Below are positions 1 to 64,000 of a DNA stretch of 64,000 bases, one piece after another (positions within the stretch are counted from its first letter, which is position 1; each line of letters starts with the position of its first letter). The notes below the pieces were generated by a model. It saw only the letters and a list, made by a program, of their open reading frames with translations, had not been told where the DNA came from and did no database searches. The stretch covers positions 32,001 through 96,000 of the forward strand of contig JBFOMH010000019.1 of the NCBI GenBank assembly GCA_040830765.1, read 5' to 3'. The DNA is from Puniceicoccaceae bacterium. GTDB lineage: Bacteria > Verrucomicrobiota > Verrucomicrobiia > Opitutales > Oceanipulchritudinaceae. The position numbers were made by a program, and so were the translations under genes.

Positions 1-240
1 GAAGTAAATGGCCTCCATGGCCGGATCATCAGTGACCACCGTCAGGACGACATCGCAACTGGCAGTGACCTCGGAAAGCTTGGCCGCGGGGCAGGCACCA
101 ACCTCCTTGGCAATCTCCGCCGTCACCTCCGGCTGGATGTCAAATACCACCGCCACGTTGTATCCCTTGTCGTTGAGGCACCGGGCCATGTTACCTCCCA
201 TTCGGCCAAGGCCGACAAATCCAATTCGCTTATCCTTCAT
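1..240 (-). CDS. NAD(P)-dependent oxidoreductase, 3-hydroxyisobutyrate/6-phosphogluconate dehydrogenase family (N-terminal 80 aa; runs off window)
   Basis: Manual translation from ATG at 240: MKDKRIGFVGLGRMGGNMARCL...CDVVLTVVTDD, with the Rossmann GxGxMG motif. Not in the ORF track because it is truncated. Confidence 0.85.
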   Translation of the reverse strand, partial: MKDKRIGFVGLGRMGGNMARCLNDKGYNVAVVFDIQPEVTAEIAKEVGACPAAKLSEVTASCDVVLTVVTDDPAMEAIYF

Positions 241-274
241 AATGCAGGTTCCTCTTAAGATTTAGTGTTTAAAG

Positions 275-1123
275 TCAGTTGCTGATGAGTTCGTCCCACA
301 TAGCCTGAATGTCCTTGCCGAGGACAATCGTGTCCTGCCAGATATTCGGGAAGCAGCTCAGGTTGTACCCGATGGTTGTGCCCTGTTCAGGAACGACCCA
401 GAGCCGGTTGCCGGGACGCGGCCCATCGAGCCAGTGCTGCAGGCCCTGCCGGATGAAGGGGCGGCAAGCTTCGTATTCCGGTGAAAAATTCCCCTTCCCG
501 TCAGTGATTGGGATCATGCAGTGGTGCCCATTGAATGGGCGCACATGCCAGAGGGTGGACTGCTGGAAACAGGGGATATTCTCGAAGAGCCGGTCGATGT
601 AATTCTCCGGTACCAGGTGCTTCACCACGGCTGGATGCGAAAAATCAAAATTCACCCGCGGGTAGGTTCCCTTCACTTTCTTGTAGCCCTCGATAATGGC
701 ATAGGCCTTTTCCGGGGTCTCGGTACAAGTGTCACGGTGAACCTCGAGGTGCACTTCAGCACCCTGGCGCTCGGACTCCTCCATGAGGGCGATGGTCAGC
801 TCAATGGCTCGCTCAACCGGGGTATCGTGATCGGCCAACTGGCAATTGATTGGGCCATTGTCGATGGCCAGGCAATCAGCAATTCTCTCCGGCATCTGAT
901 CCGGGGTGGCAGCGTCAATGCCGCCCCCAAACCTCAGTCCAAACTCGGCCAGTCCTTCCTTTAAACCGGGATAACTGGCCGCACCACAATAGCTGTGGAA
1001 TCCTGCTTCCCTGATGGCCGCGAGGTGGTGCCGTAGCCCCGTTTCGGTGGTTGGGTCGGCCTCGTCAAAAAGAGACCAGGCCCCGACGTGAATCAATAAT
1101 TCGGGATTGGTGGAATTGCTCAT
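275..1123 (-). CDS. Xylose isomerase-like TIM-barrel protein (sugar-phosphate isomerase/epimerase-like)
   Basis: ORF 275..1129 with metal-site-like motifs LEVHRDT, NFDFSH and WHVR; ATG at 1123 preferred. Confidence 0.6.
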   Translation of the reverse strand: MSNSTNPELLIHVGAWSLFDEADPTTETGLRHHLAAIREAGFHSYCGAASYPGLKEGLAEFGLRFGGGIDAATPDQMPERIADCLAIDNGPINCQLADHDTPVERAIELTIALMEESERQGAEVHLEVHRDTCTETPEKAYAIIEGYKKVKGTYPRVNFDFSHPAVVKHLVPENYIDRLFENIPCFQQSTLWHVRPFNGHHCMIPITDGKGNFSPEYEACRPFIRQGLQHWLDGPRPGNRLWVVPEQGTTIGYNLSCFPNIWQDTIVLGKDIQAMWDELISN

Positions 1124-1287
1124 GTCCAATGGTCAAAGAGAGATTGAGAGAGGTACGGAGGATCACCAATAAAGCCCTTCAGGACAAGGATTTATCCCGG
1201 GAGATGAGATAATGAGAACTAAATTGTAGAATATGAGATGTTTAAAACGCGGTTGCAGGCGTGACGGGACTGGGCAATCTAGGGGTT

Positions 1288-2427
1288 ATGGACGATTCCC
1301 GGAATCCATCAGACCGTTATGCCCGGCAGGTCATCCTGCCAGGCATCGGTATGGAAGGACAGGAACGCCTGCGGCAGGCACGGGTCCTGCTTGTCGGACT
1401 GGGCGGCCTCGGCAGTCCAGCGGGGATGTACCTAGCTACCGCCGGGGTTGGTACCCTTGGACTGGCGGATCCGGACACGGTGGATGCATCCAATCTGCAC
1501 CGCCAGATCCTGCACCCGGAAAGCCACTTGGGCAGTTCCAAGATTGAAAGTGCCCGCAAGCGGTTACTGGAGCACAATGCGTCGCTGAAGGTTCAAATTA
1601 TTCCAGATGGCATCACGCCGCAGAATGCAGTGCAGGTGTTTGAGGACTATGACCTGATTATCGACGGCACCGACAACTTCCCCAGCCGCTACTTGATTAA
1701 TGATGCCGCCTGCCTGACAGGGAAACCGGTGGTCCACGGCAGTATTTTCCAGTACGAGGGACAAGTCACCCTCTTCCACCCCTCCGGAGGCTCACCCTGC
1801 TACCGTTGCCTGTTTCCGAGTCTACCGGACGCGGCGATGGTTCCCAACTGCGCGGAAGCGGGAGTTCTGGGCACGCTATGTGGCCTTATCGGTTCATGGC
1901 AGGCCGCCGAGGCCATCAAGTGGATCCTCGGGATCGGGGAACCGCTGGCTGGACGGATCAAGATTCTCGATATGCTCTCAGGCATCGACCGCATTGTGCA
2001 TCTGGATAAGGATCCTGATTGTCCGCTCTGTGGATCAAGTCCCACCATCCGGACAATTTGTAGTGAAAACTACCAGCTTCCTTCATGCCCCAAAGGCAGC
2101 CGGCTGGACCTGGAAATATCGGTAGCGGAGGCGGCCAGGATGATAAAGGAAGATCACCCTCCCCTGTTTCTCGATGTCCGCGAACCCCACGAACGGAAAA
2201 TCTGCAGACTGGAGAACGACCTCCACATACCGGCCGGGGAACTGGCGCGGTCCCAGGAAAATCTCCCCAGGGACCAACCCATCCTCATTTACTGCCACCG
2301 GGGTACCCGCAGTCTCTATGCAGCCCGGTTGCTCAGGGAAAACGGCTTTCCGGAGGTGCAAAGCCTCCATGGTGGCATCGACCAATGGGCCCGGGAGATC
2401 GATCCCGCAATGGCGCGCTACGGTTGA
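1288..2427 (+). CDS. moeB: Molybdopterin-synthase adenylyltransferase with C-terminal rhodanese domain (MoeB/MoeZ type)
   Basis: RYARQ, GLGGLGS, SNLHRQ, DGTDNF, CYRC and CPLC motifs; rhodanese tail LDVREPHE...YCHRGTRS...LHGGIDQW. Confidence 0.93.
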   Translation: MDDSRNPSDRYARQVILPGIGMEGQERLRQARVLLVGLGGLGSPAGMYLATAGVGTLGLADPDTVDASNLHRQILHPESHLGSSKIESARKRLLEHNASLKVQIIPDGITPQNAVQVFEDYDLIIDGTDNFPSRYLINDAACLTGKPVVHGSIFQYEGQVTLFHPSGGSPCYRCLFPSLPDAAMVPNCAEAGVLGTLCGLIGSWQAAEAIKWILGIGEPLAGRIKILDMLSGIDRIVHLDKDPDCPLCGSSPTIRTICSENYQLPSCPKGSRLDLEISVAEAARMIKEDHPPLFLDVREPHERKICRLENDLHIPAGELARSQENLPRDQPILIYCHRGTRSLYAARLLRENGFPEVQSLHGGIDQWAREIDPAMARYG

Positions 2428-2489
2428 TGAATTGGCCACAGGCTTGCCAGCCAAACGGAAACGATCACACTCCGACAACACGGAAAACC

Positions 2490-2978
2490 ATGAAAACAAC
2501 ACTGGACATTCTCAACATCTGGATATCACCGGGCCATGACTTCAGGGGCCACCACGGCAAGGAGCGCGGGGATCATGGTGTCGAGGCCAGGGAGTCCGTC
2601 CAATGCGTGGCCGGGCAAGGTATCGAGGGGGACCGCTATTTCGGCTACAAGGAAGACTTCAAGGGCCAGATAACCTTCATTTCGGCCGATGTGGCGGACC
2701 AGCTTCAGGAAGCGCTCGCCCTGCCGGACTTCGACCGCTCGGCGATGCGGCGCAACGTGCTGGTCTCGGGTGTTGATTTGAACACCTTGATTGGAAAACA
2801 ATTCCGGATTGGCGAAGTGGTTTTCCGCGGGAGTGAAGAGTGTTCGCCGTGTTACTGGATGGATGAAGCGGTTGGCAAGGGTGCCCACCAGTTCCTCAAG
2901 GGAAACGGCGGACTGCGGTGCCGTATCGAGTCAACAGGCAGGCTAAGCACAGGTAGCCACGAGTTGGAGATCCTTTAA
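2490..2978 (+). CDS. MOSC-domain protein (molybdenum cofactor sulfurase C-terminal-like)
   Basis: GIEGDRYF, RRNVLVSGVDLNTLIGKQFRIG, CSPCYWM and GGLRCRI motifs. ATG at 2490 lies inside ORF 2085..2978. Confidence 0.85.
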   Translation: MKTTLDILNIWISPGHDFRGHHGKERGDHGVEARESVQCVAGQGIEGDRYFGYKEDFKGQITFISADVADQLQEALALPDFDRSAMRRNVLVSGVDLNTLIGKQFRIGEVVFRGSEECSPCYWMDEAVGKGAHQFLKGNGGLRCRIESTGRLSTGSHELEIL

Positions 2979-2991
2979 CCGAAGGAAGCGG

Positions 2992-4185
2992 ATGCCTGAC
3001 CTGATTCCTGTTTCTGAAGCCTTGAGCCGGCTGGCGACCCTGGTCCAGCCAACAGGGATGGAACAATGCCCACTCGCCGAAGCGACCGGCAGACGCCTCA
3101 GCCAGCCCATCTTATCCGACCGTGACCTGCCGCCTTTCGATCGGGTCATGATGGACGGATATGCCATTCGCATCGCTGACCTGCAGGCCGGTTCCACCTT
3201 TAAGATCGCAGGCTCAGCGATGGCCGGTGAAGCACAGGCCACCCTGCCTGATGATCCGGGACATACCATGGAAGTCATGACCGGATGCCCGATGCCCATG
3301 GGAGCGGATACGGTCATTCCGGTTGAAGAAACCGCCACCGAAGACGGGATGATGCGCCTTGCGGATGAAGCTCATCCGGAACAAGGCCAGTTCATCCATC
3401 GGAAAGGTTCGGACTATCCGGCGGGAACCGAGCTGGTTACGGAAGGGACCACCCTTCGCTCTGTCGAAGTGGGCATCGCCGCCTCCTGCGGCTGCAAGGA
3501 AATTCCCGTAATCAGGCGACCGCGGATCGCCCTGTTCGGCACGGGTGATGAACTGGTCCCGGTTGAAGTCGAACCGCTGGATCACCAAATCCGCCAATCC
3601 AACCTGCATGCCCTCAAGGCGTGCCTCCCCGGGGACCTTGCCGAGATCAGGGAAGCAGGGCACCTCGCGGATACAGGAGCGGACCGGGCGAGGCGGTTGC
3701 ATGAGGCCATTGCCGCTTCCGACATAGTCATTCTTTCCGGAGCTGTTTCCAAAGGTCGTCTTGACTGGATTCCCGCTGCCTTGGACAGCTGCGGCAAAAA
3801 AGTCTTCCATGGGGTCAGCCAGCGCCCCGGCAAGCCAATGGGCGTCTGGCAGGCGGACAGCGGCTGTATTGTCTTCGCCCTTCCCGGCAACCCGGTCTCC
3901 ACACTCGTCTGTTCCCACCGCTACGTACTCCCCTTCCTCCGCGCCTGCCATGGCCTTGCCCCGGTGGAGGAAACGGTCGCCCTCGCGGAGCCATTTGATT
4001 TCGACAAACCACTGAACCTCTTCCTGCCTGTGAAATGCGTTGGTCCCGGAAAGGTCATTCCAAGGCCGATCAACAACTCGGGCGATTATGCCGGCCTGGC
4101 CGGGTCTGACGGATTTGTTGAGCTTCAGCAGGGTTCAAACCATTGGACAGCCGGCACGGAGGTCCCTTTATTCGAATGGAAATGA
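2992..4185 (+). CDS. moeA: Molybdopterin molybdotransferase
   Basis: PPFDRVMMDGYA, GADTVIPVE, TGDELV, QRPGKP and LPGNPVS motifs. Confidence 0.95.
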   Translation: MPDLIPVSEALSRLATLVQPTGMEQCPLAEATGRRLSQPILSDRDLPPFDRVMMDGYAIRIADLQAGSTFKIAGSAMAGEAQATLPDDPGHTMEVMTGCPMPMGADTVIPVEETATEDGMMRLADEAHPEQGQFIHRKGSDYPAGTELVTEGTTLRSVEVGIAASCGCKEIPVIRRPRIALFGTGDELVPVEVEPLDHQIRQSNLHALKACLPGDLAEIREAGHLADTGADRARRLHEAIAASDIVILSGAVSKGRLDWIPAALDSCGKKVFHGVSQRPGKPMGVWQADSGCIVFALPGNPVSTLVCSHRYVLPFLRACHGLAPVEETVALAEPFDFDKPLNLFLPVKCVGPGKVIPRPINNSGDYAGLAGSDGFVELQQGSNHWTAGTEVPLFEWK

Positions 4186-4670
4186 AAGACAGACCCCTCT
4201 CGCATCTCGATGATAAGGACCGGCCCCGCATGGTTGATGTCTCTGGCAAGGAGGTGACCCAGCGGACGGCAAAAGCGGAAGCCGTGGTCAAATTCCAGCC
4301 AGAGGCATGGGAAAAGCTGGAAGCGAGTGGCTTCACGACCAGCAAGGGATCAATTTTCGACGTTGCCCGCATCGCCGGGACCATGGCGGTCAAGCAGACA
4401 GCCAGCCTGATTCCCTTTTGTCACACCCTGCCCATTGATGGATGTTCCTTCGATATCGAACCGGTCAATGAAGAAGCGGCTATTCAGATCCGATGTGACG
4501 TCCGCTGCACGGCCAAAACCGGGGTCGAAATGGAAGCAATGACGGGGGTATCCGTTGCCGCCCTGACACTCTACGACATGACCAAGAGCCTGGGACTGGG
4601 AACGAGCATAACCAAGGTACAACTGATCAAGAAAACAGGAGGTAAATCCGACTATGGACGGGATCAGTGA
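4182..4670 (+). CDS. moaC: Cyclic pyranopterin monophosphate synthase
   Basis: LSHLD...MVDVSGK, LIPFCH, TGVEMEAM, YDMTK and KKTGGKS motifs; ATGA overlap with the moeA stop. Confidence 0.95.
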   Translation: MKDRPLSHLDDKDRPRMVDVSGKEVTQRTAKAEAVVKFQPEAWEKLEASGFTTSKGSIFDVARIAGTMAVKQTASLIPFCHTLPIDGCSFDIEPVNEEAAIQIRCDVRCTAKTGVEMEAMTGVSVAALTLYDMTKSLGLGTSITKVQLIKKTGGKSDYGRDQ

Positions 4671-5277
4671 CCACGTTCCCCTGTCCGCATTGGTCCTCGC
4701 TGGTGGAAAGAGCAGGCGCATGGGCATGGACAAGGCCAACCTGTGTTACAGCGACGACGGAATGCCACAGTGGAAGCGGATGACGGGAATCCTGGCACCT
4801 GTCTGCCAAAGGGCCTGCGTCTCCATCCGCCGGGAACAGGAACTCGACCAATTCGAGGAGGGAGATGCCGAACAGGTCGTCGATGGACCAGAAAGCAAAG
4901 GCCCCCTTTCTGGTATCCTGCAAGCAGCGGCTTTGTATCCCACATCTGCCTGGCTGGTCGTTGCCTGTGACTTGCCGCTGCTGGAATTCCCTGTCATCGA
5001 GCATCTTCTCCAGCACCGCGGCGATGCCCAGGCCGTTGCCTACAGGAGTTCGCATGACGGCTTGCCCGAGCCAATGTGCGCCATCTACGAAACGTCCTTT
5101 ATCCCGGTCCTGCAGGCAGCCTTGGACAATGACATGCGCTGTCCGAGAAAAATCCTCATCAACAATCCGGACCGTGTCCGCCTGCTCGAGTTGCCGGACG
5201 AGAAAGCGCTGGAAAACGCCAATACGCCAGAGGAATTCAGGCAATTGAAAGACCTCGCCCTGGCCAGAAACTCGTGA
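4654..5277 (+). CDS. mobA: Molybdenum cofactor guanylyltransferase
   Basis: LAGGKSRRMGMDKA, GPLSGI, VACDLP, EPMCAIY and NANTPEE motifs. Confidence 0.92.
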   Translation: MDGISDHVPLSALVLAGGKSRRMGMDKANLCYSDDGMPQWKRMTGILAPVCQRACVSIRREQELDQFEEGDAEQVVDGPESKGPLSGILQAAALYPTSAWLVVACDLPLLEFPVIEHLLQHRGDAQAVAYRSSHDGLPEPMCAIYETSFIPVLQAALDNDMRCPRKILINNPDRVRLLELPDEKALENANTPEEFRQLKDLALARNS

Positions 5278-5513
5278 AAATAACCATTTTATACTTTGCC
5301 AAGCTGAAGGCGGTCCGCGGTGTCTCGACGGAAACAATCGATACGCCGTGCCGGACCGTCGCAGAACTCTACAACAGCCTTGGCCTCGATGGTCCTTCCG
5401 GAATGCCACACACACAGGTCAAGCCAGCCGTCAACGAGCGGTTTTGCAATTTCAATACAGAACTAAGAGACGGGGACGTCGTTGCCTTCATGCCCCCCAT
5501 GTCAGGAGGATAA
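5274..5513 (+). CDS. moaD: Molybdopterin synthase sulfur carrier subunit
   Basis: 79 aa; ILYFA N-terminus, AVN motif and C-terminal PPMSGG; GTGA overlap with mobA. Confidence 0.93.
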   Translation: MKITILYFAKLKAVRGVSTETIDTPCRTVAELYNSLGLDGPSGMPHTQVKPAVNERFCNFNTELRDGDVVAFMPPMSGG

Positions 5514-5519
5514 CGGGAC

Positions 5520-5963
5520 ATGCTGTTTAGCCTGACAACCGGTCCGATTGATCCGCCTTCCTTGCAAAAGAAAATGCTCAGCAAGCAAGCCGGTGCCTAT
5601 TGCTCGTTCGAGGGCTGGGTGCGGGACCATCACCTGGGGCGCGGCGTGGTATCCCTTTACTATGAGGCCTATGAAGGGCTGGCACTGAAGGAGGGCGAGA
5701 GAATCCTCAAGGAAGCCCTGACCCGGTTCGACATCCTGGAAGCCGCTTCAGTCCATCGGACCGGTCCCCTGAAGCCAGGTGAACTCGCCATCTGGATTGG
5801 TGTTACCGCCGTTCATCGCGCGGCTGCCTTCGAGGCTTGCCAGTTCCTCATCGACACAATCAAGGACCAGGTACCGATCTGGAAACATGAGTTCTACACC
5901 GACGGGACGGACGAATGGGTCGATCCCACAGGTTGCTCCTGCAGCCGGTTTCACGAGCACTAA
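5520..5963 (+). CDS. moaE: Molybdopterin synthase catalytic subunit
   Basis: GAYCSFEGWVRDH, YEAY, HRTG, HRAAAF and IKDQVPIWKHE motifs. Confidence 0.95.
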   Translation: MLFSLTTGPIDPPSLQKKMLSKQAGAYCSFEGWVRDHHLGRGVVSLYYEAYEGLALKEGERILKEALTRFDILEAASVHRTGPLKPGELAIWIGVTAVHRAAAFEACQFLIDTIKDQVPIWKHEFYTDGTDEWVDPTGCSCSRFHEH

Positions 5964-6979
5964 TGGCCAGTCATCCCCCAGTCGATACATTGGGACGGGC
6001 CCTGCAGTCCCTCCGCATTTCCGTCACCGACCGCTGCAACCTGCGTTGCCAGTACTGCATGCCGGCGGAAATCTACGGTAAGGACTTCGCCTTCCTCCCC
6101 AAGCGTGAGATCCTCACCTTTGAGGAACTGCAGATGGTGGCCGCAGCTTTCGTCAAACTCGGTGTTCATCAAATCCGCGTCACCGGTGGTGAGCCGCTAT
6201 TGCGAAAGGACATCGCTGTCCTGATTAATCAACTACGGGACCTCGGGCCTGAAATCGACTTGTCCCTGACAACCAATGGGACCCGGCTCGGGCAGCTGGC
6301 CACCGCCCTGAAGAACGCCGGCCTCAACCGGGTCAATGTCAGCCTCGACTCCCTCGACCCGCAGACGGCCTCTACGCTTGCCGGACGCCCGGTCGAACCG
6401 GAACGGATATGGAAGAATATTCTCCATGCGCGTCAATCCGGACTTTCCGCCAAGGTCAATTGCGTCATCAAGAGAGGACTGAACGAGGATGCCGTCTTTC
6501 CTCTTGCAGAACGATGCCGGCAGGAAGGGATCACCCTCCGCTTCATTGAATTCATGGATGTTGGAACCACCAACGAATGGCACCAGAAGCAGGTCGTCAC
6601 TGGCCGGGAAGTCCTGGAAAAACTTTCCCAGCGCTGGCCGCTCCGCCCAGTCTCCAACCAATCCTTCACGGAAACGGCCCGGCGGTACCGCTATGAAGAT
6701 GGTGCGGGAGAAGTTGGATTCATTAACTCCATCAGTGAACCCTTCTGCCGTGGATGCAACCGGGCCCGCCTCTCAGCCGATGGAACCCTTTACACCTGCC
6801 TCTTCGCCAGCCGCGGTTGGCCGGTAAAGCGATGGATAAGGCAGGACGGGCTCTCTGCTGTTGGCCTGCAGGACCGCATTGCCGACTGCTGGGGAAGACG
6901 GGATGACCGATACTCTGAATTGCGAGGGGCCGGTGCCGAAACATCAGGGCGGCCGGAAATGTGGACCCTTGGGGGCTAA
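5963..6979 (+). CDS. moaA: GTP 3',8-cyclase (radical SAM)
   Basis: LRISVTDRCNLRCQYCMP, TGGEPLLR, second cluster FCRGCNRARLSADGTLYTC and C-terminal GG; TAATG overlap with moaE. Confidence 0.96.
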   Translation: MASHPPVDTLGRALQSLRISVTDRCNLRCQYCMPAEIYGKDFAFLPKREILTFEELQMVAAAFVKLGVHQIRVTGGEPLLRKDIAVLINQLRDLGPEIDLSLTTNGTRLGQLATALKNAGLNRVNVSLDSLDPQTASTLAGRPVEPERIWKNILHARQSGLSAKVNCVIKRGLNEDAVFPLAERCRQEGITLRFIEFMDVGTTNEWHQKQVVTGREVLEKLSQRWPLRPVSNQSFTETARRYRYEDGAGEVGFINSISEPFCRGCNRARLSADGTLYTCLFASRGWPVKRWIRQDGLSAVGLQDRIADCWGRRDDRYSELRGAGAETSGRPEMWTLGG

Positions 6980-7023
6980 TTTCGTTGCCGTCCGCGCTGA
7001 AACTTAAATGATAATCGCCACCG

Positions 7024-7830
7024 ATGGTCACCCCGGGTCAGGCAGTTCAGGTCAAGGAAGGCATCCGCCGGGATGTTGAAGATTCCCTTGTCGTGGAAGA
7101 ACCCCTACAAATCCGTATTAACGGGCGGCCCTTTTCCATCACCATGCGGACTCCCGGGGACGACGCGGAACTTGTCCGGGGCTTGCTCTACACTGAGGGA
7201 GTCGTCGACTTGCAGGGGCTTACCCAGGAAGTGGTGCTGGAAGAAAAGGATGGTTACACGGACGCATCCATACAGGTCCCGGAGGTTTACCTCTGTAGCG
7301 AATTGATGGAAAAGCGTTCCCTGGTCGCAAACGCCTCCTGTGGATTCTGCGGCAAGTCGGAAATTTCCGACCTGCGACTGCAGCAACCAAGGGTGAGCAC
7401 GCCACAAGCCTTGTCGGCCAACCTTATTCCCAGGTTTGGCCATGAAATGCGTTCCCGCCAAACCGGCTTTGAGGCGACGGGCGGGTGTCATGCCGCGGCC
7501 GCCTTCACGATCGAGGGCAAATTCCTCTCCCTCTATGAGGACATTGGTCGGCACAATGCAGTGGATAAGGTAATCGGTCGCCTTGTCGGGGAAGATCTTC
7601 TTGGTGCGGCGGCCATTCTTCAGGTCAGCGGACGGATCTCCTTTGAGATTGTCTCCAAGGCAGCCGCAGCGGGCATTCCCTTCCTCAGTGCCGTATCCGC
7701 CCCTTCCTCCCTCGCTGTCCAGTGGGCCGAACAGGCTGGCATCACCTTGGTGGCCTTTTGCCGGGAAAGCCGCTTCACCGTCTATGCCAACCGGCAAAAC
7801 ATTGATTTCGGAGAAACTGTGAATGGCTAA
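7024..7830 (+). CDS. fdhD: Formate dehydrogenase accessory sulfurtransferase
   Basis: EEPL, MRTPGDD, SCGFCGK, TGGCHAAA, EDIGRHNAVDK and SAPSSLA motifs. Confidence 0.95.
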   Translation: MVTPGQAVQVKEGIRRDVEDSLVVEEPLQIRINGRPFSITMRTPGDDAELVRGLLYTEGVVDLQGLTQEVVLEEKDGYTDASIQVPEVYLCSELMEKRSLVANASCGFCGKSEISDLRLQQPRVSTPQALSANLIPRFGHEMRSRQTGFEATGGCHAAAAFTIEGKFLSLYEDIGRHNAVDKVIGRLVGEDLLGAAAILQVSGRISFEIVSKAAAAGIPFLSAVSAPSSLAVQWAEQAGITLVAFCRESRFTVYANRQNIDFGETVNG

Positions 7831-10081
7831 AAGTGAGTCCTCCAAACCGGCTGGTGGCTGGCCTGCGCTTGCCTCGAGCATGAAAAAGATATTCGAGGCC
7901 AAGGACCTTGGCAAAACCACCAAGTCCCTCCTCCAGGTGAACCAACCCTCCGGCTTTGACTGTCCCGGTTGCGCCTGGCCGGACCCGAAGAACCCTTCCA
8001 TGGCCGAGTTCTGCGAAAATGGGGTCAAGGCAGTAGCTGCCGAAACGACTGGCAGGCGTGCAGATCGGCAGTTTTTCGCGAACCACAAGGTGGAGGACCT
8101 CTTGAAGGAGACCGCCTACTGGCTGGAATCCCAGGGAAGGCTCACTGAACCAATGGTATACGATGATGAGTCTGACACCTATCAACCCATTGCCTGGGAG
8201 GATGCTTTTGCCCTCATTGGCGGGGTCCTGAACGATCTGGAAAGTCCGGATGAAGCCGTCTTCTACACCTCCGGCCGGACCAGCAATGAGGCAGCCTTCC
8301 TCTACCAGCTTTTCGTCCGCATGTACGGGACCAACAACCTGCCGGACTGCTCCAACATGTGTCATGAGTCCAGCGGTCTGGCCATGAGCCAGGCCATCGG
8401 GATCGGTAAGGGGACAGTAGTCCTGGAGGACTTTGAAAAGGCGGATTTGATCCTTATCCTCGGCCAGAATCCGGGAACCAATCACCCACGGATGCTCACG
8501 GAGCTGCAGAAGGCCCGCCGAAGGGGTGCGCAGATCATCACCCTGAATCCACTTGTTGAAAAGGGTCTCGAATCATTTCTCCATCCCCAGCACCCGGGAG
8601 CCATGTTGACCAACCGGCCCTCGGCCATTTCCTCCGTGTATCTCCAGCCGCTAATCGGGGGCGACCTGGCAGCGCTGAAGGGCATGATCAAGTGGGTCCT
8701 TCACTTCGAGGCTTCCGCTCCCGGCAAGGTGCTTGATTGGGCATTTATCAAGGAACACTGCAGTGATTTCGATTCCTTCCGGGAAGATATCGAGGCCACC
8801 GGCTGGGAGACCATTGAGACGCAGTCCGGCCTTTCCAGGGAAGAACTGAGACGCGTAGCGGAAATTTACATACAATCCAAACGTGTCATCGCCTGCTGGG
8901 CCATGGGCCTGACCCAGCACAAGCATGCTGTTCCGACCATCCAGCATATCCTCAACCTGCTCTTCCTGCGTGGCAACATCGGGCGCGAAGGTGCCGGGGC
9001 CTGTCCCGTCCGGGGCCACAGCAACGTTCAGGGTGACCGGACCATGGGCATCTTTGAACGGCCATCAAAGGCATTCCTCGATCGCCTGCAGGAAGTGTTC
9101 CGCTTCAATCCGCCCCGTGAGCATGGGTATGATACCGTCGATGCCATCAACGCCATGCACAGGAGCGAGGCCAAAGTGTTTTTCGCCATGGGGGGGAATT
9201 TTGCCCGGGCCACGCCGGATTCGGACTATACCGAGGAGGCCCTGCGCAAGTGCCGCCTGACTGTCCATGTCACGACCAAGCTCAACCGCAGCCACATCAT
9301 CCACGGAAAACAAGCCCTCATCCTACCCTGCCTTGGGCGAACCGAGCTCGACATCCAGACCAGTGGCCCCCAGAGCGTCACTGTGGAGGATTCCATGAGC
9401 ATGGTCCATGCCTCCCGGGGCCGCCACAAGCCGGCCTCCGAGCAACTGCTCTCTGAGCCAGCGATCGTCGCCGGACTGGCCAAGGCCACCCTCGGCAAGG
9501 ACTCCCTGAAGTGGGATGACTGGATTGCTGATTACGATCTTATCCGGGACCTCATTGAAGAGGTCGTTCCGGGATTTGCCGATTTCAATAACCGCATCAA
9601 GGCACCGGGAGGATTCTATCTCGGCAACTCCGCCGGACAAAGGAAGTGGAACACCCGGGATGGCCGGGCCCGCTTCACGGTCGCTGACATCCCCGACCTG
9701 TCCCTGCCTGAAGGTGTTCTTCGCCTCATGACAATCCGTTCCCACGACCAGTACAACACTACCATTTACGGATTGGATGACCGTTACCGCAATGTTCGCA
9801 ATGAACGCCGCATCCTTTTCCTCAACCAAGGGGACATGAAAAACCAAGGCCTGCAGGAGGATGACATCGTCGACATCGTCAGCGTCTATGGCGACGGCAA
9901 GGAGCGGACTGCTCAAGGATTCAAGGTCCGGGCCTACAACATTCCAACCGGTTGCGCGGCGAGCTATTTCCCTGAGACCAATGTCCTCGTCAGTGTCGAC
10001 AGCATTGCCGAGGGCAGCCAGACGCCGGTCTCGAAATACATCCCGGTACGCCTGTCAAGGACCTCAGAGCGAAACACTTAG
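7823..10081 (+). CDS. FdhF/YdeP-family molybdopterin oxidoreductase
   Basis: GFDCPGCAWPD, EFCENGVKA, YTSGRTSNEAAFLYQLF, NNLPDCSNMCHESSG, RGHSNVQGDRTMGI and RSHDQYNTTIYG motifs. Confidence 0.93.
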   Translation: MAKSESSKPAGGWPALASSMKKIFEAKDLGKTTKSLLQVNQPSGFDCPGCAWPDPKNPSMAEFCENGVKAVAAETTGRRADRQFFANHKVEDLLKETAYWLESQGRLTEPMVYDDESDTYQPIAWEDAFALIGGVLNDLESPDEAVFYTSGRTSNEAAFLYQLFVRMYGTNNLPDCSNMCHESSGLAMSQAIGIGKGTVVLEDFEKADLILILGQNPGTNHPRMLTELQKARRRGAQIITLNPLVEKGLESFLHPQHPGAMLTNRPSAISSVYLQPLIGGDLAALKGMIKWVLHFEASAPGKVLDWAFIKEHCSDFDSFREDIEATGWETIETQSGLSREELRRVAEIYIQSKRVIACWAMGLTQHKHAVPTIQHILNLLFLRGNIGREGAGACPVRGHSNVQGDRTMGIFERPSKAFLDRLQEVFRFNPPREHGYDTVDAINAMHRSEAKVFFAMGGNFARATPDSDYTEEALRKCRLTVHVTTKLNRSHIIHGKQALILPCLGRTELDIQTSGPQSVTVEDSMSMVHASRGRHKPASEQLLSEPAIVAGLAKATLGKDSLKWDDWIADYDLIRDLIEEVVPGFADFNNRIKAPGGFYLGNSAGQRKWNTRDGRARFTVADIPDLSLPEGVLRLMTIRSHDQYNTTIYGLDDRYRNVRNERRILFLNQGDMKNQGLQEDDIVDIVSVYGDGKERTAQGFKVRAYNIPTGCAASYFPETNVLVSVDSIAEGSQTPVSKYIPVRLSRTSERNT

Positions 10082-12175
10082 CCGGTGCCGGGTACCGTCC
10101 TTGAGGGTGCCATCCAAAATCAAGGAGGACCTTTCCTCATCGATTGACGCGGTAGCCGTTCCCGAGGCCGTCCGGCAACTCCACTTCCCCGACTGCTCCG
10201 TCCATGCCCCGAGGTCCGCGATCGGACTGGACGCAAACAGGGTCAGGATCCGGCAGTGCCTGTCTTTCAGGATCCACTCCAGGTAGGGTTCCTTTCGCTG
10301 CTCCAGGGCTTCACCGGTTCGATCCCGGTCATAGGGAGCAGCGTAGGCATGCCGCCTCATCGAGAACGCTTGCACCGCTCCCTTCAGTGGCTGGACAAAC
10401 CCGGCCACCCTGGCCTTGCCGTCCTCAACCAGGAAATGTCCGGAGTCATCATACCGCGGTGGAGCAATCGTGTGCCAGCGCAGCGATATCGCCTCTTCCT
10501 TTGACAACTCCGCTTCATCGAGCACAGCCACCCATCCGGGCAGCAAATGGATAACCGTTCGACGAACTTGAACCACCCCTTCATAGGCATGGCTCAAATC
10601 CAACTGCCAGACACCGCCCTTTTCATCAAAGTTTGCCTGCAGGATGCGGCCGTTGTAGTTTTCAAAATCGATCAACCCCTTGACGCCGCGGTCCTGCGGC
10701 GGATGTCGCTGCTCCCTACCGCCAAACATCAAGACGTTGTGCCCGCTGGTGGAAGCATTGTAGTACCGGTAGCGCGCATCATCAAAAAAGTCCTCGGGAT
10801 AGCTCGAAGGGGATCCCGGGTCGGTAATCATACGTCGCCCCTGCACGTCGATACATAGTTGACCAAGATCATTATGACCATGGTTATGCGCCCGTTTGGC
10901 CTTTCCATAGATGATCATTTCCGGCCTCTCCGCATTCCAACTGGAGCGACTGAATATCAGGGCACTGTTTCCGTGATAGGCAATGCCGAGAGGCAACTGG
11001 CCCTCGGGAGAAATGCCTTCAAGGGACGGATCCAGCCAAAGCAGCTCATAGGGGTTCGTTCCCGCCTCCATATGCCGGACAGCATAGCCCTGTACGACAG
11101 GATTGCGCGTAGCCGCGGCAATAGCGGTTATGTAGGCCACATCGACGGGTGCCTCGGCATGACTGTCGCCAAAGGCGGCAAAACGTCCCGGTGGCAATGT
11201 CGCATGAATCGTCCATTCCGCCGTCTCCGGGAACGGCGTCCGCGCTAGGGGATTGTCCGTTCCTCCAAGGTGATAATAGAGGGCATTGAAGTAGGCCACG
11301 GGAATGCGGGTCGCTCCTGAGTAGGCAACCGACTCGTTGAAGGACCCGTCTTCCCCGTAAATACTCAGGTACCTTTGCATTTTCGGCAGGGAAATCTCCA
11401 CCAGTCGCCCGGCCTCCGGGTGGTCAGAACCCAAGGCCATCCCGGCAACGCCAAGCCCGCCGATAATCACCGTGTACCAGTTGTTCATGTCATGGCTCCA
11501 CCACGGATCCTGCTCCATGCTGGTCAGATAAGGCTCGATTCCACGACGGGATAGTCCCTCGATTATCCACTCCCGTTCCTTTGTCGTTAAAAATGGATAC
11601 AGCCAGTCGTAAGCAAGGCCGACATCCTGGGAGAGCATGCCGGTCCTCAGGTCAGCCGGGTGGCCAAACCGCAAATGGGCCTGGTCAATCCAGTCCGGCC
11701 ACACGGCCTCGTCAAACAGTGCCTCCATCTGCCGCAGGGCCGCCCGCTTGTAATCCTCCCTCTCTGTCACATGAAGGGCTACGGCATGGCGCAGGATCCG
11801 CTGTCCCGCTGCCCGGCAAACCGTGTAATCCGGATTATTGCTTTCCGCGGCGCTGGCTGGACGGCCCGGAAACATCGAGTGACAGGTCAATGGTGACGCC
11901 TCCTGCTCACTTTCGCAGAGTTCCAGCATGGATTGCCACATCCGGCGGGCCAGTCCGGGTTCCTTGATCGACCGACGGACAGCATCCACCGTCCGCAATC
12001 CCCCCAAACCATCCATCCGCCAATAAATGTGGGGATGTGCCACCTTGCCTGCTAGGCCAGGCTTGTTGCCGTGCAATAGTCCCGGCCAGGAGAGGCTTCC
12101 TAGCGTCAACAGCCCGAGACGCGCGAGGGCCTCGCGTCGCCCGGTCAAATCGTTTCCGCGGTTAGGCTTGTCCAC
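10064..12175 (-). CDS. Tat-exported heparinase II/III-family polysaccharide lyase-like protein
   Basis: N-terminal TGRREALARLGLL twin-arginine signal; NNW, DGSFNESVAY, HNHGHNDLG and HNVL motifs. The 3' end overlaps the convergent oxidoreductase gene by 18 bp. Confidence 0.75.
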   Translation of the reverse strand: MDKPNRGNDLTGRREALARLGLLTLGSLSWPGLLHGNKPGLAGKVAHPHIYWRMDGLGGLRTVDAVRRSIKEPGLARRMWQSMLELCESEQEASPLTCHSMFPGRPASAAESNNPDYTVCRAAGQRILRHAVALHVTEREDYKRAALRQMEALFDEAVWPDWIDQAHLRFGHPADLRTGMLSQDVGLAYDWLYPFLTTKEREWIIEGLSRRGIEPYLTSMEQDPWWSHDMNNWYTVIIGGLGVAGMALGSDHPEAGRLVEISLPKMQRYLSIYGEDGSFNESVAYSGATRIPVAYFNALYYHLGGTDNPLARTPFPETAEWTIHATLPPGRFAAFGDSHAEAPVDVAYITAIAAATRNPVVQGYAVRHMEAGTNPYELLWLDPSLEGISPEGQLPLGIAYHGNSALIFSRSSWNAERPEMIIYGKAKRAHNHGHNDLGQLCIDVQGRRMITDPGSPSSYPEDFFDDARYRYYNASTSGHNVLMFGGREQRHPPQDRGVKGLIDFENYNGRILQANFDEKGGVWQLDLSHAYEGVVQVRRTVIHLLPGWVAVLDEAELSKEEAISLRWHTIAPPRYDDSGHFLVEDGKARVAGFVQPLKGAVQAFSMRRHAYAAPYDRDRTGEALEQRKEPYLEWILKDRHCRILTLFASSPIADLGAWTEQSGKWSCRTASGTATASIDEERSSLILDGTLKDGTRHRLSVSL

Positions 12176-12177
12176 GA

Positions 12178-13185
12178 TTACCAGCGGTGCGGATGCGGTC
12201 CAAACTCCGCGTTGTAGAAGGGGGAAACCATCGAGCCAGGTGGAACGATGGCATCCACCTTGGCAAAGTCTTCCTCAGTCAGCTCCACCTCTGCCGCCTT
12301 CAGGTTGTCCTCCAGCTGCTCCATTGTCCGTGGCCCGATAATCGGCGACGTCACCCCCGGCTGGGCCATAACCCAGGCCAGGGCGAACTGGGACAGGGTC
12401 ACACCCTTTTCCTCAGCGACCGGCAGCAACTTTTCCACGACATCCAACGCGTCCTCGGTGTAGCGCCGCTGCAGGACCTCAAATTGATTCATGACAAAGC
12501 GGCTGTCCGCCGGCCGTTCCTCTCCCTTGCGGTACTTGCCGGTCAGCAGCCCGGCTGCCAACGGACTCCACGGGATGGTGGCAATGCTGTAGGTCCGGGC
12601 CATCGGAAGCAATTCCCGCTCGATGCGGCGGTCGAGGATATTGTAGGGCGGCTGCTCGCAGACGATCCGGTTCAGCCCAAGCTCCTTGGAGGCCCACAGG
12701 GACTCCACTACCTGCCAGGCGGCAAAGGTGCTGCTGCCGATGTAGCGCACTTTCCCGGCCCGAATCAGATCGTCCAGGGCCCGAAGGGTCTCGTCAATGG
12801 CGATTTCCGGCCGCGGCCGGTGCAGCTGGTACAAGTCAATCCAGTCGGTCCCGAGACGCTTCAGGCTGGCCTCACATTGCTGGATGATATGGCGCCGTGA
12901 AGTCCTCCAGGCATTGGGATCGTCGTCGTCCATCGGACCATGCACCTTTGTTGCGAGGACAATTTGGTCCCGCTTGCCATTGCGCTTCAGGGCCTCCCCG
13001 GTGACCTCCTCGCTCCCGCCGCGGGAGTAGACGTTTGCCGTATCCAGGAAATTGATCCCCGCTTCAATCGATCGGTCGATGATGCGACAGGAATCTTCCA
13101 GATCGGTCCGAGCCCCAAACATCATGCAGCCGAGGCACAAGTTACTCACGCTTACGCCGGTTCTTCCAAAATCAACTTGTTTCAT
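12178..13185 (-). CDS. Aldo/keto reductase
   Basis: LCLGCMMFG, DTANVY, ATKV, DLYQLH, PWSPLAAGLLTGKY and IIGPRTMEQL motifs. Confidence 0.93.
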   Translation of the reverse strand: MKQVDFGRTGVSVSNLCLGCMMFGARTDLEDSCRIIDRSIEAGINFLDTANVYSRGGSEEVTGEALKRNGKRDQIVLATKVHGPMDDDDPNAWRTSRRHIIQQCEASLKRLGTDWIDLYQLHRPRPEIAIDETLRALDDLIRAGKVRYIGSSTFAAWQVVESLWASKELGLNRIVCEQPPYNILDRRIERELLPMARTYSIATIPWSPLAAGLLTGKYRKGEERPADSRFVMNQFEVLQRRYTEDALDVVEKLLPVAEEKGVTLSQFALAWVMAQPGVTSPIIGPRTMEQLEDNLKAAEVELTEEDFAKVDAIVPPGSMVSPFYNAEFGPHPHRW

Positions 13186-13238
13186 GGAACCCTCCTACAA
13201 GGAATCCATCCATCCGACAATCCCTTTTCGGAATCCCC

Positions 13239-13523
13239 TTATTTCTCCGGCACCACCACCTGAAGCAAGTCCCCGATTGTGCAATGATCCTCAAGCGGGT
13301 GACGCAGGCGGATTTCCGGATGCATCTCGTACTTGTTCCGCCGGCCTTCCCGGGTGCGTATCAAATATCCCGCTTCCTCAAGGTCGCTGATAATCCGCTG
13401 CACCGCTCGCTCGGTGATGCCTACCGCCAACGCCACTTCCCGCAGCGATTGCTCGGGATTCCGCACCAGACACACCATCACATGGGCGTGGTTTGTGAAG
13501 AATGTCCATTCGTGTCCACTCAC
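13239..13523 (-). CDS. Small winged helix-turn-helix transcriptional regulator (AsnC/MarR-like wHTH)
   Basis: WTFFTNHAHV N-terminus, LREVALAVGITERAVQRIISDL HTH and REGRRNKY wing; divergent from the sbtA-like gene. Confidence 0.85.
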   Translation of the reverse strand: MSGHEWTFFTNHAHVMVCLVRNPEQSLREVALAVGITERAVQRIISDLEEAGYLIRTREGRRNKYEMHPEIRLRHPLEDHCTIGDLLQVVVPEK

Positions 13524-13559
13524 AACGCTGTTAGCCTATCCGTTTCTTCTCCTATGTAA

Positions 13560-13633
13560 ATACAGAAATTCATTTCCTGAATTTTCCAACATAATGCTTG
13601 CCATCGCCAAAATACGACAATTAGTTCGTGAAT
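13560..13633. promoter_or_regulatory. Candidate operator pair for the wHTH regulator
   Basis: Imperfect 9-5-9 inverted repeat ATACAGAAA-TTCAT-TTCCTGAAT (13560-13582) and a related copy AAATACGACAATTAGTTCGTGAAT (13610-13633) in the divergent intergenic region. Confidence 0.45.
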
Positions 13634-13665
13634 TAAATAACCGAATAGAAGTAGGAGAGAAGGAG

Positions 13666-14631
13666 ATGGAAGCAATCCTGATATTGAGCAAGAACCTGCT
13701 GTCGCCGCCCGTAATTGCGTTTGGAACGGGGATGGCGGCGGTCTGGTCGCGGAGCGACCTGAAGTTCCCGGAGCAGGTCTACCAGGCACTGACGATCTAC
13801 CTGTTGCTGGCGATCGGCTTCAAGGGAGGGGGTGCCTTGGCGCAGGCGAGTCCGGGCGAGCTGGTCTTGCCGTTGCTGGCGACACTGCTGTTAGGGGCGT
13901 TAATCCCGGCAGCAGTTTTTTTTGGGACGCGCCGGTTGCTGGGGCTGGGGACGGCAGACGCGGCCGCGATGGGGGCGCATTACGGCTCGGTCTCGGCAGT
14001 GACCTTCATGGCCTGCCTGGCCTTTCTGGACCGGCAAACGGTCGCCTACGAGGCCTATCTTCCGGCGGTGATGGCGGCCATGGAGATACCGGCGATCTTC
14101 GTGGCCTTGCTGTTGGCGAGGCGCTTCTGCAAGGATGTGACGGTCTCGCTTGGGGAATCGATCCGGGAGGTAATGACCGGCAAGAGCCTGGTGCTGCTGA
14201 TGTGCGGCCTGGCCGCGGGGGCAGTTGCCGGGCAGGATGGGCGTGAGCTGATGCATCCCTTCCTGGTAGCGCCGTTTTTCGGGGTCCTGATGCTCTTCTT
14301 GCTGGAGATGGGCCTGGTCGCTGGCGAGAAACTGAAGGATGCGCGGAAAATCGGCCTCCCTCTACTGTTATTTGCCCTCGCGGCACCGATCCTCCAGGGT
14401 GCTTTTGGGTTGCTCCTGGGCTGGCTGATTGGGCTCTCACAGGGTGGTGCCGTGGTTTTCGGGGTCCTTGCGGCCAGCGCATCCTACATTGCTGCGCCGG
14501 CCGCCGTACGGGTTTCCCTGCCGGAGGCCAACCCGGCCTATTACGTGACGGCCTCCCTTGGCATCACCTTCCCGTTTAATCTTGTTTTCGGGATCCCGTT
14601 GATTTTTCAGCTGAGTCAGTATCTTTATTAG
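13666..14631 (+). CDS. sbtA: Sodium-dependent bicarbonate transport family permease (SbtA-like)
   Basis: NLLSP, YLLLAIGFKGG, AHYGSVSAVTF, MEIPAI, FLLEMG, ASASYIAAPAA and LGITFPFN motifs; GGAG-rich RBS before ATG 13666. Confidence 0.9.
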   Translation: MEAILILSKNLLSPPVIAFGTGMAAVWSRSDLKFPEQVYQALTIYLLLAIGFKGGGALAQASPGELVLPLLATLLLGALIPAAVFFGTRRLLGLGTADAAAMGAHYGSVSAVTFMACLAFLDRQTVAYEAYLPAVMAAMEIPAIFVALLLARRFCKDVTVSLGESIREVMTGKSLVLLMCGLAAGAVAGQDGRELMHPFLVAPFFGVLMLFLLEMGLVAGEKLKDARKIGLPLLLFALAAPILQGAFGLLLGWLIGLSQGGAVVFGVLAASASYIAAPAAVRVSLPEANPAYYVTASLGITFPFNLVFGIPLIFQLSQYLY

Positions 14632-14637
14632 GAAAGC

Positions 14638-17304
14638 ATGCCGGACAAACCCACAGCCAAACCATTCCGTAAACTCGTCTCAAAGGGCCTTCAACAGGTA
14701 CGAAAGGAACATGAGTTCCTGGCCAACGTATTTGCCGAGGTTTTGGAGGAAACCGGTGAGCAGGCTGCGGCGCGATACATCCGGCGGGGTTTGAAAGATG
14801 AATGGTCCGGCGAGATGAAGGCCTCGACCGTCCAGGCTGTCTCCTTTTTCTTCCAGCTCCTCAACCTGGCCGAGGAACACACGGCCAACAGCATTCGGCG
14901 GGTACGGGAAAAGAAAGCCGGCCCGGATGCAGAACCGGGGCACTGGGGAAATTACTTCAGCCGGCTCAAGGAGCTGGGATACGGGCATGAGGACGTGCGA
15001 CAGGAACTGGCTGGCTTGCGTATCGAGCCGGTCTTCACCAAGCATCCCACCGAAGCCAAGAACTGGGCTGTCCTTGGCCTGCACCGGGAAATTATCCGCA
15101 TCCTCAATCGCCGGGAAGGGGCGAAAACCGAATTTGAGCTCACCGAATGCGCGCGTGAGATGCGGGCTATCCTGGAGCGCCTCTGGTTGACCGGGGAAAT
15201 CTTCCTGCAGAAGCCGGAAGTGGAGGATGAGCTGGAGAACCTCACCTACTACCTCCGGGAGGTGTTCCCCAACGTCTTTGACCGGCTGGACTCGCGACTG
15301 CGCTATGCCTGGAAGACAGCGTGGCCGGAAGCCCCTCCCCTTTCGGACGAGGAATTGCCGTCGCTGGCTTTTGGTTCGTGGGTTGGGGGTGACCGGGACG
15401 GGCATCCCAAGGTCACCGCACCCGTTACCCGGCAATCCCTTCTTTCCATGCGCGGCAATGCCGTTGAGATCCTCCAGGACCGCCTGCGGGAACTCGAGCG
15501 CAAGCTCTCCTTCAGCATCCTTCACGTCCAGGCCCCTGAGCCGCTGGCCCTCCGCTTGAAGGAGTGGAACCAGACCGGTTGGGAACGCCGGCCCTGGGCA
15601 GCCTATGTCAACTGCCTCCGGGAGCGGGTCGAATCTGTCCATTCCCCAGTGCTTATTGAAGATCTTGAGCAACTTCGAAACTGCCTCCTGCAGGTCGGGG
15701 CCGACCATACAGCCGCGGTCCATGTCAGTCCCTTGATCCGGCAGATCCGGACATTCGGACACCACCTGGCCCGCCTGGATGTCCGGCAGAACAGCGATTT
15801 CTACCAGAAGGCCCTGGTCCAGATGATGGAAGCGGCGGGCATTGAGGATGCCTCGTCCTTTCCGGACTGGCCCCTGCAACGGCGTCTGGATTTTCTCAAT
15901 CGTGAACTCTCCCACCCGCGTCCACTGACCCACCCTTCAATGGAACTGCCATTGGAAGCCCACGAGGCGCGCGCCAGCTTGTCGGTCCTACAAGCACATC
16001 TGGAGCAATATGGGCGCAACGGACTCGGTGCCCTCATTGTCAGCATGACCCGGGACCTGGCCGATCTCCTGACCCTCTATGTCCTCTGCAAGGAGGCTGG
16101 CCTGACCCAATTTGTCAGTGGCAACGTCCAATGCCAGCTTCCGGTGGTTCCCCTGTTCGAGACCTATGACGACCTGGAAGCCGCCCCAGGCATCATAGAG
16201 GACTTTATCCAGCATCCCTGCACCCGGAACAGCCTGACCGCCCTGCCGGAAGGCCAGCGCAGTCTCATCATCATGCTGGGCTATAGCGACAGCAACAAGG
16301 ACGCTGGCATCATCGCCAGCCAGTGGAGCCTGCGCAAAGCCCAGGAGCGGCTGCTTGAAGTGGGTCGCAACCACGGCATCTCCCTGACCTTTTTCCACGG
16401 GCGCGGCGGCACGGTCGGTCGCGGATCAGGGCCGACCCACCGCTTCCTTGAAGCCCTGCCGAGGGAATCCCTCGAAGGAGGATTGCGCATTACTGAGCAA
16501 GGCGAGGTGATTGGGCAGAAGTACAACACACCTACCAGTGCCGCGGCAAACCTCGAATGGCTCATGGCCGGCAGTCTCGGAGGCAAGCTCCTGGCGGAGA
16601 AGGCGGACACCCCGAAGTCCCTGAAGGACTATATGGAATATATGGCCGTCCAGTCCCGCGCGGCCTATCGCAAGCTTCTCGAACATCCACAGTTCATGAC
16701 CTTCTATCGTCAGGCCACGCCCATCGATGCCATTGAGCACAGCCGGATCGGCTCGCGACCGACGCGACGGACCGGACAAGCTACCCTGGCCGATCTCCGG
16801 GCCATCCCCTGGGTCTTCAGCTGGAACCAGGCGCGGTTCTACCTGCCGGGCTGGTATGGGGTCGGCTCAGCCCTTGAACACCTCGTAAGTAGCGAATCTT
16901 CACTACATAAGAAACTCGTCAGCGACCTGCAGCAGACACCCTTCCTGCGCTACCTGTTCTACAACGTTGAAAGCAGCCTCGCCAGTTGTGACGAAGGCTG
17001 GATGCAAGCCTATGCCGGACTGGTTGAAGATACATCCGTCCGGGAGGAAGTCCTCGCCAAGATACTCGCGGAACACAAGCGGACCACGGAACAGCTGGAA
17101 AACCTCCTCGTCGGAGACATTTCCACCCGTCGGCCAAGGTTCTGGGCCACCCTGCAAGCCCGCGATGCACCCCTCGAGGTGCTGCACCAGCAACAGATTG
17201 ATTTGCTCCAGCGATACCGGAGGAATCCGGATGATGCCACCCTCATCGAGGAGCTCCTCATCGTCGTCAACGCCATTGCCAGCGGCCTCCGGACAACCGG
17301 TTGA
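14638..17304 (+). CDS. ppc: Phosphoenolpyruvate carboxylase
   Basis: VFTKHPTE, GSWVGGDRDGHP, VVPLFET, MLGYSDSNKDAG, FHGRGGTVGRG, LRAIPWVFSWNQ and C-terminal LRTTG motifs. Confidence 0.95.
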   Translation: MPDKPTAKPFRKLVSKGLQQVRKEHEFLANVFAEVLEETGEQAAARYIRRGLKDEWSGEMKASTVQAVSFFFQLLNLAEEHTANSIRRVREKKAGPDAEPGHWGNYFSRLKELGYGHEDVRQELAGLRIEPVFTKHPTEAKNWAVLGLHREIIRILNRREGAKTEFELTECAREMRAILERLWLTGEIFLQKPEVEDELENLTYYLREVFPNVFDRLDSRLRYAWKTAWPEAPPLSDEELPSLAFGSWVGGDRDGHPKVTAPVTRQSLLSMRGNAVEILQDRLRELERKLSFSILHVQAPEPLALRLKEWNQTGWERRPWAAYVNCLRERVESVHSPVLIEDLEQLRNCLLQVGADHTAAVHVSPLIRQIRTFGHHLARLDVRQNSDFYQKALVQMMEAAGIEDASSFPDWPLQRRLDFLNRELSHPRPLTHPSMELPLEAHEARASLSVLQAHLEQYGRNGLGALIVSMTRDLADLLTLYVLCKEAGLTQFVSGNVQCQLPVVPLFETYDDLEAAPGIIEDFIQHPCTRNSLTALPEGQRSLIIMLGYSDSNKDAGIIASQWSLRKAQERLLEVGRNHGISLTFFHGRGGTVGRGSGPTHRFLEALPRESLEGGLRITEQGEVIGQKYNTPTSAAANLEWLMAGSLGGKLLAEKADTPKSLKDYMEYMAVQSRAAYRKLLEHPQFMTFYRQATPIDAIEHSRIGSRPTRRTGQATLADLRAIPWVFSWNQARFYLPGWYGVGSALEHLVSSESSLHKKLVSDLQQTPFLRYLFYNVESSLASCDEGWMQAYAGLVEDTSVREEVLAKILAEHKRTTEQLENLLVGDISTRRPRFWATLQARDAPLEVLHQQQIDLLQRYRRNPDDATLIEELLIVVNAIASGLRTTG

Positions 17305-17344
17305 GGAACGACGCGACGACTCACATTAGGTTCGTCCCTTTTAC

Positions 17345-18991
17345 TCATCTGGGAATATAGACCCATCCGAGGCCAGCAAAGGCTGTGCTTTCAGGGATGT
17401 ATAGCCAGGCTCCCAAACTCAACGACCAGATCCATGGAGCAGCATCGACGATGACCCAACCCAACCAGTCACCAGTATCAGCGTAGCTCCCATTGACGAT
17501 TGGGAACTTCCCCCAACTTGCCCCTCCATTAGTTGACTCGATTACAACGCGGTGGGTCATGTCGGCTTCAAGCTGCACCGAGCTGATATAGGTCTTCCCA
17601 CCATGGAAGACCTCAATGTTGTATACGCCCTTAAAGCCACGGTCAGATTTTCGGCCCATTCCATCCGTTAATCCCTCGAAATGGGTGTGGTACCGGATGC
17701 GGTGTAGATAATACCACACCAGGCCATTGAGTTTGACGGTGCCATCGTAGAAGCACATGGAATGCTCCTCCATCCGCATGTAGGTCCAGGCGAATAGCCC
17801 GTCCACCAATGGATGGCTGTAATAGGTCGTCAGCACCTCCTCCGTTACGCGGGCCCGCTCCTCCTCAGTGAAGTCGTAAGGGTAGAAATTTGTTTCAGTG
17901 TTGTCACGCACCTCGAATTCCGTCCCAACCATCGGCAAGCCATAGATGGAACCAAAATCCTCTAACCGATCGTAGATAACTTCAGGATCCGGATGCTCAA
18001 ATTTGAACCGGCTCTGGAAGCCGATGCGGCTTAGGGGCCCTCCGTCAGCGATGATCCGGTTGATGTTCGTCTTATACTGACCTGAACGCGTTTCGTAATG
18101 ACCCGGGTCCAGCGAACTCGACCGGGCGGAAATGATCTGGAACTCATTAATGAGGAATTGGCAATCCGGCTGGACGGCATTTTCCGCGGCGATCCGGAAC
18201 CACTCCGCCATCTGGTCATAGCCGAGAAGCTCCTGCACCCGGTAGTTGCTGAGGGTCTCGTTGATGACATCCCACTCATAGACACCCCACAGGGAAGCCC
18301 ACTCCGCAATCATGGCATCAACGTTGGCCTTCAATGTCGTCTTCAGTGCATCAATGGTAGCTTGCGGCTTACCGGTGGCAATCGCCGCCTCAACGGCTTC
18401 CACGTCGGACAGGATGTCCGCAGGAAGGTGGTTGTTATTCTCATTGCCTGGCCAGATGAGCAGGTGTCCGCGAACCGGTAATTCGTTTGACTGTGCCCAC
18501 TCCAGGAATCCCGGCAAGAATTGTTCATTGCCCGCACGCAGCTTGGGCTTGAAACCGTTGCCTAGTCCGGCGGCATTGTAAAGCTTGAGGAACAAATTCC
18601 TGTAGCCCTCGGTTGTAAATCCATAATTGGTCAGGATGCTCCTCTCATTGTTGAAGTCCTTCACGCTCATGACTCCGCCAAAGCGGAAGGCATTGCTGGC
18701 CAGGTTAACCTCTACCATTACCCCTTCAACGGGAAAGCCCTGTTGATCCACGACCTCCACCGACAAATTGGCCTTGCGGTGCGACTCAATCCGCTCCTCG
18801 GCCTCTGTTCGCCATTGAGGCAAAGGTCCATCCGGTTTGGCTATCGCTCCAAGGAGCTGCTTCTCGGATTCACTGAGGACCACACCAAGTTCCCCTTCTA
18901 TCTGGTTCACCTCTTCCTGCGTCAACGGGGCACCAAGGACCGGGTAGCAAAGAAGCGCAACCAGGAGCAAATGTATGTGGTACAACTTCAT
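17345..18991 (-). CDS. Secreted GH10-family glycoside hydrolase with Trp-rich C-terminal module
   Basis: Signal peptide MKLYHIHLLLVALLCYPVLGA; VRGHLLIW, WDVINE (acid/base), IGFQS and GTEFEV (nucleophile) motifs. Confidence 0.8.
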   Translation of the reverse strand: MKLYHIHLLLVALLCYPVLGAPLTQEEVNQIEGELGVVLSESEKQLLGAIAKPDGPLPQWRTEAEERIESHRKANLSVEVVDQQGFPVEGVMVEVNLASNAFRFGGVMSVKDFNNERSILTNYGFTTEGYRNLFLKLYNAAGLGNGFKPKLRAGNEQFLPGFLEWAQSNELPVRGHLLIWPGNENNNHLPADILSDVEAVEAAIATGKPQATIDALKTTLKANVDAMIAEWASLWGVYEWDVINETLSNYRVQELLGYDQMAEWFRIAAENAVQPDCQFLINEFQIISARSSSLDPGHYETRSGQYKTNINRIIADGGPLSRIGFQSRFKFEHPDPEVIYDRLEDFGSIYGLPMVGTEFEVRDNTETNFYPYDFTEEERARVTEEVLTTYYSHPLVDGLFAWTYMRMEEHSMCFYDGTVKLNGLVWYYLHRIRYHTHFEGLTDGMGRKSDRGFKGVYNIEVFHGGKTYISSVQLEADMTHRVVIESTNGGASWGKFPIVNGSYADTGDWLGWVIVDAAPWIWSLSLGAWLYIPESTAFAGLGWVYIPR

Positions 18992-19183
18992 CGTTAACTT
19001 CACATTGAGGACAATTACATCCAATTTGTGTAGAGTTAAATGCAATGATATCCTATCGCCATTAAATGAATTACCGTACTAAGTGGTGCGTATTTGCAGT
19101 ACAATTCTTAATGATATAATTGTGAACTGGCATTGTCAAATGAGGTTCACCAAGGGAAATTAGTGCTATCAATCCTCCGCATA

Positions 19184-21238
19184 ATGGTTCGGAACAAGTC
19201 CATTCCAATTCTTACAATCCTCTGCACCTCCTGGATTCTGGGCCTCAAGATTGATGCCAGCGATCAGCGGGAACGCTTCTTGCCGGAAGGCAACTACAAT
19301 GTCCTTTTCATCCCTATCGATGATTTCCGCGTTCTGACTAATGCCTACGGGGAAACAGAACCGCTGCGCCCCATCACACCGCATATGGACCGGTTGACCG
19401 ATTCCGGTGTCTCATTTGCCAACGCCCATTGCCAACAGGCTGTCTGCAACGCGTCCCGGGCCTCGCTTTTGACTGGACTGCGGCCTGACAGTACCCGCTG
19501 CTGGAAGCTGCAGACCTTCTTCCGCGACATGGTCGGTTACGACCTAAAGACCCTTCCTCAACACTTCGCTGAACATGGCTACACGACCCATGGTATTGGG
19601 AAGATATATCACAGTACGAACAGTACCAGCCAGGACGACAACCCTACCGGCTCGCGCTCCTGGAGTGATGGATGGTTCAATGCCCAAGGTCCGCAGGACT
19701 GGTACCAGAATCCTAACAGGTCCGCCACTGATGCAGGTGAGGTAGAGGACAATGCATATGATGACGGTGTAGCCGCCGAAGCCGGGGTGGCCAAAATTGC
19801 CGAATATGCCACAGACTATCACGCCAATGGAACACCCTTCTTCCTTGCTGTCGGTTTCAAGAAACCGCACATGCCATTCAATGCCCCAAAGAGATACTGG
19901 GATTGGTACGATCCGTCGGAGATAGATCTGACAGGTTATGATGGGTCCCATGACATGCCGATCGGGACAAATGCCTTTACTGCCCCATACGGGGGAGAAC
20001 CGGCAAGTTACAATGATATCGTTGGTCATCCGGAAACCAAGGCCCCCAATGCCACCGATGCCCGCCGACTCATTCACGGCTATCTTGCCTGCGCCTCCTA
20101 TATCGACGCCCAGGTTGGCAAACTACTGGATGCACTTGAAGATCCCGATGGAGATCCGGAAACGGACGATTCCATTACCGAGAGTACAATTGTCGTCCTC
20201 TGGAGCGATCATGGCTTTTTTCTGGGGGAACACAATGGATTTTGGGCTAAGCATTGTAACTATGAAATCGCAACAAGGGTACCGCTCATCTTCCGCGCGC
20301 CAGGATTGGATACACTTGGTTCCGCCGGGAAGTTCTGCTCAGCCCCGGTGGAGCTAATAGACATCTATCCAACCCTTGTCGAAATCTGCTCCCTTCCCCA
20401 GCCAACCCAACCCGAGGGAATGGCTCTTCAAGGGACGTCCCTCCTGCCTTTGCTAGAGGATCCGCGTCAACCTTGGAAGAAGGCCGCCTTCAGTCAGTAC
20501 CAGCGCAATATAAACGATAACGGCAGTAGCGATGTACCCTTGCTGGAAAACTATGGCAATCACCAAGGCATGGGTTATTCCATTCGCACCGACCGTTTTC
20601 GCTATACGGAGTGGTGGCGAACGGTCTCCAGCAATGACACGGTGGATTTGCATGTTCCTCTGGACTCCTCACCGGCACATATCGAGCTGTATGACCACCT
20701 GACCGATCCTGGCGAAACCATCAACCTGGCCTCCAATCCGGCTTATGCCCAGTTGATGGATGAACTCTCCATCCTCCTGAATGATCCGGACCCAAGCTTT
20801 GCCGGGGATGGATGGAAGTCAGCTAATGTGGACGCCCCTGCCAAATACCCAACGACACTCGAGGATTGGACCGCTGGCCACCTGTTCCCGGGGATGGCAT
20901 TGAATGACCTTGCTCCGGATGCCGATCCGGATGCCGATGGACTTGCCAATCTGCTGGAGTACAGTTTCGGAACACATCCGATGGAAGCTGACGGACCAAT
21001 GACACTGGTCAGCGTTGATCCGTCAGGTTTCCATATGCGGTACCCGGTCGTTCTCCCAAGAACCGACATATCCCTTCATGTAGTGCAGTCCTCCACCCTT
21101 CTTCCGGATTCCTGGACAGCGACCGGTGTTACGATTCAAGATGGGCCAGCCAAAGGCCACTTCACCATGCGGAATGCCTCCGTTCCTCTTCCTGCAGAGC
21201 GCGCTTTCTTCCGTCTACGCAGCCAGGGATCGGATTAG
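19184..21238 (+). CDS. Secreted sulfatase (iduronate-2-sulfatase-like S1) with DxDxDG-N-EY C-terminal module
   Basis: NVLFIPIDDFR, CQQAVCNASRASLLTG, GKIYH, GFKKPHMPF, WSDHG and WAKH motifs. Confidence 0.9.
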   Translation: MVRNKSIPILTILCTSWILGLKIDASDQRERFLPEGNYNVLFIPIDDFRVLTNAYGETEPLRPITPHMDRLTDSGVSFANAHCQQAVCNASRASLLTGLRPDSTRCWKLQTFFRDMVGYDLKTLPQHFAEHGYTTHGIGKIYHSTNSTSQDDNPTGSRSWSDGWFNAQGPQDWYQNPNRSATDAGEVEDNAYDDGVAAEAGVAKIAEYATDYHANGTPFFLAVGFKKPHMPFNAPKRYWDWYDPSEIDLTGYDGSHDMPIGTNAFTAPYGGEPASYNDIVGHPETKAPNATDARRLIHGYLACASYIDAQVGKLLDALEDPDGDPETDDSITESTIVVLWSDHGFFLGEHNGFWAKHCNYEIATRVPLIFRAPGLDTLGSAGKFCSAPVELIDIYPTLVEICSLPQPTQPEGMALQGTSLLPLLEDPRQPWKKAAFSQYQRNINDNGSSDVPLLENYGNHQGMGYSIRTDRFRYTEWWRTVSSNDTVDLHVPLDSSPAHIELYDHLTDPGETINLASNPAYAQLMDELSILLNDPDPSFAGDGWKSANVDAPAKYPTTLEDWTAGHLFPGMALNDLAPDADPDADGLANLLEYSFGTHPMEADGPMTLVSVDPSGFHMRYPVVLPRTDISLHVVQSSTLLPDSWTATGVTIQDGPAKGHFTMRNASVPLPAERAFFRLRSQGSD

Positions 21239-21834
21239 AGCAGGTCCTCGAAAATATTCTCACCACTGAGCTGGGTGATTTCAAACCCCACTGAGTAGAG
21301 AAACATCTCCTTGGAATACGTGGCCATGAAAGCATCGGCATCCTCCTTGCTGCCCTCCAGGACAAAGGTGCTCCCATAGCTTCCATGCACCCCGATGCGG
21401 TTACTTTCAATCGAGGCCAACCGGTCCATGGCATCGTCATCGACCGTAAAACCGACCGCCTTGAATCCTTGCGGACCCTCTCCCCCGAAGACCACGCTTA
21501 AGAGGAAGATGGCGTAGTTTTCCGAACTGTCTTCCTTGATGTTGGCCAAAAGGATGTCTTTCCCCAAACGGGAAACGACAATTTCCGCTCCTGCCAGCTG
21601 GAATGTATCATTTGATTCATCCCACTCCGGCCAGGCTGCCCGCAGGCGGGTGGAGTCGATGACCTTGAGCTGAAGCGGGGTCTCCCCAACCTGACAGGTC
21701 AAGACATCTCCGATGTGTTTGCCGTCAAAAGCAACCGGTTCACCCACGACATGCGGCGACTCGAGACTGGAACAGCCACTGATCAGACACCCCAGCATGG
21801 CAACCGTGCAGATTATGATAACTTTCCCTTTCAT
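21235..21834 (-). CDS. Hypothetical lipoprotein
   Basis: MKGKVIIICTVAMLGCLISGC lipobox-like signal; GGAG RBS upstream; no recognisable domain. Confidence 0.65.
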   Translation of the reverse strand: MKGKVIIICTVAMLGCLISGCSSLESPHVVGEPVAFDGKHIGDVLTCQVGETPLQLKVIDSTRLRAAWPEWDESNDTFQLAGAEIVVSRLGKDILLANIKEDSSENYAIFLLSVVFGGEGPQGFKAVGFTVDDDAMDRLASIESNRIGVHGSYGSTFVLEGSKEDADAFMATYSKEMFLYSVGFEITQLSGENIFEDLL

Positions 21835-21909
21835 GATTCCCTCCATTTCATCGAGACCTGGGCCATCCCCGGCCAATTTGGCCGGGGATGGCTTCAGGAA
21901 ATTTCCGGC

Positions 21910-22851
21910 CTAGCGCCGGGCCCAGCCCGGTACATTGCCGTCAAGTCCAATAGCCTGGCCGGGCACGTAGTGCTCCAGCATGGCATCGAGAACAGCATCC
22001 GCGACAATGCGGTGGCCTACCGTTGTCGGATGGACACCATCCCAGAACAGGGAGACGGCGGGATCCTTGCTTGGATCCATGCTGGCCGGAACAGTCACGT
22101 TCTCCAACCCGTATGCTGCCGGGTCGGAAATGATCGCGTTCAACGTGCCATAGGCATCAGCCACCACGATGTTGCACTTGTAATTCGCCGATAACTGGGC
22201 CAGGGCGTCCGCCAGCATGGCATTGTAGGTCGCCAGCAACTGGCTCAAGCCGATCTTCTCAAGGTCACTGAGTCCGGCGAAGGCAGGGGTGCTACTCAGG
22301 TCCGGTACATTCCAGATGACAATATGACGGGCTCCGGCATCCAGCAGGCGTCCCAGTTCTGTAACTGTATTCTGGATACTGCCTGAAATCGGAAGATCCC
22401 CGCCCTTGATCAAGTAGGTCAGGAAATCATTGGCCCCGATGACGACGGTAAAGAGATCACGGTTGTCCACTTTCTCCCCGTCAAGGTCAGCGAGGTACAT
22501 ATCTACCTGGTCCCTGAACCCGATAAGATAGAACGGAAGATCATCATCCCGGAAGTTGGTGTCATCCGTTTTGGCCCCGAAATAGGCGTAGTCGTCTATC
22601 GCTACACCGAGATCGCCAGCGAGGTACTCCACCCAGAGGATCCCGTTGGACATGCGTCCATCATAGTAGGTATCCGCAGGAGGTACCAGACCACCTGAAT
22701 TGGTATACATGTTGCCGGTATCCGACAGGCTGTCGCCGAAGCTGACAATCTTGCCAAATGGACCGGCTGAAGCCGTGACTGCTACCAATCCAATGGCCAG
22801 GACAAGGGTACTCCTGAAAAGTACCGAGAGAGTTTTTGTTGTATTCATCAT
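21910..22851 (-). CDS. Secreted SGNH/GDSL hydrolase
   Basis: Signal peptide ending TASA; blocks FGDSLSDTGN, GRMSNG, IGANDF and FWDGVHPT; AAGGA RBS. Confidence 0.92.
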   Translation of the reverse strand: MMNTTKTLSVLFRSTLVLAIGLVAVTASAGPFGKIVSFGDSLSDTGNMYTNSGGLVPPADTYYDGRMSNGILWVEYLAGDLGVAIDDYAYFGAKTDDTNFRDDDLPFYLIGFRDQVDMYLADLDGEKVDNRDLFTVVIGANDFLTYLIKGGDLPISGSIQNTVTELGRLLDAGARHIVIWNVPDLSSTPAFAGLSDLEKIGLSQLLATYNAMLADALAQLSANYKCNIVVADAYGTLNAIISDPAAYGLENVTVPASMDPSKDPAVSLFWDGVHPTTVGHRIVADAVLDAMLEHYVPGQAIGLDGNVPGWARR

Positions 22852-22912
22852 GACTGTTTCCTTGTTGAGTTGTTGCCGCTGGCTGGTTGTTTTCCGCCAG
22901 CAACTCTCCCTT

Positions 22913-22929
22913 TGCTTGGTCTGTGCCAA
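22913..22929 (-). promoter_or_regulatory. Sigma54 (-24/-12) promoter for the GDSL hydrolase
   Basis: Minus strand TTGGCACAGACCAAGCA gives GG-N10-GC with a TGGCAC core, about 60 bp upstream of the GDSL start and next to a sigma54 activator gene. Confidence 0.7.
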
Positions 22930-23006
22930 AACAGAGAGAAAGGAACACAAGTCATTGCCTACCAATGCTTAATAATATTTTATATATTTATAAAGCGAAT
23001 AGGTAC

Positions 23007-23043
23007 CGACATTTTTTGTCTATTGCACGACAAATTTTGTCTA
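23007..23043. promoter_or_regulatory. Tandem palindromic upstream activator sites (enhancer)
   Basis: CGACATTTTTTGTCTA (23007-23022) and CGACAAATTTTGTCTA (23028-23043): GACA..TGTC dyads 21 bp apart, about 80-115 bp upstream of the -24 element. Confidence 0.65.
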
Positions 23044-23067
23044 CTCGCCCACCCTCAGGAATCCGCC

Positions 23068-24567
23068 TCAGGCGTCGGTATCGCGGAGGTACTTTTTGAC
23101 CGTTCGCCGGTCAACCCCCAATTTGCGGGCCAATTCCTCATAGACGGGCGTCTCCCGGTAAAGGGCGGTGACGTAGTGCTCCGTGAGCTCCTTGAGGGTC
23201 CATCCGGTGGCGGCGAGTCTACCGGGAAGATCATCGTCATTCCGGGAGGAAACCGGCGGTTCATAGGTTCCATGGATGAGGATACTGCGGAGAGCCTGCT
23301 CCAACTCCCGGAAATTCCCCGGCCACTTGTAGTTGTGGCGTTCCCTGGCCCACTGCATGAAGTCCTCCACCAGTCCGGGGGCTTCCGGCTCGCCGGCTAA
23401 CTGGACCGCTGCGTACCCGGCAAGAAAGCGCAATTCATCTTCATTCCCATTGACCATCTCGTCCAGCGAGACGGTCTCGATAACATCACTCCGGAGCCGG
23501 AAGTAGAAATCCTCCCGGAAACAGCCATCGGCAATTTCCGCAACCAGGTCGCGGTTGGTCGCGGCGAGAATCTTGCCCTTGAATGGTTCCCCCTTGACGT
23601 CTCCGAGACGCTGGAACTGACGCGTTTGCAGCACTCGCAGAAGCTTCACTTGGATATCCAGGCTGGTATCCCCGATCTCATCGAGAAAGACCGTCCCATC
23701 CTCTCCGCAGGCGGAAAAGAAACCCTCCCGGTCCTGCAGAGCTCCCGTGAAGGCACCCTTGCGATGGCCAAAGAGCTCGGATTCAATCAGGGTTGGCGAA
23801 AGGGCACTCAGGTTCACCGGATAAAAGCCCTTGGTGAAGTCGGCCACAAACGATCGCTTACCGGGATCAAAGGCTACATAACGGGAAAACCCGATGGCCC
23901 GGGCGACCACCTCCTTGCCGCTCCCGGAAGGGCCGGTGATGAGCGTCGGTACCGTGGCCATGCGGCCATAAAGGGAGCGCTGGTAGCGGAACAGGTCATG
24001 GGTAAAAATGGACTGCCACATGCGGGCCCGCAGGCGGGTTGCCGCCCTCGAGGTGCCGACAAAGAAGCGGAAGATGTGGTAGAAGGCCCTGCGAATCTGG
24101 AAATAGCAGGCGAAAAGATGGTCCGGTGCCACGGGTTCGGCACCCTCGAAGTAATGATGGAATTGTTGATTGAACTTTCCGTAGCCGGAAACCTTGAGCC
24201 GGCAGGTTCCCGTCTGGTGGGCCTGCTCAATCATTGCATCGAGGGAACTTCGCGTGGTCACGTAAAGGACGAATATGACCAGATTGGCATAGAGAGCCTT
24301 TTCCTCATCCGAACCGGCACCGGACAAATAAGTTGGACGACACTCCTGGACAATTTCCTCCGCCAGGCCGCCGAGATGTTCCATATTCACATGGCGGGTC
24401 TTGTTGCGGGGATCCAGATTCCACTCCCGGCCACTCTCCACACGGGTCGGGCCGAGCAGCTCTTGCTCAAGACTCAGGCGTTCAGGTGTGAACGGATTGC
24501 AATAGATGAGGCGGGAGAGCTTGGCTGCCTCCTGCTGCGCCCTTCCATCCCTGAACAGCGTTGCCAT
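23068..24567 (-). CDS. Sigma54-dependent transcriptional activator (bEBP) with uncharacterised N-terminal domain
   Basis: Walker [24 protein letters not shown], Walker [25 protein letters not shown] and C-terminal [17 protein letters not shown]; no receiver domain. Confidence 0.92.
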
Positions 24568-24660
24568 GCAAAAAATGAATACCGACAGGCATTTAAGGTC
24601 AACCAATTCCCAATATCGTTATCCGGGAGAGTCGCCCGTGGGGCGAGCCGATTTAGCGCC

Positions 24661-24709
24661 GGTAACCGTGGCCTCCTTCGCCCTTCGGGCTCATTCGACC
24701 ACGGCTACC
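24661..24709. repeat. Intergenic palindromic element (REP/REPIN-like)
   Basis: Inverted arms GGTAACCGTGG...CCACGGCTACC enclose a GCCC-TTC-GGGC hairpin; the minus-strand end begins GGTAG. Confidence 0.5.
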
Positions 24710-24736
24710 ATAGGTTGGCTCAACGGGCCATTGGCA

Positions 24737-26917
24737 TTATTCGGTCCGTGCGGTGAGGTTGCCCGCCTTGCGGACGAGGCTGGTAAACTCGCTGCGCAGG
24801 CCGCCGGGATCGGAACCGATGGCACCGGTGGCAATCTGTTCAATCTCCTTGAAGCTGATGTCGCCAGCGTTTTCCGACTCGCTTAAGCGAAGCCCGAAGG
24901 CAGCCACGGCGGCAGAGAAACGGACATCCTCATGGGCGGAGGCGAAGTCCAGCAGATCCTGGCTGTCCACCGCATGGGTGATCAGCTTGCTGGTGTCCCC
25001 GTCCGGTTGCTTGTAACGCAGCTTGACGGTAGCCAGCTCGCTGGAGCGGGAGGCGCCGGCCGGCTGCTGCTGGTACTTGAGGTCATCGACCGTGGGCAGG
25101 TCGGCCTTCGCCCCGGAGGGAATGACTTCATAGAGGGCGACAATGGAATGCCCCGGGCCGATGTCCCCGGCCTTCTTCTGGTCATTGTTGAAGTCCTCCG
25201 CCTTGAGGCGGCGATTTTCGTATCCAATGAGTCGATACGCCTCGACATGGGCCGGATTGAATTCGACCTGGATCTTCACATCCTTGGCAATCTTGAAGAT
25301 ATTGCTGGCCAGGTCCTGCAGGAAGACCTTGCGGGCCTCCGTTTCGGAATCGATGTAGGCATAGCTCCCCTTCCCTTTGTTGGAAAGGGTTTCCAGCATG
25401 TCGTCCTTGTAGTTGCCCATGCCAAATCCGAGAATCGTCAGGGAGATGCCGTCTTCGGCCTGCTGGTCGGCGATGTCCGCGAGGTCACCCCGGTTGGTCT
25501 GGCCGACATTGAAATCGCCATCGGTGCAGAGGATGACGCGGTTGTTGCCGTCCTCGATGAAGTTGTCCCGGGCCACCTTGTAGGCCAGCTGGATGCCCGC
25601 ACCGGCATTGGTGGAACCGCCGGCCTGAAGGTTCTCCAGCGCATGGGCGATGGTGGCATGGTTGTTGGCGGTGGTCGAGGGCAGGACCAGTCCGGAGGCA
25701 CCGGCGTAGACCACGATGGCCACCCGGTCGCGTCCATCGAGGCGATGCACCAGCAGGTCCATGGCCTTCTTCACCAGGGGCAGCTTGTTGGCGTCGCTCA
25801 TCGAGCCGGAAACGTCCAGCAGGAAGACCAGGTTGGAAGCCGGACGCTCTTCCCATGGCATTTCATAACCCTTGAGGGCGATTCGCAGGAGCCTGTGGTC
25901 GTTGTTCCACGGAGCGGTCGTCTGCGCCATGTGGACGGCAAACGGGTCCCCACCCTCGTCGAGCGCCTTCACCGGCGGCTTGTCGGCATAGGGGAAGTAA
26001 TTGATCAGTTCCTCGATGCGGACCGCATCGGCCGGAGGCAATTGCCCCTGGTTGAGGAAGCGGCGGACGTTGGCATAGCTGGCCGTGTCGACATCGATGG
26101 AGAAGGTCGACAACGGGGCCACCAGGGGGGAGCGGAAGTCCGTCTCCTCGATGGGATCGTAGGATTCGGTGTTCCATTGGTCTTTATCCGCCTTGCGGAC
26201 CAGGGTAGTTGCAGTGGCAACATTGGTCGCCGTGTACCCGACATCATCGGCGGCCTCCACCATGAAGGGGCTTAGTTCGAATACCTCTTCCTTCCCTTCC
26301 GTGGTCGGCATCGGTTGGGAGGAGGCTGCTGTGCCCGTCTGCACCCGATTGGCATCGGAGTCCAGCAGGTCGCGGCGTCCGCGTTCGGAAAGCTGTGCCA
26401 CTTGCTTGGCAATCGGCTCTTTCTGGACCTCAACAACACTTTGCAGGGTCTGCAGCTCATTCTGGCGCACTTCATCCTCTTCCCGTGGAGGCGCAGCCTG
26501 CACAGTCTGAATGTCACCTGTGGCCGGCTTCAATTCAGCGGCTTCGGCCTCCGCTTCCTGCTCCGCCTTGTTGACGAGAATCCCTTGCGGGACCAACACC
26601 ATGGCCAACACAGCGGCCGCCACGGCAGCGGAGAGGGCCGGCCAGGTGAGAACGCGGTCGATAAGGCGCTTGCGGGTGACCGGCTGTTCGTCCGGTACCT
26701 GCTCCATGCGGGCCTTGTCGAATTCGCTCAATTCCGGAACCGGCTCGGCTGCGAGGCCTTCACTCAGAAGGACACCCATTTCGCGAATGGACGCAACTGC
26801 CTGCTGCAGCTCCTCGGATGCAGCAACAGCTGACTCGATTTCCTGGCGCTCCTTGGGATCGTCGATCTCGCCGAGCGCATAGGCGGTGATCTTTGGGTCA
26901 TTGACTGAAAATTTCAT
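24737..26917 (-). CDS. Membrane-anchored vWA-domain protein (YfbK/DUF3520 type) with N-terminal anti-sigma-like domain
   Basis: N-terminal [11 protein letters not shown] helix domain and TM segment; [57 protein letters not shown] and KLRYK motifs. Confidence 0.88.
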
Positions 26918-26937
26918 GATAAAAGTCTCCTTGAAAG

Positions 26938-27456
26938 TTATTCACCGGCGGCCGCGACACGGGTCCGCAGGGTATTGAGGGCGGTATGCAATAGAACCCC
27001 GACATTGCTGACGGAGAGTTCGGTAACGGAGGCAATCTCCTTGTAGCTCATTCCGTTCTGGAACTTGAGCCGGACGACCTCCTGCTGGTTCTCGGGCAGC
27101 GCCCGCATCAAATGCAGGATCCGGGCATGACTGTCCTGGCGCTCCGCCAGGGCCTGCGGGCCGGGAGTCTCCTCCACGACCGCGGCATGTTCGTTCTCCA
27201 GCGGTTTCATGCGGCCCCCTTTCTTGCGATAGTCGAGGGCACGGTTGCGGCAGACGCAGAACAACCAGGGACGCACATGGTCAGCCACGGATTCCCGTGG
27301 CTCCCGCCAGAGGCGGACAAAGGTTTCCTGGACCACGTCCTTGGCCACATCCTCGCTTCTGAGGATTGAGGCCGCATACCGGGTAAGATCGGCCGCATGT
27401 GCAGCCACAATGGAACGCATCCATTCAGATTCAGGTATATCGTGTTCATTTTTCAT
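26938..27456 (-). CDS. ECF RNA polymerase sigma factor
   Basis: Region 2 [13 protein letters not shown] and [12 protein letters not shown]; region 4 [23 protein letters not shown]. Confidence 0.93.
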
Positions 27457-27505
27457 GGTGATTAGTGGTTTATCCCGGTAGCGCTACTGGGGCTCTTCAC
27501 TTGAA

Positions 27506-27533
27506 CAACGATTCTGAACCACGGTTTATTAGA
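27506..27533 (-). promoter_or_regulatory. Possible ECF-type autoregulatory promoter
   Basis: Minus strand TCTAAT-N17-CGTTG, 50 bp upstream of the ECF start; CGT -10 is typical of ECF promoters. Confidence 0.35.
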
Positions 27534-27611
27534 AAAAATTGGATAAAAGTCGGCTCACGCCTGTGTACAACACACAGTGCAATGGAGAAAGGCGGCTTCA
27601 GGCAAGGCCAA

Positions 27612-28367
27612 TCAGTGCCGGGCCCAGACGGACTTCCGCAGCCAGCCGGCGATGCCGGAGGAAACGAGCAGAAGGATGGCCACCGCGGTCAGGTCCATGA
27701 CCGTCCGGCCGCCCCAGCCGAAAAGCCGGCCCGAGTGCAGGTCGAGTAGGACCCGGTAGAGGGTCAGTCCGTTCCCCTGATGCTGCTCAAGGATGGATTG
27801 GCGGACGGCTTTATCAATCTCCGCCGGATACAGAGGGTCGACCGAAAAGCCACCCTCGTAGGGCTCCAGTTCGATCCAGTCGGCGTCCGGCTGCCACTGG
27901 CCGGCATCAGTCACCAGCAGAGGTTCCCCCTCAGGACTGGTGGCGATGAACTGGATCACGTCGAATGGCAGTTGCAGCACATCCATGCGCTCGATAAATT
28001 CACCGTCCCGGGAAACAAAGATCAGCGCCTCAATTGTTGCGATGACGGAAATTTCCTGCTGCTCATGCAAACCGACGGGCGGACCGCCGGAGGCGAGGGG
28101 CTCGCCGTTGTAAAACAGTTCCCCCTCAAGATGGGACAGCGTATCGAATCCATGGATACGAAAGGAGATAATGTCGGATCCGGAGACCATGCCGTAGCGG
28201 GACAGGATGAGCCCGTTCTTGATGCGGACATTGTTCAGTCCCAGGCGCTCGGTATGATTAAGCGCAAGGCCGGTCAGGGAGAGGGAAACAAGAAAAACGG
28301 CCGAAGCGACCCCCATCCACCGGTGGGCCGCCAGCAGCGTCCGCTTGCGCGGCCAGGGCAGCTTCAC
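27612..28367 (-). CDS. PepSY-associated TM helix protein
   Basis: HRWMG, SLTGLALNH and LLDLHSGRLFG motifs; GTG start overlaps the upstream stop (GTGA). Confidence 0.85.
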   Translation of the reverse strand: MKLPWPRKRTLLAAHRWMGVASAVFLVSLSLTGLALNHTERLGLNNVRIKNGLILSRYGMVSGSDIISFRIHGFDTLSHLEGELFYNGEPLASGGPPVGLHEQQEISVIATIEALIFVSRDGEFIERMDVLQLPFDVIQFIATSPEGEPLLVTDAGQWQPDADWIELEPYEGGFSVDPLYPAEIDKAVRQSILEQHQGNGLTLYRVLLDLHSGRLFGWGGRTVMDLTAVAILLLVSSGIAGWLRKSVWARH

Positions 28368-28888
28368 TGGACGGCCTCCCCGTGCAGGAAGAGCGCCATT
28401 CGTGAAAGCCGGGTCAACGCATTGACCGAAAGGGTCGCGCCACTGATCCCGTCGATTTTCTTGTCCAGCTTGCCATCCTGCAACACGCGGCCCTTGAACT
28501 GGTTGGTGAAAAACGGAAACCGCACCTCCCATCCATGACTTTCGCGGTATATCAGGACCTCCATCGATTGCATGACTCCGTTTTCAACGACAAAGCCGGT
28601 GGTGATCAACTCAACTTTCCCAATTTCCTCAAGAATCCAAGCTGTCCGGTCGCCTTCCTGCCAGTAGCGGATGCGCAGTCCCTTGTAGGGATGGCCGAGG
28701 ATTTCCGTAAGGGAGGCCTTCAGTTCCCGGTTCAGCCAGAGGACTTTCTGCTCCGGCTCACCCTCGAAGGACTGCTCAATGAAAACATCCGGCTCGAGGT
28801 ACACCTCCTCGGCTGCCGCCAGCGGGTTGGAACCGCTGGCGGCAAGGCATAGGCCAATGAAAAGCCAGATGGAGGGGCGTCGCCGCAA
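28364..28888 (-). CDS. Exported FMN-binding domain protein
   Basis: Signal peptide, YRESHGWEV and the flavinylation motif IDGISGATLS. Confidence 0.88.
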   Translation of the reverse strand: MRRRPSIWLFIGLCLAASGSNPLAAAEEVYLEPDVFIEQSFEGEPEQKVLWLNRELKASLTEILGHPYKGLRIRYWQEGDRTAWILEEIGKVELITTGFVVENGVMQSMEVLIYRESHGWEVRFPFFTNQFKGRVLQDGKLDKKIDGISGATLSVNALTRLSRMALFLHGEAVQ

Positions 28889-28896
28889 GGGTCTTC

Positions 28897-30222
28897 CTAG
28901 AACTGGTAACCAACCCCAAGGTTGACCGCGGTGTCTCCCTTGCTGCCGTACTGGTCACTGTTGGAAATGTCCTGGAAGTCCGCCTTGAAGACAACCTGGT
29001 CAACCGGCCAGTAGTTGATCCCGATTTCCCAGATTTCGTTCTCCTTGAGCGAGCCGCTGAAATATTCGTAGTCGCTGTAGCGGAAATAGACCCCCAGGTC
29101 GCCATAGAAGTCGTCCATCGTCCAGCGATAGGAAGGCTCGATGAAGTAGCCCCACTGGTCCTCGGCATCGGTCGTCAGGGTCCCGTCAAGGTCCCAGCGG
29201 GCATAGAGCGCCCGCAGGCGCAGGCCTCCCTTGCTGTAGTCAATATGCGCTTCGGTCAACAGGCCTTGCACATCCTCGGGACCGGACTGCACCATGTCGT
29301 CCTGGTAAAAGGCCGATGCCCCGATTTCCAGCCCGGGCACACCAGTGTACTTGATTCTCGCTACATAAGCCGGGACCTCGTTGATGGCCTTGGCAACCTT
29401 CTGGCGCCCACCACGGATCTCCCCGCTGGCATCGATGTCCAGTCCGGAGGTAATACCCGCATCAACGGAAATACCATTGTCAAAGCGCCAGTTGCCTTTC
29501 ACCCCGGCTTCCCACCAGGTCGTCGGGATGATGCGCGACTCGATGTTGTTGCGCTCCACGCCATAGAAGGTGTTCGGCTCGTGGATCTCATTAATCATCC
29601 CCACCGGCATCAGGAACAAGCCCGCGTCCGTGCTGAAGTTGTCCTTCCAGTCCATGCGCACAAAGGCCTGTTCCAGCTCGACCGCACCGGGCTTGCCGTT
29701 CCCGGAATAGGCATGCTCCACTTCCAGCTCGGTGTACAAGGTGATCCAGTCGTTGAACTCATGGTTCACGAAAAGAACGAAGCGGTGAAAATCAATCTCG
29801 CTGTCCGCGTCGTCATAGAAGTTCGCGTGCAGTTCGCCATAGCCCCCGACCGACGTCCGCTCCCACCAGCCACGCTGGCTCGCGCCACTGCCGTCCGCCA
29901 TCTCCTCAACCGCCAGGGCTGTCGCCTCCAACTGCACCTGGGCCGTCTCGGCCTCCGCCCGTGCCTCCGCCGCAACCGCCGTCGCTGCCTCCGCTTCGCT
30001 CCGCGCCGCCGCCACTTCGCCACGGCTTTCCTCAACCAAGGCCCGTAGACGCTCAATCTCCGCCTGTTGCGCCTGCACCAGCGCCCACATCTCCTCAAGG
30101 CTCGGGGTTCCGGCATCCGCCGACTCCGCCGCCCGTAACTGCAGACTCCACAGGCTCAGCACCATGGCCAGCACCATCGTGCGCGTTCTCATTGTCAATT
30201 TAAGGGGGTTCGTCGTTTTCAT
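28897..30222 (-). CDS. Outer-membrane porin (OprO/P-like beta-barrel) with N-terminal coiled coil
   Basis: Signal peptide and Ala/Glu-rich coiled coil; GGYGELH, DFHRFVLF, ELEVEH, ELEQA and HEPNTFYGVERN motifs; terminal GVGYQF beta-signal. Confidence 0.85.
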   Translation of the reverse strand: MKTTNPLKLTMRTRTMVLAMVLSLWSLQLRAAESADAGTPSLEEMWALVQAQQAEIERLRALVEESRGEVAAARSEAEAATAVAAEARAEAETAQVQLEATALAVEEMADGSGASQRGWWERTSVGGYGELHANFYDDADSEIDFHRFVLFVNHEFNDWITLYTELEVEHAYSGNGKPGAVELEQAFVRMDWKDNFSTDAGLFLMPVGMINEIHEPNTFYGVERNNIESRIIPTTWWEAGVKGNWRFDNGISVDAGITSGLDIDASGEIRGGRQKVAKAINEVPAYVARIKYTGVPGLEIGASAFYQDDMVQSGPEDVQGLLTEAHIDYSKGGLRLRALYARWDLDGTLTTDAEDQWGYFIEPSYRWTMDDFYGDLGVYFRYSDYEYFSGSLKENEIWEIGINYWPVDQVVFKADFQDISNSDQYGSKGDTAVNLGVGYQF

Positions 30223-30224
30223 TG

Positions 30225-30284
30225 TTGATTATGAGTCTCAATAACACTGCGGGGGTGTCAACCCTTTTTGAAACCCATTCTCAA
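30225..30284. promoter_or_regulatory. Two Fur-box-like inverted repeats
   Basis: TTGATTATGAGTCTCAA (30225-30241) and TTGAAACCCATTCTCAA (30268-30284), both TTGA-N9-TCAA, flank a minus-strand TTGACA (30256-30261). Confidence 0.6.
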
Positions 30285-30363
30285 CTAATGCCCAACCCAA
30301 TGGTAAGGAGCGACTTAGGGGACGAAAAACCGGAAATACGAGGATTCTGAGCGGTAGGGGAAC

Positions 30364-31341
30364 CTACTGCGAATAGCCGTTTGGGTGGCGGGAATGCCAG
30401 TTCCAAGCGGTCTGGATAATGGACTCGATGTCGGTGTAGCGGGGCTGCCAGCCGAGTTCAGAAATGATTTTCTGTGATCCGGCGACGAGAATGGCGGGGT
30501 CTCCGGGGCGGCGCGGAGCGACCTCGGCGGGGATGGGATGGCCAGTAATCTTTCGGGCAGCCTCGATGACCTCCTTGACAGAGAATCCCTTGCCATTGCC
30601 GAGGTTGTAAATGCGGTTCCCCTGGTCGAGGGCATCGAGGGCGAGGACATGGGCGTTGATAAGATCCTCGATGTGGATGTAATCGCGGATGCAGGTCCCG
30701 TCCGGGGTATCATAATCGTCGCCGAACATGAAGACCTTTTCCCGCTGGCCGAGGGCGACCTGGAGAATGATCGGAATGAGGTGAAGCTCCGGACTATGGT
30801 CCTCTCCATGTTCTTCAGTCGCACCAGCGGCGTTGAAGTAGCGCAGGCAGGCAAACTTCAGTCCCCTGGTTACGGAGAGCCAGTGGAGGAAGCGCTCGAT
30901 AATGCCCTTGGACTCCCCGTAAGGACTGCCGGGAATGATCCGTTCATCCTCCTCGATGGGCATCTTGAGGGGATCGGCGAAGAGGTTAGCAGTGGAGGAG
31001 AGGATAATTTTCTTCACCCCGTGAAGGTCCATGGCCTTGAGGAGATTCAGGGCATAGACCACGTTGTCATTCAGATAAAGAAACGGCTGCTCCATCGACT
31101 CACCGACCAGCGAGTTGGCGGCAAAGTGCATGACCGCGTCCGGCTTGAATCCGGCAATGGCCTGTTCGATAGCGGCGTAGTCCTTAAGGTCGCCCTCGAC
31201 AAAGGCGGCGCCTTTGGCAACGGCCTCGCGGTGCCCCTGCTGCAGGTTGTCAAACACGAGAACCTCATAACCTTCACGGACGAGAATCTCCGTGGCCACG
31301 CTTCCAATATATCCGGCTCCGCCGGTTACCAGTACTTTCAT
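30364..31341 (-). CDS. galE: UDP-glucose 4-epimerase
   Basis: [21 protein letters not shown] (YxxxK), [20 protein letters not shown] and RRPGDP motifs. Confidence 0.96.
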
Positions 31342-31371
31342 GTCGTTAAACTCCAACTACATTCATACGGT

Positions 31372-32565
31372 TCAATTATCGAGAATCTCCACCCGGCCAC
31401 CATCGGCCGGGGCGGTTATAAAAATCCCGGGCTCCTGCCCGAATCTGGCGGCAAAGGCAGTGGCCACCGCTTCAGCTACCGTTCGCGCTTCATCCTTATG
31501 GACCAGCGCAATGCAGGAGCCGCCGAATCCACCACCGGTCATGCGGCAGCCGGCCACCCCCTCAAGCTTCTGGGCCGTGGCGGCGATGAAATCCAGTTCA
31601 TCGCAGCTGACCCGGTAGTCGTCCCTGAGGGAGGCATGACTGGCATTAAGCAACTGGCCGGCCAGGCGGATATCACCATCGGCGAGCGCTTTGACCGTCT
31701 TGTGGGTCCGCTCATTCTCCGTCACGTTGTGGCGCACCGCACGGACCATGTCCTTGTCGATCTGCAGGTTCTCCAGCACCTCGTCCAATGAATCCATCGG
31801 GATGTGCCGCAGGGAAGCGACTCCCAATTTCTCCGCCGCCTGATGGCAGGCTGCCCGGCGCTTGGCGTATTCCCCGTCAGCCAGCTCGTGGGCTACACCG
31901 GAATTGATGATCATCAAGCGCCATTCAGGCGCATCAAAGGGGGCTTGTTCAAAGGTCTCGTATTCACAGTCGAGAAACAGCAAATGGCCCTCCTGACAAT
32001 TGAGCACCGCCGCCTGGTCCATGATCCCGCAGGGGACATCCGCATAGTCGTGCTCCGCCTTCTGGCACAGCTTAGCCAGATCAAAGCGATCCATCGTTTT
32101 TCCAGCCATGGCCAATAGGGCCAGGCCCGCTGCCGCCTCAAGGGCGGCGCTACTGCTCAGTCCCCCACCAACCGGAATTGTCGACTCGACTTGCGCGTCA
32201 AATCCCTGCAGGGGAATGCCGGCCTTCTCTAATCCGGCCATGACGCCTCGGATGTAGCGACCCCAGTCACGGCCGTTGTCAGGCGAAAGGGCATCTATGG
32301 CGAACTCCGCCCGCTCTGGAAAATTGGCCGAAGCCAGGCGGACCGTACTGGTTCCGTTGGGCCGGACCGCCATCACCATGTAGCGCTCGATTGCCGCCGG
32401 AAGGACCCAGCCGCCGTTGTAATCCACATGCTCCCCGATAACGTTGACCCGGCCGGGGGTAACAGCGACGACGCTCGGCGAATGGCCCCAGGTCCGGGCA
32501 AACTGTTCCTTGACCCGCTCTACGATGCGGGCTGAATCTTCGGAATCTTTTATAAAATCGGTCAT
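31372..32565 (-). CDS. galK: Galactokinase
   Basis: PGRVNVIGEHVDYNGG, IPVGGGLSSSAA, CGIMDQ and RMTGGGFGGS motifs. Confidence 0.95.
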   Translation of the reverse strand: MTDFIKDSEDSARIVERVKEQFARTWGHSPSVVAVTPGRVNVIGEHVDYNGGWVLPAAIERYMVMAVRPNGTSTVRLASANFPERAEFAIDALSPDNGRDWGRYIRGVMAGLEKAGIPLQGFDAQVESTIPVGGGLSSSAALEAAAGLALLAMAGKTMDRFDLAKLCQKAEHDYADVPCGIMDQAAVLNCQEGHLLFLDCEYETFEQAPFDAPEWRLMIINSGVAHELADGEYAKRRAACHQAAEKLGVASLRHIPMDSLDEVLENLQIDKDMVRAVRHNVTENERTHKTVKALADGDIRLAGQLLNASHASLRDDYRVSCDELDFIAATAQKLEGVAGCRMTGGGFGGSCIALVHKDEARTVAEAVATAFAARFGQEPGIFITAPADGGRVEILDN

Positions 32566-32667
32566 ATGATAACGCCTCCTCGGTCGCTTTTAATAAAGCT
32601 TAGCATAATATTGTCCCTTGCAATTGATGAATTGTTATCAATTATTTAAGAAATCCGGTCAATTTAG

Positions 32668-33834
32668 ATGAAGCGCATTGCCATACTTGTGGAAACAGCC
32701 TTGGCCTCGGGAAGGAGCATCCTTGCGGGGATCAGCGAGTATGTCCATGAACGGGACGACTGGTCCGTCTTCCACCCGACCGGTTACCTTGGCGCCACTG
32801 AGCCCGGCGGACTCGAACAGTGGGACGGAGATGGGATTATCGCCCGCATCTCCGGAACCCGGGTTCTTGAATCCGTGCGACTGAAAAACGTTCCGGTCGT
32901 CGATGTCCTGGGCAACGTTCCCGCCTGCCCCTACCCCATCATCAAGAGTGACGACCGGGCCATCGGACGCATGGCGGCGGAACACTTTATCGAGTCCGGT
33001 CATCATCATTTCGCCTTCCTTGGTCTGGAGGATGAGCGCTGGTCACTGGATCGTGAGGAGGCATTCCTGGAAACGGTCCGCCATCGGGCAAGGCAGACCT
33101 CGAGCTTCCACCTCAATGCGGATGAGAAACGTGCCGGCCACTGGAACGAGAACGTCCACCACATGGTGGAGTGGCTGGAACCGCTTCCACGACCGCTGGG
33201 ATTGATGGTAGCCAGTGATCAGTTTGGCCCCATGGCCATGAAAGCCTGCCAACGGATGGGGCTTCTGGTCCCGGAGGAGATCAGTGTCGTCGGGGTGGAC
33301 AACGACCAGCCCTTCTGCGACCTTTGCCGGCCCCGGCTGAGCAGCATCGAACCGGACCACGTGAAGGTCGGTTATGAGGCTGCCAGGCTGCTGGACCGGA
33401 TGATATCCGGGGAAACGGTCTCCATCCGGCAGGTTGAGACGTCACCCCTGACCCTGCACCGGCGTCCCTCCACCGATGCAACAGCCGTCAATGATCCGAC
33501 ACTGGTGAAGGCCCTGCAATATATCCGCGAAAGCGCCTGCCTTGGGATATCCGTTGATGCCGTCGCCCGGGAGGCTGGTCTCTCGCGCAGCGTCCTGCAG
33601 CGACGCTTCCAGGAGCACCTCGGAAGAACTGTCGGGGAAAGCCTGCAGGCAACCAAGCTGCGCCGGGCCCGGGACATGCTCACGTTTACGGAACTTCCCC
33701 TTGCTGAGGTGGCCGAGCGAAGCGGATTCAATTACCAGGAGTACCTGACCTACGTCTTCAAGAAGCACCTCGGCACGACGCCTGCACGCTATCGGGCCAA
33801 TACGAGGGAGTTGGCCCGGGACAGTTTAACGTGA
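32668..33834 (+). CDS. XylR-family transcriptional regulator (periplasmic-binding-like domain plus AraC HTH)
   Basis: GDGIIAR, VPEEISVVGVDND and LSSI motifs; C-terminal AraC GLSRSVLQRRF...GF...FKKHLGTTPARYR. Confidence 0.92.
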   Translation: MKRIAILVETALASGRSILAGISEYVHERDDWSVFHPTGYLGATEPGGLEQWDGDGIIARISGTRVLESVRLKNVPVVDVLGNVPACPYPIIKSDDRAIGRMAAEHFIESGHHHFAFLGLEDERWSLDREEAFLETVRHRARQTSSFHLNADEKRAGHWNENVHHMVEWLEPLPRPLGLMVASDQFGPMAMKACQRMGLLVPEEISVVGVDNDQPFCDLCRPRLSSIEPDHVKVGYEAARLLDRMISGETVSIRQVETSPLTLHRRPSTDATAVNDPTLVKALQYIRESACLGISVDAVAREAGLSRSVLQRRFQEHLGRTVGESLQATKLRRARDMLTFTELPLAEVAERSGFNYQEYLTYVFKKHLGTTPARYRANTRELARDSLT

Positions 33835-33894
33835 AAAATATCAGGGACAGGGCGACTGGCTGCTAAAGGAATTGAGTGCTTCAGCAAGGTTGTC

Positions 33895-34932
33895 TTAACG
33901 GGTTATGGTGCCGTCCAAATCCCAAAGATCCTGCCAGTCATTTGCCCCTTCCCAGAGGAAAACCTGCCCCTTGATAAGGCGGCAATTCCGATCAATACCG
34001 GCGATAGCGGCCATCTCCTCATCTGTCAGGGGATCGTCGCAGATGCTCTTCAGGTTGGAGAGGTAATTCCGGCGACTGGTGGACATGGGGATCGGTACCT
34101 GACCCCGCTGGGCGGCCCACTTGACGCACAAGGTGGCAGGATGGATACCGTGATTTGCCGCGATCTCGACAATTACCGGATCCTCAATATCAACCGTGTC
34201 TTCAGGGGTACGGTCACGCTCAGGTCGGGCCGGGGATCCAATGGGGCTGTAGCCAACCGGGACTATCCCGTTCTTCACCACGTAATCGAAGAGATCCGGC
34301 TGCTGGAAATGCGGGTGGAGTTCCATTTCATTGACGGCCGGCTTGATAGTGGCATCTCGCAGAATCAGTTCCAGCTTGGGGACTGTGACGTTGGAGGTAC
34401 CGATATTGCGGACCAGTCCGGCCTCCACTAATTGCTCCATCTCCTGCCAGGTCCGCATGAAGTTTTCATGGATGTAGGGCGTGGAGTCCGGGGATCGGGA
34501 ATCGACATCGCATTTCGGCGGATGGTAGTTGGGAAACGGCCAGTGGACGAGGTAGAGGTCGAGATAATCCAGACCAAGGTCCTGCAGTGACTGCTTGCAG
34601 GATGCTGTTACTTGTCCTTCCCCATGCATGTCGTTCCAAAGCTTGGACGTGATCCAAAGTTCCTCGCGGGCGATCCCGCCATCCAGGATCACCTTCAGGG
34701 ACTCGCCTATCTTGTCTTCATTGCAATAAACCGAGGCACAATCGAAGTGGCGGTAACCGACAGCCGCCGCCCCGATGACAGCATTGGCAATGGCCTCATG
34801 GCTCACGGCATCCGAACCGAAGGTTCCAAGCCCGATAGCCGGTATTGTGTCCCCGGTGTGAAGGGTCCGGAATGGAACGGTTGCGGGGTCGACTTCATCT
34901 CCCTTCCGCTCGAGTAAAGGATGTTCTGACAT
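33895..34932 (-). CDS. Aldo/keto reductase (aldose-reductase-like)
   Basis: IPAIGLGTF, GYRHFDCASVY, ITSKLWND, DLYLVHWP, IGTSN, ELHPHFQQ and YSPIGS motifs. Confidence 0.92.
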   Translation of the reverse strand: MSEHPLLERKGDEVDPATVPFRTLHTGDTIPAIGLGTFGSDAVSHEAIANAVIGAAAVGYRHFDCASVYCNEDKIGESLKVILDGGIAREELWITSKLWNDMHGEGQVTASCKQSLQDLGLDYLDLYLVHWPFPNYHPPKCDVDSRSPDSTPYIHENFMRTWQEMEQLVEAGLVRNIGTSNVTVPKLELILRDATIKPAVNEMELHPHFQQPDLFDYVVKNGIVPVGYSPIGSPARPERDRTPEDTVDIEDPVIVEIAANHGIHPATLCVKWAAQRGQVPIPMSTSRRNYLSNLKSICDDPLTDEEMAAIAGIDRNCRLIKGQVFLWEGANDWQDLWDLDGTITR

Positions 34933-34956
34933 TGTTTGATGGAGTTTGAGAATAGT

Positions 34957-35388
34957 TCAGCAGGGGGTGACGCCCTTTTTTAGCAGGATGTTGCCGTACT
35001 TGGCCGTCTCTCCGGTCATGACCACGGCAAAGGCGGACTTGGCCCGCTCATAGAAGGCAAAGCGATCGATGCGTTCTATCGGCGCGACGCCGGGATTCGT
35101 CTGGTGGATGCTCATGAGGTACGATTCCTCAACGGCCGGATCCAGGGTATCGCCTTCCACCGCAGCCATCATGGCAAGGGGATGTTCCACATAGGAATCC
35201 AGTTCAAAGAGCGGTAGAATGGCCGCCAGCAGATCGGGAATGCGTAGGCCGTCGGCGCGAATGACGTAATCATTGCAGCTCTCGCCCGGGAAATGGGCGT
35301 CGGCGAGGATGAGCTCGTCCCCATGTCCCATGCGGGCCATGACTTCGAGCAATTCAGGACTGATGAGGGGTGATATGCCTTTTAACAT
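34957..35388 (-). CDS. fucU: L-fucose mutarotase (RbsD/FucU family)
   Basis: [38 protein letters not shown] and [10 protein letters not shown] motifs. Confidence 0.92.
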
Positions 35389-35410
35389 GATAGATGTTCC
35401 TAATTAAAAT

Positions 35411-36529
35411 TTAACAACAGCCACAATCGCTGTCCGCAGCCAGGTTCGCTCCGCTGCTCTCGCGTTCCAGTTCCTCGTCGAAACAGACTGCAACCTTTCC
35501 ACAACGACCCTCGTTCATTAGCTCGTATGCCTTGTCGACATCACTGAGAGCAAACCGGTGCGTGACCAAATCCTCAGGATGGATTTGCCAGCGGACAAGG
35601 CGCTCAATGAGCTCCTCCATGCGCCAGAGATTCGTCACCCAGGACCCGTAGATCGTCTTCTGGTCATGGATGATATCCCGGGATGGGTGGAATTCACACG
35701 TCCCACCCTCGCCAATGAAGACAATTTTGCCCCATTTGCGGGCTGCCTGAATGGCAGTCAGGCGGGCTTTGTCGTTGCCGGAGCAATCCACTGAGCGCTC
35801 GACGCCCCTTCCGCCGGTCAACTTCAGGACTTGGGCGAGGTTGTCCGGACCGGCTGTCAATACATGGTCACAAAGTCCCTTTTCCAGCGCGATCTCCATG
35901 CGCTCCGGGATAACGTCAATCCCGATAATCTGGTTTGCTCCGAGGGCACGGCAGAGCATCCCGGCCGCCAGCCCAACGGGGCCCAACCCGGTGATGAGCA
36001 CGGCATCATTGCCGCTGATCCCAATCTTCTCCAATCCTTCATAAACGGTCCCGAATCCGCAGGCCACCTGGGCTCCATCGACATAACTGAGTTCATCCGG
36101 AAGCAGGCAAAGGTCCTTTTCCTCTGCCAGGCAATAATCCGCCATGCCGCCATCCCGTTGCCAGCCATAGGCGGCCCGGGAGGGACTGGTGCAGCTGATC
36201 ATGTAACCCCTGCGGCAGTCGTTGCAGACCCCGCATCCGGAAATATGGTAAACGACAACTCGATCCCCTTCTTTAAAGCGCTTCAAACCGGGGCCGGCCT
36301 TGACGATTTGGCCGCAGGGTTCATGGCCAGCAATCTTGTCTTGGTAGGCCTCGGGACCTTTGCCAAGATGCTCCCGGTAGATGGCCCGGATATCGCTGCC
36401 ACAGATAGTGGAGGCCTTCATCCGGAGAAGAACTTCCCCGTGCCCAGGCTCGGGGACCGGGACATCCCTGAGGACCGTTGTGCTGTTTCCGGGCAAGTAG
36501 GCCCCTTGCATCGTATTGGGTAGTGCCAT
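35411..36529 (-). CDS. Zinc-binding (polyol/threonine-type) dehydrogenase
   Basis: ICGSD, GHEPCG, structural Zn [15 protein letters not shown] and GLGPVG motifs. Confidence 0.9.
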
Positions 36530-36793
36530 GGTTTCTTCAAGATAATGCATGGGGCCTGAAAAGAAAATCGAAAATCCGGACCTTGGGATGGATAATAATG
36601 ACCTTGAATAGAGGCCAAGCCATCTTCTGGCGCCAAATAGTCCTGAGGAATTCGGATTATCCGATTGAGGTCAGGAATATCCATGTTCAGGATGTATCCT
36701 TCCATTCCCCGTTCCAGCCAAAGCAACTAACATCGCGGCGGGTGGGCATCTATTACAGGGATTGTGTTTCATCATTACCTCACTAACCACATC

Positions 36794-38212
36794 ATGAGTA
36801 ACTCCAATAATGACGGCGGGAACCACGCCAATCGGGTCGTCCAGCCCCAGTACCTCTACCCCTTCATCCTGGTCACCAGCCTCTTTGCCCTCTGGGGCTT
36901 TGCCAACGACGTGACCAATCCGCTCGTCCGGGCCTTCAAGGAAATCTTCCTCATCAGCAATGCCCAAAGCAGCCTCGTGCAATGGGCCTTCTACGGCGGC
37001 TATGCCACCATGGCCATTCCGGCAGCCCTGGTCATCCGCAAGCTCTCCTTCAAGTCGGGCATCATCATTGGGCTGATCCTCTACGCGGCGGGTGCGCTGC
37101 TGACCATCCCCGCGGCCTCCCTGATGCAATTCAACATCTTCCTCATTGGGTTCTATGTCCTGACCTTTGGACTGGCCTTCCTGGAGACCAGCGCCAACCC
37201 CTACATACTCTCCATGGGCTCACCGGAGACGGCCACCCGGCGCCTTAATCTCGCCCAGGCCTTTAATCCAATGGGTTCCCTGACGGGGATGCTGGTAGCG
37301 AGCATGTTGATCCTTCCCAATCTCGACGTGGCCGACTTCCGCCAGGCACAATGGGACAATCATCCGGAATACCAGGAGATGCTACCCAGTGAGGTGGATG
37401 GTTTGATCAACACAGCCTTGGAGACTTTCGCTGAAACCAGTCCGCAAACCCATCAGGCGATGGTTGCCCATGACCTCAGTGTCGTGAAGATCCCCTATGT
37501 TGTCATTGCCATGGTGGTCACCGGGGTTCTCCTCCTGTTCATTGTCTCCAAGATGCCGGATACCGGTGACGAAGAAGAAAAGATCCGGCTGGGACCGCTG
37601 ATGCGACACTTGTTTGGCAGCTTCCACTACTACGGAGGTGTGATCGCCCAGACCTTTTACGTGGGGGCCCAAATCATGTGCTGGACCTTCATTATCCATT
37701 ACGGGATGACCCTCATTGGACTCAGTGCTGCCCAGGCCCAGAATTACAATATCATCGCCATGGTCATCTTTCTCAGCTCCCGTTTCATCTGTACGTTTTT
37801 CCTCAAGTACATCAATCCGGGCATGCTGCTGGGCATTCTCGCCATTGGGGGCGGTTTGCTGACCTTGGGAGCGATCTTCATCCAGGGCATGCCGGGCCTT
37901 TATTGCCTCATCGGTGTTTCCGCCTGCATGTCACTGATGTTCCCGACCATTTACGGCATTGCGCTCCATGGGCTGACTCCCAACGACGCCAAACTGGGCT
38001 CGGCCGGGCTCATCTTTGCCATCGTTGGCGGTGCCTTCATGCCACGGATGCAAGGCGCCATGATCGACGGCGAAGGGATGACCCTCTTCGGCCAGACCCT
38101 GGAGTCCGTCCGGGTCTCCTTTTTCCTGCCCGTGATCTGCTTCATCGTCATTGCCATCTACGGTTTCCTTTCCAACGCCATTGACCGCAAAGAGCACCCC
38201 GGCGGAGCCTGA
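36794..38212 (+). CDS. fucP: L-fucose:H+ symporter-family MFS permease
   Basis: LFALWGFAND, FYGGY, LETSANPY, RRLNLAQAFNP, FYVGAQ, SLMFPTIY and AIVGGA motifs. Confidence 0.9.
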   Translation: MSNSNNDGGNHANRVVQPQYLYPFILVTSLFALWGFANDVTNPLVRAFKEIFLISNAQSSLVQWAFYGGYATMAIPAALVIRKLSFKSGIIIGLILYAAGALLTIPAASLMQFNIFLIGFYVLTFGLAFLETSANPYILSMGSPETATRRLNLAQAFNPMGSLTGMLVASMLILPNLDVADFRQAQWDNHPEYQEMLPSEVDGLINTALETFAETSPQTHQAMVAHDLSVVKIPYVVIAMVVTGVLLLFIVSKMPDTGDEEEKIRLGPLMRHLFGSFHYYGGVIAQTFYVGAQIMCWTFIIHYGMTLIGLSAAQAQNYNIIAMVIFLSSRFICTFFLKYINPGMLLGILAIGGGLLTLGAIFIQGMPGLYCLIGVSACMSLMFPTIYGIALHGLTPNDAKLGSAGLIFAIVGGAFMPRMQGAMIDGEGMTLFGQTLESVRVSFFLPVICFIVIAIYGFLSNAIDRKEHPGGA

Positions 38213-38275
38213 GCAGCCGCGCAGAGCCAGCAAGTCGGGATTGAAACAATGACCGACTCATGTTAGCTTTCACTG

Positions 38276-38680
38276 GTGACGCTACTGGAATGGTTCAAGG
38301 AACATGAAGCCCTGCTGGCTTGGAGCGGTGGCTTGGGATTCCTCATGTTTGTCGCTTCGATCGCCGCCATTCCCATTATCATCGCCTGGATGCCGGAAGA
38401 CTATTTCGTCCGCATCTCGCGGAAACCCTTCAAGCGCAAGCCGTTGCGGCAAGTCCTCCGTATTCTCAAAAACTTACTCGGCCTGACGCTCCTGCTGTGC
38501 GGACTCATCCTCCTGCTCCTCCCCGGACAGGGCATTCTCACCATCGTCATCGGAATCAGCCTCATTGACTTCCCGGGCAAGCACCAGCTCCAGTTGCGCC
38601 TCGTCCAGACCCCTAAAATCCGCCAGTCCATCCAGTGGATCCGCGCCAGGGTCCATCATAAGCCCCTCATCATCCCCTGA
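38276..38680 (+). CDS. Small membrane protein (PGPGW-domain-like)
   Basis: Hydrophobic segments with MPEDYF, KNLLG, LPGQGILT and DFPGK motifs. Confidence 0.75.
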   Translation: MTLLEWFKEHEALLAWSGGLGFLMFVASIAAIPIIIAWMPEDYFVRISRKPFKRKPLRQVLRILKNLLGLTLLLCGLILLLLPGQGILTIVIGISLIDFPGKHQLQLRLVQTPKIRQSIQWIRARVHHKPLIIP

Positions 38681-38889
38681 ATACTGACCGGTTCGGATGT
38701 AAAACCCACCCTGAGCTCGCCTCACAGGTTTCCAGAAGCTCTGTAATTCTAAAAACAGACAAGAAGACAAATAGCCCCTTTTGTGCGCTTTTTCAGTCTT
38801 CAAACAGATTTTTTCAATGACCTAACCAATTGCGACAAGGTGCATAACTGCCATAGCTTCATTTCTGAAACCTAAATCTCCACTAGAAC

Positions 38890-39765
38890 ATGAAGAAAAC
38901 CTACTTACTTATACTCCCTCTTATTCTCCCAGCCCTAACCTTTTCCCAACCGGTCCAGTTGTGGGAGTTCAACGACGCGGCGGGAACCATCCTTGAAGAA
39001 ACAGTGAATACCGGGACTCCCGGGTCGGCTGTCTGGAGCGCTGGATTCGGAGCCAGCACAACGAATGGAAGTGGCCTGTTCATCATCAATGATGCGGACG
39101 GCAATGCCTTCAAGACAGCCCCGATGGGAACCGGCGAGGGCATGTTGACCTATGAATTCATCATTCACTCATGGGACCTTGATGAACAGAATGATCCGGC
39201 AGCCCAATCCTTCCGCAATTTCGGGGTTCGACTTCGGGATAATGGTGCGGGCAGCAATGTTATGAATTTCCAGGTCCAACAGCAGGGAAATGGCAACCTG
39301 CGCTTTCGCATTTCCGACAACAACGGCATAACCAACCAGGTCGTTGGTGCTTATGACGGATTGCCGATGGTCAGCACAACTATTTACACGGTCCAGTTGA
39401 TGATTGATACGGCAACAGGTGCATGGACGCTTAATATCAATAATGATACGGCGATCGCGTCCGGCACGGCCATAGTCGGCAACCTAGACACGCTGAATTT
39501 CTATAAACAGGGTGCATACGGTGGTGGTTCCACCCCAGATTTTGTCGCCATTGAAGAGATTTCCCTGAGTGGGCCAGTGGCCAGTGTGACGTGGGCCGGC
39601 TACGATGTCGACGACCTGGGCTGGGCCAATACAACGCCGTGGCTCGGTTTCGTGAATGTCCTTGCTGATCCCTGGATCTGGTCGGCCAGCATCAACAACT
39701 GGATGTACATGCCGGAAGAAGGCGTGGGCGAAGGCGGCAGTTGGGCCTACGTTCTTGGCCAATAG
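38890..39765 (+). CDS. Secreted beta-rich protein with Trp-rich C-terminal module
   Basis: Signal peptide MKKTYLLILPLILPALTFS; body aligns by eye with the PEP-CTERM protein at 53938..54747; C-terminus aligns with that of the GH10. Confidence 0.8.
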   Translation: MKKTYLLILPLILPALTFSQPVQLWEFNDAAGTILEETVNTGTPGSAVWSAGFGASTTNGSGLFIINDADGNAFKTAPMGTGEGMLTYEFIIHSWDLDEQNDPAAQSFRNFGVRLRDNGAGSNVMNFQVQQQGNGNLRFRISDNNGITNQVVGAYDGLPMVSTTIYTVQLMIDTATGAWTLNINNDTAIASGTAIVGNLDTLNFYKQGAYGGGSTPDFVAIEEISLSGPVASVTWAGYDVDDLGWANTTPWLGFVNVLADPWIWSASINNWMYMPEEGVGEGGSWAYVLGQ

Positions 39766-39810
39766 ACTTTTGTTTGGTTAGGGGTGGATTCCACCCTGGG
39801 TTTTTGGACT

Positions 39811-39842
39811 AGGCCCGCCCTTCATGGGGGCGGGCCTTTTTT
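39811..39842 (+). terminator. Rho-independent terminator
   Basis: AGGCCCGCCC-TTCATG-GGGGCGGGCCT hairpin followed by a T run, between convergent genes. Confidence 0.85.
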
Positions 39843-39856
39843 CACCAAATGAGATT

Positions 39857-41707
39857 TCAGGTCCCCACCCGGTCGAGGGCGCGAGCCTCTGTCTCGCGGC
39901 GGAACTGCCGGGTATAGAGGGCGAAATAGTGCCCCTTGGCGGCGATAAGCTCTGAATGGGAGCCCATCTCGATAATTTTCCCCTTGTCGATGACGAGAAT
40001 CCGGTCGGCGGAGCGGATGGTGGAGAGCCGGTGGGCGATGACGAAACTGATCCGCCCGCGAAGAATGGTGTGGAGGCCCTTCTGGATGAGGGCTTCGGTC
40101 TCGGTATCGATGGAGGAAGTGGCCTCGTCCATGATGAATATCTGCGGATTGGCGAGGATCGCCCGGGCAAAGGAGACCAGCTGCTTCTGTCCGGTGGAGA
40201 GGCGGTTACCGCCCTCCCCGACCGAGGTATCGTATCCGTTTTCGAGCTTGGAGATGAACCCGTGGGCATTGACCATGCGGGCGGCCTGCTCGACTTCCTC
40301 CATGGAGGCGTTGAGGCGTCCGTAGCGGATATTCTCGAGCACGGTCCCGGCGAAGAGGTGCGGTGACTGCAGGACGATTCCCAGGTTGGACTGGTACCAT
40401 TCGAGGGAACGCTCACGGTATTCCACATCATCGATGAAGATGCCTCCCTTGGTGGGTTCATAGAACCGGGCCAGGAGGTTGACGATGGTGCTTTTACCGC
40501 CCCCGCTGGCCCCGACCAGGGCAATCGTTTCGCCCGGATTGACCGCGAGGCTGAAGCCTTCGAGGACCGGTTCGTTGTCCTCGTAACTGAAGGAGACATC
40601 GCGGAAATCAATCCGCTGGATTTGCGCCGGATAGCCATCCGGGGCCATGCCCGGACTGCCCTGGGCGTTGCTGTTGGCCTCTAGGCGCTTGAGGACATGT
40701 TCGCTGTCCGTAATCCCGGGTTCGGTGGCGAGAAGGCTGAGGACGCGCTCCCCAGCGGCCTGGGCACCCTGTAACTGGACAAGGATTGAGGCGATCTGGT
40801 TGATCGGCTCGAAGAATTGCCCGGCATAGAATATGAAGGCGATCAAGGTCCCGAGGGTCACCGCACCGGCAAGGTGGTCGACCCCGCCAATCCAGAGGAC
40901 GGTCCCGGCCGCGACACTCCCGATAGTCAGGACGATCGGCAGGTAGACGGCCGACTGGATGGCGTTGAGTACCGAATAGTCGTACATCTTGTCTGACAGG
41001 ACCTGGAATTCCTTCAGGTTGGCCTTTTCGCGGACAAAGGTCTTGGTGGTCTTCAATCCCTGGATGCCCTCACTGAAAGCCGCCGTGATGAAGGAGTTGT
41101 ACTTTCGGGTCTTGCGCGAGCTCAGGAGGAGCCGCTTCTGGAACCAGGAGCTGATAACGACCAGTGGTGGGACCACCCCGAGCACAATCAGGCCCAGTTT
41201 GAGATTGAGGACCAGCAGGATGACCGAGATGGCGAGGATGAGACTGGAGGCCCAGACAAGGTCAAGGAGGCTCCAGGCAATGACCCGTGAAAGCTTGTCG
41301 CAATCACTGGTCAGCCGGGAGATCAGCCAGCCGGTTGGGCGGTGGTCAAAGTAGGCAAACTCCAACTCCTGGATGCGGGTAAAGGTGGCCCGGCGAATAT
41401 CATGGCTCATGTGGTGACTGAGGCCACCCGCGAGATTGATGAAGGCCCAGACCCCGAAGGCGAGCAGGGCCGCGAGGCCCATGTAGGCGCCCACATAGGG
41501 CAACGGATTGAAGCCCTGTTCCATATTGGTGACATCGTCCACCGCCCAGCGGGTAACGAGCGCAAAACTGGCATCACAGACTGCGATCGCCACAGCGGCA
41601 ACCCCCAGCAGGATCATCATCCGCTTGTAGGGCATGGCATGTCGCAGCACCTGGCCCCAGAGCTTCAGGTCCAGCCGATCGTGAAAGGTTTCTTCTTCAA
41701 GATGCAT
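39857..41707 (-). CDS. ABC exporter, fused TMD-NBD subunit
   Basis: Walker A GASGGGKST, signature LSTGQKQ, MDEATSSIDT and IAHRLST motifs. Confidence 0.93.
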   Translation of the reverse strand: MHLEEETFHDRLDLKLWGQVLRHAMPYKRMMILLGVAAVAIAVCDASFALVTRWAVDDVTNMEQGFNPLPYVGAYMGLAALLAFGVWAFINLAGGLSHHMSHDIRRATFTRIQELEFAYFDHRPTGWLISRLTSDCDKLSRVIAWSLLDLVWASSLILAISVILLVLNLKLGLIVLGVVPPLVVISSWFQKRLLLSSRKTRKYNSFITAAFSEGIQGLKTTKTFVREKANLKEFQVLSDKMYDYSVLNAIQSAVYLPIVLTIGSVAAGTVLWIGGVDHLAGAVTLGTLIAFIFYAGQFFEPINQIASILVQLQGAQAAGERVLSLLATEPGITDSEHVLKRLEANSNAQGSPGMAPDGYPAQIQRIDFRDVSFSYEDNEPVLEGFSLAVNPGETIALVGASGGGKSTIVNLLARFYEPTKGGIFIDDVEYRERSLEWYQSNLGIVLQSPHLFAGTVLENIRYGRLNASMEEVEQAARMVNAHGFISKLENGYDTSVGEGGNRLSTGQKQLVSFARAILANPQIFIMDEATSSIDTETEALIQKGLHTILRGRISFVIAHRLSTIRSADRILVIDKGKIIEMGSHSELIAAKGHYFALYTRQFRRETEARALDRVGT

Positions 41708-41710
41708 GAC

Positions 41711-43564
41711 TCAGGTTCCTTGTGGTGCCGAAGTGGCAACGGTTGGAGTGGGATCATCCCCCTTGTTCTGGATGTGCCAGAGCCGCCGGTACAATCCATC
41801 GCTGGCGCACAATTCCTCGTGAGTGCCGCTCTGGATGATGCGGCCGTTGTCCATGACAATCACCTTGTCGGCGTGGGCCAGCGTGGACAACCGGTGGGCA
41901 ATGACCAGTGTCGTCATTTTTCCATGACGTTTCTTGAGGGCGTCGATAATGATTTCCTCCGTCTCCGTGTCGACGGCACTGAGGGCGTCGTCCAATAGGA
42001 GGACCGGTGCCTCCCGCAGGAGGGCCCGGGCCAGGGCCACCCGCTGGCGCTGACCGCCCGACAGGGTAACGCCACGCTCGCCGACCATTGTCTCGTAACC
42101 GGAGGGAAACCGGTCGATGGTTTCGTGGATATGCGCCATTTGGGCAACACGGCTAATCTCCTCCTCGTCCGCCGAGGGGCGGCCGATGCGGATGTTTTCG
42201 ATGATCGACTTGGAAAAGAGGAAAGGCTCCTGCATTACAGTGGCGAACTGGTGCCGGGCCCATTTCCGGTCCAGGTCCTTCATCTCGGTTCCATCAAAGC
42301 GCAGGCTACCGGACTGGTAGTCATAGAGACGCAGAAGCAAATGGATGAGCGTCGACTTGCCGGATCCGGAAGGCCCGAGGATGGCCAGGGTCTGGCCGGG
42401 AAGGACCTCAAAGGAAACTTCCTGCAGGGCGACCTGACCGTCATTATGGGAGAATGTCACGTTTTCCGCGACGATGTGACCCGCGCCGGCCGGCTCGTCT
42501 ACTTCGCCGGTACGCCCTTCCTCGGGTTGCTCGAGGATGTCCTGGATTCGACCAATGGCCACGATCGACTTCCCCAGCTCGGTCAGGGTCCGGCCCATCT
42601 GGCGAACCGGCCAAAGGACAAGATTGAGCAGCATAATGAAGGCAAACAGGGTGCCTACCGTCAGCTCCCCGGCTGAAATGAAATAGATGCCCAGACCAAG
42701 CACGATGGCGTTCTGGGTCAGGGCAATCATGTCGGAAATTGACCAGTAGATGGCCATCAGGCTGATCAGGCGCAAACCCAGGTCGCGGTATTCCTGATTC
42801 GGTCCACTAAACTTCTCGATCTCGAAATCCTGTTGCCGGAATGCCCGGACAACGCGCAAACCGGTCAGGTTCTCCTGGACCACGGACGTCACCTTGCCCT
42901 CCGCTTCGTCAAAGCGCTGGAAGAGGTGCCTCACCCGCTTGATATAGAAATAGCCGAAGGCAATGATCGGACCGATGAGGATAAAGCTCGCCAGCGCCAT
43001 GTGGAAGTCCAGCAGGAACATCAGCGGAATGGCTGTGCCCATGAGGATGAGGGCATGGCTCACGTCGACCACCTGGTTGTTGATGGCCAGGCGGAGGGTC
43101 TCCACATCGCTAGTACAGCGCTGAACAAGGTCACCTGTCTCGGCCTCGTCGTGGAAGCGCATCGGCAACTCCTGCAGGTGAGAGTAGAGTCGGTTCTTCA
43201 GCTTCCGGGCAATGCCATCCGCCGCTTCAGCCGCCAGCTTGCCCTTGAAGAAGTTGAAAATGCCGGCAAATAACGTCAGGCCAATCATCAGCAGGCCGGC
43301 CAGCCAGAGGTTCTGCGCCAGCCAGGACTGCTCAACGAAGCGCTCAAAGAACTGGACAATCCGGCTGCTGCCGTTCCCGCTCTCAAGCGCGTAGTCGATG
43401 GTCCCGCTGGCGACCAGGGGAACAAGGAACCGAAGTCCCGTCCCGGCCAGCATCGCGGCAATAGCAAGCGCGAACCGGCCCCGGTAGCCGGTCATCAAGG
43501 ACCACGCAATCCGTACCGCTTCGGCGGCCGGTCGCATTGGTTTGTTCTGTTGATTGTCTTGCAT
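41711..43564 (-). CDS. ABC exporter, fused TMD-NBD subunit (degenerate Walker B)
   Basis: GPSGSGKST, LSGGQRQR, LLLDDALSAVD (D in place of the catalytic E) and IAHRLST motifs; heterodimer partner of the downstream gene. Confidence 0.93.
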   Translation of the reverse strand: MQDNQQNKPMRPAAEAVRIAWSLMTGYRGRFALAIAAMLAGTGLRFLVPLVASGTIDYALESGNGSSRIVQFFERFVEQSWLAQNLWLAGLLMIGLTLFAGIFNFFKGKLAAEAADGIARKLKNRLYSHLQELPMRFHDEAETGDLVQRCTSDVETLRLAINNQVVDVSHALILMGTAIPLMFLLDFHMALASFILIGPIIAFGYFYIKRVRHLFQRFDEAEGKVTSVVQENLTGLRVVRAFRQQDFEIEKFSGPNQEYRDLGLRLISLMAIYWSISDMIALTQNAIVLGLGIYFISAGELTVGTLFAFIMLLNLVLWPVRQMGRTLTELGKSIVAIGRIQDILEQPEEGRTGEVDEPAGAGHIVAENVTFSHNDGQVALQEVSFEVLPGQTLAILGPSGSGKSTLIHLLLRLYDYQSGSLRFDGTEMKDLDRKWARHQFATVMQEPFLFSKSIIENIRIGRPSADEEEISRVAQMAHIHETIDRFPSGYETMVGERGVTLSGGQRQRVALARALLREAPVLLLDDALSAVDTETEEIIIDALKKRHGKMTTLVIAHRLSTLAHADKVIVMDNGRIIQSGTHEELCASDGLYRRLWHIQNKGDDPTPTVATSAPQGT

Positions 43565-43575
43565 TGCTTGAAATG

Positions 43576-43601
43576 AAAAATCCCGCTGTGGAGCGGGATT
43601 T
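43576..43601 (-). terminator. Terminator-like hairpin immediately upstream of the ABC start codon
   Basis: Minus strand AAATCCCGCT-CCAC-AGCGGGATTT then TT, ending 12 nt before ATG 43564. Confidence 0.65.
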
Positions 43602-43605
43602 CCGG

Positions 43606-43639
43606 AAAACAAAAAGGCCCGCTCTGTTCAGGCGGGCCC
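43606..43639 (-). terminator. Attenuator terminator in the ABC operon leader
   Basis: Minus strand GGCCCGC-CTGAACAGA-GCGGGCC followed by TTTTTGTTTT. Confidence 0.8.
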
Positions 43640-43668
43640 ACAAAAAAGGGATATCCTATGAATAAGGA

Positions 43669-43734
43669 TTAGGCCACGCCATGCCTCCGCATCGTGGAGG
43701 CGCAAAGAATACTATGGATGACCGGCTTGCTCAT
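43669..43734 (-). CDS. Putative 21-aa leader peptide MSKPVIHSILCASTMRRHGVA
   Basis: ATG 43734 to TAA 43669; its last codons (GGCGTGGCC) are complementary to the 5' arm of the downstream terminator. Confidence 0.55.
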   Translation of the reverse strand: MSKPVIHSILCASTMRRHGVA

Positions 43735-43831
43735 GAAAAATTTCCCGTGGTTAATTCGTTCTTATAAAGATATGCCCCCGGGGTACCTTGGTTGGCAAGC
43801 CGAATTATCAAAAATTACCCCCGGCGTAGGC

Positions 43832-44449
43832 TCATTGTAGTCCAGCCATACCTTTGCGGATGCGGTTGACGATGGTGTAGAGCAACAAGGCGATGGCCGC
43901 GCAGAGCACCCAGTTAAACCAGCCAGCCAATCCAAAGCCAATGGCTGCCAGGAAACCGGTTACGCCCCAGAAAAGGGCCCGATCACTTTTGCCCATTGGA
44001 CCATCGTAGCGGCGTTCACCACCCAGGGCTTGCAGAATCAGGCCGGTGAATTCAGTCAGGATGGCCAGGATGACAAACACCACCACCAGCAACGGCGACA
44101 TCGCGGGATGGGCCACGAAGGGCAGGTAGAGGCAGGTGTCGCTGATCACATCACCCAGCTCGTTTAGCACACCGCCCAGATCCGACTTCTGCCCGTGCTC
44201 CCGGGCCAGCATGCCATCAATGGCATTCAGGGCCATCCGGATGAACAAGACAACCGGCAAGCCTATCAAGGCCGCGGGGTTCGTCGGCTGGAGGTATAGC
44301 CAGAGTCCCTCAAGGGCCGACAAAATGACCGCGAAGATTGTCACTTGATTGGCGGTCACCCCATTCCGGGCAAGGAACCGGGTTATCGGCCTGAGTAAAT
44401 TCTGAAAGGCCGGTTTCAGTTGGTAGACAGTCGGGATTTTCATGGCCAT
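43832..44449 (-). CDS. CDP-alcohol phosphatidyltransferase (YnbA-like)
   Basis: YQLKPAFQNLLRP, ANQVT, NAIDGMLAR, LNELGDVISD and GPMGKSDRA motifs. Confidence 0.9.
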   Translation of the reverse strand: MAMKIPTVYQLKPAFQNLLRPITRFLARNGVTANQVTIFAVILSALEGLWLYLQPTNPAALIGLPVVLFIRMALNAIDGMLAREHGQKSDLGGVLNELGDVISDTCLYLPFVAHPAMSPLLVVVFVILAILTEFTGLILQALGGERRYDGPMGKSDRALFWGVTGFLAAIGFGLAGWFNWVLCAAIALLLYTIVNRIRKGMAGLQ

Positions 44450-45399
44450 CAGGTAAAGTAGAAGCGCACCAGATGGAAAAAGATCGGTGCCGAGAAGCAG
44501 AGCGAGTCGACCCGGTCAAGCATACCCCCGTGTCCGCCAAGGACCCGCCCATAATCCTTGACGCCGCGGTCGCGCTTGATGGCGGACATGATGAGCCCTC
44601 CCCAGAAGCCGAACAGGCAAATCATGAAGGACATGACCGCAGCCTCCCACCATGTACCAGGAGTCGCCCACCAGAGGAGCGTACCTAGAAGGGTTGCTGA
44701 ACCAACCCCACCAATAAAGCCCTCCCATGTCTTGCTCGGTGACAGGATGGGGACTATGGGCGTCTTTCCGAGGAGCTTCCCGAAGACATACTGCAAGACA
44801 TCGCTGGCCTGCACGACAATGACAAAGAAGAGGAGCAACTTGCTGTTGGACCCGGGATAATCGGGAAAGTCCAGAATCAGAAGTGCGGGGACATGGCTGA
44901 TGAAATATACGCACAGAAGCACTGCCCATTGGATCTCGGAGGACCGCTCCATGAAGTCCTCCACATCGTTGCCGACGGCAGACAACATCGGAATAAAGGC
45001 CAGTACCCAAACAGGAATAAAGATGACAAAAAAGCCATACCACTCAATCCAGATGAGCAGGTAGTTGATTGGGATGACGAGAAAGAAAGCCAGGGCGAGG
45101 GTGTTGTAGTCAGTTGGCCGGGTTGGGGTCAGGGTGACGAACTCCCGCATGGCCAGAAAGGAGATCAGCGCAAACAGGATGATCGTTCCAGTGGGTTCAT
45201 AAATGATCGCGATGGTGAAGATGATCACCATGGCCCACCAGGCTCGTACACGCGAAGCGAGGTTTTTCAGGACCGGGCTTTCCCTGCCCCTGGCCCGGCG
45301 GCACAGGATAGAGGTTATAAGTGAGGCAACCGAGAGGAAAACCAACACTCCGCCAACCAGGTAATGTATTCCAGGATCATACATGACAGGTTCAATCAC
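44449..45399 (-). CDS. Phosphatidate cytidylyltransferase (CdsA/YnbB-like)
   Basis: SDVLQYVFGKLLG, SPSKTWEG, SAIKRDRGVKDYG and GHGGMLDRVDS motifs. Confidence 0.92.
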   Translation of the reverse strand: MIEPVMYDPGIHYLVGGVLVFLSVASLITSILCRRARGRESPVLKNLASRVRAWWAMVIIFTIAIIYEPTGTIILFALISFLAMREFVTLTPTRPTDYNTLALAFFLVIPINYLLIWIEWYGFFVIFIPVWVLAFIPMLSAVGNDVEDFMERSSEIQWAVLLCVYFISHVPALLILDFPDYPGSNSKLLLFFVIVVQASDVLQYVFGKLLGKTPIVPILSPSKTWEGFIGGVGSATLLGTLLWWATPGTWWEAAVMSFMICLFGFWGGLIMSAIKRDRGVKDYGRVLGGHGGMLDRVDSLCFSAPIFFHLVRFYFT

Positions 45400-46009
45400 T
45401 CAGTTCGAGAAGCGCATCCCGGGCATGCGCGAGAAATTCGTCCCGCTTCCCGTGCAAAGCCTTGAATGGAAGGGGTTCACCGAAGGTAATCCGGCTAATC
45501 AGGGGAATCGGGAAAAACTTCCCCTTGGGCATCATCCGGTTGAGGTTTTCCAGGTAGATCGGAATCATGGGGACCTGCGGACACACCTCTGCGATGTGAA
45601 AGAGCCCGCTCTTGAATCTGGCCGGCTCCATGCCAGTCTGACGGGTCCCTTCCGGAAATACGATCAGGGAAGTACCGCCCTCCAGCACCTTGCGCATCTG
45701 TTCAACTGGATTGTTCGCCCGTGTGATGCGTCGTCGCTCGATGAGCAAAGCGTTGAATACATCACATCCAAGGAAACGCGTCATCCGGTTGCGAACCCAG
45801 TAGTCCTTACCCGCTACCGGCCGCGTGTTCAGTCGCTCCTTATGTGGCAGGACCGACCAGATAAGCGTAAAATCCATGTGCGAGGTATGGTTGGCGTAGT
45901 ATACTTTCGGTCCTGGGGGCAGTTCCTCGCCGTGAATCGGCCGGACCCCGCAGATCACCCGGATGGTGGCTGCCGTTACCTTGAGGGCCAGTCGCTTGAA
46001 ATCCGCCAT
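45392..46009 (-). CDS. Lysophospholipid acyltransferase (PlsC family)
   Basis: ANHTSHMD, FPEGTR and FKSG motifs. Confidence 0.92.
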   Translation of the reverse strand: MADFKRLALKVTAATIRVICGVRPIHGEELPPGPKVYYANHTSHMDFTLIWSVLPHKERLNTRPVAGKDYWVRNRMTRFLGCDVFNALLIERRRITRANNPVEQMRKVLEGGTSLIVFPEGTRQTGMEPARFKSGLFHIAEVCPQVPMIPIYLENLNRMMPKGKFFPIPLISRITFGEPLPFKALHGKRDEFLAHARDALLELSD

Positions 46010-46136
46010 TATCAAGCATAATGGCATAGAGCAGCCACCTGAGAAAGCAATTATTTTACAGTTATTCCCAGCCCCGGAATTTGTTCGCCTTGGTCCTCAC
46101 GGTCGCTAAACTGTGGATTGGAAAGGAGGGGATTGT

Positions 46137-46505
46137 ATGATTAGCAAGTTTGAAGGCTTGCCGGAGAATGTGGCTGCCTATCGCGCTTCGGGAGAAGTGA
46201 CGCGGGAAGACTACGAAAAAACCCTGATTCCGGACGTCGAGGACAAGCTGGAACACCATGAAAAAATCCGGCTGCTCTATTATCTGGGTCCGGAATTCAA
46301 GGGATTCACGGCCGGAGCCATGTGGGACGACACCAAGGTCGGCCTGAAGCACATCGGTTCATGGGACAAGGTGGCGATGGTGACCGATGTCCCGTGGTTG
46401 CGGAATACCGTCAAGTGCCTTGGTTTTGTCATTCCAGGGAAGGTGAAAATCTTCCACAACGCGGAGCTGGATCAGGCCAAGGACTGGATAACCAGTCACA
46501 ACTAG
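46137..46505 (+). CDS. STAS/SEC14 (SpoIIAA-like) domain protein
   Basis: ASGEVTREDYE, AMWDD, KVAMVTDVPW and AKDWI motifs; AGGAGG RBS. Confidence 0.85.
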   Translation: MISKFEGLPENVAAYRASGEVTREDYEKTLIPDVEDKLEHHEKIRLLYYLGPEFKGFTAGAMWDDTKVGLKHIGSWDKVAMVTDVPWLRNTVKCLGFVIPGKVKIFHNAELDQAKDWITSHN

Positions 46506-46550
46506 AGTCCGATCCGCCAGGGAAACCTACGAGTCTAAACAAGCGGGCAA

Positions 46551-47312
46551 TCAGTCCCGCAGCTCAACTCCGACCGGACAATGGTCGGAGCCCAGGACAT
46601 GTTGGCGGATGAAGGCTCCCTGCAGCCGGTCCTTCATCTCCATGGAGGCGCAAAAGTAATCGATCCGCCAGCCAACATTGCGGGAGCGGGCACCCGCCCG
46701 GTAGCTCCACCATGAATACTGCTGGGGATCCTGGTTGAAATGGCGAAAGGTATCGATGAAACCGGCCTCGAGGTGCTGGCTGAAGGCCTCCCGCTCCTCC
46801 TCGGTAAAGCCTGCGCTCTTCTTGTTGGACTTGGGATTGGCGAGGTCGATCTCCTTGTGGGCGACATTGAGATCACCACCGAAGAGGACTGGCTTTTGTG
46901 CCGCCAGTCCGACGCAATAATCCCGGAATTTCCGGTCCCAGACCTGCGTGCGATATGCCAACCGTGAAAGGTCGCCCTTGGCATTGGGGGTGTAGACGTT
47001 GACCAGATAGAACCCGGGAAACTCCAGTGTCTGGGCCCGTCCCTCGGCATCGCCCTCGGGGCAGCCGATGCCGGTCGTGACTTTCAGGGGCTCGACCCGG
47101 CTGAGGACGAGGGTCCCGGAGTAGCCCTTGCGCTCGGCCGGATTCCAAAAGGCGGTGTATCCGGCGGGCAAGGTCCAGTCCTCCACCTGCTCCGGCGTGG
47201 CCTTGATTTCCTGGAAGCAAAAGACGTCGGCCGCCTCCTCGGCCAGATAGGCATCCAATCCCTTGCCGCGGACAGCCCGGAGCCCGTTGATATTCCATGA
47301 GACCAGCTTCAT
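46551..47312 (-). CDS. xth: Exodeoxyribonuclease III
   Basis: SWNINGLRA, QEIK, GYSGT, GDLNVAH, NVGWRIDY and GSDHCP motifs; ATGA overlap with the SET gene stop. Confidence 0.95.
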   Translation of the reverse strand: MKLVSWNINGLRAVRGKGLDAYLAEEAADVFCFQEIKATPEQVEDWTLPAGYTAFWNPAERKGYSGTLVLSRVEPLKVTTGIGCPEGDAEGRAQTLEFPGFYLVNVYTPNAKGDLSRLAYRTQVWDRKFRDYCVGLAAQKPVLFGGDLNVAHKEIDLANPKSNKKSAGFTEEEREAFSQHLEAGFIDTFRHFNQDPQQYSWWSYRAGARSRNVGWRIDYFCASMEMKDRLQGAFIRQHVLGSDHCPVGVELRD

Positions 47313-47848
47313 TGAGCGCCGGCCTTCTTCTTTTTCAGCTTTTTGAGGCGCTTCTTCAGCTTTTTCCGCTCCGACTCGGCAACGATGTAGCCGACACACT
47401 TGTCGGCCCCGCAGCGGCAGGGATGATCGAGGAAATGCTCGATATCATATCCATAATCAAATGAGATTTCCTCACCCTTCCTGATGTCACGGAGGGCATA
47501 GAGCCAGAGCTCATCCTCCTCGTTGACCATCTCGGCATTGGGCTCGCAGGAGTGGTTGATGAGGCGGGCATCGTTGTAATTCTTGTTACCGTCAAGGTCC
47601 CACTCCTCGTTCAAGTCGAATATATAGACAGCGGCCCCACCCGTCTTTTGCGATTCCTCAAAAAGGGCCAGCCCGCGCCGGTTCGATTCCTCCTTGTCGA
47701 TCTTTTCGCCGACGTACTGGATGATCCGTGTCCCCTCGGGAATCTGTCTCGAGGCAAAGACACCTTGCCCATGAATCGACGACTGACGCACCTCACAGTA
47801 CTTGTTGGACTGCTTGACCGTCTCGGAACCTTTTCCGTAACCTGTCAT
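47309..47848 (-). CDS. SET-domain protein-lysine methyltransferase with post-SET motif
   Basis: SIHGQGVFA, ARLINHSCEPN, GEEISFDY and CRCGADKC motifs; Lys-rich tail. Confidence 0.92.
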   Translation of the reverse strand: MTGYGKGSETVKQSNKYCEVRQSSIHGQGVFASRQIPEGTRIIQYVGEKIDKEESNRRGLALFEESQKTGGAAVYIFDLNEEWDLDGNKNYNDARLINHSCEPNAEMVNEEDELWLYALRDIRKGEEISFDYGYDIEHFLDHPCRCGADKCVGYIVAESERKKLKKRLKKLKKKKAGAQ

Positions 47849-47948
47849 ATCCCATAACGAAAAAGTATCCGCCCGAACACCTGCAATCAAATTCCTGCAC
47901 AAATAACCTTCATTCCCTACCCTTCGTCCTTAGTCCTTTGTCCAAATC

Positions 47949-48305
47949 ATGAACCCACAACAACTCGTCGACGAAGCCACCTTTGAATTTACCATGGGCG
48001 ACCATGCCGCCGCGCTGGAGAAACTCGACCAGGCCATCAAGCAGGATGCCGCCTGTTTTTCCGCCTGGCATGCCATGGCGGAAATCCAGTTTGACCAGCA
48101 GGCCTACGAAAAGGCGCTTGAAGCGGGTAAAATTGCCGTCGGGCTCAAGGAGGATGATGTCCATATCCATACCACCCTTTCCCGAATCTGGATGGAGCTC
48201 GGCGACAAGGACGAGGCCGAGAAGCACGGCGCCCGGGCCCGCGTCCTCGGCTGGAAGGAGCAATTGAAGGAGGAGCCGGAGGGGAACGGCCCGGCAGCGG
48301 TTTGA
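47949..48305 (+). CDS. Small tetratricopeptide-repeat protein
   Basis: TPR-like helices (AWHAMAEIQFDQQAYEKALEA; IHTTLSRIWMELGDKDEAE). Confidence 0.75.
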   Translation: MNPQQLVDEATFEFTMGDHAAALEKLDQAIKQDAACFSAWHAMAEIQFDQQAYEKALEAGKIAVGLKEDDVHIHTTLSRIWMELGDKDEAEKHGARARVLGWKEQLKEEPEGNGPAAV

Positions 48306-48313
48306 TGCGATAA

Positions 48314-48393
48314 TCGCGCCGTAAAGGCGCTCACTACGTAGCGAACGGGTTTATCCCGCGACAGATTCCGTAGCGAGCGGGTTTATCCCGCGA
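48314..48393. repeat. Cluster of three 24-bp GTAG-type REP elements
   Basis: GTAGTGAGCGCCTTTACGGCGCGA (minus, 48314-48337), GTAGCGAACGGGTTTATCCCGCGA (48338-48361) and GTAGCGAGCGGGTTTATCCCGCGA (48370-48393). Confidence 0.75.
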
Positions 48394-48459
48394 TTATCCT
48401 CCTCCCCCCCGCGATTGACACCCGGACGCATCTTCCCCTAACCTTGTCCTCTTAAACTT

Positions 48460-49440
48460 ATGGATAACGGCGAATTCACCCTGGAGTTTGAGAAACCGCT
48501 GCGCGACCTGCAGCTGCGCCTGGAAGAGCTGATGACGGCCTCCGAGGAGCAGAATTTTGACGTTTCCGCAGAGACGGAAGCCATACGCAAACGGCTTGAG
48601 GAGACCAAGCGGGACATTTACACGCACCTCACCCCATGGCAGCGGGTCCAGCTGGCGCGGCACCCGAAGCGGCCCTATTCGCTCGACTACATCAATGCCA
48701 TCTTCACGGGTTTCCAGGAATTGCACGGCGATCGGAGCTATGGCGACGATCAGGCACTCATCGGGGGAACCGCCTTCTTTGACGGCCAGCCTGTCATGAT
48801 CATCGCTCAACAGAAGGGCCGTGACGTGAAGGACAACCTCCGCCGCAACTTTGGCATGCCACATCCGGAAGGATATCGCAAGGCCCTGCGCCTGATGCAG
48901 ATGGCCGAAAAATTCAACCTGCCGATCATCACTTTCATCGACACCAAGGCGGCCTATGCCGGAGTCGGCTCGGAGGAGCGCCACGTTTCCGAGGCCATTG
49001 CCCGCAATCTGCGCGAAATGGCCAATCTCAAGGTGCCCATCATCGGGATTATCATCGGTGAAGGGGGCAGCGGCGGCGCCCTCGGGATTGCCGTGGTCGA
49101 CAAATTGCTCGTTCAGCAGCACGCCTATTACTCGGTCATCCCCCCGGAAGGCTGCGCTGCCATCCTCTGGCGCGACCGGAAATATGCTGAGACGGCGGCC
49201 AACGCCCTCAAGCTGGGGGCCAAGGAGTTGCTTGAACAAGGTATCGCTGACGAGGTGGTAGAGGAACCCTTGGGGGGAGCCCACAGGGATCCGGAAATGG
49301 CTTCTGAAGCCCTCCGAAAAGCGATCACCAAGAACCTTTCCAAGCTGAAGCGTCTCAAGACCGAGACCCTCCTCGACAAGCGCTACGAGAAGTACCGCAA
49401 CATGGGCGACTTTATCGATCCGGCGGCAACTGAGGCCTAA
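48460..49440 (+). CDS. accA: Acetyl-CoA carboxylase carboxyltransferase alpha subunit
   Basis: LEFEKPL, ARHPKRP, ELHGDR, NFGMPHPEGYRKALR, IGEGGSGGAL and EPLGGAHRD motifs. Confidence 0.97.
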   Translation: MDNGEFTLEFEKPLRDLQLRLEELMTASEEQNFDVSAETEAIRKRLEETKRDIYTHLTPWQRVQLARHPKRPYSLDYINAIFTGFQELHGDRSYGDDQALIGGTAFFDGQPVMIIAQQKGRDVKDNLRRNFGMPHPEGYRKALRLMQMAEKFNLPIITFIDTKAAYAGVGSEERHVSEAIARNLREMANLKVPIIGIIIGEGGSGGALGIAVVDKLLVQQHAYYSVIPPEGCAAILWRDRKYAETAANALKLGAKELLEQGIADEVVEEPLGGAHRDPEMASEALRKAITKNLSKLKRLKTETLLDKRYEKYRNMGDFIDPAATEA

Positions 49441-52400
49441 TCCAGTTCCAGGAAGCGCCGCAGAAATACCCGCTCCGTGGCGGGCAATTGGAACGATTCG
49501 ACGCTCCAGTCAATCGTGCTGTCAATCGCTGAAACAGTCGTGCCGAGGGACTGAATTTCCGACCAAGCGGAAAGGTCCTCAGACCAGAAGTACCGGGGCC
49601 GGACACGCTCGGAGTCCCGTGTCTGATGGCCGAAAGCTATCCGCCACAAGCCTTCTGGGCTAAAGTCTTCCAGGACAACCGAATAAGGCGATATATCGGG
49701 CATTTCCGGATTGGTATTTTCCCAGAACTCATGCACGTTGGTACGGCCGTCAAAGTCGGTATCCGCCTGTGGCAAGGCGGCCAAGCCGGTGAGGGATGTT
49801 GCTGCCAACCAGGTATCAAGTGGGCTTAATGTGACCGTGAGGCTGAGGCTGATGTCGAGACTGGCACCGAGGGGATCCGCCACCTGCAATTCCAGCAGGT
49901 CGGTTCCGTCATCCTCTCCCCCCGGGGTTCCCTGCAAGCGGCCGTCCTTGAAAATCACCAGCCAATCCGGTCCGGATATCTTTCTGAAAATAAGCGGATC
50001 GGCATCCGGATCGGTAAAGTGACTTGAGAGATCCGCCTCCATGGGAACATTCGTTGATGCCGAGAGGGTTGCTGGTGGCGGACTAACTTCCTCCGGTGCA
50101 CGGTTAAGCGGGCCCTTGGCCACCCGCAGAAAGGATTCATTTGGTGAACCCCTCGCGGTAATGTCGGCCCGGGAGTTGGTGGTCTCGGTGATTGCAAAAC
50201 TGTAGGTGCCGTTACCGGTAATGTGGCTACTGACATCCGCCACTGCCCATTCACCGGAGGTGGCCGTGACACTGGCCAAAAGCGAACCGATGACCGGAGC
50301 CGTGTTCCAGGTCAGCGTGCCTTCACTCCATGCATTTTCGACTGCATGGATTTCAAAGGTTCCGTTGTATCCGAGGCTTTCCACGTAAAGGTGCAATTGG
50401 GCACTGTCCGGCGGTTCGGAAAGGTCAGTGACGGAATATTTGAAAAACGCATATCGCCCAAAGTCGGATGTATCGGGGTCCCGCACTTGGACTGGGTTGC
50501 GGCTGCCATAGTTGGTATCTGGATTCTGTTCGTTGATGAAGGTGTCCCCGGTGGCAGTGAACTCAGACACACCGCCCCCCGAACCCATCTTGCGAACCGC
50601 CAGCTCGGCCGTGGAGAAGGCAACAATACCATCAGCGTCTGTGACCGAAAGGCTGAGGGAAGCGGGCCCGAGATGGGATTCATCCGGTGTGCCGCTAAGC
50701 AGGCCCTGCGGGGACAGGGAAACCCATGCCGGACCGGAGAGCATGGCAAAGGTAACGGGTGGCTTTCCGCCTTCCCCTAGCCAGGTGCTTAGGTCATCCT
50801 TGTAAGCCAGTCCGGCATACCCATCCGCCAACTGGAGCAGATCTGTGGTAAAGCCAATGGTAGACCGGAACTGGAGGGAACCAAACTCCATGTAGCCCCT
50901 TTCCGTGGGCGAAACCCCGGTCAGGCCAACAAAATGTCCCCCGAGGTTCTCCCAGGTGAATTCGGCCAGGAGAAACGTGTTTGCCGCATCATTCGAGCCA
51001 AAGATCTTCAATTGATCGCCTGTGCGCTGGATGCGAAGAATAGCAACTGCCGCTGTCACTACCCCGTCCCACACAAAGCTATCCTCCAGGGCTGGCGAGC
51101 CTGCCTGTGACCGGTTGCGGATGCGCACGGTTCCCCCGGCATCCATCGTCACGGATAGGGACCGGGCGTAGGGGGTCAGTTGTTCACGCAGGTTGATGCC
51201 GGCCTCTCCCAGACCCATGACATCCTCCACGGAAACGGATATCGTGTAGTCATCATCCCGATACTGGGCTTGCAGCGGGAGGTTGTCCGATGCTCCGTCG
51301 GAGAGGCTGCCCCCGTTTATGGCCCAACCGAGAATTCCATCGAAGCGGTCAACCACGTAATCGGCATCAACATCGCCTACCGATCCCGGCAAAAGGCCGT
51401 ATCGGCTCCAATTCGGGAACCCAGGCTCGGGCTCAACTGTGAGGTTTAGTTCAGCGCTGTCAGTTTTGCCCGATTGGTCCCGCACAGTGTAAGTCAAGAC
51501 CTCCCCACCCAGCTTCCCGGGGATGGGTTTATAATGGATTCGGTTTCCAACGATAGTGACGGTTGCCAGGTTACTAGGGCCGACGGAATCAATAGCCAGG
51601 CCCTCCCCCTCATCATTGAGGAGAACATGAATGGAGCGCGTTTCGGATGCCCTCAGGCGGACGGTGTCGTCTGTAGCTTGCAGCGGCATCGGCCAATCGG
51701 CCCCCATGGTCGTGGCATTGACCGTGGACGCGGTTTTCCAGCCGCCCATGTTATGGGCAATAACAGAATAGCTGTACAAGCTGCTGCTCATGAGGCCGCG
51801 GTCACGGTAGCTAGTTGCATCGGGTGGCGTTACATGGATCTCCTTGAAGTAGGATTCACCCGGACCCTTCCGCATGATGATGAAGGCTGTTTCGTTGCTG
51901 GAATTGTCGGTCCAGGACAGATCGATAACGCTGCGGGCAATCGGGGTTGCGGAAACTGAACTGGGGGCAGACTGCGGTGCCAGGGGAATAGTCATGTAGC
52001 TCTCCAGGTTGCTCACTTCCGTCGACCAGTTGTTGGTTGACGGCGTCGGGACCTTCACTCCGGCATCATTTCGGATGCGGACATACTCGGTCAGCATCTC
52101 GTTGGCCAGCGTCGGCATGGAATCAAAGAGATCGGTTGTTTCCCCCGGATCGGCAACGAAATCATACAGCTCCGCAAAATGGCGATTGATATGGTAGGCC
52201 AGCTTGTAGCGGCCTTTCCGGTACGCGCCCATGGTTGTGCTGCCGGTGCCGTCGCTGATACCGGTAAAGTGATGCGCAGTTTCCGTCCGGGGGGCGAGCG
52301 CGCCATCGATCACCGCTGGCAGGAAGCTGATGGAATCGATGTGCTGGGAAGGCACCTCGGGGACACTGCCCATTTCCAAAAAGGTCCTGTAGAAGTCAGC

Positions 52401-53783
52401 ACCATGGACAAACGCCTCGGTTCTCATACCGGCCTGGGTCACACCGGGCCAGTAAACAATCAATGGAATGCGCAGCCCGCCGTCGTAGCACCAGGTCTTG
52501 CCAAGGCGGAAGGGAAAATTGCTGGTCGGGAATTGGTCCGGAGCGTTGTTCTTGTCCGCGTCAAAGGTGCTCTTTCCACCATGGTCCGAGCTGATGACGA
52601 TAATTGTCCTGTCGGCGATGCCCTGCAGTTCCAACTCTTCCCTTAGTCCGGCCAGGCTGTCATCATAGCTCTTCATCATCGCGGCATAGACAATGTTGTC
52701 CTGCCAAATGCGCACATCGGCCGTGTAGTCCTCAACCAGCTGGCTTCCACCCGGATGGTAGCTGAAATCGACATTGTCCCGCTTCTGGGTAAAGTAGCTA
52801 ACATCCGCCGGCTTGGCCTCCAGGGGTGTATGCACCGCGTAGTGGCTCAGGATCATGAAAAAGGGCTGGCCGGCATGGTTGGTCATATGATCGGAGATAA
52901 AGCCCCTTGCCTCGGAAGTCAGGCGATCGGTCAGGTACTCATCCGCATTGGCTGCAGGTCCGAGGTTGGGCAGATTGTAGGAAAGTGTTCCGGGATCCGG
53001 GAAGTAACTGTTGTTTGGAGCACCGTATTCTCCCGCGGCAATGCTGACATCATAGCCTTGGTGCTCCGGAGCCTTCCCTTCTGCTTGTGATCCAAGATGC
53101 CATTTGCCGATAAAGCAGGTCCGGTAGCCGCCGGCCTGCATAGCCTCTCCAACAGTAATCTCCGACGGATCGATCCCGCCCCCACTGCCAATGGCCTCCG
53201 GACGAAAATCATACATGCCAGTCTGCAACGAACGCCGCGCCACCACGCAGCGTGGTCCGGAAGCGTAGGCGTTGGTAAAGGTCACGGCCTGGCTAACAAG
53301 GGTGTCCAGAGCAGGGGTCTCATGGATCGTCGGGCCATCTGTCGCCTCTTCCCGCAGCGCCACGATGTCCTTGTAGCCCATGTCATCCGCCAGCAGGAAA
53401 ATGATGTTCATCGGCTCAGCCGCCTCGCCACTCACCGGGCCGGCCCAGGCGGATTCACCAGCCGCGTTGAAGGCCCGGACTCGGAACTCCGGCGAAACCC
53501 CACTGGTGTCCCCCGATACCAACAGCAGCTGCGTGTTCGGGCCCAGTTCAGCGATCTTGACCCAGCTGTTCCCCTCGTTGCGCTCTATCTCAAGGCCTGC
53601 CTCATCCGCTGCCCGATCTTCCCAACGGAGGAGCCAGGTTCCGGCTCCGGCAGGGGTGACAGTCATCTCCCGGGGACCAGCAGGTGTCCCCAAGGCAAGG
53701 ATTTCGGGAGCTGAAAATCCGCTACTGGCTGGAAGCGCTAAAAACAATGAAGCAAGAAGAGATATCGGACTATGCCATCTCAT
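49437..53783 (-). CDS. Large secreted multidomain sulfatase (FN3-sulfatase-FN3-Ig-like-beta-sandwich-Ig-DNRLRE/CBM96-like-Ig-C-terminal module)
   Basis: NIIFLLADDMG, CVVARRSLQTG, GKWHLG, HYAVHTPL and SSDHGG motifs; FN3 (FRVRAFNAAGES); Ig repeats (SGPAWVSL..G.LSGTP); DTFINE...NYG...WSEGTLTWN. The start could be 53858. Confidence 0.85.
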   Translation of the reverse strand: MRWHSPISLLASLFLALPASSGFSAPEILALGTPAGPREMTVTPAGAGTWLLRWEDRAADEAGLEIERNEGNSWVKIAELGPNTQLLLVSGDTSGVSPEFRVRAFNAAGESAWAGPVSGEAAEPMNIIFLLADDMGYKDIVALREEATDGPTIHETPALDTLVSQAVTFTNAYASGPRCVVARRSLQTGMYDFRPEAIGSGGGIDPSEITVGEAMQAGGYRTCFIGKWHLGSQAEGKAPEHQGYDVSIAAGEYGAPNNSYFPDPGTLSYNLPNLGPAANADEYLTDRLTSEARGFISDHMTNHAGQPFFMILSHYAVHTPLEAKPADVSYFTQKRDNVDFSYHPGGSQLVEDYTADVRIWQDNIVYAAMMKSYDDSLAGLREELELQGIADRTIIVISSDHGGKSTFDADKNNAPDQFPTSNFPFRLGKTWCYDGGLRIPLIVYWPGVTQAGMRTEAFVHGADFYRTFLEMGSVPEVPSQHIDSISFLPAVIDGALAPRTETAHHFTGISDGTGSTTMGAYRKGRYKLAYHINRHFAELYDFVADPGETTDLFDSMPTLANEMLTEYVRIRNDAGVKVPTPSTNNWSTEVSNLESYMTIPLAPQSAPSSVSATPIARSVIDLSWTDNSSNETAFIIMRKGPGESYFKEIHVTPPDATSYRDRGLMSSSLYSYSVIAHNMGGWKTASTVNATTMGADWPMPLQATDDTVRLRASETRSIHVLLNDEGEGLAIDSVGPSNLATVTIVGNRIHYKPIPGKLGGEVLTYTVRDQSGKTDSAELNLTVEPEPGFPNWSRYGLLPGSVGDVDADYVVDRFDGILGWAINGGSLSDGASDNLPLQAQYRDDDYTISVSVEDVMGLGEAGINLREQLTPYARSLSVTMDAGGTVRIRNRSQAGSPALEDSFVWDGVVTAAVAILRIQRTGDQLKIFGSNDAANTFLLAEFTWENLGGHFVGLTGVSPTERGYMEFGSLQFRSTIGFTTDLLQLADGYAGLAYKDDLSTWLGEGGKPPVTFAMLSGPAWVSLSPQGLLSGTPDESHLGPASLSLSVTDADGIVAFSTAELAVRKMGSGGGVSEFTATGDTFINEQNPDTNYGSRNPVQVRDPDTSDFGRYAFFKYSVTDLSEPPDSAQLHLYVESLGYNGTFEIHAVENAWSEGTLTWNTAPVIGSLLASVTATSGEWAVADVSSHITGNGTYSFAITETTNSRADITARGSPNESFLRVAKGPLNRAPEEVSPPPATLSASTNVPMEADLSSHFTDPDADPLIFRKISGPDWLVIFKDGRLQGTPGGEDDGTDLLELQVADPLGASLDISLSLTVTLSPLDTWLAATSLTGLAALPQADTDFDGRTNVHEFWENTNPEMPDISPYSVVLEDFSPEGLWRIAFGHQTRDSERVRPRYFWSEDLSAWSEIQSLGTTVSAIDSTIDWSVESFQLPATERVFLRRFLELD

Positions 53784-53878
53784 AACATCACCCACCATTC
53801 TTGCCGCAGAACCCCAAAAAACGAAGGAATAGAACAGTGAAATCCTGTCCGCAACCACTGAATTCTGTCCCCTGTTTC

Positions 53879-53912
53879 AAATAATAAAGCCACCCGGCTG
53901 GCCGGGTGGCTT
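53879..53912 (-). terminator. Rho-independent terminator after the PEP-CTERM gene
   Basis: AAGCCACCCGGC/GCCGGGTGGCTT inverted repeat followed on the minus strand by TATTATTT. Confidence 0.75.
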
Positions 53913-53937
53913 GGAAAAATTGATTAGGCAAAACGTC

Positions 53938-54747
53938 TCAGCGACCAGTGCGGCGGTAGAAAACAAATCCCAAGGCCAGGAGACCAGTCAGGAAGGCAAA
54001 AGTGCCCGCCTCCGGAACCACAACACTCAATCCCATTTCGTCAACACTCACGGAATTCGCAGCACCCGCCCAGGCGCCGCTTTTGACATAAACCAGTTGC
54101 CCGATGTCAGTGCCGTTGAAATCCGAGAAGGAATGGGTTTCAACTCCATCCACGAGATAACGGACTGTATTGAGATCAAAATCAAACTCGACGGAAACTT
54201 CAACGGAAGTCGCACTGGCAAGACCCAGTGTGACGACCTCCCGGAACGCGCTTCCAGAATCAAGGGAAGTTGCTCCTCTCACCCGGACGACCGAGTCCGA
54301 TTGAACATTCCAGATAATCTGGGCAATTGAGTTGGAACCTCCAGAGTCATTGACAGCAAGCTTCCACGTATCTCCGACACTTGCCGCATCCATGTTCCAG
54401 GAGTTAAAATTCACGGAAAGGATGTATTTTCCAGTCGTTACTGGTGCATCGTAGATGTTGTTGTCATTGGCATCGTTCGGACCCAGCGCATCCGGAAGCT
54501 TGCGGGTGGTTGTGCCGCTATCGCCAGCAAGCACGAATAGTCCTGCACCATCGGCTATATCATTGAAGCTGGTTGTGTTGAAGTTCCAGCTGGAACCCCA
54601 GGAACCGGAGTTGGTGGCATCCCTCAAGCCCGCTCCGCTCGAATCTGAATCAAAGGTCCAATATTCGAGCGCGGTGATGATTTGGGCACTGAGCGCACCG
54701 GCTATCAGGCAGGCACTTAAGGTGGTAATCGCGGTTTTAATTTTCAT
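53938..54747 (-). CDS. PEP-CTERM sorting-domain protein
   Basis: Signal peptide; C-terminal VPEAGTFAFLTGLLALGFVFYRRTGR (VPE motif, TM helix, Arg cluster). Confidence 0.88.
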   Translation of the reverse strand: MKIKTAITTLSACLIAGALSAQIITALEYWTFDSDSSGAGLRDATNSGSWGSSWNFNTTSFNDIADGAGLFVLAGDSGTTTRKLPDALGPNDANDNNIYDAPVTTGKYILSVNFNSWNMDAASVGDTWKLAVNDSGGSNSIAQIIWNVQSDSVVRVRGATSLDSGSAFREVVTLGLASATSVEVSVEFDFDLNTVRYLVDGVETHSFSDFNGTDIGQLVYVKSGAWAGAANSVSVDEMGLSVVVPEAGTFAFLTGLLALGFVFYRRTGR

Positions 54748-54890
54748 GATAAGGAGGTGACTAGGTAGTTACTAAGCTGATGAGTGAATCTAAAAAGTAA
54801 CGCCCCGGGGCATGGAATTGTAAATAAGCGATAGCATTGAATATCAGCAGCGTAAGACTGAAAACAGGTACAGGCCATATCCCGGCAGCA

Positions 54891-54906
54891 ATGCAACATG
54901 TTGCAT
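54891..54906. promoter_or_regulatory. Perfect 16-bp palindrome, candidate operator
   Basis: ATGCAACATGTTGCAT in the divergent intergenic region. Confidence 0.55.
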
Positions 54907-54972
54907 ATTATTCGTTTAGCCGAAAATGGGAATTTTGCTGCGAAAAGGTTCAGGGAGGCATAGACCAGAAGG

Positions 54973-55965
54973 ATGAACAAAGGATTGGCCTCAACTATCA
55001 CGCTCTCCTGCCTGTTGATTCCCTGGTTGGCAATGGGGTCGAGCAGGATGATGACCGACCACGGCTACGAAAACCTCATTGAACTGGACAACGGGACCTG
55101 CCGGGTGGTGCTGGAGCCAAATATGGGCGGGCGTGTTTTGAATTACCAGTTCCAAGGTGTGGAGGTGCTCTACCAGGACCCGGAACAGGCGGGGCTGCGC
55201 CCGGACAAGGACGAATGGGTTCCCTTGATCGCAGGAGGTCGGTTTGACTTTGGCCCTTCCTTCTATCAGCGCCCACGCGGCACCCTGTGGCAGGGGGAGT
55301 GGAAAGGGGAAATAACCGGCGAGCTCTCGGCCCGCCTGACCAGCCAGGTGGATCCGGACTGCGGGGTACAGTTAATCCGGGAGTTCACGCTGGCTGAAGA
55401 GGGAACACACCTGCGCTGTGAGCAGACGATTATCAATCATACGAAGGACGTTCTATGGACGATGCACTGGAGCCGGACAATGGCGGTCGGTGGCGGTATT
55501 GCCTATGCCCCGATTCCCGACCAGGGACACTTTCCAAAGGGTTATGCCCTGAATGTCGAACCCCATGGAGCATTCAACTTCATCCCCGAAGAGGAACCGG
55601 ATGTGCGGATCAGGGATGGCGTCCTTGAGTTTCTCAAGGAGCCGTCCGCGCCAAAAACCATCTTCAACCTCGACGAAGCTTGGATGGCTTACCTGACGCG
55701 GGATGACATCTTGTTCGTAAAGACCTTCCCCTTTGATCCGGAGTGGCGCTATGGCGATCCGCCGCAGCACCATGCCTCTTACTGGTGGAAGGGCGAAAGA
55801 GCGACAGAGTTCGAGCCCAACGGACCCCTGGAGCAGATTCCTCCCGGTGGCCGGGCCAGTTTTCATGAAGACTGGTGGCTGGGACCCTTCCCCTTCCCGG
55901 AGGATAAGGTTGTTAATATAGCCAAGCTTCGCCAAGCTGTGGCAGACTTTTCAAGACAGCCATGA
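54973..55965 (+). CDS. Exported hypothetical protein (DUF4380/galactose-mutarotase-like beta-sandwich)
   Basis: Signal-like N-terminus; GGRVL, GGRFDFGP, EFEPNGP and EDWWL motifs; GGAGG RBS. Confidence 0.6.
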   Translation: MNKGLASTITLSCLLIPWLAMGSSRMMTDHGYENLIELDNGTCRVVLEPNMGGRVLNYQFQGVEVLYQDPEQAGLRPDKDEWVPLIAGGRFDFGPSFYQRPRGTLWQGEWKGEITGELSARLTSQVDPDCGVQLIREFTLAEEGTHLRCEQTIINHTKDVLWTMHWSRTMAVGGGIAYAPIPDQGHFPKGYALNVEPHGAFNFIPEEEPDVRIRDGVLEFLKEPSAPKTIFNLDEAWMAYLTRDDILFVKTFPFDPEWRYGDPPQHHASYWWKGERATEFEPNGPLEQIPPGGRASFHEDWWLGPFPFPEDKVVNIAKLRQAVADFSRQP

Positions 55966-57389
55966 AACGACTCCTGCCCCTATTGCCCCTGTTCCTGGTC
56001 CTGCAACTTTATTCCAAAGCCGAACTACCCAATATTCTCTTCATCCTTTCCGATGACCAGGCATGGGAGACGCTGGGCCTGCATGGTGGGGAAGTGAAGA
56101 CCCCCAACCTTGACCGGTTGGCTGCACAGGGAACCCTCTTCACCCACGCCTACAACATGGGGGGCTGGCACGGGGCGGTTTGTGTTGCCAGTCGAACGAT
56201 GCTGAACACGGGAAGATCTATCTGGCGGGCCCAAGCAGCTGAAGAGCGGATCCATCAAGGCGAAGAAGAGACCTTCTGGGCGGAACACTTGTCTGAAGCC
56301 GGATACACCACCTATATGTCGGGCAAATGGCATGTCAGAAAGCCGGCAGCAGACGCCTTTGACCACGTTGCGCATGTCCGTCCCGGAATGCCCAAGACGG
56401 TCCCGTCCGCTTATTTCCGTCCCGATCCGACAGGCCAGAACAGTTGGGCACCTGACGACAAATCGCTGGGCGGTTTCTGGGAAGGCGGCAAACACTGGAG
56501 CGAAGTGGTGGGTGATGACGGAGTCGCCTTCCTAAAACAGGCCGCGGGGAAGGAGGAGCCCTTCTTCATGTATCTCGCGTTCAACGCGCCGCACGACCCG
56601 CGCCAATCCCCGAAGGCATTCGTGGATATGTACCCGGTAGAGAACGTTAAAGTACCGGAAAACTTCCTTCCGGATTATCCCTACAAGGTCGAAATTGGCT
56701 GCTACAGTACAATCAGCAAGGGCCAACCGAGTTACCTTCGGGATGAAAAACTGGCTCCCTGGCCGCGGACAGAGGAGGCTATCCAGCTCCACCGGCAGGA
56801 GTATTACGCCATCATCACCCACATGGATAAACAGGTTGGGCGCATCCTCAAGGAACTCGAAGCAAGCGGGCAAAAGGAGGAAACAATCATCATTTTTACT
56901 TCCGACCATGGTCTCGCTGTCGGCCGCCATGGGCTCATGGGCAAGCAAAACATGTACGAGCATAGCCTGCGGGTTCCGTTGATCATTGCCGGACGGGACA
57001 TTCCCGCCGGCAAGCAGATCAATATCCCGGTCTACCTTCAGGATGTCATGCCAACATCACTACAATTGGCCGGGCAGGAAATCCCGCATTCCGTCGAATT
57101 CAAGAGCCTCCTTCCCTTGCTTGCCGGGGAGGAGACGATCCACTACCCTGCCCTCTATGGAGCCATGTGGCCAAACAAGCAGCGGGCGATCATCAAGGAT
57201 GGATGGAAGCTGATGCATTACCCAAAAGGTGATATCTACCGGCTCTATAACCTGCAAAAGGATCCGCTGGAAATGGATGACCTGGCTAATGATCCGAATC
57301 AGGCGGAGCGTGTTGTGGCACTGAAGGCAGGCCTGCGGGAGCTTCAACTGGGCATGGAGGATCCGCTTGTTGTGCAGAAGACGCCTTAA
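55962..57389 (+). CDS. Sulfatase (choline-sulfatase-like S1)
   Basis: PNILFILSDDQ, AVCVASRTMLNTG, GKWH, NAPHDP, SDHGL and GKQNMYE motifs. Confidence 0.92.
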   Translation: MKRLLPLLPLFLVLQLYSKAELPNILFILSDDQAWETLGLHGGEVKTPNLDRLAAQGTLFTHAYNMGGWHGAVCVASRTMLNTGRSIWRAQAAEERIHQGEEETFWAEHLSEAGYTTYMSGKWHVRKPAADAFDHVAHVRPGMPKTVPSAYFRPDPTGQNSWAPDDKSLGGFWEGGKHWSEVVGDDGVAFLKQAAGKEEPFFMYLAFNAPHDPRQSPKAFVDMYPVENVKVPENFLPDYPYKVEIGCYSTISKGQPSYLRDEKLAPWPRTEEAIQLHRQEYYAIITHMDKQVGRILKELEASGQKEETIIIFTSDHGLAVGRHGLMGKQNMYEHSLRVPLIIAGRDIPAGKQINIPVYLQDVMPTSLQLAGQEIPHSVEFKSLLPLLAGEETIHYPALYGAMWPNKQRAIIKDGWKLMHYPKGDIYRLYNLQKDPLEMDDLANDPNQAERVVALKAGLRELQLGMEDPLVVQKTP

Positions 57390-58912
57390 GCGGCATCCGG
57401 TTGCATCCAGTAGAGCTGCTCCCACCATTGTGCGCCGTCATTGTCCTGCATTGGCCCGGGCGTGCTTCTGCCCTCGAGGATGATCCGGTTCAGTTTTTCC
57501 AGCAGTTCCTGGACCTTGGTGGGATTCTCCTTCAGCAGGTTCCGCTTTTCTGATGGATCTTCAGCCAGGTTATAGAGGGACTGGTTTTCCGGACCCCGGC
57601 CCATGAGAAGTTTCCAGTCCCCATCGCGAAACGCCAGCCAGCCCCGGAAGTCCCTGTGTACCATCCCGTTACGGACATATTCTCCCGGTCGCCCCACCAG
57701 CAGAGGCATCATATTGAAGCTATCCACGGCCGCCTCGGGTTGAATAGGTTCGCCAACCAAGGCAGCACAGGTTGCGTAGAAATCGTTGAGGTTGCAAAGG
57801 CTTTTGGACAAGGAACCGGCATCCACCGAATCGGGCCAATGGACGATAAAGGGGACACGATGGCCACCTTCCCAGAGCGATGCCTTGCGACCCCTGAAGT
57901 GCAGGCTCGGATTGTGTCTAAATTCTTCCTCCATCTCCTCGGGAAAGGATGCTTTCGAGGCGCCATTGTCGGCGGTAAAAACAATCAGGGTGTTATCGAG
58001 TATGCCCTTGGCCTTCAGGGCAGCGACAACCTGACCGACGGTCCAGTCAATCTCGTGAATAAAATCGCCATAGATGCCGCATTCGCTGGTACCCTTGAAT
58101 GACTGACGCGGAACAACTGGCGTGTGCGGTGCGGTAAGAGGCAGGTAAAGAAAGAAGGGTGAATGTGTATCGGCATTCTCAATCACCTCGACCGCCTTGC
58201 GCGTCAATCCAAGCAGGATCTGGTCCGGCTCAAACCCCGGGACCTGCAAGCCGGCCCGCATCATCAGCTGTGGCTGGCCTGCCTTTTTACCGCCCTGGAA
58301 CGGTCGTTGCTCCGAGGGAACGGTCACTGCACGGTCGTTTTCCAACCAGGTGTAAGGCGGAAAATCAAGGGAAGCGTTAATGCCGAAGTAGTAATCAAAC
58401 CCGAAATCACAGGGGCCAGCCTTGAAGGGTGCGGCAAAGTCGATTAGCGGTTCGACTGCCTCGATTTCCCTTCCGAAGGATTCCCTCCATGTGCCGTCCT
58501 TGAGTTTCCAACTTATCCCCAGGTGCCACTTGCCGACCATCGCTGTTCTATAGCCGTGGCGCTTGAGGAGTGAGGCTACGGTATCCCGGCCCGGCTCGAT
58601 GAGACTCATGGAATAGCCGCCCAGAACACGGTCTTTTAGCCGACTGCGCCAACTGTAGCGGCCGGTTAGCAATCCATAGCGGGTTGGCGTGCAAACCGAG
58701 GCACTGGTATGGGCATCCGTGAAGCGCATACCTCCGCTTGCCAACCGGTCAATTTCAGGCGTGCGGACCTTGGCTTCCGGGTTATAGCAGGACAGGTCAC
58801 CTAGCCCCATGTCGTCCGCGAGGATGTAGACGATATTTGGATGATTGCAGTAACCGGATAATGGCAGTAACACCATCAGGCCAATCGCACGGGTGACGGA
58901 TATTGTCTTCAT
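57386..58912 (-). CDS. Arylsulfatase (S1)
   Basis: PNIVYILADDMG, VCTPTRYGLLTGRY, GKWHLG, APHTP, ADNG and EGGHRVP motifs. Confidence 0.93.
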   Translation of the reverse strand: MKTISVTRAIGLMVLLPLSGYCNHPNIVYILADDMGLGDLSCYNPEAKVRTPEIDRLASGGMRFTDAHTSASVCTPTRYGLLTGRYSWRSRLKDRVLGGYSMSLIEPGRDTVASLLKRHGYRTAMVGKWHLGISWKLKDGTWRESFGREIEAVEPLIDFAAPFKAGPCDFGFDYYFGINASLDFPPYTWLENDRAVTVPSEQRPFQGGKKAGQPQLMMRAGLQVPGFEPDQILLGLTRKAVEVIENADTHSPFFLYLPLTAPHTPVVPRQSFKGTSECGIYGDFIHEIDWTVGQVVAALKAKGILDNTLIVFTADNGASKASFPEEMEEEFRHNPSLHFRGRKASLWEGGHRVPFIVHWPDSVDAGSLSKSLCNLNDFYATCAALVGEPIQPEAAVDSFNMMPLLVGRPGEYVRNGMVHRDFRGWLAFRDGDWKLLMGRGPENQSLYNLAEDPSEKRNLLKENPTKVQELLEKLNRIILEGRSTPGPMQDNDGAQWWEQLYWMQPDAA

Positions 58913-58928
58913 TCTTCCAGGCATATAT

Positions 58929-61241
58929 TCAATCAGAAGCCCGCAGCAGGAACCCAAGGTTGTCGAAATAGATGCGGCCGGTGACCGGGGCTTGTGATTC
59001 CAGTTGGTAACGCACCCCGTAAAGCCGTGCCATCGCCTTGAGGCGGCGCGGGTCGGATATCTCGAAACGAAAATGTTCCCAGCGGCCCCGCATGTCCTCA
59101 AGCCGGATGGAGCCTACCACCATCCAGTGGTCGGCCTCACTTTGCATGACTATGTTCACCCGCGCATCGGGGTCGTCCGATTTGAAATCCGGGGAGGCTT
59201 GCATTTCGCCGATAATCCCTCCAATGCGGGCCTTGGGGAGTTTCTCGGGCATACTTTCCAGCAGCAAGAGCACATCAGCATTATCGCCCGGCATGGCGTT
59301 CTCCAGAATGGTTTCAGCAACAAACTCATTGGGCTTGACGGAGGGCTCCATCCCAATGGTGAAGGTCCCGCTGGCACCCCACTCGGAAATCGGATTGTCG
59401 AAGGTCCAGTGAATGACTGGACGTGAAGCCACCGCAATCAGATCAACAACTGCCTGCGCTTTCAGGTCACCGGAGCGTGCCGTCAGCTTCAGCTGACCCG
59501 ATGCGGTAGGGTTCACGAAGCAGCGGGCAACGGACCGGGAAAGGGAAACCGTCAATGATGTTTCCTCTACCGGCCCTGTAAAAGAGAGCACAACCGGTTC
59601 AGCATCCCCGTCGTGCGGATTTCCAGCATTATCCGTGACATAGACCCATGCCTCGAGCGGCAGGTCGGCCGGCGCGTTTTCCGGGACAAGAAGATTCAGG
59701 GCCATCCTGCCCTGGCTCGGCGGCGTTTCCTGCAAACGTGCCGCCTCGTCCTCAAAGGGAATCTCAACTACTTGCAGACTGAATGGCGGAACCGTGACCA
59801 TCCCGTCTCCGGGCATTGTCCATTCAACAACCGACGGTGGACAACTCCAGAGCGGTTGATGGGAGACCGGATTCCAGAAGTACTCCCGATGGGAGAAAGT
59901 GGCCAACCGCCCTGTACGGGTAAAGGCTCTTGTAGCTGGTAATTCAATACATATTTCCTGGGTCTCTGATTCCGACCAGTTGACCAGCATGATCTGCCAC
60001 CCGGTGTCACTTTGCGTCACGAATGAGGCGACAGTCCCACTGTTATTCATGGTGCTGGGCACAACACGGTCACCCATGAGGTTGGCCCAGATGTAATGGG
60101 CCCAATAGATACTCTTGGGGACAATGCCATTCCTACCCACATGGAATGCCCCGTGTCCGCCTTCAGCTGTGGCTGTCAGCAGGTCCCATTGGTTGGCAAA
60201 GGTCACCCCTCCCTCAACCATGGTACCAATCCAGACAGCCGACCAGAGTCCGTTGATCAGGTCCCCGGTATCGCGGTCCTCGTTGACCTTCATGTTCCAC
60301 TCGGTGATGCCAATCTCAATCGCGTCCATGCGCTCAGGCTGGTAGGTCTGCTTCCATTGCCGAATGTGCTGCAAAGCCTCGCGCAAAAGCTGGATATCGG
60401 TGAATTTCCCTTCCGTGTCGGCTCGCTGGACCCCGACCGGGTAGGCATGGAAGCTGATGAAGTCCAGTTCCTCTCCCGCGTCGCGGATCAATTCCTCGAC
60501 AAAGGCCAGACTCAGGTCGGAACTGGCCGGCCCCCCCACCTTGATTGCCGGATTAACTGCCTTTAGCGCCCGGGCATACTCGAGGAAACGCTCCGCATAG
60601 ATCTCCCCGGTCATGCCAGTGCCATCCGGGAGAAAGTGACCAACTTCCCACTGCCCGTTCAGTTCATTGCCGATTTCCCAGTAGGGAACAGAGTAATTAT
60701 TGCTGTCCGCCCACGTGAGCCATTCTACCGCCATTTGCGGCGTTCCCGTCCCGACATTGACCGTGACCATCTGCTTCGCGCCCATTGACTCGGCCAGCTC
60801 ATGCTGCCTCCTCACATCGATCACGCCATGGTAGTCGGACAGTTCCTGACTGGTTCCGTGGATACGGAAACCCGGGGCGTAGGCAGAATAATCGACCTGC
60901 CACTTTCCGTCCTGAAAGGCTTCCCTATTAAAGACCTCGCCATCCCGCACGCCATTCCCGTTCCAGTAGTATTCATTCGACCATGAGCCACCGGGGAGCC
61001 GTATGAGGCCTGGCCCCCACTCCTTGAGAAACTCCTGGAATTCATCTGTGCCCAGATACTCCGGTTCGTACCACAGGGCAAGGTTGGTACCCAGTAGAGC
61101 GGAGAGGTCGATTCGCTTCCCCTTCGGCTCTCCCTCAATCCTCAGGGTATCCACGGATGCAAATGCTCCAGGAAGGACGATGATGAGCAACAAGGGAAGG
61201 GCTGTCAGTAGGGAAAGGCGACTCTGTCGGTGAAGTGTCAT
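58929..61241 (-). CDS. Secreted clan GH-A glycoside hydrolase (GH51/GH44/GH79-like) with C-terminal beta-sandwich domains
   Basis: IRLPGGSWSNEYYW, WEIGNE (acid/base), FHAYP and ITEWN (nucleophile) motifs; signal peptide. Confidence 0.75.
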   Translation of the reverse strand: MTLHRQSRLSLLTALPLLLIIVLPGAFASVDTLRIEGEPKGKRIDLSALLGTNLALWYEPEYLGTDEFQEFLKEWGPGLIRLPGGSWSNEYYWNGNGVRDGEVFNREAFQDGKWQVDYSAYAPGFRIHGTSQELSDYHGVIDVRRQHELAESMGAKQMVTVNVGTGTPQMAVEWLTWADSNNYSVPYWEIGNELNGQWEVGHFLPDGTGMTGEIYAERFLEYARALKAVNPAIKVGGPASSDLSLAFVEELIRDAGEELDFISFHAYPVGVQRADTEGKFTDIQLLREALQHIRQWKQTYQPERMDAIEIGITEWNMKVNEDRDTGDLINGLWSAVWIGTMVEGGVTFANQWDLLTATAEGGHGAFHVGRNGIVPKSIYWAHYIWANLMGDRVVPSTMNNSGTVASFVTQSDTGWQIMLVNWSESETQEICIELPATRAFTRTGRLATFSHREYFWNPVSHQPLWSCPPSVVEWTMPGDGMVTVPPFSLQVVEIPFEDEAARLQETPPSQGRMALNLLVPENAPADLPLEAWVYVTDNAGNPHDGDAEPVVLSFTGPVEETSLTVSLSRSVARCFVNPTASGQLKLTARSGDLKAQAVVDLIAVASRPVIHWTFDNPISEWGASGTFTIGMEPSVKPNEFVAETILENAMPGDNADVLLLLESMPEKLPKARIGGIIGEMQASPDFKSDDPDARVNIVMQSEADHWMVVGSIRLEDMRGRWEHFRFEISDPRRLKAMARLYGVRYQLESQAPVTGRIYFDNLGFLLRASD

Positions 61242-61471
61242 ACTGTCTTCAAGGAGTACAAGGATTCCTATGCAAGATTCACTCAAGTGACTCCGCAACC
61301 AGAATATTCATTGATGAGAGCGTTCTATATACTGAATTTGCGTACCAGCATTGGAATGCAGGAATTCGGAATTTTCCCAATATCTGCGCATTTTCAGCTT
61401 AAAATCTTCATTTTTCACTGATTTAATTCGTTGAGTGTACAGAATTCGTTTTGAGACAATGTTCACACTCC

Positions 61472-62923
61472 ATGGAGCAGACTGATACCCCTTACGACCC
61501 CAAAAAGTCCTCTATCGCCATAGAAGACCGCGTTCCGTTCTCCCGAAAGCTGGCCTACGGCATCGCCGGACCGGTGGACATCTGGAGCGTCTGGATCCTG
61601 GTCAGTATTTCCTATCCGCTCTTCAACATGGAACTGGGCCTGGCCCCAACCAAGGTGGCCATCATCCTCATGGCCCTGCGCCTGTGGGACGGGATCGCCG
61701 ATCCGGTGATGGGCTGGATTTCCGACAACACACGTACCCGCTGGGGCCGTCGCCGGCCCTACATCTTCATCGGGGCAATTCTCGCCGGTCTGACCTTTCC
61801 TTTCATCTGGTGGTTCCCCCAGGGCCTGAGTGACTGGCAGATTGTCGGCTGGGTGGTTGGCTTCGGCATCCTGTTCTACACCTGCTTCACTATCTGGGCA
61901 ATGCCCTACCAGAGCCTCCTGATGGAGATGACGCCCGACTACAACGAGCGGACCCGGGTTGCCGCTGTACGCGGGCTTATCCAGTCCGCCTCCAGCCTGG
62001 TGGTGGGGTTCTCCTGGTGGCTGGCCCTGCGGCCGGTCTTTGCCGATCCGGTAACCGGGGCGGCCAGTACCGCCAACGGCATGCGCTATATCTCTCTCGT
62101 CGTTGCTGTCTTTATCATCATCCTGGGCGTCCTTCCGGCTATTTTTGTCAAGGAACGCTACTACGACTCAGAGACCGTCCAGAGCCAGGGAAAGGTTAAT
62201 CTACGGAAGAGCCTCAAGGAGACACTGAGCAACAAGCCGTTCATTATTCTCTGCACCTTCACCATTTTCTTTCTTCTCGGAACGAGCATTTATGACAGCT
62301 ACGGCCGCTACGTTGGGACGTATTATGTCCTCGGTGGCGACTGGGAACGCAGCTCACTCTTCCAGATATACGGTACCTTCATCTACACGGTCTGCAGCCT
62401 TGGCCTGATTCCGGTTTTCCGGCGCGTTTCCGAGCACATCGGAAAAAACCGGACCCTCCTTATTGCAACCACATTAGTGCTTATTTCCGGCATCCTGACT
62501 TGGTTCACCAACCGGCCGGACCTGCCCTACCTGATGCTCGTGAATACGGTCTTTATCGGGGCCGGTTATGCCGGACTCTGGCTCATGATTCCCTCGATGC
62601 AGGCGGACGTGGTTGACTCCGACGAACTGGCCACCGGGGAGCGCCGCGAAGGGAGCTTTGCCGCCATTTACTCCTGGGTCCTCAAGCTGAGCTTTTGTAT
62701 CGGTTTTCTCATTTCCGGTCCGCTGCTAGAGTTCACCGGATTCGATGCCGAGCTCGGCAGTGCCCAGCCGGAGAATGTCCTGCTCAACCTGCGCATTGGC
62801 TACATCGCCCTGCCGGTCGGGGCCCTTATCCTGGCCGTATTCCTCCTGCGGGCCTTTCCCATTAATCCGGAACGCGCCCGCGAGATCCGCGACTCGCTGG
62901 AGGCAAGGCGCGGCAAGGTGTGA
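61472..62923 (+). CDS. MFS glycoside-pentoside-hexuronide (GPH) sugar transporter
   Basis: WDGIADPVMGWISDNTRTRWGRRRPY, PYQSL..EMTPDYNERT and ADVVD...TGERREG motifs. Confidence 0.92.
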   Translation: MEQTDTPYDPKKSSIAIEDRVPFSRKLAYGIAGPVDIWSVWILVSISYPLFNMELGLAPTKVAIILMALRLWDGIADPVMGWISDNTRTRWGRRRPYIFIGAILAGLTFPFIWWFPQGLSDWQIVGWVVGFGILFYTCFTIWAMPYQSLLMEMTPDYNERTRVAAVRGLIQSASSLVVGFSWWLALRPVFADPVTGAASTANGMRYISLVVAVFIIILGVLPAIFVKERYYDSETVQSQGKVNLRKSLKETLSNKPFIILCTFTIFFLLGTSIYDSYGRYVGTYYVLGGDWERSSLFQIYGTFIYTVCSLGLIPVFRRVSEHIGKNRTLLIATTLVLISGILTWFTNRPDLPYLMLVNTVFIGAGYAGLWLMIPSMQADVVDSDELATGERREGSFAAIYSWVLKLSFCIGFLISGPLLEFTGFDAELGSAQPENVLLNLRIGYIALPVGALILAVFLLRAFPINPERAREIRDSLEARRGKV

Positions 62924-62942
62924 CAGCTCTTTATTAATCCCC

Positions 62943-64000
62943 ATGCAGCTCAATCTGAAGACAACCCATAACTCGCTGGTGGCAGGCATCCTCCTCGCTG
63001 CCAGTTGGTTGTCGGCTGCTCCGGAAACGCCGCCCAATATCATTCTCATCGTGGCTGATGACCTCGGTGCGCATACATTGGGAATTGATGGTAATCCGGT
63101 TTTGGAAACTCCCCAACTGGACCAGTTGGCCCTTTCCGGGACCCGCTTCGCCCAGGGTTATGCCCCGGCTCCCGTGTGCAAGCCCTCCCGGGGCGCCATC
63201 ATGACCGGGCAGTACCCGCCGCGTACCGCTGTCTACCGCGTGGCTGAGCGCCACAAGGGGTACGGGGACAAGATCCGCCATGTCCTGCCGGACAATGCCC
63301 CTCTGTTGCCACTGGAATCCATCACCATTGCAGAGGTGCTTGCCGATGCCGGCTACCGCACGGCCCACTTTGGTAAATGGCACTTGCAGGCCGGTCCCCG
63401 TGGCCTCCCCGGCGAACAGGGCTTCGACACATTTCTTGAAAGCCACGGAGCCCATTTCAATGCACACACGGCTCCGCCAACGGACCTGCCTGAAGGCAGC
63501 TACATCGGGGATGTCATGACCGACCGCGCACTGGCCTTCGTGAACGAGGCCGTCAGTGAATCAAAGCCTTTCTTCCTCTACCTGCCCTATTTCCTCATTC
63601 ACAAGCCATGGGAAGCCAAGGAGGAGCACCTGCGGCATTTCCGCGACAAGCTGGGCCCGGATGCCGATGAGACCCTGGTGACCGTGGCGGCCATGACCCT
63701 CAGCCTGGATGAAAATGTCGGACGGGTCATGGATTACCTGAAAGAGAGCGATCTGGCCGCCAATACCCTTGTTGTCTTCACCTCCGACAACGGAGGCTAC
63801 AAGATGGACGGCAACATCCTCAACGCGCCCCTGCGGGGCTGCAAGGGAGAGATGTATGAAGGAGGACTGCGCGTTCCTTTTATCTTTTCCTGGCCGAATA
63901 GGATTCCGTCAGGAAGCATATTGAACGATCCCATCCATGGAGTTGATCTCTTCCCCACCCTTGCCGCCTTTGCCGGGGCTGAATCGCCAACCGGCCATTC
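62943..64000 (+). CDS. Sulfatase (S1), truncated by window end
   Basis: Manual translation from ATG 62943: PPNIILIVADDLG, APVCKPSRGAIMTG, FGKWHL, TSDNGG, LRGCKG and YEGGLRVP. Confidence 0.9.
   Translation, partial: MQLNLKTTHNSLVAGILLAASWLSAAPETPPNIILIVADDLGAHTLGIDGNPVLETPQLDQLALSGTRFAQGYAPAPVCKPSRGAIMTGQYPPRTAVYRVAERHKGYGDKIRHVLPDNAPLLPLESITIAEVLADAGYRTAHFGKWHLQAGPRGLPGEQGFDTFLESHGAHFNAHTAPPTDLPEGSYIGDVMTDRALAFVNEAVSESKPFFLYLPYFLIHKPWEAKEEHLRHFRDKLGPDADETLVTVAAMTLSLDENVGRVMDYLKESDLAANTLVVFTSDNGGYKMDGNILNAPLRGCKGEMYEGGLRVPFIFSWPNRIPSGSILNDPIHGVDLFPTLAAFAGAESPTGH

Follow-up and report, generated by a model that had tools for sequence, protein, structure and literature searches.

Two proteins encoded in the window, the whole stretch of 64,000 nucleotides analysed here, are homologous forms of one probably secreted jelly-roll passenger, fitted with two different C-termini (Table 1). 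One of them (protein B) carries a PEP-CTERM-type tail, and the other (protein A) a Trp-rich beta module of 57 residues, which fills the same slot as PEP-CTERM, starts at an exact swap junction and recurs in the same way in two more body families. This module is an autonomous and so far unnamed domain, found in one verrucomicrobial family. As for its role, we lean to a non-covalent surface-retention or assembly domain standing in the PEP-CTERM slot, and not to a cleaved sorting signal, a reading to which we give roughly even credence.

Table 1. Features of proteins A and B and of a second gene with the Trp-rich tail (window coordinates).
Feature	Positions	Strand	Basis
ORF A, 291 aa, from signal peptide through jelly-roll body to Trp-rich tail and stop	38890..39765	+	ORF read; three homologues with equal layout
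Signal-peptide-like N-terminus of A, residues 1-20, MKKTYLLILPLILPALTFSQ	38890..38949	+	From the sequence; model pLDDT <50; putative cleavage site
Body of A, residues 21-232: predicted beta-sandwich of concanavalin-A-like lectin/glucanase type	38950..39585	+	hhalign to B family, AF2, Foldseek
Tail of A, residues 233-291: a single Trp-rich unit of the as yet unnamed module	39586..39762	+	HMM matches in 55 genome ORFs; AF2 pLDDT 92.9; no Pfam/NCBIfam family
ORF B, 269 aa, from signal peptide through homologous body to PEP-CTERM-type tail and stop	53938..54747	-	ORF read; 13 homologues
Body of B, residues 22-243, homologous to A body	54019..54684	-	hhalign and MAFFT alignment
PEP-CTERM-type tail of B, VPEAGTFAFLTGLLALGFVFYRRTGR, Ala instead of second Pro	53941..54018	-	Column-by-column alignment with the VPEP tails of homologues
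Second tail gene: GH10 enzyme (PF00331), 566 aa, one terminal Trp-rich unit at ~17348-17524	17345..19045	-	HMM and Pfam

Direct comparison of the two proteins by BLASTP gives a modest signal (E 1e-6, 26% identity), which covers residues 1-140 only and includes the signal peptides, and when every stop-to-stop ORF in the genome was searched with the A body in jackhmmer, A itself was the sole match. The homology of the A and B bodies is established by the comparison of profiles. With signal peptides and tails cut away, four A-type and twelve B-type bodies align in hhalign with a probability of 98.2% and an E value of 3.6e-14 over 191 columns, a match that runs from end to end (1-205 of 206 and 1-214 of 216). 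The preliminary description had aligned A with B by eye over most of their length, and this significant body similarity bears it out, as all five of its segment pairs fall in register in a MAFFT alignment of the 16 sequences, in which eight columns are invariant (W25, D29, N40, G42, W95, R138, R140 and G208). The two families diverge right after a common '...ISLSG' / '...MGLSV', from where the A family continues into the Trp-rich module and the B family into (V/I)PE(P/A) followed by hydrophobic residues and a basic terminus; the C-terminus of A reads '...SLSGPVASVTWAGYDVDDLGWANTTPWLGFVNVLADPWIWSASINNWMYMPEEGVGEGGSWAYVLGQ' and that of B '...MGLSVVVPEAGTFAFLTGLLALGFVFYRRTGR'. The Trp-rich tail is present on all three relatives of A (P0002-P0004, with 73%, 68% and 42% identity) and terminates 4/4 A-type proteins. 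B-type proteins terminate in PEP-CTERM: most of the 13 relatives of B bear (V/I)PEP ahead of a membrane stretch and basic terminal residues, one of them, from a Puniceicoccales bacterium, carries the NCBI name PEP-CTERM protein, and a profile search added two further PEP-CTERM members to the family.

A third kind of C-terminus is seen in P0018, a member of the B family without PEP-CTERM. By look, it resembles the end (DTDFDG...EF...DLSAW) of a 1473-aa protein of the window, a resemblance discarded after a non-significant BLASTP comparison (E 0.30). This large protein (49437-53858, minus strand) combines sulfatase, fn3, Big_9, CBM96 and cadherin-like domains and is encoded immediately downstream of B, in the same orientation, within a stretch rich in sulfatases. 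The gene of A is flanked by an MFS permease with a small PGPGW membrane protein on one side and by two ABC exporter genes on the other.

No Pfam family matches the body of A or that of B. In NCBIfam, the choice-of-anchor V model (NF041895, choice_anch_V) gives B 15.8 bits against a cut-off of 42 (E 0.011) and leaves A unmatched. The AF2 model of A has a mean pLDDT of 66, with most of the body between 70 and 90, and shows a beta sandwich. A Foldseek search with this body yielded 455 PDB chains at E <= 0.001 (best 5ly8, E 1.4e-7), and the matches comprise CBMs, L-type lectins, PL7 lyases, GH16 enzymes and galectins at TM values of 0.4-0.57, those to Emp46/47, GH16 and PL7 reaching 0.5-0.57 when TM is taken by target. 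At the level of the fold, and on a model of middling confidence, the predicted A body is of the concanavalin-A-like lectin/glucanase type. Protein A is probably a secreted jelly roll that binds glycans or acts on them, because its body model groups with concanavalin-A-like lectins, CBMs, and GH16 and PL7 enzymes.

PEP-CTERM is an exosortase sorting signal, and the genome contains three exosortases (PF09721) that score over the cut-off (142, 135 and 89 bits). The last 26 residues of B follow the PEP-CTERM layout, with a PEP-like motif (VPEA), a hydrophobic stretch (GTFAFLTGLLALGFVFY) and a basic cluster (RRTGR); neither PF07589 nor TIGR02595 matches B at E <= 1. Among the relatives of B, P0007 (79% identity to B) reached 16.6 bits, P0013 22.8 and P0009 13.9, the cut-off being 16, and a precomputed PF07589 match is present in both P0009 and P0014. 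The motif of B is VPEA, as compared to VPEP in its relatives, and B was alone among the proteins tested in being missed by the PEP-CTERM models.

The same exchange of ends was searched for in other proteins by masking the tails and comparing the bodies of all tail ORFs with those of 20 PEP-CTERM-like ORFs (21 had been picked by pattern, and one was dropped as false). Two clear families were found besides A/B, in both cases between neighbouring paralogs with 57-65% identity. In the first, a protein with the Trp-rich tail (C12_62474) matches its PEP-CTERM neighbour (C12_63596) at 57% identity over 215 aa; in the second, three tail proteins (C34_11799, C34_17558 and C34_18490) match the neighbouring C34_16525, which ends in VPEP-TM-RR, at 60-65% identity over ~250 aa. 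In both paralog alignments, drawn from this one genome, the two kinds of end start at an identical column. TIGR02595 recognises C12_63596 (17.7 bits) and four other PEP-CTERM ORFs tested over its cut-off of 16, a set in which C34_16525 is not listed. Moreover, the two ends were never seen together in one frame, either in the 55 tail ORFs of the genome (0/55) or in the non-terminal cases (0/12) among the best 150 of 1053 clusters of the worldwide search described below. The idea of one passenger family with two alternative C-termini, drawn at first from A and B, is supported by the exact junction and by its recurrence in two further families.

The Trp-rich tail also stands at the end of four HAF-repeat proteins (L003, L019, L025 and L037; TIGR02913, 46-101 bits). 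HAF repeats typically occur on PEP-CTERM proteins and, if this rule applies, these four would be a further case of the swap between PEP-CTERM and the Trp-rich tail.

A similar arrangement is known for the choice-of-anchor passenger domains of NCBIfam and Pfam, which, in the available part of their description, are single extracellular domains followed by alternative C-terminal anchors, namely LPXTG, PEP-CTERM or T9SS (bioRxiv 10.1101/2023.03.06.531300). On that partial account, the A/B body resembles them in being one extracellular domain with alternative ends and differs from them in belonging to no named family, whereas the Trp-rich tail falls outside the anchors listed there.

An HMM built from five tails retrieved 54 ORFs of the genome, and a profile made from 54 units retrieved 55. 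The last unit lies at most 10 residues from the stop in 46/55 frames, 40 of them with a single unit and 6 with a double one. Five other frames show an extra 34-39 residues after the unit, which are half-unit-like, and in the remaining four the units are internal or N-terminal, far from the end: two pectate lyases have the unit just after the signal peptide, one frame, which runs off its contig, has two units before a PelZ-like lyase domain, and another has two units before a CBM9. A full unit with a partial one behind it, the latter corresponding to the last hairpin only (profile ~26-57), was observed in L045, L036, L042, L048, L052, L047 and L038. Gly-rich linkers precede the unit, and no conserved cleavage motif was found there. 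By eye, the N-termini of the tail proteins are mostly signal-peptide-like; a heuristic for signal peptides, too loose to be given much weight, accepted 51/54 tail ORFs against 188/400 control ORFs. Neither Pfam in 53 tail proteins (E <= 0.01) nor NCBIfam in 29 of these 53 (E <= 0.001) offers a family that covers the tail.

The passengers of this module are very diverse. Among the enzymes there are GH10, GH16, GH88 and GH95 glycoside hydrolases, pectate lyases, chondroitinase B, heparinase, sulfatase, FGE-sulfatase and GDSL proteins, whereas CAP, multihaem cytochrome, RCC1, LRR, cadherin and HAF-repeat proteins, and likewise trypsin-like proteins, are found among the other carriers; in 26/53 tail proteins the passenger has no Pfam family at all. 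This wealth of hydrolases, lyases and sulfatases invites the reading that the tail is a carbohydrate-binding module, which would target the enzymes to algal or plant polysaccharides and not to the cell, and an aromatic-rich, small, all-beta, tandem-repeatable unit that can occupy either end of a protein, as CBMs do, would suit that role. However, the multihaem cytochrome and the RCC1, LRR, CAP, HAF-repeat and trypsin-like proteins have the tail too, small paralogs that are not enzymes bear a cell-surface sorting signal in its place, and real CBMs (CBM6, CBM9 and CBM96) occur beside it in the same proteins. No Pfam CBM family and no solved fold matches the tail either, and a carbohydrate-binding role appears unlikely to us. 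Indeed, no match of the tail to a known binding module was obtained, and its internal position, which the preliminary description had counted together with such a match as a sign against a terminal signal, does occur, although in a minority of the frames (4/55).

Worldwide, 1053 clusters (at 50% identity) contain the module at E <= 0.001 among 1.84 billion proteins. In the best 150 of these clusters, a set biased to doubles, which score higher, 85 end in two units and 53 in a single one, and in 12 the position is non-terminal (in 9 of these, far from the end), so that 138/150 are terminal when at most 8 residues are allowed between the last unit and the end. In the non-terminal clusters the units precede CBM9, fn3/purple-acid-phosphatase, Ig, lyase or FGE-sulfatase domains. 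Tandem pairs are mostly joined by linkers of 6-9 residues, and the two units of one protein share 43% identity, as compared to 31-32% for first or second units across proteins, which indicates that the unit duplicates readily and that there is no fixed first or second type. In the ESM Atlas, only unnamed Verrucomicrobiota clusters appeared as look-alikes, and one cluster with a tail-like end has PF22494 (choice_anch_I) in 57% of its members. A search for loci with a single tail gave one actinomycete locus, which was rejected as spurious, being due to an exact 8-residue pattern and not to a relative.

The taxonomic range of the module is narrow. In a sample of 301 genomes spread evenly over the phylum, it was found in the genome itself and in the 5/5 other sampled members of its own family, but in 0/295 genomes from 59 other families; two families of the same order have it in 0/21 and 0/26 genomes. 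The preliminary description, in so far as it pointed to something uncharacterised in this lineage, is supported by this distribution and by the lack of any Pfam or NCBIfam name. Inside the family, the tail was found in 32/37 genomes (25/27 of those of good quality), with 2 to 75 matches each, and the five tail-negative genomes are 69-92% complete. Presence varies even within a genus, in which one genome (G302, 97% complete) has 11 tail matches and two others (G303, 91%, and G301, 69%) have none. In two tail-free genomes of the family, GH95 homologues stop where the enzyme domain stops and bear no tail at all, which indicates that the tail is an optional add-on.

With an alignment of 54 rows, AF2 models the unit as 60 residues, all beta and devoid of any hydrophobic helix, with a pLDDT of 92.9 and a pTM of 0.77. 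Foldseek detected nothing significant for this model in the PDB (best E 3.9), and the best result of VIA-align against 48,161 chains was a Z of 3.1, to unrelated chains. OCRE domains and propeller blades were discarded as candidate folds, their weak VIA-align rows lying within the noise. Choline-binding or cell-wall-binding repeats (PF01473 and kin) have no Pfam match to the tail, and the sole structural hint, the choline-binding domain 1gvm in Foldseek, is not significant (E 7.3, TM 0.26).

When two copies of the unit were modelled together, a symmetric dimer was predicted with a score of 0.59 (3 controls: 0.13 at best); the three runs share at least 100% of their contacts, and the pLDDT of the partner is at least 92. 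The score mark is reached by 20/30 proteins solved as one-chain pairs and by 1/23 solved as single chains, counts that hold only roughly here since the prediction was made with a custom alignment. The predicted interface is formed by the last strand (residues 49-60) together with residues 19-22 and 34-39, and its conservation (0.47) is not higher than that of the rest of the unit (0.50). With small beta domains, pairing along edge strands is sometimes an artefact. The prediction passed its controls and supports a pairing of the units through their last strand, short of proving it. Both this predicted dimer and the frequent tandem copies could be accommodated by a domain for oligomerisation or stability alone, with no role in localisation. 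Such a domain is very improbable in our judgement, as it would leave unexplained both the alternation with PEP-CTERM at the same junction and the occurrence of the module on 55 unrelated exported carriers, with no evident cytoplasmic ones.

The preliminary description had gone further and proposed that the module is a C-terminal sorting or anchoring signal equivalent to PEP-CTERM. The shared slot is indeed there, and both ends occur on the same passengers from the same start column, exclude each other and are found on Sec-exported proteins of very varied function (TIGR02595 and PF07589 for PEP-CTERM, PF09721 for exosortase). However, PEP-CTERM is a signal of ~25 residues in which a motif is followed by a membrane helix and a basic terminus, whereas the Trp-rich tail is a soluble beta domain of 57 residues, without a hydrophobic helix, which may be doubled or internal, and to our knowledge it has no processing enzyme, unlike PEP-CTERM. 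Instead of the features of a short signal of the PEP-CTERM type, we find an all-beta unit with 6 tandem pairs and 4 non-terminal cases among 55 frames. The sorting part of that proposal is accordingly unsupported in its original form, and anchoring or retention is the better reading, on account of a self-folding domain that is doubled in 85/150 of the best clusters, is internal or N-terminal in 4/55 frames and far from the end in 9/150 clusters, and has no recurrent gene beside it as a candidate processing enzyme or translocon.

A different kind of signal, namely a genuine secretion or sorting domain at the C-terminus, as in T9SS, would be read by an outer-membrane machine of the family, and the tail might then be removed or covalently attached. 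The very strong C-terminal position of the module (46/55 frames, 138/150 best clusters) speaks for it, as do its exclusive and interchangeable use with PEP-CTERM and its range of one family, as expected of a machine specific to the lineage; the C-terminal domains of T9SS, according to the part of the literature that was available, are also folded and beta, with very diverse cargo. Indeed, those of Bacteroidota (PF18962/TIGR04183; type B TIGR04131) resemble the Trp-rich tail in being folded, beta, C-terminal and lineage-restricted, in occurring on dozens of unrelated exported proteins per genome and in having many CAZyme carriers. The Trp-rich tail differs from them in showing no sequence or fold match and in being shorter, tandem-repeated and sometimes N-terminal, and PF18962 and TIGR04183 are absent from the 53 tail proteins searched with Pfam (E <= 0.01) and the 29 searched with NCBIfam (E <= 0.001). 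Tandem doubling is common, units precede catalytic domains from N-terminal or internal positions in 4/55 frames and elsewhere stand before CBM9, fn3 or FGE-sulfatase domains, and the Gly-rich linkers hold no conserved cleavage motif, all of which argues against a secretion domain. The gene neighbourhood does so too, as clustering of 255 ORFs around the tail genes gave no recurrent family, the largest one having 8 members and lying near 7/55 tail genes. For these reasons, a secretion domain is, in our view, rather unlikely.

Dockerin, SLH, choline-binding repeats, WxL and GW are small modules of non-covalent retention, mostly C-terminal yet independent of position and often repeated, which occur on many unrelated secreted proteins and act by binding and not by cleavage. 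The Trp-rich tail is like them in being small, mostly C-terminal, repeatable and present on many unrelated secreted proteins, and unlike them in having no sequence relation to any of them and in its host, a diderm verrucomicrobium. Non-covalent retention or assembly is preferred here because the tail folds by itself, repeats, works at either end, follows Gly-rich linkers and has no recurrent partner gene. According to this retention pathway, the proteins would be exported through Sec, to judge from their N-termini, and would reach the cell surface, as suggested by the kinds of passenger and by the equivalence to PEP-CTERM. There, the tail may hold them by non-covalent binding, with either a component of the envelope or further tails as the partner, and in the model the units would pair via the last strand. 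No candidate ligand or receptor was found for the tail, and its strong C-terminal bias counts against retention insofar as a C-terminal secretion signal would equally be expected to show it.

A more daring version of the retention reading, which we regard as a distinctly long shot, is that of a homotypic zipper tag. Pairing of last strands, in proteins with one, one-and-a-half or two units, would co-assemble the ~55 exported enzymes, lectins and cytochrome into a scaffold-free network on the surface, which, in one verrucomicrobial family, would replace the covalent anchoring by exosortase in a cellulosome-like assembly with no scaffoldin. Mutual pairing of the units, if it occurs, would amount to a new principle by which enzymes co-assemble on the surface of a diderm.

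Marine Opitutales play a major part in degrading the sulfated polysaccharides of algae, and we know of no account of how they keep their many exported enzymes on the cell. One unnamed module on about 55 exported proteins of a genome, exchangeable with PEP-CTERM and restricted to one family, offers a concrete handle for testing this question. A full-text literature search, limited to the portions of text accessible to it, gave no description of the Trp-rich module. The new elements of the present analysis are the proof by profiles that A and B belong together, the finding that the unit is a repeat, its restriction to one family some of whose members lack it, the GH95 homologues without a tail, and the prediction that units pair with each other. 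The tail deserves a family model of its own, as its proteins are now annotated as unrelated hypotheticals.

Some minor observations concern the tail genes themselves. Six of them are clustered within 30 kb of contig C5 (G000:C5:57000-87500), where a 70-aa frame made of the tail only is probably a remnant, and three adjacent ones stand at the start of contig C19 (G000:C19:1-8034). Finally, among passengers that are otherwise commonly CAZymes, an unusual one is a 549-aa multihaem cytochrome c (L005, G000:C17:118028-119674) with Cytochrome_cB and MtrC/MtrF-like domains.
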